From assembly GCF_965208055.1 (NCBI RefSeq), contig NZ_CBDBNY010000004.1, positions 389,706-453,705 on the forward strand: 64,000 nt of DNA. Reading direction: 5' to 3'. The notes beneath the pieces were generated by a model, which did not search any database, was not told the DNA's origin, and saw nothing but the letters and a program-made list of their open reading frames with translations. Position numbers and translations under genes: made by a program. How positions within the stretch are numbered: the first letter of the stretch is position 1; every line of letters begins with the position of its first letter. Shown piece by piece: positions 1 through 64,000 of this stretch. This DNA comes from Candidatus Palauibacter sp. Its GTDB lineage: Bacteria; Gemmatimonadota; Gemmatimonadetes; Palauibacterales; Palauibacteraceae.

Positions 1-235
1 GAGGTGACCACGACGTGGCGCTGGCGAGCATGGCCGGAACAGACCCGAGTCCGAGGAGGGGGCAGTCCGCCCCAGGTCTCTCGTGCTCGCACTCGCCGTC
101 GGCGCGGTGAAGCTCTGCGACCGTGACTGCGTGGTGGTCGTGGAGAACGTCCATCATGGGCAGGATGCCCACCAGGAGGAGGTGCACCAGCAGCAGCCAT
201 CCGCCACGCCGTCGGCTCGACGGAGGTCTCATCAT
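1..235 (-). CDS. Hypothetical small membrane protein; only the 5' part is present because the ORF runs off the left edge
   Basis: Minus-strand ATG at 235 opens a frame with no stop to position 1 (MMRPPSSRRRGGWLLLVHLLLVGILPMM...). It has one hydrophobic segment and GC-rich third codon positions. There is no clear RBS and I recognise no domain. Confidence 0.25.
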   Translation of the reverse strand, partial: MMRPPSSRRRGGWLLLVHLLLVGILPMMDVLHDHHAVTVAELHRADGECEHERPGADCPLLGLGSVPAMLASATSWSP

Positions 236-452
236 CGTCTCATCATCGTCTTCACCAGGCGAGGACGATATTCGTCGTGAAGCGCGACCGTCAACGGAGC
301 CGAGGAATTCGCGGTGGCCAACTTCCACCAACTCACGCCGGTCCTCGGATCCGCGTGTGAAACGCACCCCATCGCCGACGACGTATACTGACTGACCGAG
401 CTGAAGGCATCGATCCACGAGTCTTCGGCTGAAACGGGATTGAGGAGGTCGG

Positions 453-1724
453 ATGCAGCAGGCCGCGCGATGTCGCATCCTCTCGGTCCTGGTCCTCGCA
501 GGGTTGGGGTGCCGGGACGCATCTCAAGAGACGGACCGGCTCGACCCCGGGGCCGATTCCGCGACCAGTTCGACGACCGATTCCGCAGGCGTGACGATCG
601 TCCACATCTCGGATTTGCAGGATCTCGACCTTCCGGAACTGAACAGGCGGCTGCTCTACTCCACCTCGATCGACGTCGAGCTCTACCAGGTGGCGGGCGC
701 CGTGTTCCTTCCGGATTCGTCACTCGCAGTCGGAAACAAGGGGTCGTCTCAGATCCTCGTCCTCGATCAGCAGGGGAACCTTCTGGAACGAAGAGGCCGC
801 CGCGGAGAGGGGCCCGGAGAGTATGTCGACATTGCCTGGATCGGGGTCGACACGGACGGCACTCTCACCGTGTTCGACGATCGCGTGCGGCGAATCACCT
901 TCCTGGACGCGCAGGGAAGCGCGGCAGGGATCCAGCGTGTCGTGGTGACGGAGGCTCTTGTCCCGTTGGTTGGCCTCCCTGGCGGAGAGTTTCTCGCCGT
1001 GGTCGAGACGCGTCCCTTCCGTCCCCTGGGGTTGCAGCGGGCCCCCCTCTTTCTCGTGGTGGTTGACGCTGCGGGCGCGGTTGTGGACACGCTGGGTCAG
1101 TGGGCTGGCAAGCAACGCTATGCGACGCCCGATCGGCTGATCCAGGTCGGGTTCGCCGCCACCGCGCTCTATGCGGGACGCGGCCCCTACTCGGTGATTG
1201 CCACGACGGATTCGCTCGACGTGACCCTGTACGAAGCATCGACGCCGCTGACCCGGATCCATGGTAACCATTCTTCACGCCCGGTCACTGCCCGGGAGAA
1301 GGAGGCCTGGACCGAACTCTTTCTCGACCTCTACCCGGAAGCGGTGCGTCCGGCTCAGCGCCGAACGCTGGAGCAGTCGACCGTGCGGGACACTTATCCT
1401 GCCTTCGGCGCGCTGAAGGTGGCTGCCGATGGGGCGATATGGCTCGGCGGCTACGCGGAACTCGACGATGTGGAGCGGAACTGGACGGTCCTTCGGCGCG
1501 ACGGCGTCCCGCTCGGTCGCCTCAGCCTTCCCGTTTATCGTCCGGAGTTGCTGAAGGTCAGAGAGAGCGGAATCACGGGCTGGGCTCCAGTCGAGCTGGA
1601 GTCAACGATTCCCAGCGCCAGCCACGAGCTGCTCGACGTAACTGCGGACCGCATCGCCGTCCTCCGCACGAGCGAACTGGATGAAGAGTTCATCGAAGTG
1701 TACGCGATTGATCTGCCCCGGTAG
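453..1724 (+). CDS. Lipoprotein, probably with a 6-bladed beta-propeller fold
   Basis: A GAGGAGG RBS precedes the ATG. The signal peptide has a lipobox (VLAGLGC). The GRRGEGPGEY-type motif is typical of NHL/6-bladed propeller lipoproteins. It is a full-length 423-aa ORF. Confidence 0.7.
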   Translation: MQQAARCRILSVLVLAGLGCRDASQETDRLDPGADSATSSTTDSAGVTIVHISDLQDLDLPELNRRLLYSTSIDVELYQVAGAVFLPDSSLAVGNKGSSQILVLDQQGNLLERRGRRGEGPGEYVDIAWIGVDTDGTLTVFDDRVRRITFLDAQGSAAGIQRVVVTEALVPLVGLPGGEFLAVVETRPFRPLGLQRAPLFLVVVDAAGAVVDTLGQWAGKQRYATPDRLIQVGFAATALYAGRGPYSVIATTDSLDVTLYEASTPLTRIHGNHSSRPVTAREKEAWTELFLDLYPEAVRPAQRRTLEQSTVRDTYPAFGALKVAADGAIWLGGYAELDDVERNWTVLRRDGVPLGRLSLPVYRPELLKVRESGITGWAPVELESTIPSASHELLDVTADRIAVLRTSELDEEFIEVYAIDLPR

Positions 1725-1753
1725 CGGGGCCGCAATCCGGACCATGAGGTGCC

Positions 1754-2305
1754 TCAGCCGAACCTTTCATCGTATTCCCGGCATGCGGCAAGAAGGGATG
1801 CGGGGGCCGGCTCGCGCAACTCCCGCCGCCGGCACATTTCGGCCAGCTCGTTGACACATGGTTGGCAATCGCTAGCTCTGGCGAGCTTGGGATAGTTCTT
1901 CGCCCGTTCGTCCACGCTCTCCCCGCCGAGGTAGGCAATCCAGGTTTCGATGTTCCAGGTCGGTACGAAGATCGCCACCTTGTCTGCGGCAGACCTCGCC
2001 TCTACTCCCAGTTGCTTGCATGCCTCGCTCAATTGGCGCAGTCGCTCCTCAACACCGTATCTGTCTCCGTCAACGATAACGAGCAGGGTCCGGTCGACGT
2101 GGACGCTGCGGCCCGCAGCCAGCTCCCTCACGTAGGTATCCCGGACGAACGCGTCGGCAGCGCCGATGCCGCGGGATGACGACTCGATCCGAAGTTGGTG
2201 ATTGTTCGTCACGAAACCCGAGCGCCTCAGGAACCTTCGCGCGAACACCTCATGCTGCTGGTCCTCGCACACCAGCACGTACTGCACTCTGCGCTGCGGC
2301 GTCAC
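1754..2305 (-). CDS. Small Toprim-like partner protein (DUF4276/RloB-like) of the upstream ATPase
   Basis: GTG at 2305 overlaps the ATPase TGA (GTGA). The N-terminal acidic motif is YVLVCEDQQHE. There is a DxD-like VIVDGD motif and an NIETW motif near the C-terminus. The upstream part of the 258-aa ORF in the track is Arg/Gly-rich junk that overlaps the ATPase gene. Confidence 0.6.
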   Translation of the reverse strand: MTPQRRVQYVLVCEDQQHEVFARRFLRRSGFVTNNHQLRIESSSRGIGAADAFVRDTYVRELAAGRSVHVDRTLLVIVDGDRYGVEERLRQLSEACKQLGVEARSAADKVAIFVPTWNIETWIAYLGGESVDERAKNYPKLARASDCQPCVNELAEMCRRRELREPAPASLLAACREYDERFG

Positions 2306-3423
2306 CGCTCCCAGCCTCGAGCCATCAATTGGGAGAGCTTCAGCGGACCGTCCCCCGTCGGCTTCTCCAAGCCCTCGGCCAGCGGCTCCACTCTGGCCGG
2401 ACCGACTCCGTCGCGGTATAGCAGAATCCCTCGGTCCGCCCCCAGATAATCGATGGCCTCCGGGTGGTGCGAGCACAGTACGGCCTGCGGGAAAGCGCTT
2501 CCACAGGCGTCTGCGAGCGTGATCAACCACGGCTGGATTTCGCGGAGCCCGACATAGTTGAAGGGTTCATCGATCAGGAGAACCCGCCCTTGGCCGACCG
2601 TAAGGAACGTGAGGGCGTACAGAACGATCAGCGCCCGTTGGCCATCGGACAACTCCGAGAACCTGTACTCCCACGGTTCATCCGCCTCGCCAAATACCCC
2701 GACCAAGGCCCTCGTCTCGGCGCCGACCCTCTCCAGACGAAATCCCCGGAGGCCGTCCAGCACTTCCTTCATCGCTTGGACGTATTCCGCGTTGAGGTGT
2801 TGCCGCTCCTGCAGAAGGTGGCGATAAAACCGGACGAAGTTTGTTCCGTCCCGCGCCAGCGTTTGGTCCTCATCGTCCGCCTCGGCTGCGAACGCCGGAG
2901 GGTTGAGCCGGCAAACGACCGTGTCCCGCATGAATCTCAGAAACCGGGTGAGGCGTGCGTTCTTATCCATCTCCACCACGCGAGCCAGAGCAGATTCCGT
3001 CCAGTCGGCGAGGAACTCGGGACCCTCGGAATGATCGTCGCGGTAAAGCTGTACCTTCCCACGCTCGAAACGGAAAAGCGGGCCTCCATTCCCCGTAAGC
3101 GCCTCCAGATTTATCCGTGCGCGGCGTTCCACGGGGTCTTGCTCCACCTCCATGCGGTAGACGAACTCGTCTCCGTTCAGCTCTACGTCGGTCTCGAACA
3201 CCTGAACGGCGCGATCCTGCCAGCGGGTCCGCGACGAAGGTGGGAAGATGTCTCTGTCGGTCACCCTCGACGTGCCCTCGAGCAACCTGCGCAAGGCGTA
3301 GAGCGCATCCAGCACGGACGTCTTACCCGCGCCGTTTCGCCCGACGAGAAGCGTCAGCTCATGAAGACGCAACTCGAAGTTGACGAAGCACTTGTAGTTA
3401 TCAATGTAGATGCGCTTGATCAT
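2302..3423 (-). CDS. ABC/AAA_21-type ATPase (like the N-terminal ATPase of OLD-family nucleases)
   Basis: The N-terminus is MIKRIYIDNYKCF...LLVGRNGAGKTS (Walker A). LSDGQRAL is signature-like and VLLIDEP is Walker B. Confidence 0.85.
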   Translation of the reverse strand: MIKRIYIDNYKCFVNFELRLHELTLLVGRNGAGKTSVLDALYALRRLLEGTSRVTDRDIFPPSSRTRWQDRAVQVFETDVELNGDEFVYRMEVEQDPVERRARINLEALTGNGGPLFRFERGKVQLYRDDHSEGPEFLADWTESALARVVEMDKNARLTRFLRFMRDTVVCRLNPPAFAAEADDEDQTLARDGTNFVRFYRHLLQERQHLNAEYVQAMKEVLDGLRGFRLERVGAETRALVGVFGEADEPWEYRFSELSDGQRALIVLYALTFLTVGQGRVLLIDEPFNYVGLREIQPWLITLADACGSAFPQAVLCSHHPEAIDYLGADRGILLYRDGVGPARVEPLAEGLEKPTGDGPLKLSQLMARGWER

Positions 3424-3576
3424 TTTCCGGATGCCTCATCTCACTCTGCGTGTCCTGGCTTCGGGAAGCTAACGCCGGTCCCACGGAGCCACCACCGAAC
3501 GCAGGCACATCGCACGTCGTGTATCTTCGGTCCGTCTTTCAGGAATCCAGCCTCCGCCGCGGGAGCGTCACATCTC

Positions 3577-4011
3577 ATGAGCAACGATACGATCCCACGG
3601 GGACCGATCGAACGGACGATCGAACTCGACGCCTCGCCCGCGCGCGCGTGGGTGGCGCTGGCCGACCCCGAGGGGCTGGCCTCGTGGTTCCCGGACCGGG
3701 TGGAGGGACTCGCGCCGGAAGAGGGGTCGACGGGCTGGCTCGTGTGGGACAAGCACGGGCGGTACGCGATCGCGATCGAGTGGATGGAGGCCGGGCGCCG
3801 GCTCGTGTGGCGCTGGGCCCGGAAGCCGGAGACCCCGCTCGACGGCGGCTACAACACGACGGTGCAGTGGACGCTCACCGAACGGGAGGGCGGCGGGACG
3901 ATCCTGCGCCTGGTCGAGAGCGGCTTCCGGACCGAGAGCGACCGCCAGGACAACGTCGGCGGCTGGGAGCACGAACTCGGCGAACTCGCCGACCACCTCG
4001 CGACCGCCTGA
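3577..4011 (+). CDS. SRPBCC / AHSA1-family protein
   Basis: The 144-aa product begins MSNDTIPRGPIERTIELDASPARAWVALADPEGLASWF, a typical Aha1/SRPBCC start. The rest of the 515-aa ORF in the track is antisense to the ATPase gene. Confidence 0.8.
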   Translation: MSNDTIPRGPIERTIELDASPARAWVALADPEGLASWFPDRVEGLAPEEGSTGWLVWDKHGRYAIAIEWMEAGRRLVWRWARKPETPLDGGYNTTVQWTLTEREGGGTILRLVESGFRTESDRQDNVGGWEHELGELADHLATA

Positions 4012-4050
4012 CCCGAAGCCGCCTGACGCGGTTCCTCCGGCCGTCTGCGG

Positions 4051-5199
4051 CTACGACTTCGGGATGTCCTTGCCGGGATCCACGAAGGGGCGGGGGACGA
4101 CCGTCGCGTCGCGTTCTCCGTCGGGCGTGCCCACGCTCAACCGCGTGCCCAGCTCTCCGGAGGCGGCGGGCACGAGCGCGTAGCCGATGTTCCGCCCGAG
4201 ACGCGGCGAGTGGACGGCGGAGGTCACGAAGCCGATCTCCGCTCCGTCCCGGCGCACCGGCCAGCGGTCCACGTTCAGGTCGAGCGGGGCGCCCGAGATT
4301 TCGATGCCGGCGAGGAGTCGCCGCGGACCCTCCTCGGCGATCCGAGCCAGCGCTTCGCGACCGATGAAGTCGCCCTCCTGATCGAAATCCACCTGCCAGC
4401 CGAGCCCGACCTCGTACGGGTTCGTGTCCAGCGTCATGTCGATGCCGTAGTTGAGGATGCCGGCTTCGATGCGGCGGATGTCCGACGGGCCCGTGGGTGA
4501 GATGCCCAGGTCGCGTCCCGCCTCCATCACGCGGTCCCAGAGTTCGACCCCCCGGCTTCCGTCCCTGAGGTAGATCTCGTAGCCGACTTCGCCGCTCCAG
4601 CCGGTGCGGGTCACGACCACCGGGATGCCGTCCAGGTCGGTCTCGAGGAACCAGTAGTAGCGCAGCCCGAGGACGTCCTCCCCGAACAGCCGGCGCACGA
4701 CGTCCTTCGACTTCGGGCCCTGCACCTGCATCGGCGACACATCCGGCTCGCAGATGTCGACATCGAGGCCGGAGTTCAGCGCGATGCCCTTCGCGTACAG
4801 CAGCACATCGCTGTCCGCCAAGGCGAGCCAGAAGTGGTTCTCGGCCAGGCGCAGCAGCACGGGGTCGTTCACGATCCCGCCGTCCTCGGCGCCGATGAGG
4901 ACGTATTTGCCCTGCCCGACGGCGCACGTCGACAGATCCCTCGGGGTGAGCAGGTTCGTGAACTCGAAGGCGTCCGGCCCCGTGATCTCGACCTGCCGCT
5001 CGACGCTCACGTCCCACACCGTGACGCCGGTCAGGAGCTTCTCGTACTCCGCGTGCAGGTCGTCGTAGCGGGTGGGGAGAAACATGTGGTTGTAGACCGT
5101 GTAGCTCCGGCATCCGTCGCGGAGGGTGGCCTCGAAGTAGGGCGAGCGGCGGAGCCGGGCCCCGCGCTGGATCAAGGCCATGTCGAAGGTCTCGGTCAT
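4051..5199 (-). CDS. Aminomethyltransferase of the GcvT family (DmdA-like)
   Basis: The product shows full-length similarity by eye to folate-dependent GcvT/DmdA enzymes (RRSPYFEAT..., WDVSVERQVEITGPDA, GGIVNDPVLLRL, PMQVQGPKS, TRTGWSGEVGYEIY). Confidence 0.85.
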   Translation of the reverse strand: MTETFDMALIQRGARLRRSPYFEATLRDGCRSYTVYNHMFLPTRYDDLHAEYEKLLTGVTVWDVSVERQVEITGPDAFEFTNLLTPRDLSTCAVGQGKYVLIGAEDGGIVNDPVLLRLAENHFWLALADSDVLLYAKGIALNSGLDVDICEPDVSPMQVQGPKSKDVVRRLFGEDVLGLRYYWFLETDLDGIPVVVTRTGWSGEVGYEIYLRDGSRGVELWDRVMEAGRDLGISPTGPSDIRRIEAGILNYGIDMTLDTNPYEVGLGWQVDFDQEGDFIGREALARIAEEGPRRLLAGIEISGAPLDLNVDRWPVRRDGAEIGFVTSAVHSPRLGRNIGYALVPAASGELGTRLSVGTPDGERDATVVPRPFVDPGKDIPKS

Positions 5200-5528
5200 G
5201 AGGTTTCCCCTCCGGGTCTACGGGTTGGGTCGGTGTCACGGGACGGAATCGGTTCCGGCGAATGCCGCAGCGTAAGGTGCGCGGATCATATGCGCCGACC
5301 CGAACGGACGGCCAGCCCGAGCGGAGTGGTCGTGAACTTCGGCCGCAGCTCCGCCGCTGCGGATTCCCGATGTCGAGGCCTTTCGGTCGACTACGACAAC
5401 GAAATCGTTGGCAACGATCTTGTTGGAAAACCCTGTCGTCAGTCACCCCATGGGCTCTTGCTCGCGAACGACGCAGCCTGTACCCGGAAGTGATGGGTAG
5501 GCCAGCTCTTGCCGTCGGGACACACGAT

Positions 5529-8500
5529 ATGAATCGTCGCACGAACAACGTTGCCAGCGTGGACAACACCATCCCCCGTCCGGGGATGCTGGCCACCGTG
5601 CGGAACCGACGCGGCACAGTGACGTCGGTCTCCCCCTTCGACGGCGAGACGGGACGGCTACATCTCGTTCATCTCGAATACCGTGACGGCGGCTCGCCGT
5701 CCGACGAGCGTCTGCTGTGGGAACTCGAGCCGCGCAAGACCCTCCTTGAGCCGACCGCATTACCGGACGCTTCCCGCTCCGATCCCATGCCTCCGGCCGA
5801 TTTCGACGCTCTGCTACGGGCCGCGCGATGGACCGCGCTGTCGCCGTACCTGGGTCTCGATGGCAAGGGTCGCGAGGAGGGTGAGGAGGTAGTCGCGAGC
5901 CCCTTCCACGGCGGCGTGCGCGTCGAGGACTTCCAGCTTGCCCCTCTCCTGCAGGCACTGCGGATGCCTCGCGTCAGCCTGCTCATTGCCGATGATGTAG
6001 GGCTGGGGAAGACGATCGAGGCGAGCCTGATCCTCACGGAACTCCTCCTCCGGCGTCGCATCCGGCGGGTCCTCGTGCTCACGCCCGCCACGCTGCGCGA
6101 CCAATGGAGGGAGGAGTTGTGGGAGAAGTTCTCGCTGTCCTTTCAGGTGGTCGACCGCCAGACGACGGAAGACCTACGGCGTAATCTCGGCATCGACGCA
6201 AACCCATGGCGGTCGTTCAGCCGGATCATCGCCTCGTACCATTACCTGCGGCAGCCGGATGTGTGCGAGCAGTTTCTGTCGGCATGCGTGACGCCGGAAG
6301 GGACACCCCACCTGCCGTGGGATCTGTTGATCGTGGACGAGTGTCACAACCTCATGCCGGCGGCATTCGGGGAGGACAGCCAGCTTTGCCGTACGCTCGG
6401 TCTCGTGGCGCCCCGCTTCGAGCACCGCGTGTTTCTCTCGGCCACCCCTCACAACGGCCATACGCGTTCGTTTACGGGGCTGCTTGAAATGCTCGATCCC
6501 GTTCGCTTCACGCGCACGAGCCGTATGGGGCCCGCCATGCACCAGCGGGTCAATGATGTGTTCATTCGCAGGCTGAAGCGGGACATCAACGCCGGTGCCT
6601 CGGGGCCGCGCTTTTGCACTCGAAACCCGCCTCGCGCCCTGTCCCTCGCGACCAACCCGCGCGAAGCCGAACTGGCGGCCGCCTTTGACGCGTTTCGCGC
6701 CGCGGTCGGGCGGCTTGTCGCCGCCGGGACAAAGGGCCGCCGCCGTGCCGGCACGTTCGCCGTGGAGGTGCTGAATAAGCGGCTGCTCTCCTGCCCCGCC
6801 GCGTTCGCGGATTCCTGGCAGCGCACGATGCGGGGGATGTCCGAGGAAGCCGTCACGGATACCGATGTCGCGGTGGCGGAGCGCGTCGTGAGGCGCAGGA
6901 CCGGAGACGACAGGGAAGCGCAACAGCGCCAAGCGACGGCGGCCGCCGTCGTCGGCGGCTGGCTGAGGAACTATCGAGACGATCTGGAGCACGAAATCCG
7001 GCGCATCCAACGCGCTGTTGAAGCCCTCGGATTCGACGACGACGAGCCACCGCCCACGGAACGGACGCCCACCGAAGACGCGCGCTTCGACAAGCTGGTG
7101 GAGTTGGTCGAGGAGTTGTTGAGGCGGGAGAGCGGATTCCGGGAAGACGAACGACTGATCATCTTCACGGAGTACAAGACGACGCTCGACTACTTGGCGA
7201 ACCGGCTGCGGCGGCAGTATCGGGAGGACCGGGTGTTGACGCTGTTCGGAATGGGCGGTCCGGGCGGCATGGGCACGACCGAGCGCGACAGCGTCAAGGC
7301 CGCGTTCAACGATCCGGACGCAGATGTGCGCATCCTCGTCGCGACGGATGCTGCTTCGGAGGGCCTCAACCTCCACCGCACCGCCCGCTATCTTCTGCAC
7401 TACGACTGCCCGTGGAATCCGTCCCGTCTGGAACAGCGGAACGGACGCCTCGACCGCTACGGGCAGGCCCGCGACGTCACGGTGCATCATTTCGACAGCG
7501 CCGCCGACGCCGACGTTCGCTTCCTCGGCCATGTGATCCGCAAGGCGGACGAAATCCGTGAGGATCTGGGTTCCGCAAACGAGGTCTTCGATCGCGCCGT
7601 CCGGCGCCGGCTCATCCGGGGGGAGGATTCGAGCCTTGTACAGAACGCTCTCGATTTGGGCATTGGCGCGGTACGAGACGACGGGCTGAGCGGGTTCGAC
7701 GCATCGCTTGCCGTGCGCGACGGACATGAGCATCTGGTCGACCTGCCGGAAGCGCTGGCTGACGCCATCGAGCTGAGCGGCCCTGCGATGGCGGAGACGC
7801 TGGAGGCCGCGATGGCGTCGGGTCCGCCGCCGCAGCTTGAGCCCTGCGGGGAGCCCGAGCTGTACAGGCTTCGGCAGCCCGACCTTCCCGGGTGGCGGAA
7901 CGTGATCGATCGCTCCGTGCGCAGACCTCCGGCAAGCCCGATGGGCGCGTTGGAACCCGTCCGCAAGCTCGCGTTCGGCCCGAGTCCGTTCATCGAGCGG
8001 CTCGGCGACTTCGATGTGTTCCAGACCCGACCGGACGCGCTCCTGCTGCACTTGGCGCACCCGATGATGAAGCGCGCCCTCGGCTCGCTCACCCGGCGGC
8101 GCTATCCGGGCGAGAGCGGTGTGTCGCGTTGGACGGTGCGGCGCGGTGGCGTGAAGCCCGGCGATGAAGCCCTCATCCTCCTCAGCTTCGAGGAACTCGG
8201 CGTGAACGAACTCCGGGAAACGTTTCACCGCTGGGTGGGGACCGTCGCCTTTCCGGTCCGGGACGGACGGATCGGGAGTCCGTCCCCGGCTGTGTCGCGA
8301 GCCTTGCTCGGGAACGGGTGCGCCACGAACGATTCCGGGGACCGGGACCTCGCGCGCGAGCTGCTCGGCGATGCGAGTTCGCTCCTGCGGAAGTGGCTGC
8401 TGAAGCACGAGAGCGACCTTACGCGGAGGCTGCGGATCCAGATGGAGGCCGATGAGGCGGCGGCCAGGAGCCGGGAGGACGAGCGTTACCGGAGTCAGGA

Positions 8501-8834
8501 GGGCGAGGTGTCGGCGCTGATCGAGCGCTCCACCGTCGAGCGGCTCACGCGCGAAATCGGCGACCTAAGGACCAAGCGCCAGCAGGTCCAGTTGTTCGAG
8601 GATGCGGCCGACCTCGAGAGGCTGGAGCAGTCGATCGAAGAGAAGCGGGAGGAAATCGAACGGCGTCGCACACATTACGAGGAAATCCGCGAGCAACTTC
8701 GCCGGGAACGGGTGCGTATCCTCGATCGTCTGCTCCCGGCGCGCTTCGCCTTGGCGGGCCAGGCGAAAGTGTTCCCCATTACGGTCGAGGTTCGCCTCGC
8801 CGAGCCGGTCGTTGACGGGAGCGGGACGAGATGA
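5529..8834 (+). CDS. SNF2-family helicase (DISARM DrmD-like)
   Basis: Motifs seen are ADDVGLGKTIEA (motif I), LLIVDECHNL (DExH), LVATDAASEGLNLH and NPSRLEQRNGRLDRYGQ (motifs V/VI), plus a C-terminal coiled coil. The start is uncertain and ATG 5529 was chosen. The stop overlaps the next gene (ATGA). Confidence 0.85.
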   Translation: MNRRTNNVASVDNTIPRPGMLATVRNRRGTVTSVSPFDGETGRLHLVHLEYRDGGSPSDERLLWELEPRKTLLEPTALPDASRSDPMPPADFDALLRAARWTALSPYLGLDGKGREEGEEVVASPFHGGVRVEDFQLAPLLQALRMPRVSLLIADDVGLGKTIEASLILTELLLRRRIRRVLVLTPATLRDQWREELWEKFSLSFQVVDRQTTEDLRRNLGIDANPWRSFSRIIASYHYLRQPDVCEQFLSACVTPEGTPHLPWDLLIVDECHNLMPAAFGEDSQLCRTLGLVAPRFEHRVFLSATPHNGHTRSFTGLLEMLDPVRFTRTSRMGPAMHQRVNDVFIRRLKRDINAGASGPRFCTRNPPRALSLATNPREAELAAAFDAFRAAVGRLVAAGTKGRRRAGTFAVEVLNKRLLSCPAAFADSWQRTMRGMSEEAVTDTDVAVAERVVRRRTGDDREAQQRQATAAAVVGGWLRNYRDDLEHEIRRIQRAVEALGFDDDEPPPTERTPTEDARFDKLVELVEELLRRESGFREDERLIIFTEYKTTLDYLANRLRRQYREDRVLTLFGMGGPGGMGTTERDSVKAAFNDPDADVRILVATDAASEGLNLHRTARYLLHYDCPWNPSRLEQRNGRLDRYGQARDVTVHHFDSAADADVRFLGHVIRKADEIREDLGSANEVFDRAVRRRLIRGEDSSLVQNALDLGIGAVRDDGLSGFDASLAVRDGHEHLVDLPEALADAIELSGPAMAETLEAAMASGPPPQLEPCGEPELYRLRQPDLPGWRNVIDRSVRRPPASPMGALEPVRKLAFGPSPFIERLGDFDVFQTRPDALLLHLAHPMMKRALGSLTRRRYPGESGVSRWTVRRGGVKPGDEALILLSFEELGVNELRETFHRWVGTVAFPVRDGRIGSPSPAVSRALLGNGCATNDSGDRDLARELLGDASSLLRKWLLKHESDLTRRLRIQMEADEAAARSREDERYRSQEGEVSALIERSTVERLTREIGDLRTKRQQVQLFEDAADLERLEQSIEEKREEIERRRTHYEEIREQLRRERVRILDRLLPARFALAGQAKVFPITVEVRLAEPVVDGSGTR

Positions 8835-11800
8835 GCGCCGGGAGCGCCCAGGACCGTGAACCCATCCCCGGATGGAACGAACTCCGCCACGCCGGCTTGC
8901 TGCTGGACGGCCCACGCCTGCATTCCCTCGCCCATCTCGCACCGGGACGACTCGACGAACATGTCGAGGGGCGGCTCCGGCGGCGCGCCGCCGCCGTGCT
9001 GGCCGGTGTGGACGGTGATGCCGCGACCGTCGGCGTGTCCGAGTTCGTTTCTTTCGTCTTCGAGGAGGTCTGCGGCTTTTCCTCCGACTCCGGCGACTGG
9101 CTGCGCGGCAGCCGCATTCCCGCTTCCTGGGGCAGGCGCACGGTAACGGGCGACACCGTTAAGCCACGCCATGTGTGGACGGGCCCTCACGGAGTCTCGC
9201 TACCCATCTTCATCGATGATGCCGCTCGCATCGGCGTCGGCCGGGGACGACGCGCCGTGGGCCGTGTGCTGGGGTGGCTGCGGGCGGGCAGCGAGCACCT
9301 CGCGCTGGTGACCAACGGTCGGCAGTGGCGGCTGGTTTTCGCCGGCCTCGACTACGACGCCTCGTGCGAGTGGGACGCGGAACTCTGGTTCGAGGAGGGT
9401 GGGCTCGCCCCCCAGGTGACGGCGCTGAGGACGCTCCTGCGGCCGGAACTTTGGACGCCGGCGGAGGAAGGCGTCGCGCCGCAACTCCTCCAAGCCATCC
9501 GGGAGACCCGCAAGGGACAGGCCGACCTGTCGGAAGTGCTCGGCGAACGGCTGCGGGAGGCGGTGGAGATTCTGGTTCGGAGCCACGGGGAAGCTTTGAA
9601 GGAGCTTGCCGACGGCGACGATGGCGTCGCGCCCGCCGACATCTATCGTGCGGCCTGCCGGGTCGCCATGCGCGCCGTTGTCATCCTGTTCGCGGAATCG
9701 CGTGATCTACTCCCCCGAAGCAACACGGTCTACCACGAGGGCTACGGCCTGAACGGTCTCTTCGACCAGCTTGAACGGCGTGGGGCGCGCGGGGACGCAA
9801 TGCGAGATGCCTTCGGCGCATGGCCCCGGGTACTGTCGCTCTTCCGGCTGGTGTCGGAGGGTTCGCACCACCCCGACCTGCCCGTGACCGCGTACGGCGG
9901 CGAGCTGTTCGCCCCGGGGCACGGCGACGCCCGGGACGGGGTTTCTCGCGCGCTACATGTGTTCGAAACCGCATGCTTCCGCGGCGATGTGCTCGCGGAC
10001 CGCGATGTCTACGCCATGCTGCGCCTCCTCACTCGCACGAAGGCGAGGATCCGGCAGGGCCGCGGCGGCATGTGGGTGACCGTGCCGGTCGATTTCTCCG
10101 ATCTCTCCTCCGAGTACATCGGCATCGTGTACGAGGGCTTGCTGGACTACGAACTGAAGACCGCGCCGGATGGAGATCCGGTCGTATTTCTGGCCGTCGG
10201 AGATCGTCCCGCGCTGCCTCTGTCCCGCTTGGAGGAGATGGATGACAGGGCGCTTCGCGACCTGTTCGAGAAACTCAGGAAGGGCGCTGCCGACGACGAG
10301 CCCGAGACGGACGAAGGGGAAGCCCTCCAGTCGGACGAGGCTCCGACGGTGGAGGACGTTTCGGACGAGACAGGGCCACCCGGAGACGATGCGGACATGC
10401 GCCGGAGCAACCGGACGCGCGCCGAGACGTGGGCACGGCGAGCGGCCGAAGTGGCCGGATTGGTCAGGAAGCCTCGCGGTCGGCTCACGCCGGAACGCCG
10501 GTTGGCCCATGAGCGCAAGGTCGGGGAGACAGCTCGCAAGTTGGTCCGCGAAGTCGTGCTGCCCGGCGAGTGGTACTTGGCCCGGTGGGGCGGGACCCGG
10601 AAGGGTTCCGGCAGCTTCTATACGCGCCCTGGACTGGCCGTGCCGATCGTCCACCGCGCGCTGCGGCCGCTGGCGTACGATGCACCCTCCGACTTGGCGC
10701 CCGAGGAAGCCAGGCATGCCCCTCCGGTCGAGTGGACTCCGAAGCTCCCCGAGGACATTCTCGCGCTCACGGTCTGCGATCCCGCGTGCGGGTCCGGCTC
10801 GTTCGTTTTGGCCGCCCTGCGGTTTCTCACCGGGGCCCTCTACGAATCGCTGCAGTTCCATGCGCGTATCGAGCGCGATGGCGAGCGGTCTCTCGTCCGG
10901 ATATTGGGGATACGAGGCGGGGAAGGCGACGATCCCGAGCGCCTGAGCGACGAGCAGATCCCCTGTGCCCCCGATCACGAAGACTTCGAGCCGCGCCTGA
11001 AGGCCTGCCTGCGCCGCCATGTGGTCGAGCGCTGCCTCTATGCCGTGGACTTGGATCCGCTGGCCGTCGAGTTGTGCCGTATCTCGCTGTGGATCGAGAC
11101 CATGGACCGCGAGCTGCCGTTCGGCTTCCTGGACCACAAGGTGAAGTGCGGCAACGCACTGATCGGTGCCTGGTTCGACCAGTTCCAGCATTACCCGGTG
11201 ATGGCCTGGAAGAACCGGGAAGGGGGAGACAAGACCCACTCGAACGGTGTCCACTTCGAGAAGAACGCGCGGGGCAAGGCGATCAAAGCCTTCCACAGGG
11301 ACCGCCTGACGCCCGACATGAACCGGTTCCTCGAAGGTGCGACCCTGTTTCAAGAGGATCAGCTGGAGAAGGCAGCGACCGTCCACGACGACGCGATCGA
11401 GGTGCTGGCCTACATGCACGACCTGCCGATTCACGATGCGTCGGAACGGGCGGATGTCTACCGCAAGGAACTGCTGGGCTCAACAGCATGGCGGTCTCTC
11501 AAGGAAGCGATGGACCTATGGTGCGCCTGCTGGTTCTGGCCTGCGGACGACATTGAGCACGCGCCGCTTCCAACAAGCTTCGCGGACCTGCCGCGGGAGA
11601 CGCGGACGGTGGCGAAGGAGGTTGCCGCGCGGCACCGGTTCTTCCACTGGGAACTGGAGTTTCCAGACGTGTTCGACGAGGAGGGGGCCGGGTTCGATGC
11701 GATAGTGGGGAATCCTCCGTGGGACATCGCGAAGCCGGTCTCGATGGAGTTCTTCTCCAACATCGACCCACTCTACCGTTCATACGGTAAGCAGGAAGCG

Positions 11801-12349
11801 CTGCGGAAGCAGACGGAGTACTTCGGAGACGAGGCCGTCGAGCGGGGCTGGCTCGACTACTGCGCCGACTTCCGAGCCCAATCCAATTTTGTGGGCCGGG
11901 CTCGCAACCCGTTCGGCGATCCAGAGAAGACCGAAAAGAGCCAGAACAGGCTTTTTCTGGGGAAGGGCAACCTGGAGAAGCACCGACGCTGGCGAAATGC
12001 TCGGCGTGGCTCGACTGGTTTCGTCGATCCGAAGCACCCGTTTCGGCATCAAGGATCGGCGGACCTGAACCTCTACAAGCTCTTCCTCGAAGCTGCCCAC
12101 GCGTTGGCCAGGAAGGGTGGCCGGATCGGATTCCTGGTTCCTTCGGGGCTCTATTCGGACAACGGCACCGGTGCTCTCAGGACCCTGTTTCTGGAGTCCT
12201 GCCGCTGGAAATGGCTGTTCGGCATCGAGAACCGGGCCAAGATCTTTCCCATCGATAGCCGCGCGAAGTTCAACCCCGTCATCATCGAGAAAGGCGGCAC
12301 GACGGAGGCGATACAGACCGCCTTCATGCGCCGCAGCCTTGACGATTAG
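8831..12349 (+). CDS. N6-adenine DNA methyltransferase, N-terminal 1172 codons (DrmMI-like / type IIG-like); ends at an in-frame TAG
   Basis: SAM motif I is VCDPACGSGSFVLAAL (about 10772) and catalytic motif IV is IVGNPPWD (11704-11727). The N-terminal LALVTNGRQWRL motif is typical of large RM/BREX-type methylases. The same frame continues open directly after TAG 12347-12349. Confidence 0.85.
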   Translation: MSAGSAQDREPIPGWNELRHAGLLLDGPRLHSLAHLAPGRLDEHVEGRLRRRAAAVLAGVDGDAATVGVSEFVSFVFEEVCGFSSDSGDWLRGSRIPASWGRRTVTGDTVKPRHVWTGPHGVSLPIFIDDAARIGVGRGRRAVGRVLGWLRAGSEHLALVTNGRQWRLVFAGLDYDASCEWDAELWFEEGGLAPQVTALRTLLRPELWTPAEEGVAPQLLQAIRETRKGQADLSEVLGERLREAVEILVRSHGEALKELADGDDGVAPADIYRAACRVAMRAVVILFAESRDLLPRSNTVYHEGYGLNGLFDQLERRGARGDAMRDAFGAWPRVLSLFRLVSEGSHHPDLPVTAYGGELFAPGHGDARDGVSRALHVFETACFRGDVLADRDVYAMLRLLTRTKARIRQGRGGMWVTVPVDFSDLSSEYIGIVYEGLLDYELKTAPDGDPVVFLAVGDRPALPLSRLEEMDDRALRDLFEKLRKGAADDEPETDEGEALQSDEAPTVEDVSDETGPPGDDADMRRSNRTRAETWARRAAEVAGLVRKPRGRLTPERRLAHERKVGETARKLVREVVLPGEWYLARWGGTRKGSGSFYTRPGLAVPIVHRALRPLAYDAPSDLAPEEARHAPPVEWTPKLPEDILALTVCDPACGSGSFVLAALRFLTGALYESLQFHARIERDGERSLVRILGIRGGEGDDPERLSDEQIPCAPDHEDFEPRLKACLRRHVVERCLYAVDLDPLAVELCRISLWIETMDRELPFGFLDHKVKCGNALIGAWFDQFQHYPVMAWKNREGGDKTHSNGVHFEKNARGKAIKAFHRDRLTPDMNRFLEGATLFQEDQLEKAATVHDDAIEVLAYMHDLPIHDASERADVYRKELLGSTAWRSLKEAMDLWCACWFWPADDIEHAPLPTSFADLPRETRTVAKEVAARHRFFHWELEFPDVFDEEGAGFDAIVGNPPWDIAKPVSMEFFSNIDPLYRSYGKQEALRKQTEYFGDEAVERGWLDYCADFRAQSNFVGRARNPFGDPEKTEKSQNRLFLGKGNLEKHRRWRNARRGSTGFVDPKHPFRHQGSADLNLYKLFLEAAHALARKGGRIGFLVPSGLYSDNGTGALRTLFLESCRWKWLFGIENRAKIFPIDSRAKFNPVIIEKGGTTEAIQTAFMRRSLDD

Positions 12350-12391
12350 GAGCGCGCCGAGGATGTCGGCACGGCCTACACGCGCGCGCAG

Positions 12392-14263
12392 GTGGAGCGG
12401 TTCAGCCCCAAGAGCCGCGCCATCCTCGAAATCCAGTCCGCGCGCGATCTGGAGATCCTTGAGAAGATCTACGCGAACTCCGTGCTGCTCGGCGATGACG
12501 GGCCCGACGGGTGGGGTATCCGCTACGCCACCGAGTTCCACATGACCAACGACTCCAAGCTCTTCCCGCCGCGCCCCAAGTGGGAGGAGAAGGGCTACCG
12601 CCCGGACGAGTACAGCCGCTGGCTGAAAGGCGACTGGCGTCCCATCGAGGAGCTGTGGGCGGAACTGGGCATCGATCCCGACCGGCCCGAGCCCGCGGAG
12701 ATCGAGCTGGATGACTGGCTCTTCGACACGAGCGCCGATCCCGAGCGGCGGGAGGCCGAAGCTCGGTTCGTGCATGGCCACCTCCTGAGGCCGGGTGATG
12801 TGGCGCGGACGGATTGGGCCGTTCGGTGCGCGCAACCGCCGTATGATCGGCTGCCGGTGCCGCGCGTGGCGATTCCGCCCGGCGTCATCCTCTCACGCGA
12901 CGGGACGGAGTGGATAAGGGAAGAACCGGGCGTCGAGGATGTGGCCTTGCCGTTGTACGAAGGCCGCATGATCGGCCAGTTCGACTTCAGCGAGAAGGGA
13001 TGGGTAAGCGGGACGGGTAGGAGCGCGGTGTGGCGGGAAATTCCGTGGGAAAAGAAGCAGATCGAGCCGCAGTACTTGATGGGAGCGGCGGATTACGGGG
13101 CAGAGGTTCCGCTTCCGTGGCGACCGAAGTTGGCACATATGCGAATCGGGTCCGCCACAAACGCGCGGACGGCAGTCGGATCTTTCCTCTGCGGAATGCC
13201 TGCCGGCGACACTGCTGCAACACTATTTGGTGCGGGCGTGGAGCGGTCTCTCGCCTTGGCCGCCGTATTCGGATCATTCTCCTTCGATTTCGTGACGCGG
13301 TGCCGGGTTTCGGGACTCCATATCGACTACCACGTAGTCGAGCAAAACCCGCTTTGCTCAAATCATCGAGAGATTGAGAATTTCGCAGGTATCTGGAGAG
13401 TGGCGGGAGCACTCTGTTTGACGGCTCGAGGGTTTTCTCCGGCCGCAATTGAACTGCTTGGAACCGGCGTCGCAGCAACGGCCACCGCGACGGCTTTCAC
13501 AGTTTCGGAACGGCTTCGCCTATGCGCTGTCTTGGATGCCACGGTCGCTGTGCTATTCGGGTTGGACTACTCCGATCTCCAGAGAATCCTGACTTCCTGC
13601 GACCTGTCCTCAGAGGACATCGCAGCTGGCGGGCTGGATCCAAAGGGCTTCTGGCGGATTGACAGGAATCGAGATCCCGCACTCCGCCAGACGGTGCTCA
13701 CGCTGGTCGCTTTCCACGACCTCGAGACAAGGATCGACGCCGCGAACGGCGACCGCGACAAGGGAATCGGAGCCTTCTTTGCCCAGAACAGCGGCGAAGG
13801 CTGGTTGCTTCCCGAAACCCTTCGCTTGGCCGATTACGGACTGGGCCATGACGACCGCGCCCAGCACCACCAGCCCGTCGCCAGCCGTCTCGGTCCACGA
13901 TTCTACGATTGGCAGCTCGCCCAGAGCGCCGAGGAGGATCGACGAGAGTGCCACCTGCATGCGCGCAACCTTCTGGGGCGGGTCGAGTACGTTCAGCTGC
14001 TCGACCGGTTGGTCCGACACCGCAGACGGCACGGACAGGGGCACCACGACCTCCTCTTCAACGGTTTTACGCACGACTTGATCGGCGACACCTCGTCGAT
14101 CGATGGCAAGGAGTTTGTTTACCCGGAGGCGGACCAGATTCTCGAGGAAGAAGGAGCGGCTCGGCGCGTCGCCGAAGGGGGGCCGGTGGACTCAACCGCG
14201 CCCTTCCGCAGGCCGGGTCAGACCGAGATGTTCCCAAGGCCTCAGACCGAGCTTCCCCTGTAG
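12392..14263 (+). CDS. C-terminal continuation of the same methyltransferase reading frame (target-recognition/C-terminal region)
   Basis: This ORF is in the same frame as 8831-12349, and the frame is already open from 12350. The sequence (ERFSPKSRAILEIQSARDLEILEKIY..., ATEFHMTNDSKLF) reads like the region that normally follows the catalytic domain in these large methylases. GTG 12392 is only the first possible restart. Confidence 0.7.
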   Translation: MERFSPKSRAILEIQSARDLEILEKIYANSVLLGDDGPDGWGIRYATEFHMTNDSKLFPPRPKWEEKGYRPDEYSRWLKGDWRPIEELWAELGIDPDRPEPAEIELDDWLFDTSADPERREAEARFVHGHLLRPGDVARTDWAVRCAQPPYDRLPVPRVAIPPGVILSRDGTEWIREEPGVEDVALPLYEGRMIGQFDFSEKGWVSGTGRSAVWREIPWEKKQIEPQYLMGAADYGAEVPLPWRPKLAHMRIGSATNARTAVGSFLCGMPAGDTAATLFGAGVERSLALAAVFGSFSFDFVTRCRVSGLHIDYHVVEQNPLCSNHREIENFAGIWRVAGALCLTARGFSPAAIELLGTGVAATATATAFTVSERLRLCAVLDATVAVLFGLDYSDLQRILTSCDLSSEDIAAGGLDPKGFWRIDRNRDPALRQTVLTLVAFHDLETRIDAANGDRDKGIGAFFAQNSGEGWLLPETLRLADYGLGHDDRAQHHQPVASRLGPRFYDWQLAQSAEEDRRECHLHARNLLGRVEYVQLLDRLVRHRRRHGQGHHDLLFNGFTHDLIGDTSSIDGKEFVYPEADQILEEEGAARRVAEGGPVDSTAPFRRPGQTEMFPRPQTELPL

Positions 14264-14274
14264 GAGACAGCACC

Positions 14275-15480
14275 GTGTTCGACACGCCCGACCAGATCCT
14301 CCGGCAGTTGCGAGCCGGGGAGGACAGCCGCGCCGAGTTCAAGGAAATCCGTTTCGGCGAACGAGGCGTGATCTCCCCGAACACGGAGGATTTCGCGGCG
14401 GAGATGGTGTCGTTCGCCAACGCGGAGGGCGGGACGATCTTCCTTGGCGTGGATGACGACGGGGACATCGTCGGCGTGCCTCGGGAGAAGTCGCAGCTCG
14501 TGGAGCAATGGGTGCTCAACGTGGCAACCCAGAACTGCGATCCGCCCCTCCGGCCGCAGGTCAGGCGGGAGGCCCTTCCGGTCCCGGGGGAGAACGGCAT
14601 GTCCATCATCATCGTGACCGTGCCGCGGGGACTTTTTGCCCACTGTACCTCGGGCGGCCGCTATTATGCCCGCCTCGGCTCGACCAAGCGACGTCTCGCT
14701 CCCCCGGAGCTGGCCCGCCTTTTTCAGGAGCGTGGCCGAGGGTATGTGTTCGACGAGCAGCAGGTCTTCTCCGGCGCGGTGGAGGACTTGGACTGGAACC
14801 GGTTGGAGGCGTTCTTCGGCCGCTCGCCGAGAATTCCATGGCTTGACCTCCTACGGAACACGCGGGTGACCACCCGCGACGAAAGCGGCGTGGACCGGCC
14901 TACGGTTGCCGGGTTGCTCGCCTTCTCGTCGGATCCCGCCCGCCTGCTGCCATCCGCGTACATAGAGGCGGCTTGCTACGGCGGAACCCGGCTCTCATCC
15001 GATGACCTCGTGCATGCCGAGCGCCTCGCGGGCCCGGTTTCCGACCAGGTCGACGCGGGCATCGCCTTCGTCATGCACTTCATGAATGCCGGGCGCCCCG
15101 CCGAGGGCAAGGACGTGTACGACATCGATGTGGTGGACGAGGCCATCGTCAACGCCGTGGCCCACCGGGACTACTCGGTCTCCGGCTCGAAGATCCGCCT
15201 GTTCCTTTATGCCGACCGGCTGGAGCTGTACAGCCCCGGAAAGCTTCCCAACGGCCTGACGATCGAGGAGATGCCCTACCGCACCTTCACGCGCAACCAG
15301 CTTCTGGTCAGCTTCCTCTCGAAGATGCGCAGCAAGCGCACCGGCCAGGTCTTCCTGGAGTCACGAGGTGAGGGCGTGCGGAAGATCCTCGATGACGGCG
15401 AGGCCCACGCGGGCCGCCGCCCGGAATACGAGCTGTTCGGCAACGAGCTCCGCCTGACGATTTGGGCGCTGAGGCGGTAG
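14275..15480 (+). CDS. AlbA_2 (Schlafen-like) plus HATPase_c_4-type putative DNA-binding ATPase/regulator
   Basis: GTG 14275 is preceded by GGAGA. The N-terminus (EDSRAEFKE...NAEGGTIFLGVDDDG) is typical of the AlbA_2 domain. The C-terminus (NAVAHRDYS...IRLFLYADRLELYSPG) is typical of the RecG-like C-terminal ATPase-like domain. Confidence 0.8.
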   Translation: MFDTPDQILRQLRAGEDSRAEFKEIRFGERGVISPNTEDFAAEMVSFANAEGGTIFLGVDDDGDIVGVPREKSQLVEQWVLNVATQNCDPPLRPQVRREALPVPGENGMSIIIVTVPRGLFAHCTSGGRYYARLGSTKRRLAPPELARLFQERGRGYVFDEQQVFSGAVEDLDWNRLEAFFGRSPRIPWLDLLRNTRVTTRDESGVDRPTVAGLLAFSSDPARLLPSAYIEAACYGGTRLSSDDLVHAERLAGPVSDQVDAGIAFVMHFMNAGRPAEGKDVYDIDVVDEAIVNAVAHRDYSVSGSKIRLFLYADRLELYSPGKLPNGLTIEEMPYRTFTRNQLLVSFLSKMRSKRTGQVFLESRGEGVRKILDDGEAHAGRRPEYELFGNELRLTIWALRR

Positions 15481-15640
15481 CCGTGGGCACGACCGCCGTC
15501 AAGGCGAGAACGGTCACCGCTTGCGAAGGTCGACGCCGCAGCCGAGGCAGGGTCGAGGAAACGGGGCTTCGCGTGACGCCGAGATGTGGACGGGACGATT
15601 CCAGATCACCGGTTAGTATGATATGACAATCGGAGGCACG

Positions 15641-16900
15641 ATGGCGTTACCGCAAATCAGCAAAGCCAGCCGCAACGAGTTTCGAGAGGTTCTCAGCGGC
15701 CATTTTGTTCTGCGAGATATCAGCGATATCTTCACGGGTGCCGGTTTCTCGGATGACGTCACTTGGGAGAAGTGGGGCAATCGTCGCAAACTCGCTGAAG
15801 ATTATTTCGCAACCCTGAACCCGGCGAGGCAACGCGATATCGCCATGCTATTGGCGGCCGTCAATGAAACAGCGGTTCGGTTAACGGCAGACGGTATCCC
15901 TGAGGGCATTAGCGATTTCATCCGACTGATGAGGGAAGATGGCTACAGCTATGAGGATGGTACCTTCACGGCAGTGCAGCAGGAGGGGGCGGTAACGGAG
16001 GAGCTAATGATGTGGTCATTGTCTACCTACAATTTCATTTGCTACGGTAGTCCCGATGCTCTCGTGTTTCGGGACCATACGGGTTCCAGTACATTCCCGA
16101 GGGATCGGTTGTTCGAGTACACGAGTGAGGTGCTGAAGCTCCGGTATGAGACGGACGTGTCTTCGCTCGCCAAGCTGCCTGCTCTTATTGTCGCGGAGGC
16201 CATGCCTGACGGGAAACCCGAGACACCTGCTTTCCTTGCACAGATTGGCGATGTCCACATTGACGGTGACGATGTCCGGTTCCGGTTTCGACGGATCGAG
16301 ACGGAGCAGTTCAGTTCTGAGGAGATATTTGAATCACGACGGTTCGACACAGGACGCTGGGAGCACTCACGGACGCACTGGGCGGTCAAGGAAGGCGATG
16401 TGCTTGAGGGGCTCTTTCTTTTTTTCGCTGATCGCGCGAGCGCGCAAGAAGCGCTGTTCCCGAGTATTGCAAAACCACGATTTGTTCGCCTCGACGATTG
16501 GCCTGCACCGGTCTTGGGACACGTCGCCGTCATGATGCCGTTCGATCGTGAGTATGACGTCGTCTATGACCGGATTCGGAAAGCTTGCGATATCCACAAA
16601 CTTGACGCCGTACGAGTTGACGACATCTATGGGCCCAGTAGCATCATCGACGATGTTTTCAAGCTTATTGTGCAAAGCAGATTTGTGATCAGCGATCTGA
16701 CTAACAAGAACCCAAATGTCTTATACGAGACTGGTATCGCCCACGCACGCAACAGCGAAGTCATAATGATCGTGCAGAATGATGCGGATATACCGTTTGA
16801 TCTCCGGCACATTAGATATATCAAATATCTCCCCAATGATGAAGGATATAGTCAACTCGAAACGGATCTGGTGAAAGCGATCGCTGCGATTGTTGAATGA
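15641..16900 (+). CDS. Two-domain protein with a C-terminal nucleoside 2-deoxyribosyltransferase-like / TIR-like domain; the N-terminal domain is unknown
   Basis: ATG 15641 sits 5 nt after GGAGG. The C-terminal motif string is VAVMMPFD...VISDLTNKNPNVLYETGIAHA...IPFDLRHIRYIKY. The gene has markedly lower G+C than its flanks. Confidence 0.7.
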   Translation: MALPQISKASRNEFREVLSGHFVLRDISDIFTGAGFSDDVTWEKWGNRRKLAEDYFATLNPARQRDIAMLLAAVNETAVRLTADGIPEGISDFIRLMREDGYSYEDGTFTAVQQEGAVTEELMMWSLSTYNFICYGSPDALVFRDHTGSSTFPRDRLFEYTSEVLKLRYETDVSSLAKLPALIVAEAMPDGKPETPAFLAQIGDVHIDGDDVRFRFRRIETEQFSSEEIFESRRFDTGRWEHSRTHWAVKEGDVLEGLFLFFADRASAQEALFPSIAKPRFVRLDDWPAPVLGHVAVMMPFDREYDVVYDRIRKACDIHKLDAVRVDDIYGPSSIIDDVFKLIVQSRFVISDLTNKNPNVLYETGIAHARNSEVIMIVQNDADIPFDLRHIRYIKYLPNDEGYSQLETDLVKAIAAIVE

Positions 16901-16987
16901 TTGCAGTGGAGGCATAACCGGAGGTGGCGCGGAGATACTGTGGCGGTCGAGGAGGACCGGGAGACGAGGCGGTCGTTGTGGGTGGAG

Positions 16988-18505
16988 TTACGATATGGAT
17001 GGCGAGGGTTGAGTCGTGCCGGCAGGCATGCGCAGCCGCTTGCCCTCGCTTTCAGCCTCGTCGGGATCCAGGAAGGCATGGCACGCTTCCAGCTCCCGTT
17101 GCGTCTCTCGAAGCGAGGTCCAGCCGACGGCAAGGGTCCAGCGCTGGGCGTAGTTGAGCATGTCGATCAGAGGCTGGGGCCGCCGGTCCGTCCGGGACAG
17201 CGCACGGAGTGCGGCGAGGTAGTTGTTTCGGTACGCGGTCGGGATGATGATCCGCTCTTCGCCGGCCGTCACGAGTTCCGCATTCATCATCACGCGGGCG
17301 ACGCGTCCGTTTCCGTCCGCGAAGGGATGCACCTCGGCCACGAGGAACATCATGTAGACCGCCCGGGCAAAAGGCGACTCGAGGCTTCGATACAGGGAGA
17401 AACCTCGTTCCAGCGTCCCTGATACCAGATCGGGGAGGACGAAGTGGGTGCCGCCGGCCTTGTTCGCAGCGTCCTTGAACTCGCCGGGGCGCATTTCGGG
17501 ACGCCCGGACATGATATGCCGGTGGCGGCTCCGCAGTAGATTGGTAAGCTCCGCTGGATCTCGCGGTGTGCGCGTCATCTCCTGTGGATCGGAGACGAGA
17601 CGCCACGTTCCGACCACATCGCGAGCATCCGCGGGTCTGCGCTGTGGAATCTCGCCGTCGAAAACGATTCGCACGGCCTCGTCGACCAGGAACTCGGTGC
17701 CCTCGACGAAGTTCGAGAAGTATGCCTCGAAGAACGCCAGCGTGGCGCGGCCCTGCCCATCCCGGTGAGGTGCGGATCGTACGGTCGGAGGATGATCGCG
17801 GAGCGCCCGATGCAGCTTGTGAAACAATTCCATGCGGTCGGGATCGTAGGCGTTCCCCCGGCTGCGGGCCCGCGCAAGCGGAGAATCGAGTTCACTGCGG
17901 CGCGTGCCGAGGAGAGTGCCGATGAGAGCGTCGAGGCGGGCCGCCTCCTCCTCCAGACCGAGTTCGGCGGCCACGGCGCGGGCCTCGTCCCGCAGCTGCT
18001 TGACGGTCGGTTCGCCGGAGCGACGGATGAGGCGATCAAGTTCTTCCTCGATCTGAGCTTGGGGGAGCGTGCGCGGCACGCGGCCGCCCCGGGCCCGCGA
18101 CGGGCGCAGGTTCTGCAGGTAGGCCCGGGTCCTCGAACTGAGGTATAGTCCTTCAACGAAGGGCATATCGGACGTGGTCGGCCCGGAACCGCGTCTCGGA
18201 CGGAGTACGATGCCGGGTATCTCGATGGTCCTGCCGCGCTCGCTGATGAGGCATACCGAGCCATCGGACGCGGGGGCCGCCTCGAAGGCCGTGCGGTCGG
18301 CGACCAGAGCGCCCGGGAAATACCCGGCGACGATCGTCCACAGGTTGCGTCTCACAACATCCTCGGGCGCATCGTCCAGGTTCTTCGTGTAGAGGCGGGA
18401 CGCGAGCTTGCGCAGCGTCCCGGCCTTCACGGCCCGCGACACTTCGCCGCTGATCGCCGTATGCGACACGAAGGCTTCGGGCAGTTCGTCCAGCGTGCGG
18501 TTCAT
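16988..18505 (-). CDS. Fic-family AMP-transferase with an N-terminal AbiEi-antitoxin-like wHTH domain
   Basis: The canonical Fic motif HPFADGNGRVAR is present. An inhibitory-helix-like motif SNFVEG matches [ST]xxxE[GN]. The N-terminus (SRAVKAGTLRKLASRLYT) resembles AbiEi-type DNA-binding domains. The start was chosen at MNRTLDEL. Confidence 0.85.
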   Translation of the reverse strand: MNRTLDELPEAFVSHTAISGEVSRAVKAGTLRKLASRLYTKNLDDAPEDVVRRNLWTIVAGYFPGALVADRTAFEAAPASDGSVCLISERGRTIEIPGIVLRPRRGSGPTTSDMPFVEGLYLSSRTRAYLQNLRPSRARGGRVPRTLPQAQIEEELDRLIRRSGEPTVKQLRDEARAVAAELGLEEEAARLDALIGTLLGTRRSELDSPLARARSRGNAYDPDRMELFHKLHRALRDHPPTVRSAPHRDGQGRATLAFFEAYFSNFVEGTEFLVDEAVRIVFDGEIPQRRPADARDVVGTWRLVSDPQEMTRTPRDPAELTNLLRSRHRHIMSGRPEMRPGEFKDAANKAGGTHFVLPDLVSGTLERGFSLYRSLESPFARAVYMMFLVAEVHPFADGNGRVARVMMNAELVTAGEERIIIPTAYRNNYLAALRALSRTDRRPQPLIDMLNYAQRWTLAVGWTSLRETQRELEACHAFLDPDEAESEGKRLRMPAGTTQPSPSIS

Positions 18506-18546
18506 CGAATTTTTCCGGGGATAACGACACGAGAATCGCGCAAAAC

Positions 18547-25506: not shown

Positions 25507-26811
25507 TCAGGCGGGGATACCGTGCTTCACCGCGTGGGTCATCGCGTCCACGAAGCGGTCGAGTTCCTCCATCGTCGTGTAGGTCGAGGGGGAGATCCTG
25601 AGGCCCGTGAACTCGGCGTGGTTGATGCCAACCGTGAAGATCCGGTGCTTGTTCCACAGCCAGTTGCGGAGCGCGCTCGTGTCGATGCCCTCGACCTGGA
25701 CGTTCGCGATCCCGCACGCGAAGCCCGGCTTGAGGCTCGTGTTGAGCCGCACCCGGTCGTGCTCGAGGAGCTGGTCCGCCCAGTAGTTCCGCAGGTGGAC
25801 GAGGCGGGCTTCCTTGCGCTCTCCGCCGACCAGCTGGTGGAAGGTGAGCGCCTCGCCGATGGCGAGGAAGTTGGCCTCGGGGTGCGTGCCGATCGCCTCG
25901 AACTTCCGGATGTCGTCGTTGCTGCTCTCGGGCGCGGCCTGCAGCGGCCAGATCTCCGGGATCTTCTCCTTCCTCACATACAGGAGGCCGGTGCCGACCG
26001 GGGCGTGCAGCCACTTGTGCAGGCTCACCGCGTAGTTGTCGCAGTTGAGATCGGAGAGGGTAAAGTCATGGTGCGCCATGGAATGCGCGCCGTCGACGAG
26101 GACCGGGACGTCGTAGCCGCGCGCCATCTCCACGACCTCGCGCACGGGAAGGATCTGCCCGGTGATGTTGATCATGTGACACATGAGGATGAGCCGCGTG
26201 CGGTCGGTGATCTGCTCCTCGAACAGCCGCACGATCTCGGCCGGATCCTCGGCGGGGATCGGGATCTTGAACTGCTTGAGGACGATCCCCTCGCGCCGCT
26301 CGCGCTGCTTGAAGGTCGTGATCATGCGCCCGTAATCCTGCGTCGTCGTCACCACTTCGTCGCCGCGCTCGAGGTCGTATCCGTTCTGGAGGATCTGGAG
26401 ACCCTCCGACGCGTTGCGCGTGATCGCGACCTCCTCGGGGTCCACATCCCACTGGCGGGCGAGCCGGGCGCGGACGCCCTCCCGCTGCGGCTCCAGGATC
26501 TGCCACCCGTTGTAGACCGGGATCTGGTTCGCGAAGTCGAGATCCCGCTTCATTGCCTCGAGCACGTGGGCGGGCGTCGGGCTCACGCCCCCGTTGTTGA
26601 GGTTGACGAGGGAACGGTCGGTGGTGAACGCCTTCTGGATCTCGAGCCAGAATTCCTCGTCGCGCGCGATCTCCTCGGGGGAGCCGGGGGTGCGGGACAA
26701 GTCACGGGCCGCCGCCATGGCGGTGTTCCACTTCGTGGGCACGGCGGTCATGACTCCGGCGGCTGCGGCGGAGCCCCCGAGGCGGGCGAGGAATCGTCGT
26801 CGGGTGGGCAT
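25507..26811 (-). CDS. Class V (PLP-dependent) aminotransferase / cysteine-desulfurase-like enzyme with a Tat signal
   Basis: AGGAGG lies 4 nt before ATG 26811. The twin-arginine signal is MPTRRRFLARLGGSAAAAG. The PLP-lysine context is AVSLHKW. Confidence 0.85.
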   Translation of the reverse strand: MPTRRRFLARLGGSAAAAGVMTAVPTKWNTAMAAARDLSRTPGSPEEIARDEEFWLEIQKAFTTDRSLVNLNNGGVSPTPAHVLEAMKRDLDFANQIPVYNGWQILEPQREGVRARLARQWDVDPEEVAITRNASEGLQILQNGYDLERGDEVVTTTQDYGRMITTFKQRERREGIVLKQFKIPIPAEDPAEIVRLFEEQITDRTRLILMCHMINITGQILPVREVVEMARGYDVPVLVDGAHSMAHHDFTLSDLNCDNYAVSLHKWLHAPVGTGLLYVRKEKIPEIWPLQAAPESSNDDIRKFEAIGTHPEANFLAIGEALTFHQLVGGERKEARLVHLRNYWADQLLEHDRVRLNTSLKPGFACGIANVQVEGIDTSALRNWLWNKHRIFTVGINHAEFTGLRISPSTYTTMEELDRFVDAMTHAVKHGIPA

Positions 26812-26913
26812 GCGGCCTCCTGGCTGGTTCGATACCGGTCCGGCTACTGCCAAATAGACCGTTTTCGAAGCCGCGAGCAAGTCTGACGCCCGCTGCCTCC
26901 CGGGTGCGACAGG

Positions 26914-27477
26914 TCAGTCCGTTGCCGTGATCATGGCCAGGATCGGTTCGATCGCGGCCTCCGCCAGTTCCTCGAGTTCGCGGGCCGTGCGGTTCTGGAT
27001 GGGGTGCGGGACCCAGACGATGGCGGGCTCGAAGCCGAGCGAGCGCGACTGGCTGCGCGCGGCCTGCTCGAACTCGGTCGTGACGACGAAGCAGCCGGGG
27101 ATCCCGCGTTCATCGAGGTCTCTGAGGTCGTGCAGACCGCACGACGTGCATGACCCTCAATCGGCCAGCGCCTGCACGACGACATCGGCCTCGGTGGCGA
27201 TCCGCTGCAGCAACTCGGTCGGCGCCCGCCGCGCGTTGGTCGGCTTGTCCGTGCGGATCGTCTCGACGCCGAGCGCGTCCAGGCGCGTCTTCACGTGGTC
27301 GAGGAATTCGTCGCTGCGCAGCTTGCCGATTCCCTGAAGCGCCACGACCCGCCCCTCCAGCGACGAGGGCGGTGCACGCCGCGGGCGCATCTCGGGGGCG
27401 AGTTCGGAGGTGGGATCGTGAAGAATCGTCGTTGGGGTCGTTGGGGCAGCCGGAGTCGCCGGGGTCGGAGCCGTCAT
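26914..27477 (-). CDS. UGSC-family selenoprotein (187 codons, with an in-frame UGA at 27159-27157 read as selenocysteine)
   Basis: The track ORF stops at TGA after ...VVQALAD. The same frame continues for 80 more codons as (U)GSCTSCGLHDLRDLDERGIPGCFVVTTEF...VPHPIQNRTARELEE... up to TGA at 26916-26914. The ATG overlaps the upstream gene's stop (ATGA). A hairpin follows the UGA. Confidence 0.75.
27127..27145 (-). promoter_or_regulatory. SECIS-like mRNA hairpin downstream of the in-frame UGA
   Basis: The mRNA reads GUCGUGC-GGUCU-GCACGAC, a perfect 7-bp stem that starts 11 nt after the UGA. An outer GGUC/GACC pairing is possible. The GGUCU apical loop resembles the loop I recall for the E. coli fdhF SECIS. 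Confidence 0.6.
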
Positions 27478-28925
27478 GTCTCGATCTCTCTGGTGATGGG
27501 GTGTGAGTGCCGCCAGGCGCGGCCGCCGGGCCAGCCGGCCAGGATCGCGGAGTACAACCCGGCCGCGCCGCCGGCCCGGGCGAGGAGCAGTCCGCCGGGC
27601 GGGAATTTTGGCACGTGGCGGCGCGTTTCCGAGTCCGGCACGCCCTCCGCCAAGCCTCCCGCGCCGCGCGCGACCTCGCCCAACGGCCGCGCCGTCGCCT
27701 CCAGCAGCGCTTCGGTGATCCGCGCCCGGTCCCAGCCGGCTTCCCGGTAGATGGCGTAGTGCTCGGGCGAGAGGAGCAGCACGGCGTGCGCCCACTCGCA
27801 GATCTTCGGGTGGCAGACGGCCAGCAGGCACGCGGCGAGCGACGCGGTCAGTTCATCGGGCGTGCGGGAGCGCTGGTCCATGATCCCCTGCACGCCTTCC
27901 CCCTGGAAGAGGGTGACCGCGCTGGCCCCGCGCGGGAGGCCGCGTGAAACCGAAAGGGGCTCCCACTCCTCGTCCGATTCGTCCTCCGCGAAACAGAACG
28001 TGTACTTGCTGGGCGCCCCGAAGGTCGAGCGGTCGATCTCGCCCGGGCGCCCGCCGCCCACGTTGCGCACGATGAGGTTGAGCGCCCGTCCGATGGTCGC
28101 GTTGGCGCGGTTCCCCTGGCCGAGGACGTTGAGTCCCGAGTTCATCCCGATACGACGCGCGATGGGACCGTTCACGATGACGAGGGGCGCCGTGAAGCAT
28201 GTGCTGCACAGGATCCCGTGCAGCGTGAAGTCGGGGTCGAGCGCCGCCTCGAGCGTCGCGAGCACGACCGGCATGTACTCCGGCTTGCACCCTGCGAGCA
28301 CGGCGTTGATCGCGACCTTCTCGACCGTGCACTCGGCGTAATCCGGCGGCACCGCGCCCACGACCTCGTCCGGATCCCGAGTCGTGCCCGCGAGCATGCG
28401 CAATATCCGCTCCGGCGTCGGCGGGACGACGGGCAGCCCATCCGTCCACCCGCGCTCGAAGCACGCCTCCGCGGCGTCCGCATGCGGTTCCAGCGCCACC
28501 TGTCGCGCTTCGATGCCGGTCTCGCCGAAGCGTGCGCGCAGGCGTTCCGCCGCGCCGGGTTCGACGGACCGGGAACCGCAGCCCGGCTGGAACTCGGGCA
28601 ATTCCGCGCCCAGATCCGGAGTCGACGTCAGGTCGCGCCACTCCGCCCGGTTCCAGCCCACCGCGCGGCCCGTCTCTTTTCCATCCTCGAAGCGTACGAG
28701 CGTGGGGACCGTCTCGATGTCGAGGCGGAAGGAGTGTTCGAGTTCCGTATCGTCAACCACGCCTGAAAGCGACGCGGGAAAGTCCGGGTCGTCCTGGCTG
28801 AAGACGGCGAGACCGTCGCGGCCGCCAGCAAGCCGCTCCAGAACCGGCTCGACGAGATGACATGTGGGACAGTCCCGCTTCACGACGGCCGCGAGACTGT
28901 CGCTCGGCACCAAAGGGCGTTCCAT
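27474..28925 (-). CDS. Thioredoxin-fold (CPTC) N-terminal domain fused to a larger conserved domain of unknown function
   Basis: The N-terminus carries KRDCPTCHLVEPVLERLAG (CxxC in a thioredoxin-like context). It is a 483-aa ORF with good codon bias. Its stop overlaps the selenoprotein start. The start was chosen at MERPLVPS and no clear RBS is visible. Confidence 0.7.
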   Translation of the reverse strand: MERPLVPSDSLAAVVKRDCPTCHLVEPVLERLAGGRDGLAVFSQDDPDFPASLSGVVDDTELEHSFRLDIETVPTLVRFEDGKETGRAVGWNRAEWRDLTSTPDLGAELPEFQPGCGSRSVEPGAAERLRARFGETGIEARQVALEPHADAAEACFERGWTDGLPVVPPTPERILRMLAGTTRDPDEVVGAVPPDYAECTVEKVAINAVLAGCKPEYMPVVLATLEAALDPDFTLHGILCSTCFTAPLVIVNGPIARRIGMNSGLNVLGQGNRANATIGRALNLIVRNVGGGRPGEIDRSTFGAPSKYTFCFAEDESDEEWEPLSVSRGLPRGASAVTLFQGEGVQGIMDQRSRTPDELTASLAACLLAVCHPKICEWAHAVLLLSPEHYAIYREAGWDRARITEALLEATARPLGEVARGAGGLAEGVPDSETRRHVPKFPPGGLLLARAGGAAGLYSAILAGWPGGRAWRHSHPITREIET

Positions 28926-29158
28926 GCTGCAACGGTAACGCCCCGCGAACGTCCGAACAAAACCGGGATATTCGTTCTGAAGCCAAGATCGATGCGCCTC
29001 CCGGCCCGCCGCTCGAGATCCAAGTTGCGGCGGCGGGTGCGGCGGCACCGGGGCTGGAGGTGCCGAGCGCCGGGAGCGGTTGCGTCAGCGCGAAACACTT
29101 ACATTATTGCAATTAGTAAGGCGGTGCTGCACACTGCAATGCGAACGGAGGTGCGGTC

Positions 29159-29392
29159 ATGCTCGAATCCGCGGTAACGAAAAAAGGACAGACCACGCTC
29201 CCCAAGCCCGTCCGGGACACGCTGGGCGTGCAGGCCGGTGACCGCGTGCGCTACATCGTTCTGGACGGCGAGGTGCGCATACTGCCCGTGCGCCCTATCC
29301 ATCGGCTGTTTGGCGTGTTGAAGCACGATGGCTCCCCCGTCACCGTGGAGGAAATGAAGCGAGCCGTAGCCGACGGGGCGTCTGAGGAATGA
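29159..29392 (+). CDS. vapB: AbrB/SpoVT-family antitoxin (VapB-type)
   Basis: The product contains KKGQTTLPKPVRDTLGVQAGDRVRY, a swapped-hairpin AbrB motif. A GGAGGTG RBS precedes the start. There is an ATGA overlap with the PIN gene. Confidence 0.85.
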   Translation: MLESAVTKKGQTTLPKPVRDTLGVQAGDRVRYIVLDGEVRILPVRPIHRLFGVLKHDGSPVTVEEMKRAVADGASEE

Positions 29393-29784
29393 TTGCCCTC
29401 GACACCAACGTCCTCGTCCGCTACCTGGTGCGCGACAACGAGCAGCAGGCGGAGGCCGCTCGCGCTTTGTTGGAATCGCTCACGACCGAACGTCCAGGCT
29501 ATGCCTGCCGCGAGGTTGTCGTGGAACTCGTCTGGGTTCTGGAGCGGGCCTACGGGGTTTCCCGCGAACGCATCGCGACCATCCTGCAGGAACTCGTCGC
29601 GACGCAGAGTCTCGTTATCGAGGCCGCGGACGATGTGGCCCGAGCCGCGTTTCGCTACCAGGCAGGTGGCCCGGGATTCTCGGATCAAATGGTCCTTGCC
29701 GCGGCGGAGCGGTCCGGAGCGCGGCCGCTCTACACCTTCGATCGGAAGGCGGCGCGACTGGAGGGTGTCGAATTGTTGCGGTGA
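29389..29784 (+). CDS. vapC: PIN-domain toxin (VapC-type)
   Basis: MIALDTNVLVRY provides the first PIN acidic residue, and FSDQMVLAAAERSG...YTFDRK is also present. Confidence 0.85.
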   Translation: MIALDTNVLVRYLVRDNEQQAEAARALLESLTTERPGYACREVVVELVWVLERAYGVSRERIATILQELVATQSLVIEAADDVARAAFRYQAGGPGFSDQMVLAAAERSGARPLYTFDRKAARLEGVELLR

Positions 29785-29929
29785 GGACCGGCGGCGTCAC
29801 GCTCCGCCGCCTACACTCCGTACAAATCGAGCCCGAGCCGGAGACATTCCTCCTTCACGCCGCGCCGGACTCGGACGGCCCGGCCGTTGACCGCGCGCGG
29901 GACTGAACGGACATTCACCCAGGCGTGTT

Positions 29930-29959
29930 GTGAAGGGATGTGAAGGGATGTGAAGGGGT
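29930..29959. repeat. 10-bp tandem repeat, three copies (GTGAAGGGAT)
   Basis: The sequence gtgaagggat gtgaagggat gtgaaggggt lies about 45 bp upstream of the amidohydrolase start codon. Confidence 0.8.
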
Positions 29960-30002
29960 TTTGTTTCACCGTGATGGACCCACTCGGAAGGATGTATCTC
30001 TC

Positions 30003-31715
30003 ATGAACCGAACCGCACTCGCGCGCCGGCTGGCGGGCGGGGTGGTCCCGGGGCTGCTCCTCGCATCGCTGTCCGGCCTCGCCGCTCCGACGCCCGCCGA
30101 CGCACAGTACATGCCGAGCCAGACCCCGGTGCCTCCCCCGTTCTTCGCGCTCCGGAACGCGCGCATCGTGACCGGCACGGGCGCCGTGATCGAGAACGGC
30201 ACCGTCGTCATCGCGAACGGCCTCATCGAGGCGGTCGGAGCCGACGTCGAGGTCCCCGGCGATGCCTGGGCGATCGACGTCTCGGGCCTGACCGTCTACC
30301 CCGGCCTGTTCGACGGGCTGTCCCAGGTTGGGATGGCCTCGCAGGCAGGCAGTCCGGGAGGCGGCGGGGGAGGCAACCCCTTCGCCGTCTTTGCCGAGCA
30401 GGCGAACCAGCCCCGCACCGTGGGGCCCGAGGATCGTCCGGCGACGAACTCCTGGGTCAACGCGGCGGACATGCTGGATCCGGACTCCGACGCGATCGAG
30501 ACGTGGCGCAGCGGCGGGTTCACGAACGCGCTCGTGGCGCCCGATGACGGGATCGTGACGGGACAGGGCGTCGTGGTGAACCTCGCCGGCGACGAGCAGG
30601 AGATGGTCGTGAAGGCGCCCGCCGCGCTGCGGGTGACGATGAGCGGGGCCGGCGGATTCCGGAGCTTCCCGGGTTCACTCATGGGCGTCATCGCCTACGT
30701 CCGGCAACTCTACCTGGACGCGGACCACAGCCGGCAGTACGAGGCGCGCTACATGGCCAACCCGAGCGGCCAGCCCAGGCCCACCTACGACCGGGCGCTC
30801 GGTCCGATCCAGGACGCGATCGCCGGAGGGTGGCCGACGGTCATGCCGGCGAACGAGGTGCGGCAGATCCGGCGGGCGATCAAGCTGGGGCGCGACACCG
30901 GTGCACGACCGCTCCTCCAGGGCGCGCACGAGGCGTACGAACTGGCCGACGAGATCGCGGCCGCGGGCGTCCAGGTGCTCGTCAACGTGGACTGGCCCGA
31001 GCGGAACCGCGATGCGGATCCGGAGGCCGACGAGTCGCTCGCGTCGCTGAAGCGCCGCGCCTATGCGCCTACGACCCCGGCCCGGCTCGAGGAGGCGGGC
31101 GTCGAATGGGCCTTCTACAGCGGCTCGGCCGGCAACCCCCGCGCCATGATGGACAACGTGCGGGCCGCGATCGAGAACGGGCTCTCGGAGGAAGCGGCTC
31201 TGGAAGCGCTCACCGCCGCCCCGGCGCGGATCTACGGCGTGGACGCGATGCTGGGCTCCGTCGAGGCGGGGAAGATTGCGAACCTCGTCGTCACGGACGG
31301 CCCGCTGTTCGACGAGGACACGGACATTCGGATGGTGTTCGTCGACGGCCACAAGTTCGAGGAGGAGGCGCCCGAGCCCAGGCCGACCGAACCGCCGGCC
31401 GTCGACATGAACGGCACCTGGCTCCTCTCCCTGAACAACGATTCGCAGGAGGCGACGGCCGAACTCGAGGTGTCGGAGGACGGCACGATCTCCGGCACGA
31501 TCCAGGGCGAGCGGGGCGAGCAGCAGATCACGGACGGCTGGGTGAGCGGCAACGAGTTCAGCATCACCGCCTCCGCCACGATGGGACCGGGCATGGAAGT
31601 GGAGATCGTCTATACCGGCACGGTCGAGGACGATTCGATCGAAGGGAACGCTTCCTTCGGCGGCATGCGCAACATGGACTTCACGGGCGCGAGGCCCGGG
31701 GGAGGCGTCCGATGA
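30003..31715 (+). CDS. Amidohydrolase-family protein 1 (secreted)
   Basis: The signal peptide is MNRTALARRLAGGVVPGLLLASLSGLAAPTPADA. The N-terminal composite-domain motif IVIANGLIEAVG is typical of this family. Confidence 0.8.
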   Translation: MNRTALARRLAGGVVPGLLLASLSGLAAPTPADAQYMPSQTPVPPPFFALRNARIVTGTGAVIENGTVVIANGLIEAVGADVEVPGDAWAIDVSGLTVYPGLFDGLSQVGMASQAGSPGGGGGGNPFAVFAEQANQPRTVGPEDRPATNSWVNAADMLDPDSDAIETWRSGGFTNALVAPDDGIVTGQGVVVNLAGDEQEMVVKAPAALRVTMSGAGGFRSFPGSLMGVIAYVRQLYLDADHSRQYEARYMANPSGQPRPTYDRALGPIQDAIAGGWPTVMPANEVRQIRRAIKLGRDTGARPLLQGAHEAYELADEIAAAGVQVLVNVDWPERNRDADPEADESLASLKRRAYAPTTPARLEEAGVEWAFYSGSAGNPRAMMDNVRAAIENGLSEEAALEALTAAPARIYGVDAMLGSVEAGKIANLVVTDGPLFDEDTDIRMVFVDGHKFEEEAPEPRPTEPPAVDMNGTWLLSLNNDSQEATAELEVSEDGTISGTIQGERGEQQITDGWVSGNEFSITASATMGPGMEVEIVYTGTVEDDSIEGNASFGGMRNMDFTGARPGGGVR

Positions 31716-33136
31716 GACAGGCCATGAGACAGGCCATGAGACACGGTACGGGGCGGGTGGGGGCTGGCTGGCTGGCGCTCGCGGTCGCGCTCGGGATTCC
31801 GGGCGGGGTCGCCGCGCAGGACCAGCCGATCCTGATCCGCGGTGCGACGATCCTCACCGCGGCGGAAGCCGGCCGGATCGAAGACGGCGCCGTCCTGTTC
31901 CAGAACGGGCGCATCGTCGCGGTCGGCCCGACTTCCGAAGTGGAAGCGCCGTCCGATGCGATGGTCATCGACGGCACGGGCAAGTTCGTGACCCCCGGAA
32001 TCGTCGACGCCCACTCCCACATCGCGGCGGACGCGATCAACGAGGGGGCGGTCTCCGTCTCCTCCATGGTCTCGATCCACGACGTGATCGACCCGACGGA
32101 CATCGCGATCTACCGCGAGGCTGCGGGCGGCACGACGACATCGCACGTCATGCACGGAAGCGCGAACCCGATCGGCGGGAACAACGCCGTCATCAAGCAC
32201 CGCTGGGGCGCCGATGCGCAGGGCCTCCTCTTCCAGGGCGCCCCGCCGACGATCAAGTTCGCGCTCGGCGAGAACCCGAAGCGGGCCGGCAGTCCCACCC
32301 TCCCCGGCCAGGAAGCGCGCTATCCCGCCTCCCGCATGGGCGTGATGGACGTGATCCGGCAGGCCTTCATCGAGGCCGCCGAGTACAAGGCCGAGTGGGA
32401 CGCCTACCGCGCCCGGATGGCCGATGGCGACCGCGACGCGATCCCGCCGCGGCGCAACCTGACCATGGATCCGCTGGTCGAGGTCCTCGAAGGCGCGCGC
32501 TATGTGCACGCGCATAGCTACCGCGCGGACGAGATCCTGCAGCTCATGAGGGTGGCCGAGGAGTTCGGCTTCCGCATCCACACCTTCCAGCACGTGCTCG
32601 AGGGCTACCGCGTCGCCGACGAGATGGCGGAGCACGGGGCCCACGCCTCCACGTTCTCCGACTGGTGGGCCTACAAAATGGAGGCCTACGAGGCGATCCC
32701 GTACAACGCCGCGATCATGACCCAACGCGGAGTCAACGTCTCCATCAATTCCGACAGCGGAGAAGAAGGACGGCACCTCAATCAGGAAGCCGCCAAGACG
32801 ATGAAGTGGGGCGGTCTGAGCGAGGCGGAGGCCCTCGCCACCGTCACGATCAATCCGGCGATCCAGCTCATGATCGACGACCGGGTGGGCTCGCTGGAGG
32901 CAGGGAAGGACGCGGACATCGTCCTGTGGGAGAACTATCCGCTTTCCTCCTACGCCATGGTCCGGACCACGTATATCGACGGCGAGGCGGTGTTCGATGT
33001 CGACGCGGACATGGCGATGCGGGCCGGGATCGAGGCCGAGAAGGCGGAGTTGAGAGAGCTGCTCGGAGAGGCCGACGACCCGGAGGACTCCGGCGACGAG
33101 CGGGATCCGGGCACGCGGTCGGGAGGCGGACGATGA
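31712..33136 (+). CDS. Amidohydrolase-family protein 2 (metal-dependent; HxH motif)
   Basis: There is an ATGA overlap with the previous gene. A signal peptide is present. GIVDAHSHIA is the metal-binding HxH motif. Confidence 0.85.
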   Translation: MRQAMRQAMRHGTGRVGAGWLALAVALGIPGGVAAQDQPILIRGATILTAAEAGRIEDGAVLFQNGRIVAVGPTSEVEAPSDAMVIDGTGKFVTPGIVDAHSHIAADAINEGAVSVSSMVSIHDVIDPTDIAIYREAAGGTTTSHVMHGSANPIGGNNAVIKHRWGADAQGLLFQGAPPTIKFALGENPKRAGSPTLPGQEARYPASRMGVMDVIRQAFIEAAEYKAEWDAYRARMADGDRDAIPPRRNLTMDPLVEVLEGARYVHAHSYRADEILQLMRVAEEFGFRIHTFQHVLEGYRVADEMAEHGAHASTFSDWWAYKMEAYEAIPYNAAIMTQRGVNVSINSDSGEEGRHLNQEAAKTMKWGGLSEAEALATVTINPAIQLMIDDRVGSLEAGKDADIVLWENYPLSSYAMVRTTYIDGEAVFDVDADMAMRAGIEAEKAELRELLGEADDPEDSGDERDPGTRSGGGR

Positions 33137-34539
33137 CGCGCAGATCCGGAAACACTCCCGTGAACATCCTTGCCAACACTACGAACCACAGGATCGACAC
33201 CATGGTGAAGTCGATAGTCGCGACGGCGGCAGTCCTCGGGACCCTCGGAGTCGCCGTGCCGGTTCAGGCGGCGGCGCAGGAGGGCGGGACGTTCGCCGTG
33301 CAGGGGGCCACGATCCACACGGTGTCCGACGGCGTCATCGACGAGGGGACGATCGTGATCAGGGACGGCCGCATCATCGCCGTCGGAAGCGATGTCGAGG
33401 TCCCGGCGGACGCCGAGATCATCGACGGAGAGGGGAAGCACGTCTTTCCCGGCATGATCGATTCCTTCAGCTCGCTCGGGCTCACGGAGATCGGGGCCGT
33501 CGCGGTGACGAACGACGCGAGCGAATTGGGCCGCTGGAACCCGCATCTCAACGCGCATACGGCGATCCACCCCGCCAGCGAGCACATCCCGGTCGCGCGC
33601 GCGAACGGGATCACGCACACGATGACGGCGCCCGGCGGCGGTGGAGGCTCCGGCATCCAGGGCCAGGCCACGCTCATCCATCTCGATGGCTGGACGGTGG
33701 AGGAGATGGAGATCGAGAAGACCGCGGCCATGGTCCTCGGCTGGCCCACGCTCTCGACGAGTTTCCGCGCCTTCGCCGGTTTCGGCCGTCCGGCAGGCGG
33801 CCGTTCCTTCCGCCAGGCGCAGGAGCGCTTCGACGAGCAGGTGGCGGAGATGGACGAGTGGTTTGTCGCCGCGGATCACTACCGGCAGGCGGTGGCCTCC
33901 GGGTCGAGCCGCGTGCCCCGCAACATCCAGCTCGAGCACCTGTCGCGCGTCCTCGACCGGGGAATGAAGGTCATCGTGCGTGCGAACGGCTGGCGCGAGA
34001 TCGAGTCGGCCATCGAGTTCGCGGAGAAGTGGAACCTGGACCTCGTCATCGCGGGCGGGACCGGCGCGCGCGAGATCGCGGGCACGCTGGCCGAAAAGAA
34101 CGTCCCCGTCATCCTGGGCCCGGTGCAGCGGCTGCCGCAGGGCGAGGACACCGCGTACGACGACCCGAACACGCTGCCCGGCGTGCTGCACGACGCGGGG
34201 GTCGAAATCGCGTTCGCCACCTTCAACTCCGCCGACTCGCGGACGCTGCCCTACGAGGCGGCGAACTCCGTGTCGTGGGGGCTCACGAAGGATGCGGCAC
34301 TGGAGGCCGTGACGCTGGCGCCCGCGCGGGTGCTGGGCGTCGACGACCGGCTCGGGTCGCTGGAGGTCGGAAAGGTGGGGAACCTGATCGTGACCGACGG
34401 GGATCCGCTCGAGATCACGACGGAGATCGAGTGGGTGTTCATCAAGGGCGTGCCGTCCGACCTGGACAACAAGCACCGCAGCCTGTGGGAGAAGTATGAC
34501 AACCGTCCCGCACGGCGAGTGACCACGACGACGACCTGA
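33133..34539 (+). CDS. Amidohydrolase-family protein 3
   Basis: There is an ATGA overlap with the previous gene. An alternative start at ATG 33202 (MVKSIVATAAVLG...) would give a cleaner signal peptide. IVIRDGRIIAVG and PGMIDSFSSLG motifs are present. Confidence 0.8.
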   Translation: MTRRSGNTPVNILANTTNHRIDTMVKSIVATAAVLGTLGVAVPVQAAAQEGGTFAVQGATIHTVSDGVIDEGTIVIRDGRIIAVGSDVEVPADAEIIDGEGKHVFPGMIDSFSSLGLTEIGAVAVTNDASELGRWNPHLNAHTAIHPASEHIPVARANGITHTMTAPGGGGGSGIQGQATLIHLDGWTVEEMEIEKTAAMVLGWPTLSTSFRAFAGFGRPAGGRSFRQAQERFDEQVAEMDEWFVAADHYRQAVASGSSRVPRNIQLEHLSRVLDRGMKVIVRANGWREIESAIEFAEKWNLDLVIAGGTGAREIAGTLAEKNVPVILGPVQRLPQGEDTAYDDPNTLPGVLHDAGVEIAFATFNSADSRTLPYEAANSVSWGLTKDAALEAVTLAPARVLGVDDRLGSLEVGKVGNLIVTDGDPLEITTEIEWVFIKGVPSDLDNKHRSLWEKYDNRPARRVTTTTT

Positions 34540-34578
34540 CGGCCGGAGCCGGACCGGGAGTTTGTCGACCTGCGCCGG

Positions 34579-34929
34579 CTACTCGTCGGATTCGGGACGG
34601 CGCCGCTGCCTCTTCGTGAGGGAGCGGCGCCGTTTCTGTTCCAGGCGCTTCTCGCGCGCGGCCCGCGTGGGTTTCGACGGGCGGCGCGGTGCGGGCGTGT
34701 ACTCGCGCTCCTTGAGGGCCGTTCGCAGGCGACCGAGGGCGCGGGAGCGGTTACGGTACTGGCTGCGGGATTCGCGCGCGGTCACGACGATGCCCGTGGG
34801 GCGGTGCGTGAGCCGGACGGCCGACTCGGTCTTGTTCTGGTGCTGGCCGCCCGGACCGCCGGCCCTGAACGTCTCGACGGAACACTCGGCGAGCAGTTCC
34901 TCGTCGCTGCGTGACTCCGCGCTACTCAC
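34579..34929 (-). CDS. arfB: Peptidyl-tRNA hydrolase ArfB (alternative ribosome-rescue factor B)
   Basis: It has a GGQ motif ([15 protein letters not shown]) and a basic C-terminal tail. GTG 34929 lies 5 nt after GGGAGGA and places GGQ at the same distance from the start as in E. coli ArfB. Confidence 0.85.
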
Positions 34930-35014
34930 GGTTTCCTCCCATCGGATCGCAGGCCGGTCCCCGCCGTCCCGGGGCACCGACACGAAGACCGGTCCATCAC
35001 CGTAACTTGTCCAC

Positions 35015-35584
35015 ATGAACGAGTCGACGCACAACTTCGAGACACAGCGGGACCTGGAGCGGGAGACGGCGGATCCGGCGGCCGTCGCCATCGCGGACGG
35101 AGTCCGTCACGGCCTGGACCCGCGCTCGATCCCGCTGCAGCGGGTCGTCGGCCGCATCGTCACGGCGTGCGTCTCCCTCGCGCTGGCGGCGGGCGTCGCC
35201 GTGGCGTGGGCCGCGGGCGGGCCGCCACCGGGCGTCGTGGCGGCGATCGTGAGCGGCTGGGCCGTCATCACCGGCGGGCTCGGCTGGTGGCTGCACCGCT
35301 GGGCGGCCCTCCATTACCGCTACGCGTCGTACACCGTCAACGAGGAGGACATCGAGATCCGGAGCGGGGTCGTGTGGCGGAAGGCGATCAGCGTACCGCG
35401 CTCCCGCGTCCAGCACACCGACGTGTCGCAGGGGCCGCTCGAGCGTCGCTACGGCCTCGGCACGCTGGGCATCTACACTGCGGGTACCGACTACGCCAAG
35501 GTTTCCGTCGACGGACTCGAGCATGAAACGGCGCTCCGAATTCGGGATCATCTCCTGCCGCCCGCGGGGGCCGATGCCGTCTGA
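35015..35584 (+). CDS. Membrane protein with a bacterial PH domain (YdbS-like)
   Basis: Two TM helices are followed by [46 protein letters not shown], a bPH_2 signature. Confidence 0.8.
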
Positions 35585-37214
35585 GCCGACCGGACTCGAT
35601 CGGGCCACCGAGCCTTCGGAGGCGTCCGATTCCTCCCGGGCGACCGAGCACCGGCTTCACCCGCTGTCGATCGGTTTCTCGCTAGCGGGCCAGGTCCGGC
35701 GCGCGATCCTCCCTTTGATCGTCGGAGGCGCGTCGGCCAACTTCCTGGGCGGCGTGGAGATGCGTTTCGTCCTCCTTATCGGGCTCATCCCGCTCGTCGT
35801 GGGGTCCGTCGTCCGCTATCTGACGTTCCGGTACCGGTACGAGGAGGCGGAACTCGTGATCCGGAGCGGACTCCTGTTTCGGCGCGAGCGGCACGTTCCC
35901 TACGCCCGGATCCAGAACCTCGACGCGGTGCAGGGCGTCTTCCATCGCGTGCTGGGGGTCGTCGAGGTGAAGCTCCAGACGGGCGGGGGACAGGAACCCG
36001 AGGCGACGCTGACCGTTCTGCCGCTGCCGGCCCTCGACGCGTTGCGACAGCGAGTCCGGGAAGGAAAGCGGGAGGCGGCCGGCGAGATGGCGGCGGCAGA
36101 GGAGGGGACGGCTGGGGAGGCGGCGACGGCCAGATCCGCCGAGCCGCCGGCGGATCTCACGCTGGCCGGTGCGGGAGAGGGTCGAACGCTGCTGCATCTT
36201 CCCGCGCGCGAACTCCTGCTCCACGGCCTGCTTCAGAACCGTGGCATGGTGCTGATCGCGGCCGCCTTCGGCATTGCGTGGGAAACGGGACTTTTCGAAC
36301 GGGCCTCCGACTGGGTCGCCGGGGAGCAGTCGTGGATCGGCCCGGCGGTCGAGGGCGCGGCCTCGGACGTGGTGGCAGCCGGCGTTCTGGCGACCGTGGC
36401 CGCCGTGGGAGCGCTGATCGCCGCCTTCGTGATCCTTGCGCGGGTGCTTTCCATCGCCTGGACGCTCGTACGCCTCCACGATTACCGCGTCGTGCGGTCA
36501 GAGGAGGGGCTGCGCGCCACGTTCGGCATGCTGACGCAGGTCGCCGCCACCATCCCGCTGCGCCGCGTGCAGACGGTGACCATCCACGAGGGACCGCTCC
36601 AGCGCTGGGCGGGCCGCGTCGCCGTCGGCGTCCAGACCGCCGGAGGAAGCCAGGGCGGGCAGCCCGGGAACGCGGACCCGCACCGGCACCGACTCGCGCC
36701 GATCCTGCGGCGGGAACGTCTGCGCGAGTTCCTCCGGGAGGTGATCCCCGAGCTGGACGCCCCCGAGGTCGGTTGGGAGCCCGTGTCTTCCCTCGCCTTC
36801 CGGCGCGTGGTGAGGGGGACATGCTTCGTCGCCACGCTCGCGTCGGTTCCGCTCTACTTCACGCTCGGCGCCTGGGGCGTGACCTTCCACGCCGCCTTTC
36901 TGGCCTGGGCCGTGTTCTACGCGCGGCGCTACGTCGACTGTCTCGGGTGGGCGCTGAAGGACGACATGATCTGGTTCCGAAGCGGCTGGCTGTGGCGGCG
37001 CACGACGATCGCCCGCTACACCCGCATCCAGGTCGTGGCGCTGCGCGCGTCGCCGCTCGACCGCTGGCGCGGCATGGCGCGCCTCCGGGTGGACACCGCG
37101 GGCGCGGGCGCCGCCTCCCACAAAGTCGACATCCCCTACCTGCCCGTGGACACCGCCCGGGATCTGCGGAAACACCTCGCCGCCGAAGCCGCCCGCACCG
37201 CCTTCCGCTGGTGA
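35574..37214 (+). CDS. Membrane protein with three bacterial PH-domain repeats (YdbT-like)
   Basis: Repeated R...VPYARIQNLD / LRRVQTVTIHEGPLQR / YTRIQVVALRASPLDR motifs are separated by TM segments. The gene overlaps the YdbS-like gene. Confidence 0.8.
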   Translation: MPSEPTGLDRATEPSEASDSSRATEHRLHPLSIGFSLAGQVRRAILPLIVGGASANFLGGVEMRFVLLIGLIPLVVGSVVRYLTFRYRYEEAELVIRSGLLFRRERHVPYARIQNLDAVQGVFHRVLGVVEVKLQTGGGQEPEATLTVLPLPALDALRQRVREGKREAAGEMAAAEEGTAGEAATARSAEPPADLTLAGAGEGRTLLHLPARELLLHGLLQNRGMVLIAAAFGIAWETGLFERASDWVAGEQSWIGPAVEGAASDVVAAGVLATVAAVGALIAAFVILARVLSIAWTLVRLHDYRVVRSEEGLRATFGMLTQVAATIPLRRVQTVTIHEGPLQRWAGRVAVGVQTAGGSQGGQPGNADPHRHRLAPILRRERLREFLREVIPELDAPEVGWEPVSSLAFRRVVRGTCFVATLASVPLYFTLGAWGVTFHAAFLAWAVFYARRYVDCLGWALKDDMIWFRSGWLWRRTTIARYTRIQVVALRASPLDRWRGMARLRVDTAGAGAASHKVDIPYLPVDTARDLRKHLAAEAARTAFRW

Positions 37215-37331
37215 CATCTTTCCGATACGCCCCCGTTGTCCGGCACATCGAAGCCGTGGGCGTCATGATCTACCAACGCCCTATCCCCTGAGCCGAGTCC
37301 GGCCGGCACTCCCACCAGCGCGGCGGCCCGA

Positions 37332-39557
37332 TCAGGGACCGTCCGTGTCGTCGCGAATCGCCTCGACGCGCCATGAGAACTCCTCTTCCAGCTTCGAGGT
37401 GTTGCCGGTCTTGACGAATCGCACGTAGCCGTTCCGGTCCACGAACCAGGTCGTCGGCCAGGCCGGTATCCCGGCCCGCCGGACGTAGCCGTCGTCCATC
37501 AGCACGTCGAAGTCGAAGGCGTTTCGCCTCAGATAGTCTTCCACCACATCGCGTGACGTGTCGTTGCTGATCGAGACCACACGGACATCGGGGTCGTTCC
37601 GGTAACGGAGGTCGAACTTCTGGTACTCGGGCATCTCGACGATGCACGGGCCGCACCAGGTCCCCCAGAAATGCACCACGGCGATCTTGCCCCCAAGGTC
37701 GGCAGAGTCGACCAGCGCACCGTCGAGCCTTGGGAGCCGGAAGGGCTCATACGTACCCGCGGCCTCGACCCGCGACTCCAGGATGCGTTGGCGCCGTCGG
37801 GTCTGGTCGCGTTCGCTGAGCGTGGCGAGGTATTCCTCGATCCCGCTGCGGTCGCCGTTGCGGCGCTCGTAGAGCACTTCGATCGCGGCCTGACTGGGGT
37901 TCTCCCCAATGCGCGTACTTCCGAGACCCGCGATGTAGGAATCTTCGGCCCGGTCCAGCCACTCGACGGCCGCCTCGGCGTCTCCGCTCTTCTCCATCTC
38001 GCGGGCGAAATGCTCATACACCTGCCCAAGGTGGTACCGGGTCTCCCGGTTTCGTCCTTCCAGCACCAGCGCACGCTCAAGGAGATGTTGCCCATCCGCC
38101 GCGCGCCCCGCCTTGAAGTAACCCCACCCCATGGCGTCATAGACGATGCTGAGGTAGTAGCGTACCTGCTCTTCCCACTCTCCTTCGGTATCGGCGGAGC
38201 TTCGTTGCATTTGAACGCGGTCGAGGGCGGCCTGGAGCCCGCGGTCTCGCGCGATCTCGGCCGCCTCGAGCGCATACGGGGTGGATTCGGCCATGGCCAG
38301 CAGGGCCGTACCGTACGTGATGTGCGGGTTCAGGCGGTCGTACCTGACAAGCCCGCGGACCGCCTCCGCGAGTTCCTCCTCCGGGACGGGCTTCATGTCT
38401 GCGAGCGCATGAACGAGGTCGGTATAGACGCGTTCTCGGTACCGATCCGTGTACAGCGGCCGTTCGAGATAGCGATAGACGGCATCGCGCACGACTTCAA
38501 GCTGAGCCACATACCTGGGAGAGTTTCGCCCCTCTTCACGACCGAGCCGGTAGAGTTCACTGCTCGCCGCACTGGGCTCCCGGCCATAGATCAACGTCGC
38601 GTGGCGGCTGCGCGGGGCACGCTCGACGATCCGCGCTTCCAATTCCATCGCTCGCGCTTCGTCGCCCATATCCCGATAGATGTCAGCCAGTCCGTACAGT
38701 CCCCGAACGGACTCCGGAGCGGTCTCCCGGAACGTGGCGATACCCGCCTCGACGGCTGCGCGTCGCTCGTCGACCGGAAGAACATCCGACAGGAAGAGAA
38801 TCCACCAGTGCCACTGCCGCACGTCCACCGAGCCCGGGGCGAGCGCCAGTGCCTGCTCGATGAGGGGCACAGCCTCCCGCGCCCGGTTGGCCCGGAACAG
38901 GTCCTCGGCTGGCCTGAGATAGCCGTCCACCTGACCGGGCCAACGCTCTCGCACCTCCGCGTATGTAGCCAGACTGGAGTCAGCCCAGGTCGGATCGTTC
39001 AGTTCGTACTGAGCCTGGGCCTCGATCTGCGCCTCCATGACCAGGATCTCCGGCGACTGGCGCGTCGCGGGGTCCAGAGAGGAGAGCACCTCGAAGAGGT
39101 GTTCCGCTCCACGGGACCGCAGCGATTCGAGGTACGCGGCTGCGACTCCGGGGTGCGGCAGGGCCTCCCATGCCCGTCGGGCAGGATCGATGGCCGGTTC
39201 ATATTCCATCTCGGCGATGTAGGCGAGAGCCCGGACGTAATGTCCCCAGGGATCGTCTCCATCGCGGGAGAGAATCGCGTCCGCCTGCTCGTGGATTTCC
39301 CTCGACAGCCGCCAGCCCGCGAGTTGCCGGGCGTAGAGCGCTCGCAGTTCGGCGTCGTGCGGCGCGCGGGCGACCCATTCCTCGCCGAACAGCCGACCGG
39401 CTTCGAACGTGCGGAGGCGCACATGGTCCAGTAGCTCGGCCTTCGCCGCTTCCAATTCTTCGGGCGTGTAGTCCGGGGGCGGGCCGCAACCCGCGAGGGC
39501 GGCGCAGATGAGGAGGATCCCGACCCGAAAGCCGGGTCCAACGGTGCGGAGCGTCAC
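37332..39557 (-). CDS. TPR-repeat lipoprotein with a C-terminal TlpA/ResA-like thioredoxin domain (paralogue 1)
   Basis: GTG follows GGAGGC. The lipobox is AALAGC and the C-terminal motif is HFWGTWCGPC. Confidence 0.85.
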   Translation of the reverse strand: MTLRTVGPGFRVGILLICAALAGCGPPPDYTPEELEAAKAELLDHVRLRTFEAGRLFGEEWVARAPHDAELRALYARQLAGWRLSREIHEQADAILSRDGDDPWGHYVRALAYIAEMEYEPAIDPARRAWEALPHPGVAAAYLESLRSRGAEHLFEVLSSLDPATRQSPEILVMEAQIEAQAQYELNDPTWADSSLATYAEVRERWPGQVDGYLRPAEDLFRANRAREAVPLIEQALALAPGSVDVRQWHWWILFLSDVLPVDERRAAVEAGIATFRETAPESVRGLYGLADIYRDMGDEARAMELEARIVERAPRSRHATLIYGREPSAASSELYRLGREEGRNSPRYVAQLEVVRDAVYRYLERPLYTDRYRERVYTDLVHALADMKPVPEEELAEAVRGLVRYDRLNPHITYGTALLAMAESTPYALEAAEIARDRGLQAALDRVQMQRSSADTEGEWEEQVRYYLSIVYDAMGWGYFKAGRAADGQHLLERALVLEGRNRETRYHLGQVYEHFAREMEKSGDAEAAVEWLDRAEDSYIAGLGSTRIGENPSQAAIEVLYERRNGDRSGIEEYLATLSERDQTRRRQRILESRVEAAGTYEPFRLPRLDGALVDSADLGGKIAVVHFWGTWCGPCIVEMPEYQKFDLRYRNDPDVRVVSISNDTSRDVVEDYLRRNAFDFDVLMDDGYVRRAGIPAWPTTWFVDRNGYVRFVKTGNTSKLEEEFSWRVEAIRDDTDGP

Positions 39558-39603
39558 GATGTGCCTCCGGGGTTCGTGGATCCTCGTCGCATGAGGCGAC
39601 CGG

Positions 39604-41841
39604 TCAGGGGCTGCCGGCCTCCTCGCGGAGGGCCTCGACGCGCCAGGAGAACTCCTCGTCCAGCTTCAGAGCGGTGCCGATCTTCACGAACTGGATGTAG
39701 CCCTCCCGGTCGACGAACCACGTGGTCGGCCAGGCGGACACGCCGGCGCGTTCGACGTAGTTGTCGTCGACCAGCACCGTGAAGTCGAAGTCGTTCTTCG
39801 CGAGGTATTCCTCGATGACGTCGTTCGTGCGATCGTTGCTGATCGAGAGGATCGCGACGTCGGCGTCATCGCGGTAGCGCTCGTCGAACTTCTGGTACTC
39901 GGGCATCTCGACGACGCACGGGCCGCACCACGTCCCCCAGAAGTGCAGCACCGCGATCTTCCCCTCGAGATCTGCCGAGTCGATCATCTCGCCGTCGAGC
40001 CGCGCAAGCGTGAACGGTTCATACGTCCCCGCCGCCTCGACCCGGGATTCGAGGATGCGGTCGCGCCGCCGGATCCGGTCCCGTTCGTCGAGTGTGGCGA
40101 GGTACTCCTCGATCCCCTCGCGGCTCCCGTTTCGGCTCTCGTAGAGCGCTTCGAGCGCCGCCTCGTTGGGGTTCGTACCCCGGCTGGCGCCGAATCCGGC
40201 GATATAGGAATCCTCGGCCTGATCCAGCCAGCGCGACGCTTCTTCCTCGTCCTGCCGCTCGGCTGCTTCGGCGGCCCGCTGCTCATACAGTTGTCCCATG
40301 TGGTAGAGGGCCGAGGGGTTCTCCCCCCACAGGACGAGTGCACGTTCGAGCGTGTGGCGCGCGTCTTCGCTTCGTCCCCCCTTGGCGAGGGCCCACCCCA
40401 TCGCGTCATAACCCTGGCTGAGTGCGGCGCGGATGGCTTGGTCGAACTCCCCTTCGGTATCGAAGAAACTCCGCGTTCCCCGGTAGTAATCGAGCGAAGC
40501 CTGAAATCCTTCGCGCGCAATCTCGGCGGCCTCGAGCGCGTAGGGCGTGTGCTCGGCCATGGCGAGTGGCGCCTGCAGATAGGTGATCCAGGGAGGCGTA
40601 CCCCTCGCGTTACCGACGAGGCCGCGGATCGCCTCGGCCAACTCCTCCGCCGGTACGGGGTCCATCTGCCGCAGGGCGTTGAAGAGATCGATGTATGCTC
40701 CGCCGGTGTACCTGTCGTTGTAGTGGGGACGATCGAGGAATTGGTGGACCGCATCGCGGACGACTTCGAGTTGAGCCCGGTATTCGGGCGAATCGCGGCC
40801 GTGAACCTCCAGAATCCGGCGTCGTTCCTCCTCCGCCGCGCGCTGCCTCCCGATGTAGACCAGGAGGGCGTGGCGGCTCTCCGGCTCCCGCTCGACGACC
40901 ATGGCCTCCAGTTCTTCCGCACGATCATCGTCTTCCAGGTCACGGTACATGCTCGCCATCGCGGAGAGACTGCGAAGGGATTCGGGCGCCGCGTCCAGAA
41001 ATTCCTCGATGCTGGCTTCCACGACGGGTCGGCGCTCGTCGGTGGGCAGCACATCCGACTCGAACAGAATCCACCAGTGCCACTGCCGGACGTCCACGGA
41101 GCTGGGCGCGAGCTCGATCGCCTGCTCGATCAGCGGCAGAGCTTCCTCCGGCCGATTGGCCCGGAAGAGAGCCTCGGCCGCGTGGAGATAGCCGTCGACA
41201 TGGTCCGGCCACCGGTCCCTCAGCTCCGAGTAGGTGGCGAGGCTCGAGTCTGCCCACGTCGGATCTTCGCGCTCGTACCGCGCCAGGTTCTCCAGTTCGG
41301 CCCGTGCGGCGAGCACCGCCGGCGAGCCCCCGATCTCCGTGTCCAAAGTCCCGAGGAACTCGAGTGCCGCATCGAAGTCATCGGCCCGCATGGCCCTGGC
41401 GTACGCGGCGGCAACCTCGGGGCGCGGAAGGGCCTCCCAGGCCCGGCGGGCGGGCTCGAGCGCGAGATCGGACTCGTACGCCGCAAGATGTCCCAGCGCC
41501 CGGATGTAAGAGCCCCAGGGGTTGTCGGGATCATCGTCGAGGAGGGCGTCCGCTTGCTCCAGTAGCTCCTTCGACAGCCGCCAGCCCGCGAGTTGCTCCG
41601 CGTAGAGGCCTCGGAGTTCCGCGTCGTCCGGAACGCGCTCGACCCACGCCTCCCCGAACAGCTTGCCGGCCTCGAAGGTGCGCAGCCTGGCGTGGTCCCG
41701 CAGCTGGGTCTTCGCCGCCTCGAGTTCTTCTGCCGTGTAGTCCGCCGGCGCGCTGCCACCTCCGCACGAGCCACAGACGAGAAGGATCCCGGTGAGAAGG
41801 CACCCGGCGCTCAAGCCGGAACGGTCGGAACGCGTCGACAT
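39604..41841 (-). CDS. TPR-repeat lipoprotein with a C-terminal TlpA/ResA-like thioredoxin domain (paralogue 2)
   Basis: ATG follows GGAGGTG. The lipobox is LLVCGSC and the C-terminal motif is HFWGTWCGPC. It is collinear with the neighbouring gene and similar to it along its full length. Confidence 0.85.
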   Translation of the reverse strand: MSTRSDRSGLSAGCLLTGILLVCGSCGGGSAPADYTAEELEAAKTQLRDHARLRTFEAGKLFGEAWVERVPDDAELRGLYAEQLAGWRLSKELLEQADALLDDDPDNPWGSYIRALGHLAAYESDLALEPARRAWEALPRPEVAAAYARAMRADDFDAALEFLGTLDTEIGGSPAVLAARAELENLARYEREDPTWADSSLATYSELRDRWPDHVDGYLHAAEALFRANRPEEALPLIEQAIELAPSSVDVRQWHWWILFESDVLPTDERRPVVEASIEEFLDAAPESLRSLSAMASMYRDLEDDDRAEELEAMVVEREPESRHALLVYIGRQRAAEEERRRILEVHGRDSPEYRAQLEVVRDAVHQFLDRPHYNDRYTGGAYIDLFNALRQMDPVPAEELAEAIRGLVGNARGTPPWITYLQAPLAMAEHTPYALEAAEIAREGFQASLDYYRGTRSFFDTEGEFDQAIRAALSQGYDAMGWALAKGGRSEDARHTLERALVLWGENPSALYHMGQLYEQRAAEAAERQDEEEASRWLDQAEDSYIAGFGASRGTNPNEAALEALYESRNGSREGIEEYLATLDERDRIRRRDRILESRVEAAGTYEPFTLARLDGEMIDSADLEGKIAVLHFWGTWCGPCVVEMPEYQKFDERYRDDADVAILSISNDRTNDVIEEYLAKNDFDFTVLVDDNYVERAGVSAWPTTWFVDREGYIQFVKIGTALKLDEEFSWRVEALREEAGSP

Positions 41842-41972
41842 CGCACACCTCCGGGGCAGGGAATCCCGGGCCTCGCACGCCCGGGCCACTCAACCTCTAC
41901 TGACGTCGGGATGAGAGAAAGGGTTTTCTCGCCAGTTGAGGTTACGTTGAGCCCGGGGCGGACATCCGTCGT

Positions 41973-43532
41973 ATGTTGCCTGCGATGATCGAGCCCCGCG
42001 CCCCTCACCCGGCATCCGTCCTCCGCGACGTCTTCGGCTACGACGAATTCCGGCCGGGACAGGCGCACATCATCGATTCGGTCCTGGCGGGACGCGACTG
42101 CATCGCCGTCATGCCCACCGGAGCGGGGAAGTCGCTCACCTTCCAGATCCCCGCGCGTCTCATGCCGGGAACCGTGCTCGTCCTCTCCCCGCTCATCAGC
42201 CTGATGAAGGATCAGGTCGACGCGCTCCGCGACGTCGGGTTCCGGGCCACGGCGATCAACTCCTCGCTCGCGCCCGGCGAGCGCCGGCGCCGGCTGCGGG
42301 GATTCGAGCGCGGGGACTACGAACTCGTCTACCTGGCTCCGGAAGCCCTGGGGCCGCACATGCGGGAACGCCTTCGTTACGCGCCGCTTTCCCTGATCGT
42401 CGTCGATGAGGCGCACTGCATTTCGCAATGGGGACACGACTTTCGTCCTTCCTACCGGGCGCTTCAGGGACTGCGCGCCGAGATTCGCGACGAGGGCGCG
42501 GGAGCGAACGGACTGCCGATCCTCGCGCTCACCGCCACCGCCACCCGCCGGGTCGCCGCCGACATCGTTCGACAGTTGGGCATGACGAAACCCGAGGGAT
42601 ACAAGGGTTCCTTCTTTCGCTCGAACCTCCGCGTGATCTGCCGAAAGAAAGGGGAGGGAAACACGCGGGCCGAGATCCTCGGGCTCATCCGCCGGCACAG
42701 GGGCGAGAGCGGGATCGTCTACTGTCTGTCTCGAAAGTCCGTGGAACAGATGGCCGAGTTTCTGCGGCGCGAGGGCGTCGATGCCGTCCCGTACCACGCG
42801 GGACTCGACGACGACGCGCGGGCCGAGCACCAGGATGCGTTCGCTCGCGACGAGGTCGACGTGGTCGTGGCGACGATCGCTTTCGGGATGGGGATCGACA
42901 AGTCGAACGTGCGCTTCGTCATCCACCGGGACATGCCGTCGGACATCGAGTCCTGGTACCAGGAGATCGGACGGGCGGGGCGGGACGGGCTCCCCAGCGA
43001 CTGCGTGCTCTTCTACTCGTGGGCGGATGTGAAGGTGCGCGAGCGGTTCCTCGCCGAGATCGACGATCCGACCGTGCGCGAGGCGAAACGCCGGGCGGCC
43101 GTCGACCTGTTCCGGCTCGCGGACCGCGAAGCGTGCCGCCACCGCGGCCTGCTCGCCTACTTCGGGGAGGACTTCGACGGGTGCGGCGAATCGTGCGACG
43201 TGTGCACGGGACTCGGCGTGACGGATATCGTGGACGTGCTTCCCGTCCTCAAGCGGAAGGCGCGCGCGGCGGACTCCCGGCGGCGGACCGCGGCGGCCGG
43301 GATCGGCCGGTCGCCGTCGGACCCCACCTTCGAGCGTCTCCGCATCCTGCGGAAGCAACTGGCGGACGCGCGTGGGGTCCCCGCCTACATCGTGTTCAGC
43401 GACCAGGTGCTGTGGGATCTCATCGACCTGCGTCCCGGCTCGCCCGAGGAGATGCTACGGGTGCCGGGCATCGGCCCCGCCAAGCTCGAGCAGTACGGCG
43501 AAGTGTTCCTGGCAGCGCTGCGCGAGATCTGA
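41973..43532 (+). CDS. recQ: ATP-dependent DNA helicase RecQ (short form with zinc-binding and HRDC regions)
   Basis: Motifs seen are FGYDEFRPGQ, MPTGAGKSL, VVDEAHCISQWGHDFRPSY and a Cys cluster CRHR...C..SCDVC, plus a C-terminal HRDC-like segment. Confidence 0.9.
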   Translation: MLPAMIEPRAPHPASVLRDVFGYDEFRPGQAHIIDSVLAGRDCIAVMPTGAGKSLTFQIPARLMPGTVLVLSPLISLMKDQVDALRDVGFRATAINSSLAPGERRRRLRGFERGDYELVYLAPEALGPHMRERLRYAPLSLIVVDEAHCISQWGHDFRPSYRALQGLRAEIRDEGAGANGLPILALTATATRRVAADIVRQLGMTKPEGYKGSFFRSNLRVICRKKGEGNTRAEILGLIRRHRGESGIVYCLSRKSVEQMAEFLRREGVDAVPYHAGLDDDARAEHQDAFARDEVDVVVATIAFGMGIDKSNVRFVIHRDMPSDIESWYQEIGRAGRDGLPSDCVLFYSWADVKVRERFLAEIDDPTVREAKRRAAVDLFRLADREACRHRGLLAYFGEDFDGCGESCDVCTGLGVTDIVDVLPVLKRKARAADSRRRTAAAGIGRSPSDPTFERLRILRKQLADARGVPAYIVFSDQVLWDLIDLRPGSPEEMLRVPGIGPAKLEQYGEVFLAALREI

Positions 43533-43534
43533 CC

Positions 43535-44623
43535 TCACGATTTCGTCCAGATCACGACGACCCCGCACCGCGACTCCAGCCCCGCGAACTCGGCCGGGAG
43601 TTCGGAGGGGCCCCGATACACTTCGACGCCCGCGATCTCGACCGGAATGACGAAATCGTTGATATTATCGGCGGGGCCGCGGGCGATCCGACCCCTGCGG
43701 ACGACGAGGCTGCCGTCGAGATAGACGTTCATCAGGCAGCCTTCACTCGAGGAAATGTCCGGTATCCGAGTATTGTACAGTTTGCAGCTGTTCAGTTGCG
43801 CTCCGCAGTTACGGAGGCGTATCCCCGGGATATCGGCGACCATGTGCGTGATCCGGCCGGGATTGCGGCGCTCGATGTCCTCCGCCGTGAAGAAGACGCC
43901 GCCGCTGACGAGTTCACCCCAGTATTTCCGCTCGTAGAAGCCCTTGGTCTCCAGTCGGCGAGCCCGCACAATCGTCGCCACCAGCGGCTCCATCGCCACA
44001 GGTTCGCGGACGAGACCGATCTCGATTTCCGTCGTGTGGCCGCGGGCCACGGCGATCGGATGTCGAAGCGGCGCATACCCGATGTGGCGCACGATAATCT
44101 CGCGCCGGCCGACGGGGACGCCGCTGAGGACGAAGCGGCCCCTCCGGTTGCTCGAGACCTCGCCGGGATCTCCGGCGATGGACACGGCCGCCGTGGCGAC
44201 GGGCTCATCCGTACCGGCGTCGCGGACATGCCCCACAAGCCTTCCCGTGCCCGTCTCGGACAGGAGAAGCCGAAGCTCCACGTCATGCGGCATCCCGGCC
44301 TCGAGGGCTACCACCAACTCCTCGCTGGACGCGTCTCCGAACTCGGCCCAGAGCGTGGCTTCCCCCGCGTCTCGTGGAGCGCAGATGAGCAGTCGGCCGT
44401 TGGGACCGGCGGCTTCGCGCACGGGTCGCCGCACCGCGTCCGTCCACCGCAACACGACGGTGGCCCCGGGTATCGAAATGAAACCGGACTCGTCCACGAC
44501 CGAGATCCGGAGGGCGGCCCGGTCGTCGCAGTCCTCCGCTGACTGGCCCGCGACCGTGTCGGTGCCGCCGATGACCTGCAGGGCGGCGAGCACTCCCGCC
44601 GCGACTCCTCGTCGGCAACTCAT
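43535..44623 (-). CDS. Secreted protein with carboxypeptidase-regulatory-like domains and a TonB-receptor Plug-like C-terminus but no beta-barrel
   Basis: ATG follows GGGAGAG. GRLVGHVRDAGTDEPVATAAVSI...RGRFVLSGVP is CarboxypepD_reg-like. The C-terminus is IAGVEVYRGPSELPAEFAG...GVVVIWTKS. Confidence 0.7.
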   Translation of the reverse strand: MSCRRGVAAGVLAALQVIGGTDTVAGQSAEDCDDRAALRISVVDESGFISIPGATVVLRWTDAVRRPVREAAGPNGRLLICAPRDAGEATLWAEFGDASSEELVVALEAGMPHDVELRLLLSETGTGRLVGHVRDAGTDEPVATAAVSIAGDPGEVSSNRRGRFVLSGVPVGRREIIVRHIGYAPLRHPIAVARGHTTEIEIGLVREPVAMEPLVATIVRARRLETKGFYERKYWGELVSGGVFFTAEDIERRNPGRITHMVADIPGIRLRNCGAQLNSCKLYNTRIPDISSSEGCLMNVYLDGSLVVRRGRIARGPADNINDFVIPVEIAGVEVYRGPSELPAEFAGLESRCGVVVIWTKS

Positions 44624-44742
44624 GGCACACTCTCCCGCAAGGTCGATAACAAGGTCCCGGTGTCGACGCAGCCCACGTAGATTCGGACGGTCCAACCACA
44701 AGACGCGGAATACCTCTTCCGCGTCACGAGGAGAACAACCTG

Positions 44743-45255
44743 ATGAAGCCGTCACAAGCCGCCGTCTTGAGGACCGCGCTCGCCGCGGTCGTTCTGCACG
44801 GGGTCTTCACGGTCGGCATTCCGGCCCTGATCCTTCGGCGCACAGGCGGAATCCCGCTGCTCGCCGTCGACATCGGGCAGGGCCGCTGGCTTGGGGCTGC
44901 AGCGGGGGGCTTCGGCGTCTACCTCTATCTCTGGTCGGTCGCGCGCCTGCTACGCAAGCGAACATCGGCGGTTCCCGGTACGGCGCCGAGCGTGCTTGTG
45001 ACGGACGGCTGGTACGCGCATACCCGCCATCCGCTCCTGCTCGGGGTCGTGCTGATCCTCCTCGGGGAAGCCGTGTTCTTCTCGTCCCCCTGGTTGCTCG
45101 CATACGCTCTTGCCTACTGGCTGTGGCTGACCGTCTTCGTCGTCGTCAGGGAGGAGCCGGATCTGAGGCGGACGTTCGGCGCGGCCTTCGCCGACTACTG
45201 CCGGGACGTGCCCCGCTGGATTCCACGACCGCGGCGCCCGGGGCAACGCCGATGA
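44743..45255 (+). CDS. Isoprenylcysteine carboxyl methyltransferase (ICMT/PEMT-like) family membrane protein
   Basis: The protein is multi-TM. GWYAHTRHPLLLG...REEPDLRRTFGAAFADYCRDVPRWIP is typical of this family. Confidence 0.75.
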   Translation: MKPSQAAVLRTALAAVVLHGVFTVGIPALILRRTGGIPLLAVDIGQGRWLGAAAGGFGVYLYLWSVARLLRKRTSAVPGTAPSVLVTDGWYAHTRHPLLLGVVLILLGEAVFFSSPWLLAYALAYWLWLTVFVVVREEPDLRRTFGAAFADYCRDVPRWIPRPRRPGQRR

Positions 45256-46088
45256 GTCCGAGGGTCTTCTTCCACGTGGGGGCGGGAAGGGCCGCCTCGC
45301 GCTGGCTGCAGGAGCGTGTGTTCCCGCGCTTCCGCGACGTCCGCTACGTGCCGCGGACGGGGTTCGGGCAGAGCGCGAGGATCATCGCCCAGGGCGGAGA
45401 TCTCCCCGTTCTCGTGTCGCGGCAGCTGGGGTACGGGGAGTTCACGCCATCGGTGGCGGCGTTCGCGCGCGAGGCGCCGCACGCCCGGCCCATCCTCGTC
45501 CTCCGGCGCCACGACGAATGGCTGCGGTCCGTCTATCTCCGCGAGATCAAGGAACTCCGGTACGTCCCGTTCGAGCGCTTCATCGACTTCGAGCGGGACG
45601 AGGGCGTCCGGCCACAGTCCTCGGCCCTGTTCCGGGAGCGGATACGCGTCCTCGAGGATCACTTCCGGCACCGGCCCCTGGTGCTCTTCTTCGACCAACT
45701 CGTCGCGGACCCGCAGCGCTTCGTCCGTACGATCGCCGACTATGTGGGCGCGTCCTATGAGGAGGGGGATATTTGCTTCCGCCCGACCAACCGCTCGTAT
45801 CGCGACAGGCAGTATCGATTCCTCCGCGCGGTGGGGCGGCGCCGAAGGGTGAGGGCAGGATCGCGATCCGGTCATCCCGCGGTTCGCTGGCTGCGGGTGC
45901 GATCCCTCCGGTTCGCGTGGCACGTCGGCGTTGCGCTCGGCCGGGCGGTGCCGGCGCGGTTGCTGAGTTCGGAGCCCCTCATCACCGAAGCGCAACTCGC
46001 TCGCGCCCGGGCGTTCTACCAGGCGGACTGGCAGGCCTGCCTCGATTACGCCGCGACGCACAACCCCGGGTGGACGATGATGCGCTGA
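45252..46088 (+). CDS. Hypothetical protein, possibly with a sulfotransferase-like fold
   Basis: There is an ATGA overlap with the ICMT-like gene. Codon bias is good and the N-terminus FFHVGAGRAASRWL is loop-like. The functional call is weak. Confidence 0.5.
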   Translation: MSPRVFFHVGAGRAASRWLQERVFPRFRDVRYVPRTGFGQSARIIAQGGDLPVLVSRQLGYGEFTPSVAAFAREAPHARPILVLRRHDEWLRSVYLREIKELRYVPFERFIDFERDEGVRPQSSALFRERIRVLEDHFRHRPLVLFFDQLVADPQRFVRTIADYVGASYEEGDICFRPTNRSYRDRQYRFLRAVGRRRRVRAGSRSGHPAVRWLRVRSLRFAWHVGVALGRAVPARLLSSEPLITEAQLARARAFYQADWQACLDYAATHNPGWTMMR

Positions 46089-46186
46089 CCCTGCTACTCG
46101 TGAACGGTCCCGGACTCGCCGCATCCGGTCGCGCTCCCCAAGTTCCCGCTTCTGTGATCCGTTGCCGACGACTTTCCGGAGGACGC

Positions 46187-46636
46187 ATGCCCCGACTACG
46201 GTTCGTTATGCCCCGTGTTGCCCCAGCCCTGCTGGCCCTCGGGTGGCTGGCGATCGGCCCGATACCCGCCGCCGCGCAGGAGCGCTTTCCCGACCCTCCT
46301 CCGGAACACGGTCTGTATTCGGATGCGGTGCGGGTGGGGGATCTCGTCTTTCTCGCGGGCGTGGTGAACCGCGATCCCGATCCCGCCACCCAGTTCCGCA
46401 ACACATTCCGCCGGATCGGCCAGATTCTCGAGGATGCCGGGTCGAGCCTCGAGCGAGTGATCGACATCACGACCTATCACCTCGACATGCACGTCCACAT
46501 CGATGCCTTCATCGAGGTCAAGGACGAGTTTCTGCCCGAGCTCCCGTCATGGACGGCCGTGGGGGTGACGGAACTGTACAGCCCCGGCGTGCTGATAGAG
46601 GTCAAGGTGATTGCCGCGGTGGATGACGATGGCTGA
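46187..46636 (+). CDS. RidA/YjgF/L-PSP-family protein with a signal peptide
   Basis: A GGAGGA RBS precedes the start. Motifs seen are VGDLVFLAG and ITTYHLDM...EVKVIA. Confidence 0.75.
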   Translation: MPRLRFVMPRVAPALLALGWLAIGPIPAAAQERFPDPPPEHGLYSDAVRVGDLVFLAGVVNRDPDPATQFRNTFRRIGQILEDAGSSLERVIDITTYHLDMHVHIDAFIEVKDEFLPELPSWTAVGVTELYSPGVLIEVKVIAAVDDDG

Positions 46637-48635
46637 CCGCCGGCCCGTGGTTGCGCCTCGCGTCCGCTGGCTTGTGCTCTGCCTGGGATTTGGCCTCGGG
46701 TCCACGCTCCCGGGCTGCGGCAGAGACGAAGCCGACAGCCGTGCCGCCGAGGGGGCGGAGCCGACAGCCGTGTACGCGGGCGACGACTGGCCGGTGTACG
46801 GCGGCGACCCGGGCGGTCTCAAGTATTCCTCCCTCACGGAGATCGACCGCTCGAACGTGGCCGAACTCGAGGCGGCCTGGGTCTGGGAGACGGGAGAAGA
46901 GCCGATTCCCGACGCGGCGAGCCCCATCCAGGGCGAACGCGTGGCGCCGGGGGCCTTCGAGGCGACGCCGATCGTCATCAACGACACCATGTGGCTCTCG
47001 ACCCCCTACAGCCGCGTCGTCGCGCTTGACGCCGAGACGGGCGAGGAGTTCTGGAGCTACGACCCCAAGGCGTGGGAGTGGGGGAACCTCCACCGCGGCT
47101 GCCGCTTCTGTCACCGCGGCATCGCGCAGTGGAGCGATGGAAGCGAGCGGCGGATCTTTCTCAACTCGCGCTGGCGGCTGATCGCGCTCGACGCCTCGAC
47201 CGGCGAGCCGATTCCCGGTTTCGGGGACGGGGGTGAGGTGGATCTCACCGAGGGGCTCGCGTGGGACGCGAACCGGCTCCACATCTCCAATACGTCTCCC
47301 GCCGTCGTGTTCGACGACATCGTCATCGTGGGCAGCGGCGTTCCGGACACCCGGATCTACCGCAACAACCCGCCCGGCGACGTGCAGGCGTTCGACGCGC
47401 GCACGGGTGAAGCGCTTTGGACCTTCCACACCATCCCCAAGGAGGGCGAGTTCGGGGTCGAGACGTGGGAGGACGAGTCGTGGTCCTACACCGGCTCGGC
47501 GAACGTGTGGGCGCCGTTCTCGCTCGACCCCGAGCGGGGACTCCTTTACCTGCCCGTCTCCACGCCGAACAACGATTTCTACGGCGGGCACCGGCGGGGC
47601 CAGAACCTGTTCGCGGAGTCGCTCGTGTGCCTCGATGCGCGGACGGGCGAGCGCGTGTGGCACTTCCAGACCGTACACCACGGGCTGTGGGACTATGACC
47701 TGCCCGCGCCGCCCGGTCTTGTGACGATCGAGGTCGGCGGGCGCGAGATCGACGCGGTCGTGGCGGTGGGGAAGACGGCCTTCACGTACGTGCTGGACCG
47801 CGAGACCGGCGAGCCGGTGTGGCCCGTCGAGGAGCGCGCGGTGCCGGAGAGCACGGTTCCCGGCGAGGTGCCGTGGCCGACCCAGCCGTTCCCGACGCGG
47901 CCCGCCCCGTTCTCCCGGCAGGGGATCACGGAAGACGACCTCATCGACTTCACGCCCGAACTGAGGGCGGAGGCGCTGGAAGTTTTCCGTCGTCACCGGA
48001 CCGGGCCGATCTTCACCCCACCCTCCGTCGACGGGACGATCATGATGCCGGGCCTCATCGGCGGGGCGGGGTGGGGCGGCGCGGCCATCGACCCCGAAAG
48101 CGGCCATATGTTCGTGAAGGCGTATGACGATCCCTTCCTCGCGCGCGTCGCCGAGGTGGAGCCGGGATCCGGGGACGCCGATTATCTGCCGAACTTCGCG
48201 AGCAGCCTCTCGGTGGCCGGCAGTCTTCCGATCCTCAAGCCGCCCTACGGAACGATCACGGCGATCGATCTCAACACGGGAGACCACCTGTGGCAGCGTC
48301 CGTTCGGGGATGACTCCGCGATCCGGGCCCATCCGGCGTTGGCGGGACTCGACCTCCCGCCCATGGGGGGCACGCCGCAGAGCCACGGCACGACATCGGG
48401 GCCGCTGGCGACGGCGGGCGGTGTCGTGTTCCTCGCGGGTGGAACGCCGTGGCTCGAGGCGATGGACGTGAGCGACGGCGAGACGTTGTGGCGAGGCGAC
48501 CTCGCCGGCGGGTTGGGGCGCGGCAACCCGATGACCTATCGCACCCGGTCCGGGCGCCAGTTCGTGGTCGTAGCGACCTCCGCCGCCGGCCAGGTCGACT
48601 CCAAACTGCAGGCGTTCGCCCTGCCGACCCGATGA
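46629..48635 (+). CDS. PQQ-dependent dehydrogenase (quinoprotein, beta-propeller) lipoprotein
   Basis: The lipobox is LPGC. DDWPVYGGDPGGLKYS is present, and there are repeated W-containing propeller motifs throughout. Confidence 0.8.
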   Translation: MADRRPVVAPRVRWLVLCLGFGLGSTLPGCGRDEADSRAAEGAEPTAVYAGDDWPVYGGDPGGLKYSSLTEIDRSNVAELEAAWVWETGEEPIPDAASPIQGERVAPGAFEATPIVINDTMWLSTPYSRVVALDAETGEEFWSYDPKAWEWGNLHRGCRFCHRGIAQWSDGSERRIFLNSRWRLIALDASTGEPIPGFGDGGEVDLTEGLAWDANRLHISNTSPAVVFDDIVIVGSGVPDTRIYRNNPPGDVQAFDARTGEALWTFHTIPKEGEFGVETWEDESWSYTGSANVWAPFSLDPERGLLYLPVSTPNNDFYGGHRRGQNLFAESLVCLDARTGERVWHFQTVHHGLWDYDLPAPPGLVTIEVGGREIDAVVAVGKTAFTYVLDRETGEPVWPVEERAVPESTVPGEVPWPTQPFPTRPAPFSRQGITEDDLIDFTPELRAEALEVFRRHRTGPIFTPPSVDGTIMMPGLIGGAGWGGAAIDPESGHMFVKAYDDPFLARVAEVEPGSGDADYLPNFASSLSVAGSLPILKPPYGTITAIDLNTGDHLWQRPFGDDSAIRAHPALAGLDLPPMGGTPQSHGTTSGPLATAGGVVFLAGGTPWLEAMDVSDGETLWRGDLAGGLGRGNPMTYRTRSGRQFVVVATSAAGQVDSKLQAFALPTR

Positions 48636-49792
48636 GCGCGCACCCGTGGGGCGGAGCCGCCCGCGCCGCGGTGCTGGCCATCGCCGTTGCTCCTCTGGTC
48701 GCGACCTTGGCGCCCGCCCGCGGTTTGAGCGGGGCGCAGGAGCGAACATTCCGGCCGCTCCGACCCCTCGGCGCCGCAACGCACCTCACGGCGTCCGTCC
48801 ACCTGGGCGATGTGGACGGCGACGGCGCGCTCGACGTCGTGGTGGCCAACGGCCGGCACTGGCCCGAGCAGAACCGGATCTTCCTCAACGACGGGCGTGG
48901 CGGCTTCACGCTGGCCCGGCGACTGGGGGACGAGGAGGACGGCACGTACGCGGCTCCGCTGGCGGATTTCGACGGGGACGGCGACCTCGACATCGCCACG
49001 GGGAACGACCGGACTCGGAACCTCATCTTCTTCAACGATGGCGCCGGCCACTTCGAGCGGGGCCCGACCTTCGGCGCTCCGAGTTCGACGCGCAGCCTCA
49101 CGCTCGCGGACCTGGACGGGGACGGGCACACGGACATCCTCGTCGTCAATCGAGGTCGCCGGAACTTCATCTTCCGGGGAGATGGGACGGGCGCTTTCGA
49201 TGAGGGCACGCCGTTCGGGGCAGGGGACGATTCCACCATCGATGTCGCCGCGGCGGACCTGGACGGGGACGGCGACCTCGATCTCGTGCTCGCGAACCGC
49301 GACGGAGGGGCGAACGCGATCCACTGGAACGACGAGGGAGCGTTCGACCGGCAAACGCCCTACGGCACAGGCGCCGACGAGACGCGAGGCGTAGCCGTGG
49401 GCGATGTGAACGGCGATGGCCTGCCCGACATCGTCGTGGCCAACATCGGCGAGGAGAACGCCGTGTACCTGGGCACCGGCGGCGGCTCCTTCGCCCGCCG
49501 GCGTCCGTTCGGGCGCGAGGGCGACCAGAGCTTCGCGGTGCGCCTCGCCGACCTGGACCTCGATGGAGATCTCGACATCGTCGTCGCCAACGCCGGCGCG
49601 CCGAACGCCGTCTACTTCAACCTGGGCGGTGAACTCGAGGAGTTCCGCTTCGGCTGCGACGATTGCGCCACCTACGGGGTCGCGGTCGGCGACCTGAATG
49701 GAGACGGTTTCCCGGAGATCGTCACGGCGAACTCCGGAGCACCGAACGGCATCTTCGCCAACGTCCCGTCCGGCACAGGCGGTCCCCGCTAA
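48632..49792 (+). CDS. FG-GAP/VCBS-repeat protein
   Basis: There is an ATGA overlap with the previous gene. It has six or more repeats of the type GDVDGDGALDVVVAN / ADLDGDGDLDLVLAN. Confidence 0.85.
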   Translation: MSAHPWGGAARAAVLAIAVAPLVATLAPARGLSGAQERTFRPLRPLGAATHLTASVHLGDVDGDGALDVVVANGRHWPEQNRIFLNDGRGGFTLARRLGDEEDGTYAAPLADFDGDGDLDIATGNDRTRNLIFFNDGAGHFERGPTFGAPSSTRSLTLADLDGDGHTDILVVNRGRRNFIFRGDGTGAFDEGTPFGAGDDSTIDVAAADLDGDGDLDLVLANRDGGANAIHWNDEGAFDRQTPYGTGADETRGVAVGDVNGDGLPDIVVANIGEENAVYLGTGGGSFARRRPFGREGDQSFAVRLADLDLDGDLDIVVANAGAPNAVYFNLGGELEEFRFGCDDCATYGVAVGDLNGDGFPEIVTANSGAPNGIFANVPSGTGGPR

Positions 49793-49857
49793 CTGCGGTC
49801 GCGATCCAGCTTGCGATCCCCCCCTCGTGCCGGCATCTTCAACTGACCTTCCTAGTT

Positions 49858-49876
49858 GAGAATGATTCTCATTATC
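49858..49876. promoter_or_regulatory. Fur box
   Basis: GAGAATGATTCTCATTATC matches the classical GATAATGATAATCATTATC consensus at 16 of 19 positions. It is followed by a further ATTATT half-site and lies 22 nt upstream of the CbiX-like start. Confidence 0.7.
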
Positions 49877-49897
49877 ATTATTGTCGAGGTTGAGCCG

Positions 49898-50902
49898 ATG
49901 TCGAACGGATTGCGGGCGCCCGTCGCGGCCCTGGGATTGTTCTGGATGGTGAGCGCGTGCGCCTCCGCGGGAGGGCCGCAGCCCGCCATCGAACTCACCG
50001 CCGGTCCGGAAGGGCGGGGGGGTGTTCCCGCGCCGGGGTCTCATGCCGGGATCCTCGTCATGGCGCACGGGGGCGGGGCGGAGTGGAACGGACGCGTGGA
50101 GGACGCCCTGCGGCCGCTGCGCGACCGGATCCCCGTGTCCCTGGCGCTGGGGATGGCCAACCCCGAGACCATGCAGGCCGCGCTCGACGCCCTGGCGGAC
50201 CGGGGCGTGAGCACGGTGGCGGTCGTGAGGCTGTTCGTATCCGGGGCGTCGTTCCTGCATCCGACGGAGTTCCTGCTCGGCCTTCGCTCCGACCCGCCGG
50301 AGCGCTCGATGGTGGGGCACCGGATGGTGAGCGGGGCGGAACTCGAGCCACTCGCGAGTAGCGGCCGGATCCTGCTGGAGCGGGATGGACTGGGGGGATC
50401 CGGTCAGGCGGCTCGCATCCTGGTCGACAGGGCCGCGACCGCCGGGACAGCCCCCGCCGAGAGCGGCGTGCTGCTCCTCGCGCATGGCATGGGGGATGAA
50501 GGCGAGGATCGACAGGTGCTCCGCTCCATGGAGGATGCGGCCCGGGCATTGCGGACCGGCGGGTACGCGGAAGTCCACGTCGGCACCCTCCGGGAAGACT
50601 GGGCCGGCGCGAGGGAAGAGGCGGAGGAGCGGATCAGGGCGCTGGTCGCCGGAATGGCGGAGCGTCACCGGAACGTCCTCGTGATCCCGTACCGTGTGTC
50701 CGGCTTCGGCCCCTACGCCGACGTGCTCGAAGGGCTCGAATACGTCGCCACCGAGGGCTTCCTGCCGCATCCGCTGATCACCGACTGGATCGCGGAACGG
50801 GCGACGGCGCGTTTCTGTGCCGCCGGTCTCGTCACACCGCTGGGACCCTGTGTTACTGCCGCGGGAGGGCGAGCGCCGTCCCCCATCCGCGCGCAGCCCT
50901 GA
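49898..50902 (+). CDS. CbiX/SirB-type chelatase-fold lipoprotein
   Basis: The lipobox is VSAC. The two chelatase halves begin ILVMAHGGG and VLLLAHGMGDE. Confidence 0.7.
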   Translation: MSNGLRAPVAALGLFWMVSACASAGGPQPAIELTAGPEGRGGVPAPGSHAGILVMAHGGGAEWNGRVEDALRPLRDRIPVSLALGMANPETMQAALDALADRGVSTVAVVRLFVSGASFLHPTEFLLGLRSDPPERSMVGHRMVSGAELEPLASSGRILLERDGLGGSGQAARILVDRAATAGTAPAESGVLLLAHGMGDEGEDRQVLRSMEDAARALRTGGYAEVHVGTLREDWAGAREEAEERIRALVAGMAERHRNVLVIPYRVSGFGPYADVLEGLEYVATEGFLPHPLITDWIAERATARFCAAGLVTPLGPCVTAAGGRAPSPIRAQP

Positions 50903-50945
50903 AACCCCGAACGGCGCGAGTTCTCGATACGGACTCGATACGGAG

Positions 50946-52028
50946 ATGAATCCCATGCACGGAAGCCCTCTGGTCTCGCCGCGGATTCCCTTCCGCGCAC
51001 TGACGATTCCACTCATGCTCGCGGTCGCTACGGCATGCGAGTCGGAAGTCGCCGCTCCCGAGGAAACGTTCGAGGAAGGCGTGATCACGATCGACGCCTC
51101 CTCACCCGTCTCCTTCGCCTATGTGAGTCTGACCGGCGGCGGGGCGCTCCGGAACCCGGCGGACCCCGGGACTTCCACGTCGTGGGACATCGCCTTCCGC
51201 AGGTTTTCCGTGCGGTTGAACGGCGGCGTTGCGGGCCCTGGCTCCGTGTCGGCCGTCGGTCTGGGCAATAACGCGGGCCTGACCGCGGATCAGGTCGCCG
51301 CGCTGACCCCGGAAGATGGGGAAGCGGCGTTCGCGGCGGTCACCGCCGCCGATATCCCCGCCGGGGGATTCGCGGAGGATGCCCTGGCGCCGGAGACGGG
51401 TCCGTCGTGGTTCCGCTTTGACCGCCAGTCGGGCTCGATCGTGGCGAACCCCGGCGCGGCCTGGAAGCTGCGCGAGGGTTCGGGGCGCGGGTACGGGGTG
51501 ATTCGCGTGGTGGACATCGCGATGCAGGGAGAGAGGCCCGTGGGCGCGACCATCCAGTTCCGCCGTCACGATCCGGGCGGCAGCCTCGGGGCCCCGGAAA
51601 CCCTCGCGCTGGATCTCACCCGCGGTCCCGCGCACGTGAGCCTGTCGAACGGAATCGTGCCCGACCCCGCCGGTTGCGGCTGGGACGTCGCGACGTCGCC
51701 CGAATTCACGATACAGGTGAACGAAGCCTGCGGGGCGGGGACCTTCCCGCTCGACCCGACGGACGACTTCACCGCGCTGGCCCGGGCCGACGACGCGCCG
51801 GACTACGCCGGCTTCCTGTCGACGATCGCCGGCGCGTTTCCGGCCACGACGGGCGATGCGCGGGGTACATTCTGGTACAGCATCCGGCAGAACAATCGAA
51901 TGTGGCCGACCTACAACGTCTTCCTGGTGCGGGTGGCCGAGGAGGTCTACAAGGTGCAGCTCTTCGACTACTACAACGCCACCGGGGATTCGGGCTTTCC
52001 CTCCGTGAGATTCCAGCGGCTCCGGTGA
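50946..52028 (+). CDS. HmuY-like haem-binding lipoprotein
   Basis: The lipobox is AVATAC. WDIAFRRFSVRLNGG and the C-terminal VYKVQLFDYYN are typical of the HmuY family. Confidence 0.65.
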   Translation: MNPMHGSPLVSPRIPFRALTIPLMLAVATACESEVAAPEETFEEGVITIDASSPVSFAYVSLTGGGALRNPADPGTSTSWDIAFRRFSVRLNGGVAGPGSVSAVGLGNNAGLTADQVAALTPEDGEAAFAAVTAADIPAGGFAEDALAPETGPSWFRFDRQSGSIVANPGAAWKLREGSGRGYGVIRVVDIAMQGERPVGATIQFRRHDPGGSLGAPETLALDLTRGPAHVSLSNGIVPDPAGCGWDVATSPEFTIQVNEACGAGTFPLDPTDDFTALARADDAPDYAGFLSTIAGAFPATTGDARGTFWYSIRQNNRMWPTYNVFLVRVAEEVYKVQLFDYYNATGDSGFPSVRFQRLR

Positions 52029-52030
52029 GG

Positions 52031-54220
52031 ATGCGCCGGGTCCGGCTGGCGCTCTGCGTCACCATCGGGTTTGTCGGCGTCCTCCGGCCGGACGCCGCGC
52101 GAGCCCAGTCGCAGGGACGCGTCTACGATCTGGAGTCGGGAGCGGGGATTCCGGATGCCGACGTGGTGTGGATCCCCGCTCCCGATGCGGGAATCCCCGC
52201 GGATCCCGTCGCCGGTCAGGCTGCTGCCGACTCCGGCCGGGCCGCGGTGCGCACGAACGCCGCCGGTTTTTTCGTGCCGGACCCCGATTGGGGTCCGGGA
52301 GGCGCCGTCACGGTCGCGGCGCTTGGATACCGCTCTCGCTCCATCGCTCGAGAGGACGCGACCGCCGCCGGATGGCGGATCGGGCTCGAGCGCGACCCGC
52401 TGGCTGTCGACGAGATCGTGGTCACGGCGAGTTCGCTCCCTCGGCTCCGCTCGCAGATCGCCGTGCCGGTCGAGACGGTGGAAGCTGCGGAGATCGACGC
52501 GGCCGGCGTCGCTTCCGCGGACCGGCTGCTCGCGGAGCTTCCCGGCGTCCAGGTGACGGCCGCCACGCCGGTCGGTTCGAATCTCATGATCCGGGGCGTG
52601 GGCGGCGCGCGCGTCCTCGTGCTGCTCGATGGTCAGCCGACCGCGGGCGCGCTGCTCGAGAACCGCGACCTGAGCCGCATGTCGCTGGCCGGCGTGGAGC
52701 GCGTGGAGATCGTTAAAGGACCCCTTTCGTCCCTGTACGGCTCCGATGCGCTGGGCGGCGTCGTGAACGTCATCACGCAGCTTCCCGCGTCGGGGTTCCG
52801 GGTCGATGCGCGCGCGCTGGCGGGCGGGGCCGGACGTCGCGAGGCGGAGGCGACGGCAAGCGGCGGAGGCCGTCTCCGGTATCGAGTCACGGGCGGCTGG
52901 CGCCAGGAAGACCGGATCCCGGGGCTCGCCGATGGGGGCCCGAGCGCCTTCGCCCGCGTCTGGGACTTCCGGTCCCGCTTACGGTTCAAGGCATCGGACG
53001 CCTGGGACATACGCGCCGCCGCCACCTACCTGCGCGAGCGGCAGCGCTGGCCCGTGGGCGGCGCGTTCTCGGGATTCAACGACAACGCGGGATTCTCGGG
53101 GTGGGTCGAGGCGCGACGGCCGTTGGGTCCTGGCACGTGGAGCGGAAGTCTCTTTCTTCAGGAATACGAGCACCTGTTCCGCAGCGCCCGCGGAGAAGCG
53201 CCCATCGCCGATGCTGGCGCAGCCACTCAGTGGGAACGCCTCGCGAAGGGCGCCGCGGGTTATTCGGTCGCCCTGGGCGGACATTCCGCCGACATCGGCC
53301 TCGAGGTCGCAAGTCGCGCCATCCAGTCGCCGGACAAGTTGATCGAGGATCGGGCGGCCGATCGGCAGCTCGCCCTCTTCGCGCAGGACGCCTGGCGTCT
53401 CGGGGGGACCGTGGTGAGCGGTGGCGCCCGCCTCACCTGGAACGATCGTTGGGGCTCCAACCTCTCGCCGACCGTGGGGGTGACCCGTCGCGCCGGAGCG
53501 CACGTGCATCTCCGGGCGGCGGTGGCGCGCGGGTTTCGGGCGCCCTCCTTCAAGGAACTCGCCTGGAACTTCGTCAACGTGGGCGGTGGCTATGTCCTTC
53601 AGGGGTTCCCGGATCTTGATCCGGAGCGCTCATGGAACGTATCCGGCGGAGTGGAATGGCAACCGGCGTCGTCCGCCCGGATTGAAGTCGAGGTCTTTTC
53701 CAATCGGATTCGGAACCTCATCGAGCCGGGGTTCGTCGGTAATGCCGAGAGCGGTCTTCTCATCTTCTCCCCCCGGAATGTCGCGGACGCGATCACGCGC
53801 GGGTTCGAGTTCAGCCTCCGCGCCGTCCTGGACCGCGCGGAGTTCACTGCGGGCTACGTCTACCTGGACGCTCACGCCGTCGATTCCGGGCTCCCCCTGG
53901 ATCGACGCGCCGCACATTCCGCGCGCGCCCGGGCGACGTGGACCGCCGAGGCGCTTTCCGGGTTTCGGCTGGATGCCACGGCACATCTCACGGGGGCCGC
54001 GGCGATCATTGGCGCCGGTCCCGACGGGAGCGACGCGAGGATAGGCACACAGGAACGGTTCGTGGCCATCGACCTGCAGACCTCTATCGATCTCGGGCGA
54101 AGACTCAAGCTCATGGCGGGCGTCGACAACCTGTTCGATGCTCGTCCGGCGGGCTGGCAGGGGGCGATAGAACGGAAGCTGCGGATGGGGCTGGCCTTCG
54201 AGGACCTGTTCGCGCGCTGA
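52031..54220 (+). CDS. TonB-dependent receptor (HmuR-like)
   Basis: The Plug motifs are DEIVVTAS, LPGVQV, IRGVGGARVLVLLDG and VERVEIVKGPLSSLYGSDALGGVVNVIT. The C-terminal barrel ends in F-x-R. Confidence 0.85.
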   Translation: MRRVRLALCVTIGFVGVLRPDAARAQSQGRVYDLESGAGIPDADVVWIPAPDAGIPADPVAGQAAADSGRAAVRTNAAGFFVPDPDWGPGGAVTVAALGYRSRSIAREDATAAGWRIGLERDPLAVDEIVVTASSLPRLRSQIAVPVETVEAAEIDAAGVASADRLLAELPGVQVTAATPVGSNLMIRGVGGARVLVLLDGQPTAGALLENRDLSRMSLAGVERVEIVKGPLSSLYGSDALGGVVNVITQLPASGFRVDARALAGGAGRREAEATASGGGRLRYRVTGGWRQEDRIPGLADGGPSAFARVWDFRSRLRFKASDAWDIRAAATYLRERQRWPVGGAFSGFNDNAGFSGWVEARRPLGPGTWSGSLFLQEYEHLFRSARGEAPIADAGAATQWERLAKGAAGYSVALGGHSADIGLEVASRAIQSPDKLIEDRAADRQLALFAQDAWRLGGTVVSGGARLTWNDRWGSNLSPTVGVTRRAGAHVHLRAAVARGFRAPSFKELAWNFVNVGGGYVLQGFPDLDPERSWNVSGGVEWQPASSARIEVEVFSNRIRNLIEPGFVGNAESGLLIFSPRNVADAITRGFEFSLRAVLDRAEFTAGYVYLDAHAVDSGLPLDRRAAHSARARATWTAEALSGFRLDATAHLTGAAAIIGAGPDGSDARIGTQERFVAIDLQTSIDLGRRLKLMAGVDNLFDARPAGWQGAIERKLRMGLAFEDLFAR

Positions 54221-54241
54221 GTCGACGCGGGCGGCCCTCGC

Positions 54242-55414
54242 TCAGCCGCAGTAGTCGGCCGCCGCCTCGGCGAGGATTTCGGCCAGCCTCGCGCACGACT
54301 CGATGTCCACCCACTCCACGTCGGCGTGCGCGCCCGCGCCATGCGGGCCGATGACGACGCTGTCGACGCCGGCGGCCTGTGTCAGTGCGGAGTCCATCCA
54401 GGGGGAGTCACCGATGACCTCCGGGGCGCGGCCCCGCACGCGGCGGGCGGCGCGCGATACGCAGGCCGCGATCGGCGCCTCCGACGTGGTCTCGAAGGGC
54501 TCGCGGTGGAAGAAGGTCGACCAGGCGACCTCGAGCGACGGGTCCTCCGCCCGGAGATCCTCGAGCATGGCTGCGATCTCCTCTTCGACGGACTCGCGGG
54601 TCTCGGGCGGCACGGTGCGCCGCTCGACTTGAAGCGTACAGCGCGCGGAGTAGGTGCTGATCCCGCTTCCGCCCTCCAGCAGCGCCGCGTGCATCGAGGG
54701 GGGACCGAGGAGGGGGTGCCCCGGCCGGGACTGGAGTTCCTCGCCCAGCGCCTCCAGCCGGTGCAGCACGCGTCCCATGCGCAGGTTCGCGTCGACCCCC
54801 TCCCGGTACCGGCTCCCGTGGGCCGCCTGCCCGCGAGTTGTGATCTCGATCCACGTGAAGCCGCGGTGGGCCACGCACAGGTCCAGTGAGGTGGGCTCGG
54901 TGACGATCGCGGCGTTGAAGGCGAGTTCCCCGCGCGCGCGCCGGTCGAGCAGATCCGCGGTGCCCAGGCTTGCGTATTCCTCGTCGGCCACCGCGGCCAC
55001 GAGGACATCCCCGGCCAGACGCGTGCCCGATCGGCCGACGAGCCGGGCGGCCTCGATGCAGGCGGCGAGCGCCCCCTTCATGTCGTAGGCCCCCCGTCCG
55101 TAGAGCCGCCCGTCCCGGATGCTCGGCGAAAACGGCGCTTCCATGCCCTCCACGCCCACCGTGTCGTAGTGGGCGTTCAGCATCAGCGCCGGCCCGTCCC
55201 CGGCGCCCGCGAGGCGCCCGACGACGCTCGGCCGGCCCGCCTCGGGCTCATACCGGGCCACTTCGAGACCCGCCTCGCGCATGTGCCGCGATGTCAGGCG
55301 GGCAATCTCCGTTTCACCCGGCGCCCCTTCCACGAGGGTCGGGTTCACGGAGTCGATGGCGACGAGGTCCGCGAGGGTGGTCGTGAGGCGCAGAGGATCG
55401 GCGGAGAAGCTCAT
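54242..55414 (-). CDS. M20-family metallopeptidase (ArgE/DapE-like deacylase)
   Basis: Motifs seen are LMLNAHYDTV, GRGAYDMKG and ADEEY. Confidence 0.85.
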   Translation of the reverse strand: MSFSADPLRLTTTLADLVAIDSVNPTLVEGAPGETEIARLTSRHMREAGLEVARYEPEAGRPSVVGRLAGAGDGPALMLNAHYDTVGVEGMEAPFSPSIRDGRLYGRGAYDMKGALAACIEAARLVGRSGTRLAGDVLVAAVADEEYASLGTADLLDRRARGELAFNAAIVTEPTSLDLCVAHRGFTWIEITTRGQAAHGSRYREGVDANLRMGRVLHRLEALGEELQSRPGHPLLGPPSMHAALLEGGSGISTYSARCTLQVERRTVPPETRESVEEEIAAMLEDLRAEDPSLEVAWSTFFHREPFETTSEAPIAACVSRAARRVRGRAPEVIGDSPWMDSALTQAAGVDSVVIGPHGAGAHADVEWVDIESCARLAEILAEAAADYCG

Positions 55415-55476
55415 CCCGGAAAATGTCCTGCCGAGAACTCAGGACAAGTGCCGGGACACGTGCATCGCGCCTCGCC

Positions 55477-55761
55477 TCAGGGGCTCGGGAGGCGCTTGAT
55501 CTCCCTTCGGCCCGCCGCCACGCCGGTACCGACCCCGATCCCGAACAGAACGGCCGTCAGGGGAGTGACGAATGGCAGGATCGCGGCCAGCAATCCAACG
55601 CCCAAGCCCGCGACTCCGGCCACGAGCGGGACACCGCGCCGGTGAACACCGTCCACGAAGCGCAGCCGTCCGCGCACGAACCTCTTCATCGTTATGTAGC
55701 CGCCGACCGAGCCGGCGCCGGCGATGGCGAGCCAGAGAAAATTCCCGATGAACTCGAACAT
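55477..55761 (-). CDS. Small membrane protein (three TM segments), function unknown
   Basis: ATG follows GGGAGGTG. The 94-aa product is hydrophobic. Confidence 0.6.
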   Translation of the reverse strand: MFEFIGNFLWLAIAGAGSVGGYITMKRFVRGRLRFVDGVHRRGVPLVAGVAGLGVGLLAAILPFVTPLTAVLFGIGVGTGVAAGRREIKRLPSP

Positions 55762-55880
55762 GTAAGCACCTCCCGCACAGCCTGTACGCCCTCTATCCCG
55801 GGGCGGTTTCAGCAGCCTGACCGCCTTGTACTATGTTGCCGACGTTCGAACCCAGCCACGGAGATGGAGATGAACGCGAG

Positions 55881-56303
55881 ATGAACACGGACGGAATCCA
55901 GGTCCGGTGGGACGGCGGGCTCAAGTTCAGCGCCGACCGAGCCGACCACGAGACGCGAATCGACGGAGACGAGGGCATCGCCCCCAGCCCGGTCGCCCTG
56001 ATGGTGGAGTCCGTCGCCGCCTGTGCCGCGATCGACGTGGTCGTCATCCTGCAGAAGGGGCGCCAGGAACTCACCGGGCTCTCGGTGCGGGCGAGGGCGC
56101 GGAGGGCGGAGGCCGCGCCGCGCTACGTGAAGGGTCTCCGGTTCGATTTTCATATTTCCGGCAACGTGGACGAAGCCAAGGCTCGGCGGGCCGTCATGCT
56201 CTCGTTCGAACGCTACTGCTCCGTGTACCATTCGCTCCGGCAGGACATGGAACTCGAATGGACGCTGACCCTCGACGACGAGTCCGCGGGCGGGCAGGAC
56301 TGA
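55881..56303 (+). CDS. OsmC-family peroxiredoxin-like protein
   Basis: PSPVALMVESVAACAAIDVV and ERYCSVYHSL are the two conserved Cys contexts. An alternative start is at 55833. Confidence 0.8.
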   Translation: MNTDGIQVRWDGGLKFSADRADHETRIDGDEGIAPSPVALMVESVAACAAIDVVVILQKGRQELTGLSVRARARRAEAAPRYVKGLRFDFHISGNVDEAKARRAVMLSFERYCSVYHSLRQDMELEWTLTLDDESAGGQD

Positions 56304-57137
56304 CTATTGGAAGGGGTCGGGAAGTTCCCCGGCCCAGTCCAGGAAGCCCGGGCCGTCCGGCGTCCAGACCACGATCGCGCCGCAGGTCGAGCCCGTGCGC
56401 ATGAACTCCATCGGCGTCTCGACGTCCCGCCTGTAGACTTCGACCGCGCCGAGAACGTCCCTCTCGAGATCGTCGAACTGCATCCCCGCCTGGTACATCC
56501 CGTCCAGGTAGAGCGCCGGCGGACACTGGAGCCGAGCGCCTTCGCCGAGGAAGACCTCCGCTCTCCCGTACTCGATGCGGCCCACGGACACGTTCGGCAG
56601 GCCGCGCAGGAGGTCGCTGGGAAGACGCGGGTTCCGGTTGATGATGTCCCGCGGAGTGAAGAAGGTCCCGAACCCCTTATCCATGCGCTGCACGAAGCCG
56701 GCCAGGTTCCGCGCGCGCCGGGTCTGCCGCACCTCGACCGTGAGATCCGCAATGCGAATGACCGTGCGCGACAGGGTGAGCGTGACGCGCGTCGTCTGGT
56801 CCGGCGCGAGGTCGATGAGCGTGTGGCCGGCCTCATAGCCGATGAACCGCACCTCGATCGAGTCCCTGCCGGCCCACGTCCGAGGGATGCGGAAATTGCC
56901 CTCGGCGTCCGTGGTCGCCCCGTAGCCGGATCCCATGAGGATGACGACGGCGCCTTCGATCGGGAGTCCGGTCGAAGCGCTGGCGACATGGCCTACCAGT
57001 TCCGCCGTGCGGCGGTCCTCCGTCTCCTGCTCCTCCTGCGCCAGAGTCGAACCCGGCGAACCCGCCAGCACGGCTCCCGCGACGAGGGTCAGCGCCGCCA
57101 AGCGGGCGCATCGACTTCCCGACTCCAATGCACTCAT
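56304..57137 (-). CDS. Secreted CarboxypepD_reg-like plus Plug-like protein without a barrel (paralogue of 43535-44623)
   Basis: ELVGHVASASTGLPIEGAVVIL...DAEGNFRI is CarboxypepD_reg-like. The C-terminus is LGAVEVYRRDVETPMEF...GAIVVWT. Confidence 0.7.
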   Translation of the reverse strand: MSALESGSRCARLAALTLVAGAVLAGSPGSTLAQEEQETEDRRTAELVGHVASASTGLPIEGAVVILMGSGYGATTDAEGNFRIPRTWAGRDSIEVRFIGYEAGHTLIDLAPDQTTRVTLTLSRTVIRIADLTVEVRQTRRARNLAGFVQRMDKGFGTFFTPRDIINRNPRLPSDLLRGLPNVSVGRIEYGRAEVFLGEGARLQCPPALYLDGMYQAGMQFDDLERDVLGAVEVYRRDVETPMEFMRTGSTCGAIVVWTPDGPGFLDWAGELPDPFQ

Positions 57138-57203
57138 GTGGCCCCCTGGTCGAATCCGGCTCTCCCCTTGGTTAACGCTTTCCATCGTTCGAAAGATACG
57201 GCT

Positions 57204-57755
57204 TCATCGCCTCGTCATCGACAGGACGGTCGGGTCCCCGCCTCCGCTGCCATGAATGGTGACGAGCAATTCGTCGCCTGCGGGGCTTTCATACGTGAAC
57301 CACCAGGGCGCGTTCGGCGGCGGCGCCTCCGCTGTGCTTCGGAAGGTGGCCTGCCGGCCTTCCAGGGCCGTGAGACGGTATTCGAGTCGCGTCTCCTCCC
57401 AGGGCACCCACCCTCGCGAGACGTGCTTGAACCGGTAGTAGATCTCGCCATCGTCGTCCTGCTCGAGGAGCAGAAGTTCGTACATGACCGCGAGGTCATC
57501 GCGGACGAGGCGGAAGGAGCCGGACATCGAACGCCCCGCGGGGCTGAACCACGCCTCTTCGATCTGTCCACCGAAGGCGTCCCCGCCCCAGTGACCGGCG
57601 ATCCATGCCAGGTCCTCGAGGTCGATGGCCCGCGTGGGCGCGGCCGGCGCCGCCCGGCCCGCCGGATCCGCGTCCTGACCCATCGCCCCCCCGGCGCCCG
57701 CCAGGTGGGCGATGACGGAAAGCGCGATGGCGACCGCGGCCGCGTGGCGGCGCAT
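57204..57755 (-). CDS. DUF6265-like secreted protein
   Basis: A signal peptide is present. Motifs seen are LAWIAGHWGG...IEEAWFSPAGRSMSGSFRLV and MYELLLLEQDDDGEIYYRFKH. Confidence 0.65.
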   Translation of the reverse strand: MRRHAAAVAIALSVIAHLAGAGGAMGQDADPAGRAAPAAPTRAIDLEDLAWIAGHWGGDAFGGQIEEAWFSPAGRSMSGSFRLVRDDLAVMYELLLLEQDDDGEIYYRFKHVSRGWVPWEETRLEYRLTALEGRQATFRSTAEAPPPNAPWWFTYESPAGDELLVTIHGSGGGDPTVLSMTRR

Positions 57756-57810
57756 GGCCGGCGCCCGGGAGGTTTGAGAAACCGCGGATCGCGCCGCATC
57801 TTCGCAGGCC

Positions 57811-58182
57811 ATGAAACACGCCATGAAAGCGGTTCTGAAGGTCCTCGTCTCGATCATCGTTTGCCTCCTCGCCGGCCTTGCGGGGCTGGCGCTCGTGTTC
57901 AGAGACCTGCCTGTCGGGCCCGGTCCCGGGCTCATCGCCCTCGGCGGTCTCCTGTACTTCTCCGCGGGCTTCGGCCTCACGCGGTGGCACCGCGGCGCGC
58001 GTCCCCTCCTCTGGGGCCTGGCGCCGGGCTGGAGTCTCGCCCTGCTGGGCGTCATCGGCATCTGGGTGACGGTGACGGATCCTCCGTCCGGCCACTGGGG
58101 CCTGGCGCTTCTCTTCCTGCTCGGCCCGGCCGCCGCGGGCTCGGCGGGCGCCGTGCTCGCCGCGAGGATTCCCAGGGGCTGA
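57811..58182 (+). CDS. Membrane protein (about four TM segments), function unknown
   Basis: The 123-aa ORF is hydrophobic with strong GC3 bias. There is no clear RBS. Confidence 0.5.
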   Translation: MKHAMKAVLKVLVSIIVCLLAGLAGLALVFRDLPVGPGPGLIALGGLLYFSAGFGLTRWHRGARPLLWGLAPGWSLALLGVIGIWVTVTDPPSGHWGLALLFLLGPAAAGSAGAVLAARIPRG

Positions 58183-58300
58183 ACACCGCTTACGGCCCTA
58201 ACCGCCGCCGTCACGATCGTCAGTCGGGTCGGGATCCGATCCTGCCCGGTCTCATGGCCGTCAGCACCCGAAACGGCTCGAGTGCGTCCCTGTCGCATCG

Positions 58301-60583
58301 TTACATCAAGCCGTCGGAGTATAGGTGGAGCCGCCAGAGGCTGCCGCCGCGGACGGCGCGTGCGATGTCGATGCGAAACAGCCCGTCCATGAGCGACACG
58401 CCGACCCCCACGCTCGACCGCCAGCCCTCGGTACCGAAGGCGTCCACCGGTCCCGCCCAGCCCGCGTCCCAGAACCCCGTGATTCGGATCGGGCTGCCCC
58501 CGACGTCGTACGCCGGATCGCCGATCCGGAATCCGCGCCCCAGTTCGAGCCGGCCGAACCAGAAGCTCGCGCCTCCGGTCGACACCGGATCGAAGGCACG
58601 CAACGTGTACGATCCGCCGAGGTGGAAGTGGCGCTGCGGAGGCGGTTCCCCGAACACCCTCCCGACCCCGCCCTCCAACGCCAGGGACCACCGGCTCACG
58701 GGGACTTGCAGCGCCGCCGAGACCGCGGCGCGCCCGTAGAGATCGAAGTCGCCCGCGGCGGCCTCCCCCCAAACGGACCCGCTCAGGACCGGCGTGCCCG
58801 GATCCACCGACGAAAAGGCGCGCAGGCGACCCGAGATGCCGGCGATGTCACCGCGCGCGGCCGCGATGTTGTCGGAGAAAACCGCGTCGCCGAAGAGGTT
58901 CGGGAGCGAGGCATCGCTCTGCTTCGGTGCGTTCTGGTGGCGCTCCGCGAAGAGCGCGCCTTCCACCCGGGTCCGCCTCCCCTGGCGGCTCGCCGCGATC
59001 TCGAAGCCGGTCTCACGGAAGTAGAGGCCTTCGTCATACCCCGCGATCAGGCTGTTGAAGGAGTTGCCGAAGGAGAGCGGGCGGCCCCAGTCCCCGAGGT
59101 CCGCGAGGCGCCGGTAGGCCGTGACCCCGAAACCGCCTCTGGCCGTCTGGCGCCGCCACCCGACCTCGATGCCCGGCTCCCACTCCGGGATGCCGACCCG
59201 CGGCGTGACCGAGAACTCCGATGTGACCCCCGTGGGCACGGCGAACCGGGCGCTGACCGAGACCCCTTCGACCCGATTGTAACGGAGCCGGCGCAGGCCC
59301 GGAGCGATGTCCAGTCGGGGACCCAGGCCCGCTGCGGCGGGGATGCGCAACGAGGACAGCCGATCCTTCAGGTCGTCGAGTTCCGCGGCCGCGAAGGCGT
59401 CGACCGTGGCGGAGAAGAGCGGTTCGGGCAGCTCCGGAGATGAGGGGAGCTCCTCGACGGGCGGCACGATCACCATGATGCGGCGAGCTTCGGCGGGGAG
59501 CGAGTCCGCCTCCGCCGTCAGCGGGTCGTCGCGGATGCCCTCGGTCCCACCCTCCTCTGCCTCGCTCGCCTCGGTCCCACCCTCCTCGGTGTCGACCGTC
59601 TCGTCGACCCACCGCGTCCAGCCGTCCGGCACGTCCTCTCCGGGATCGAGCGTTGGTTCCCGATCCACCAGGTAGTCCTCGAATGTCCATTCATAGCGCA
59701 CGGGCATGCTCGCGAGGTCCGCCATCGAGGCGACCGCATCGAAGGCCATGCGATTGGGGAGCCACCAGCGCAGTTCCTGGAGTCCGTAGTCGATCGTGAT
59801 GAAGTCGACCCTCGCGCGGATCGGCTTCACGAACCCGGGCACTTCGTCCGCATCCTCCGGTTCTTCGCGTTCGAAGTCGTATTCGATCGCGGGACGGTAG
59901 GCGGCGCGCGTGAGGACGCCTTCGTCGGCGTCGAACCAGAACGAGCCCGCGATGCGGTCGAAACGGGCCTCCCGCGGCTCGACGATCGCCTCGATCAGCG
60001 TCACTTCCCGGTTGTCCCCCGGGAAGCGAATGCGCAGCGTATCGCCGGAGCGGTAGCGGTAGTGATACGCTGCGGTATCCGCCAGAGGGTGCAGGGCCCA
60101 GTCCTCGCCGATCGCCACATGCTCGCTGGCCGGATCGATGATGTCGAAGTCGAAGTCGAACGCATCGTCGTCGCGCAGGTCGTCTTCGAACTCGACTCCC
60201 AGGCCGACGATGGGCACCCCGCGGCGGACTCCCAGCCAGCGGACGATGTGTTCGCCCTCCGCGGTCCAGCGCAGGCGCGCGGCGCGTTCCTGGTGGAACA
60301 TCGCCCGCTCGCGTCGCAGGACGGCGCCGCCCAGTCCGGCGTAGATGCGTTCGCGGAAGGTGGCCTCGAAGCTCGTCAGCCCCTCGGCCCGAGCCCTGCG
60401 CTGCTCCAGGGCGCGCTCGATCAGCCCCGCGATCCCGTCATCCGCGTAGGCGTCGGCCGGAATCGGCCGCGAGACGGCGTCGGGCGGATCCTGGAGGGCG
60501 CGCGCGTCGAATGCGGCGCCCGCGACGGCGCCCATGCACACCGCCAGCATGAGGGCGCGCGCGGCAGCAAGCGTTCGGTCCAA
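58301..60583 (-). CDS. Outer-membrane protein with an Omp85/BamA-type (surface antigen D15) C-terminal barrel
   Basis: C-terminal motifs are HLGGSYTLRAFD, ITGFWDAGWAG and VGVGVSLMDGLFRIDIA. The start is uncertain. TTG 60583, 5 nt after GGAGAG, gives a plausible signal peptide. Confidence 0.6.
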   Translation of the reverse strand: MDRTLAAARALMLAVCMGAVAGAAFDARALQDPPDAVSRPIPADAYADDGIAGLIERALEQRRARAEGLTSFEATFRERIYAGLGGAVLRRERAMFHQERAARLRWTAEGEHIVRWLGVRRGVPIVGLGVEFEDDLRDDDAFDFDFDIIDPASEHVAIGEDWALHPLADTAAYHYRYRSGDTLRIRFPGDNREVTLIEAIVEPREARFDRIAGSFWFDADEGVLTRAAYRPAIEYDFEREEPEDADEVPGFVKPIRARVDFITIDYGLQELRWWLPNRMAFDAVASMADLASMPVRYEWTFEDYLVDREPTLDPGEDVPDGWTRWVDETVDTEEGGTEASEAEEGGTEGIRDDPLTAEADSLPAEARRIMVIVPPVEELPSSPELPEPLFSATVDAFAAAELDDLKDRLSSLRIPAAAGLGPRLDIAPGLRRLRYNRVEGVSVSARFAVPTGVTSEFSVTPRVGIPEWEPGIEVGWRRQTARGGFGVTAYRRLADLGDWGRPLSFGNSFNSLIAGYDEGLYFRETGFEIAASRQGRRTRVEGALFAERHQNAPKQSDASLPNLFGDAVFSDNIAAARGDIAGISGRLRAFSSVDPGTPVLSGSVWGEAAAGDFDLYGRAAVSAALQVPVSRWSLALEGGVGRVFGEPPPQRHFHLGGSYTLRAFDPVSTGGASFWFGRLELGRGFRIGDPAYDVGGSPIRITGFWDAGWAGPVDAFGTEGWRSSVGVGVSLMDGLFRIDIARAVRGGSLWRLHLYSDGLM

Positions 60584-60749
60584 AAGTACTCTCCGGTCTG
60601 GAGCTGGCTCCCCGCCGTCGACGCGCGGGGCCTGCAGCGGATGGCGAGACGCGGCCGCCCGGGCGGGCGATACATCCCGACGGGAGCCGCTACGTCTATC
60701 TTTGGGTAGACGTTTCAACCTTTGCCCGCGTCACCCGGGAGGAAAGCGA

Positions 60750-61388
60750 GTGGGGCTGTACTCCGAACACATCTTCCCGCGCCTCATGGAGAGCGGGCTC
60801 GGGAGCGACGTGCATCGCAGGTACCGGCGCCGGGTGCTCTCCCGCGCACGGGGGAACGTACTCGAGGTCGGCTTCGGCACCGGCCTCAATCTCGAATGCT
60901 ACCCGACATCGGTTCACCGCGTCACCGGAATCGACCCCGCAGCCGTGCTCGAACGCCGCGTGCGCGCTCGCGTCGCTCGGGCCCCCTTCCGCGTCGAGCG
61001 CATGATCCACGATGCCGCCGACCGACTCCCTTTTCCGGACGCGCATTTCGACACGGCGACGAGCACCTGGACGCTGTGTTCGATCGCACGGGTCCGGGAG
61101 GCCCTCCTGGAACTGAGGCGTGTGCTGAAGCCTTCAGGCGAACTCCTCTTCCTCGAGCACGGACGGAACGAGAAAGGCTGGGTTTCGCGCCTGCAGGACA
61201 CCTGGAACCCGGTCCAGAACTTCGTGGCCTGCGGCTGCAACGTTAACCGGAAGATCGACGCCGAGATCGAGCGCGGCGGATTCCGGATCATCGAACTCGA
61301 CCGCTTCACGATGCCCGGGGTGCCCCGGGTGCTGGGCTCCGTCTACCTTGGCGTGGCCAGGCCGCACGGCGGTAGACGACTCGCGTGA
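60750..61388 (+). CDS. Class I SAM-dependent methyltransferase (Methyltransf_11-like)
   Basis: GTG follows GGGAGGAAA. Motifs seen are VLEVGFGTGLNL and LKPSGELLFLEHG. Confidence 0.8.
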   Translation: MGLYSEHIFPRLMESGLGSDVHRRYRRRVLSRARGNVLEVGFGTGLNLECYPTSVHRVTGIDPAAVLERRVRARVARAPFRVERMIHDAADRLPFPDAHFDTATSTWTLCSIARVREALLELRRVLKPSGELLFLEHGRNEKGWVSRLQDTWNPVQNFVACGCNVNRKIDAEIERGGFRIIELDRFTMPGVPRVLGSVYLGVARPHGGRRLA

Positions 61389-61533
61389 GGCTCGCGGCGC
61401 CGGCCGGGCCTGCCCGCCGGCCGCCGGACGTTTGCGCGGCGGCTGACTTGGCCACAGAGTAGCGTCCGCCGCAACCGACGATGACGCCCGGCGCCCGGCG
61501 CGCCGGCGATCCCCATAACAGGCGTCCCGATAC

Positions 61534-62307
61534 ATGGCACGAGGTCGCAAGGCAAAGGACAGCAAGGAAGAGGCGGACGAAGCCGCGGAAGGCAAGCGGG
61601 AACGTTCCCCATCTCCACCGGCGTTCAGCGCCGCGTGGTTCCGCGACTGGATGCGTACTCTTGCGGTCGCGGCCCTCATCTTCGTTTTCTTCCGGACGTT
61701 TCTACTCGCGACGTTCGTAATCACTTCGGGGTCGATGGAGGGGACCCTCCTCGTCGGCGATTTCCTGCTCGTGAACAAGACGTCGCTCGGCGCGCCGATC
61801 CCGTTTACGAACGCCCGCTTGCCGGGATACGCCGAGCCGGAGTACCGGGACATCATCGTGTTCAGGGCGGACCATTCTCCGGGGCTGGATATCGTCAAGC
61901 GTACGGTGGGACTGCCCGGCGACACGCTCCGAATGGAGAGAGGCGTTCTCTACCGGAACGGCGTCGCGGTCGACGAACCCTACATCCGCCGGAATCCGCG
62001 ACAGCTGGATGAGGGGGATCCCCGGATGCGGTGGCAACTGGATCACCTGATCCCGGACCCGGAGCGAGGCGAGTACAAACCCACGCGGGACAACTGGGGG
62101 CCGCTCGTGGTTCCGCCGGAACGCTACTTCATGTTGGGGGACAACCGGGACCAGAGTCTCGATTCGCGGTTCTGGGGCTTCGTCGAGCGCGGGAAGATGC
62201 GGGGCAGACCCTTCTTCATCTACTTCTCGTATGACCGGAAGGCGCTGCGGCCGCTGCCGGCCCTCACGGCGATGAGGCCGGGAAGGATCGGACCCTCGCC
62301 GGACTAG
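61534..62307 (+). CDS. lepB: Signal peptidase I
   Basis: Motifs seen are SGSMEGTL (catalytic Ser), VKRTVGLPGD (Lys) and GDNRDQSLDSRFWG. Confidence 0.9.
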   Translation: MARGRKAKDSKEEADEAAEGKRERSPSPPAFSAAWFRDWMRTLAVAALIFVFFRTFLLATFVITSGSMEGTLLVGDFLLVNKTSLGAPIPFTNARLPGYAEPEYRDIIVFRADHSPGLDIVKRTVGLPGDTLRMERGVLYRNGVAVDEPYIRRNPRQLDEGDPRMRWQLDHLIPDPERGEYKPTRDNWGPLVVPPERYFMLGDNRDQSLDSRFWGFVERGKMRGRPFFIYFSYDRKALRPLPALTAMRPGRIGPSPD

Positions 62308-62353
62308 CGTGGTGTCGCGGAGATCCGCGAGTCACCGAGGGTGACGTCCGCCG

Positions 62354-62416
62354 TCAGAGCTTCTTGAGCAGCTTCCGAATGACGATCACGGCGACGGCGA
62401 TGGCGATCTTTTTCAT
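62354..62416 (-). CDS. Candidate 20-aa hydrophobic/cationic peptide (MKKIAIAVAVIVIRKLLKKL)
   Basis: ATG lies 6 nt after AGAGGAAA. Codon choice matches the genome bias. It lies between lepB and the RND adaptor gene on the opposite strand. The longer 61-aa ORF in the track has a junk-like N-terminus. Confidence 0.3.
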   Translation of the reverse strand: MKKIAIAVAVIVIRKLLKKL

Positions 62417-62579
62417 GAGGTTTCCTCTTCCGCGCATGGCATACGCTGCAAGGTGGCGCGTCCACGCTCTGCCGAACAGTACGGGCCGCTCCCGGGTCGA
62501 GGTTTCGGGCGCTCTGGCCTGCGGCCGAGCGCCGGGCAACGTTCAACGGGTGGAACAGGTTTGCGGTCCAGGAGGTGTC

Positions 62580-64000
62580 ATGCGCGTGACCCGGGCGGTC
62601 TCCCTTGTGACGATGCTCTTTTGTGTGGGGTGTGATGCGCCGTCTACCGGCGAGGCGGTGGCGGCCGATCATTCCCATGCCGGCGGCGGCGTCGTGACGC
62701 ACTGGACCGAGTCGCTCGAACTCTTCGTCGAGTACCCTCCGCACGTGCGGGGGGTCGCGAGCGAGCCGTGGGCGATCCACCTCACCTGGCTGGCGGACTG
62801 GAAACCGGTGCGGGAGGGGCGCCTCGTGCTCCTGCTCCGGGGACCGGGCGGCGCCCGCGAAGAGATTGTACTGCCGGCCCCGGCGAGCCCGGGCATCTAC
62901 AGTGCGAGCCCGACCCTCTCGGAGACCGGGACCTGGCGCGCGGACATGACGCTCACGGCCGGCGGCGCGGACCATGCGATTCCGGTGGGGCAGTTGCGCG
63001 TGTTCGAGAGCGAAGACGCGCTCCCGCACGACGTGGAGCAGCCGCTACCGGGGCTGATCGCGCTCCCGAAGGAAGAGCAGTGGGCGATGCCGTTCCAGGT
63101 GGCGGTCGCGGAGAGGCGCCGGATTCCGAACTCGATCCCGGTGACCGGGGAGGTCGCGGCCCCCGCCCGCGGCCTCGCGCACGTCTCGACCCCCGTGGAA
63201 GGTCTCGTGCTCGTCCAGGGACCGTCGCCCGCACCCGGCGAGGTCGTGCAGAAGGGAGAGACGCTGGCGTTGATCGCCCCGACGAGCCTCGACGATTCGT
63301 ACGCTCGCATGCGGGCCGACGTGGAGGAGGCCGGGCGCGAGGCGAACCGGATGGAGCGTCTCTTCGCGGCCGGGGCGATTGCCGAGAGCCGCCTCGAGGG
63401 GGCGCGGCACGACCTCGCGGTGGCGCGGGCGGCCTTCGAGGTAGTGGCCGGCGGCGGCTCCGGCGAGGAGGACGGCGGTCCCGAACCCTACGTCTACCGG
63501 CTTCGGAGTCCGATCGGGGGCGTGATCGCCGAGCGCCATGTGGCCCCCGGGGAGCACGTCGCCACGGGGACGCACGCCTTCACGGTCGTGCGCCCCGACA
63601 CCCTGTGGTTCGTCGCGCGGGTTCCGGCCCGCTACGCCGAAGCGGCCAGCGACGCCCGCGGCGCGTGGTTCACCGTCGAAGGCACGACCCACACGCACGC
63701 TGCCGATCGCGTGGTATCGGTGGGGAGCATCATCGATGCCGGGAGCCGTACGCTGCCGGTCCGGTTCGCGGTCGCGAACGCAGGCGGGGAGCTCAAGGTG
63801 GGGATGCTGGCCGAGGGACACCTGCTCCTCGGTACCCCTGTGGAAGGCGTGGCCGTCCCGACCGGCGCGATCCTGGACGAGGACGGCCTCCCCGTCGTCT
63901 ACGCCAAGGTCGGCGGAGAAGCGTTTCAGAGGCGGGTCGTGGAGACCGGCCCCTCGGACGGAACGTGGACCATCGTCCACTCCGGGGTCTCCGACGGGGA
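62580..64000 (+). CDS. Efflux RND/heavy-metal-type periplasmic adaptor subunit (HlyD/CzcB-like); 5' part only because it runs off the right edge
   Basis: This gene is not in the ORF track because it has no stop in the window. ATG 62580 follows GGAGGTG. The lipobox is LFCVGC. I read the frame through to 64000 with no stop. Typical adaptor motifs are present (IPVTGEV, SPVEGLV-like, LRSPIGGVIAERHV, TLPVRFAV). Confidence 0.8.
   Translation, partial: MRVTRAVSLVTMLFCVGCDAPSTGEAVAADHSHAGGGVVTHWTESLELFVEYPPHVRGVASEPWAIHLTWLADWKPVREGRLVLLLRGPGGAREEIVLPAPASPGIYSASPTLSETGTWRADMTLTAGGADHAIPVGQLRVFESEDALPHDVEQPLPGLIALPKEEQWAMPFQVAVAERRRIPNSIPVTGEVAAPARGLAHVSTPVEGLVLVQGPSPAPGEVVQKGETLALIAPTSLDDSYARMRADVEEAGREANRMERLFAAGAIAESRLEGARHDLAVARAAFEVVAGGGSGEEDGGPEPYVYRLRSPIGGVIAERHVAPGEHVATGTHAFTVVRPDTLWFVARVPARYAEAASDARGAWFTVEGTTHTHAADRVVSVGSIIDAGSRTLPVRFAVANAGGELKVGMLAEGHLLLGTPVEGVAVPTGAILDEDGLPVVYAKVGGEAFQRRVVETGPSDGTWTIVHSGVSDG

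Follow-up and report, generated by a model that had tools for sequence, protein, structure and literature searches.

A UGSC-family gene with a probable in-frame selenocysteine codon, a SECIS-like hairpin and a conserved partner gene in Candidatus Palauibacter

UGSC is a documented family of predicted selenoproteins whose members belong to the most abundant of these in aquatic metagenomes, where Sec forms outnumber Cys forms (PMC2398784, PMC13188914). For these proteins, named "UGSC-containing protein" by Zhang & Gladyshev in 2008, a Trx-like fold was suggested at that time (PMC2398784). The same paper gives GrdB and PrdB as UxxC proteins (PMC2398784, Table 2). On the RNA side, the published determinants of the E. 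coli SECIS are an 11-nt spacer and a conserved G23 and U24, and a bulged U17 is needed by E. coli SelB (PMC8659212).

The window, i.e. the whole stretch of 64,000 nucleotides from a Candidatus Palauibacter sp. that was analyzed here, carries on its minus strand a reading frame that starts with the ATG at 27477-27475 and meets an in-frame TGA at 27159-27157 (codon 107). Behind this TGA the frame runs on for 80 further sense codons to give 187 in total, exactly as the original prediction had described. We read 27477..26914 as a UGSC-family gene in which the UGA is recoded as Sec, and assign this reading a probability of roughly 0.9. The two features concerned are the following.

26914..27477, minus strand: UGSC-family gene, probably encoding a selenoprotein; 187 codons (106 + Sec + 80) plus the stop TGA 26916-26914; based on translation, PF24696, NF041046 and tblastn.
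27157..27159, minus strand: in-frame UGA, probably read as Sec (residue 107, motif D-U-G-S-C); TGA kept in 47/47 genome loci.

The read-through translation is ...VVQALAD*GSCTSCGLHDL...VPHPIQNRTARELEE..., where the asterisk stands for the UGA, and the product around the Sec would read ...ALAD-U-GSCTSCGLHDLR. When Sec was replaced by Cys for scoring, the product matched the Pfam model PF24696 "UGSC" with 116.3 bits over model positions 3-171 of 172, the gathering score being 25 bits. The NCBIfam model NF041046 was matched with 119.7 bits (E = 1e-34, positions 2-146/147), which is 5 bits below its equivalog cut-off of 125 bits; further UGSC members score up to E = 4.6e-47 against this model. The residues D106-U107-G108-S109-C110 align to an invariant D-C-G-S-C in 15 homologues, and the product of 187 aa compares with homologues of 172-198 aa. 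A product with 95% identity to it is encoded in OY762926.1, a complete genome from this lineage. The membership in the UGSC family and the typical size of about 180 aa, both given in the original prediction, are thereby borne out.

If the UGA were a genuine stop, the gene product would end after 106 residues, and the remaining 240 nt would be untranslated sequence or else the remnant of a decayed gene (a pseudogene or an assembly error). Most public gene calls do end at the in-frame UGA and are 103-109 aa long (P0001 and others), and Sec machinery was not seen within the window, both of which speak for such a stop. Against it stands the finding that the homologous codon is TGA in 47/47 related genomes spread over Gemmatimonadota, Acidobacteriota, Acidimicrobiales and Alpha-, Beta- and Gammaproteobacteria, and TGC or TGT in 86 Cys-form loci. 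The frame is open for 78-88 codons 3' of the UGA in 48/48 genes, and the substitutions in this part of the gene within the Palauibacter clade are distributed as 56/73/239 over codon positions 1/2/3, i.e. third-position changes dominate (239/368, 65%). Protein conservation continues to the C-terminus, where an HP..NRT motif is found, and tblastn matches extend to residue ~185 of the product in 47 genomes. Both PF24696 and NF041046 require the C-terminal half, full-length homologues in the databases have Cys at the Sec column in an uninterrupted frame, and the annotation of one assembly reads through the UGA to give 182 aa. Homologues that terminate here and lose conservation behind the UGA, as considered in the original prediction, were thus not what we met, but rather a stretch that is conserved as coding sequence. 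We give next to no weight to a genuine stop.

A recoded UGA calls attention to the RNA that follows it, in which two elements were delineated (positions are counted from the U of the UGA).

27127..27145, minus strand: putative SECIS upper stem-loop; stem 15-21/27-33, loop GGUCU at 22-26 (27134-27138).
27116..27156, minus strand: possible lower stem, lineage-specific; positions 4-8 with 40-44, part of the minimum-energy fold of the window sequence.

The predicted hairpin GUCGUGC-GGUCU-GCACGAC is present and folds: the stem begins 11 nt past the UGA, and GUCGUGC (15-21) pairs with GCACGAC (27-33) in 7 bp closed by the GGUCU loop. The outer pairing of GGUC (5-8) with GACC (40-43), which had been predicted along with it, can form in the window and holds in its clade, but is only partly conserved family-wide, since of 43 distinct sequences 21 form pair 6-42, 28 form pair 7-41 and 32 form pair 8-40. 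Against the GC-rich background (67% GC) the folding energy is not exceptional (z = -1.6 for a 44-mer and -0.8 for a 71-mer), and because the fold of the single sequence is unremarkable the evidence for the hairpin is comparative. No Rfam family reached its gathering threshold in the window, and a permissive Rfam scan of 26850-27550 gave one unrelated match at chance level; Rfam does not cover bacterial SECIS elements of this kind. In a scan of the window for in-frame TGA codons with coding-like GC3 on both sides, which was not rigorous, 18 candidates were obtained, and the fdhF-type loop was found solely at the UGSC site.

The hairpin might simply follow from the conserved peptide S-C-G-L-H-D and have no function as RNA, in which case any recoding would depend on something else. 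The Ser, Cys, His and Asp codons do dictate the pairs 16-32, 17-31, 19-29 and 20-28 in Sec and Cys forms alike (66/66), the single-sequence z-scores are weak, and the same stem is seen in some Cys forms (e.g. L049); with four of the seven stem pairs forced by codons and the complete stem in 9/66 Cys forms, the hairpin alone is not diagnostic. It is the positions that the peptide leaves free which separate the two groups. Of the 31 distinct Sec forms, 26, 31 and 31 (84-100%) make the three pairs that join wobble positions, and of the 66 distinct Cys forms 32, 34 and 36 do so (48-55%, near random), the encoded S-C..H-D peptide being the same in both groups. The complete stem is found in 26/31 Sec forms versus 9/66 Cys forms (p = 2e-11) and G23-U24 in 31/31 versus 2/66 (p = 2e-23), in Fisher tests that count related sequences as independent. 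Among the 31 distinct Sec forms pair 18-30 is G-C in 11, A-U in 6 and G-U in 14, is never unpaired and is never A-C, and pair 21-27 is C-G in 30 and U-A in 1, so that double changes to A-U and U-A both occur. Sites 15, 18 and 27, which are four-fold degenerate, carry purines alone in Sec forms and all four bases in Cys forms. The loop peptide is G-L or S-L in Sec forms, with the loop NGUNU in 31/31 distinct ones, and S-T in Cys forms. Judged from these alignments, RNA-level selection acts on the hairpin where the codon is UGA, and we hold a mere by-product of the peptide to be highly improbable.

The hairpin and the E. coli fdhF SECIS share GGUCUGCAC at positions 22-30, in the same register (checked against the E. 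coli K-12 sequence); in each the upper stem-loop lies 11 nt past the UGA, and the apical loop contains G23 and U24. The resemblance noted in the original prediction accordingly holds for the loop and its register, but it does not extend to the bulged U17, which is missing in the window, where C17 pairs with G31 and the helix is uninterrupted over 7 bp. The two elements further differ in that the lower stem is weak and unconserved in the window, and in that other UGSC members have AGUUU, AGUCU or AGUGU loops. The element is thus no copy of the E. coli consensus, and putatively works like the fdhF SECIS.

Alternatively, the UGA could be read without Sec, either through a genome-wide reassignment to Trp or Gly or by a near-cognate tRNA inserting Cys or Trp, with neither SECIS nor SelB involved. 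That Cys is tolerated at this position in many homologues would be compatible with such decoding. However, TGA ends the UGSC gene, the partner gene upstream (see below) and the downstream aminotransferase gene, showing that UGA is otherwise a stop here and that there is no global reassignment. Moreover, selection on the synonymous sites of the hairpin and on its G23-U24 loop is confined to genes with UGA at this codon, and this loop matches the SelB-binding loop of fdhF. With respect to the Sec machinery itself, selA, selB, selD and tRNA-Sec were found neither in the 64-kb window nor in the 12 kb flanking the Palauibacter loci, and ARAGORN runs on the window, on the 47 genome loci and on the Xanthobacter locus detected no tRNA-Sec. 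A tblastn search with SelA, SelB and SelD of E. coli and of Xanthobacter against the window and all loci gave a selD homologue as its sole match, located ~2 kb from the UGSC gene in locus L028. In Xanthobacter sp. 126, on the other hand, the module with the same UGA and hairpin adjoins genes having SelA-, SelB- and SelD-type domains, which again argues against decoding without Sec. Altogether we regard non-Sec read-through as very improbable. With Sec as the preferred reading, a ribosome arriving at the UGA 27159-27157 would continue rather than terminate: the stem-loop 11 nt downstream would offer its GGUCU loop, in which G23 and U24 lie in the fdhF register, and recruit SelB carrying Sec-tRNA(Sec), whereby Sec would be inserted and translation would run for 80 more codons.

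The UGSC gene does not stand alone, and the adjoining features are given here.

27474..28925, minus strand: partner gene, 483 aa plus stop; CPTC at 28860-28871; Cys116 of PGCGS at 28578-28580; contains a domain of ~350-370 aa.
27474..27477, minus strand: ATGA overlap of the partner stop and the UGSC start, sequence GAGACATGACGGC.

The partner starts at M42 of a 524-codon ORF, which gives 483 aa, and public gene calls likewise are 483 aa. It is located directly upstream of the UGSC gene in 47/47 genome loci and in 75/77 Cys-form metagenome loci, and since the 4-nt overlap recurs in the Cys-form loci as well, the arrangement suggests translational coupling of the two genes. Contigs from metatranscriptomes show operons of related strains to be present in a sponge RNA library, which is weak evidence of transcription; scans for promoters and terminators around the operon found none. 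The original prediction had described the neighbour as a CPTC thioredoxin-fold gene and taken this to fit a redox function. The overlap, the CPTC motif and the redox context are all there, and the first ~100 residues adopt a thioredoxin fold in an AlphaFold2 model searched with Foldseek, but the protein is not a simple thioredoxin, being a two-domain protein of 483 aa.

The CPTC (CxxC) motif and Cys116 in PGCGS are both invariant, and the large domain of ~350-370 aa has several invariant Cys residues. Beyond the thioredoxin part no Pfam or NCBIfam family was matched, and a sequence search of the partner against the PDB matched thioredoxins alone. Assignment of the large domain as a class I fumarate hydratase or a Toblerone-fold hydrolase was considered and dropped, as the Foldseek TM of about 0.2 was uninformative. 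At least 8,000 protein clusters contain the C-terminal domain. In a betaproteobacterial (Burkholderiales-like) clade the codon for Cys116 is UGA in 7 sequences from 6 distinct loci, and in these PG-U-GS forms the UGA is followed by its own invariant SECIS-like hairpin CUCGAGCCCGGGGUGGCCGAG. The best 120 database matches to the N-terminal fragment of this partner are all gene calls ending ...PG. A different short partner call, P0137 (332 aa), which was considered as another Sec codon, is instead explained by a frameshift in a long-read assembly.

For the UGSC protein the fold was read from an AlphaFold2 model of a relative, the Cys form P0008, which is 52% identical to the window protein. With a pLDDT of 89, the model shows an alpha/beta structure with five parallel strands, and its top PDB matches in Foldseek are flavodoxin, CheY/REC, TIR and DJ-1-like proteins, with no thioredoxins among them; a PDB sequence search with the UGSC profile gave no match. 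A flavodoxin-like alpha/beta fold is therefore predicted for the UGSC product, in difference from the Trx-like fold suggested in 2008. In the model a beta-strand leads straight into a helix whose N-terminus carries the U-G-S-C (UxxC) pair, a placement that would be typical of a redox-active selenol/thiol pair.

On the guess from 2008, the UGSC protein would be a thiol-disulfide oxidoreductase of thioredoxin fold that acts by itself in general antioxidant defence, rather than as a dedicated enzyme subunit together with its neighbour, and its UxxC motif speaks for this. The guess is at odds with the model, which resembles flavodoxin, CheY, TIR and DJ-1 and not thioredoxin, and with the adjacency of the partner in about 98-100% of loci, usually with the 4-nt overlap. 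The surroundings of the UGSC/partner loci often contain solute transporters and GntR regulators, with which a catabolic role would agree; we find the free-standing oxidoreductase unlikely.

Our own proposal is that the UGSC protein and its partner form one redox enzyme, which we put forward tentatively and with the odds somewhat against it. Sec107/Cys110 of the UGSC protein would act on a small-molecule substrate or the partner, and the resulting selenenylsulfide would be re-reduced via Cys116 and the thioredoxin domain of the partner, in a scheme that loosely resembles glycine and D-proline reductases with their UxxC selenoprotein B subunits. In its widest form, which is just as doubtful, the two proteins would be subunits of one widespread Se-dependent small-molecule reductase with chalcogen sites at U/C107 and U/C116 and with the logic, perhaps the ancestry, of GrdB/PrdB. 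If so, the PG-U-GS partner would constitute a selenoprotein family absent from the catalogues examined, and its C-terminal domain of ~350-370 aa would be a new catalytic domain.

The recoded UGA corrects the annotation, in that most public calls in sponge-associated Gemmatimonadota lose the C-terminal half including the conserved H-P motif, and it implies that sponge symbionts of this lineage decode UGA as Sec. As handles on the function of UGSC proteins we see the lock-in of the partner, the Sec/Cys switch at its Cys116, the predicted flavodoxin-like fold, and the neighbouring transporter and regulator genes, which hint at a small-molecule substrate. Candidate substrates are suggested by adjacent genes for TRAP, TctC and MFS transporters, an aminotransferase and GFO/IDH/MocA proteins. 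Experiments could enter through the two candidate active-site residues and the two-gene expression unit, and Xanthobacter sp. 126 is a cultured carrier with the module beside its sel genes.

It remains to compare the two proteins with described ones. The partner shares with thioredoxins the invariant CxxC (CPTC), and its N-terminal ~100 residues superimpose on many of them with a TM of about 0.6 and an RMSD of about 2.7 A. It differs from them by being fused to the uncharacterized domain of ~350-370 aa, by scoring below every curated thioredoxin cut-off (18 vs 97 bits), and by the position of the Sec in one partner clade, which is at Cys116 and outside the CxxC.

The UGSC protein shares the UxxC Sec motif with GrdB, GrdF, GrdH and PrdB, i.e. 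selenoprotein B of glycine, sarcosine, betaine and D-proline reductases (TIGR01917, TIGR01918, PF07355), which like it have a second, larger protein alongside. A weak profile similarity to GrdB around the Sec region is seen in 12/16 UGSC members (best E = 1.4e-4), with residues 93-170 of the window protein aligning to GrdB model positions 333-405 of 431. On the other hand, UGSC scores 16.6 vs 602 bits for TIGR01917 and 10.5 vs 65 bits for TIGR01918, there is no match of the UGSC protein to PF07355 (Pfam GRDB), and its length is ~180 aa as opposed to ~430 aa. The partner in turn shows no similarity to the pyruvoyl proenzymes GrdE and PrdA or to any curated family. The carriers of UGSC are for the most part aerobic or facultative Proteobacteria and Gemmatimonadota, unlike the Stickland fermenters. 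The relation to selenoprotein B would thus be one of analogy, possibly of remote homology, and not of membership.

The closest match is the UGSC family itself (NF041046, PF24696), with which the window protein shares an end-to-end HMM match, D-[U/C]-G-S-C at the aligned column and a length of ~180 aa. There is no essential difference: the gene is an additional member of this already known, functionally uncharacterized family, and the Candidatus Palauibacter-like Gemmatimonadota from sponges are another lineage that carries it.

The frame proposed as a UGSC selenoprotein gene missed by ORF calling was found on the minus strand, between two neighbours on the same strand.

27477-27475, minus strand: ATG start of the UGSC frame (by translation)
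27159-27157, minus strand: internal in-frame TGA, codon 107 (by translation)
26916-26914, minus strand: terminal TGA after 80 further sense codons (by translation)
29048..27474, minus strand: upstream ORF, conserved from about residue 47
28925..27477 (27474 with stop), minus strand: the same gene, called the partner below, from the start M42 of public gene calls, 483 aa
25507-26811, minus strand: class-V aminotransferase, downstream of the UGSC gene

The ORF list of the window holds only the part up to the internal TGA (27157..27831). With the UGA read as U the product becomes ...VVQALAD-U-GSCTSCGLHDL...VPHPIQNRTARELEE..., and its ATG shares 4 nt (ATGA) with the stop of the upstream gene, so that the read-through frame and the overlap are both present as originally described. 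Searched as a 187-residue product with Sec written as Cys, it matched Pfam PF24696 “UGSC family” over positions 3-171 of the 172 in the model (116.3 bits against a gathering score of 25) and NCBIfam NF041046 “UGSC family (seleno)protein” with 119.7 bits (E = 1e-34, positions 2-146 of 147), the latter score falling 5 bits short of the 125 that NCBI sets as its strict equivalog cut-off. Both the name of the family and its typical size, as given in the original prediction, are correct. The “UGSC-containing protein” is an established, computationally predicted selenoprotein family of uncharacterised function with a UxxC motif, represented in the Global Ocean Sampling data by 255 Sec versus 21 Cys sequences (PMC2398784, PMC13188914). 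Our observations confirm what had been seen in the DNA, and support its interpretation, the gene being a new member of this family. Since the family is already known, the gene itself is of modest interest, and the leads of greater interest are its obligate partner, Sec forms of that partner with a second SECIS-like element, and a predicted non-thioredoxin fold.

Whether homologues terminate at the UGA was analyzed by tblastn with one genome per species, which gave 47 loci from Gemmatimonadota, Acidobacteriota, Acidimicrobiales, and Alpha-, Beta- and Gammaproteobacteria; among the Gemmatimonadota, sponge-derived MAGs of Candidatus Palauibacter predominate (best identity 95%). All 47 carry TGA at the homologous codon (U-G-S-C in 44, U-G-A-C in 3), the matches extend to residue ~185, and an open frame of 78-88 codons follows the UGA in 48/48 genes including that of the window, which contradicts termination at this position with nothing conserved beyond it. 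Substitutions past the UGA in the Palauibacter clade number 56/73/239 at codon positions 1/2/3, showing that the region evolves as coding sequence. Homologues in databases are of two kinds: gene calls of 103-132 aa, which span the N-terminal half only and are truncated Sec forms, and proteins of 172-198 aa, in which the aligned column holds Cys within an invariant D-C-G-S-C. Taken together, these data rule out a decayed gene, a sequencing error and two separate genes. Reassignment of UGA to a sense codon is also ruled out: TGA is the terminal stop of the UGSC gene, the partner and the aminotransferase, and as an ordinary stop it requires a local signal to be decoded internally. Public annotation is uneven, most pipelines giving 103-109 aa or two pieces, while one Palauibacter assembly (GCA_965206735.1) reads through the UGA to the full 182 aa.

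A candidate for this signal is the hairpin downstream of the UGA (U of UGA = position 1), whose predicted stem GUCGUGC (15-21) / GCACGAC (27-33) and loop GGUCU (22-26), minus strand, are present and fold as proposed. An outer GGUC (5-8) is able to pair with GACC (40-43); this part of the proposal holds in the window and its clade, and the outer helix is not maintained family-wide. The resemblance to the apical part of the E. coli fdhF SECIS was borne out by alignment with the K-12 gene, counted from the UGA at its codon 140: GGUCUGCAC occupies positions 22-30 of each gene, with no shift in register. For E. coli, the published determinants comprise an upper stem-loop placed 11 nt past the UGA together with conserved U17 (bulged), G23 and U24 (PMC8659212); the window hairpin has the spacing and G23/U24, but lacks the bulged U17. 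No Rfam model matched the hairpin.

At a GC content of 67%, the folding energy does not stand out (z = -1.6 and -0.8), and the case for the hairpin therefore depends on comparison across genomes. The codons for Ser, Cys, His and Asp fix four stem pairs out of seven, which leaves as informative the three in which both bases occupy wobble positions. The comparison set consisted of 31 distinct sequences of the Sec form and 66 distinct genes of the Cys form; the latter encode the same S-C..H-D peptide and come from a metagenome scan and contig look-ups.

Table. Hairpin features in Sec forms and Cys forms of the UGSC gene.
Pair 15-33 formed: Sec 26/31; Cys 32/66
Pair 18-30 formed: Sec 31/31 (G-C 11, A-U 6, G-U 14); Cys 34/66
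Pair 21-27 formed: Sec 31/31 (C-G 30, U-A 1); Cys 36/66
All seven pairs formed: Sec 26/31; Cys 9/66
Loop G23-U24: Sec 31/31; Cys 2/66

Sites 15, 18 and 27, all four-fold degenerate, hold purines only in Sec forms versus all four bases in Cys forms. For Sec forms the loop codons (loops GGUCU, AGUUU, AGUCU, AGUGU) specify G-L or S-L, and for Cys forms S-T. These contrasts have Fisher p values from 9e-4 to 2e-23, inflated by sequence relatedness. The contrast in wobble pairs, degenerate sites and loop indicates that an RNA structure is selected specifically where the codon is UGA.

Neither tRNA genes of any kind nor selA, selB or selD homologues were found in the 64-kb window or in the flanks of the Palauibacter loci. 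The cultured Xanthobacter sp. 126 (GCA_000526175.1; locus L139, 1164-10176) lends indirect support to Sec decoding: its partner-UGSC module, which shares the UGA and the hairpin and has a UGSC gene called as 97 + 73 aa pieces, is adjoined by SelA, SelB and SelD-type (AIRS) domain genes and a CMD-domain gene, with genes for TusA, DsrE and thioredoxin at a distance of a few kb. This strain is a possible experimental model. An Ectothiorhodospiraceae MAG has a selD homologue ~2 kb from the UGSC gene.

In 47/47 genome loci, and in 75 of the 77 Cys-form metagenome loci with enough flank, the stop of a partner homologue lies at the start of the UGSC gene, and the two genes usually share 4 nt. Its first ~100 residues are modelled as a thioredoxin fold with an invariant CPTC, in line with the predicted nature of the upstream gene, and the remaining ~350-370 residues gave no Pfam or NCBIfam match and no convincing match to a solved structure. 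The family is very large (at least 8,000 scored matches) and annotated only as “thioredoxin family protein”. Two long-read MAG assemblies have a frameshifted partner (L022:3984-5423, matches in three frames; L140:3500-4100, one frame change), probably assembly indels rather than biology, which explain odd short calls such as the database protein P0137.

The window partner has Cys (TGC, 28580-28578) at its invariant Cys116. In the betaproteobacterial MAG L030 a TGA replaces this codon (PG-C-GS to PG-U-GS), and seven sequences of a betaproteobacterial/Burkholderiales-like clade carry such a TGA.

Partner TGA sites: L030:4892, L141:6331, L142:6373, L143:6346, L144:2600, L145:4340, L146:1226

The N-terminal fragment from L030 has 750 database matches; the best 120 of the 750 are all 110-139 aa, and 15/15 inspected end in ...F/L-[RQ]-P-G. 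On five longer contigs the partner is called in two pieces, of ~110-124 aa and ~360 aa, and the UGSC gene behind it is likewise split at its UGA, while the short sixth, L146, has the split partner only; read-through restores 479-494 aa (computed for three contigs). With TGA in both genes, each of the five operons would encode two selenoproteins. A hairpin 12 nt downstream of the partner UGA (CUCG-A-GCC, loop CGGGGU, GGC-CGAG; CUCGAGCCCGGGGUGGCCGAG) is invariant over seven consecutive wobble sites in 7/7 sequences, while flanking synonymous sites vary, and none of 71 distinct Cys-form partners, the window's included, can fold it. Exchange between Sec and Cys is a standard sign that a residue is catalytic and redox-active, and Cys116 is therefore likely an active-site residue. 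The pair is absent from the list of selenoprotein operons in a 2026 review, and no description of the partner Sec form was found in the accessible literature.

The aminotransferase is similar to cysteine desulfurases, selenocysteine lyases and PvdN (PvdN is its best NCBIfam match, E = 8e-42, far below cut-off), and its N-terminus resembles a twin-arginine signal (MPTRRRFLARLGGSAAAAG). Unlike the partner, it accompanies the module in only 17/47 loci (the Palauibacter clade and loci L016/L017), leaving a link with selenium metabolism unproven. Other genes nearby are listed here.

18724-24729, plus strand: 2001-codon ORF matching the Druantia defence helicase DruE (PADLOC DruE3 E = 1e-100; DruE1 E = 8e-99)
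About 16988-18550, minus strand: Fic-domain gene adjoining the DruE-like ORF
29159-29784, plus strand: toxin-antitoxin-like gene pair immediately upstream of the partner, opposite strand
About 29940-34560, plus strand: three amidohydrolase-family genes in a row (PF01979; in the near-identical contig L137 their products have 570, 474 and 474 aa)

The DruE-like product on a near-identical contig also has a Peptidase_S24 domain. By annotation from L137 the two overlapping genes of the toxin-antitoxin-like pair encode a 77-aa antitoxin of MazE/PrlF type and a PIN-domain protein of 131 aa; PADLOC gave no match for the pair. A small RF-1-domain protein gene lies beyond the amidohydrolase genes.

As a working model, the partner and the UGSC protein would make up one enzyme, in which Sec107/Cys110 would carry out a reductive step, ending as a selenenylsulfide, and reducing equivalents would return via partner Cys116 and the CPTC thioredoxin domain. 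Frequent neighbours of the module are TRAP, TctC and MFS transporters and GntR-FCD regulators, joined in the double-Sec clade by aldo/keto reductase, aminotransferase and GFO/IDH/MocA genes, which suggest a small organic molecule as substrate.

Modelling of the Cys form P0008, which is 52% identical to the window protein, gave a confident structure (pLDDT 89): an α/β domain with five parallel strands, in which the helix after strand 3 begins at the C/U. The PDB neighbours of the model are flavodoxins and REC, TIR and DJ-1 domains (TM 0.4-0.5) and no thioredoxins, so the Trx-like fold guessed in 2008 is not supported. Two distant Cys forms (P0051 and P0052, 27-29% identity) have a ~90-aa C-terminal extension with CxxC and a weak NifU-like match (E = 8e-4), which may be the “UGSC/Unknown_1 fusion” of the 2008 paper. 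Around the Sec region, 12 of 16 UGSC members weakly match selenoprotein B of glycine/sarcosine/betaine reductase (best E = 1.4e-4; window residues 93-170 align with model 333-405). The UxxC motif is shared with GrdB and PrdB, but the match to GrdB scores far below any membership threshold, and the relation is best described as an analogy and possibly a remote homology.
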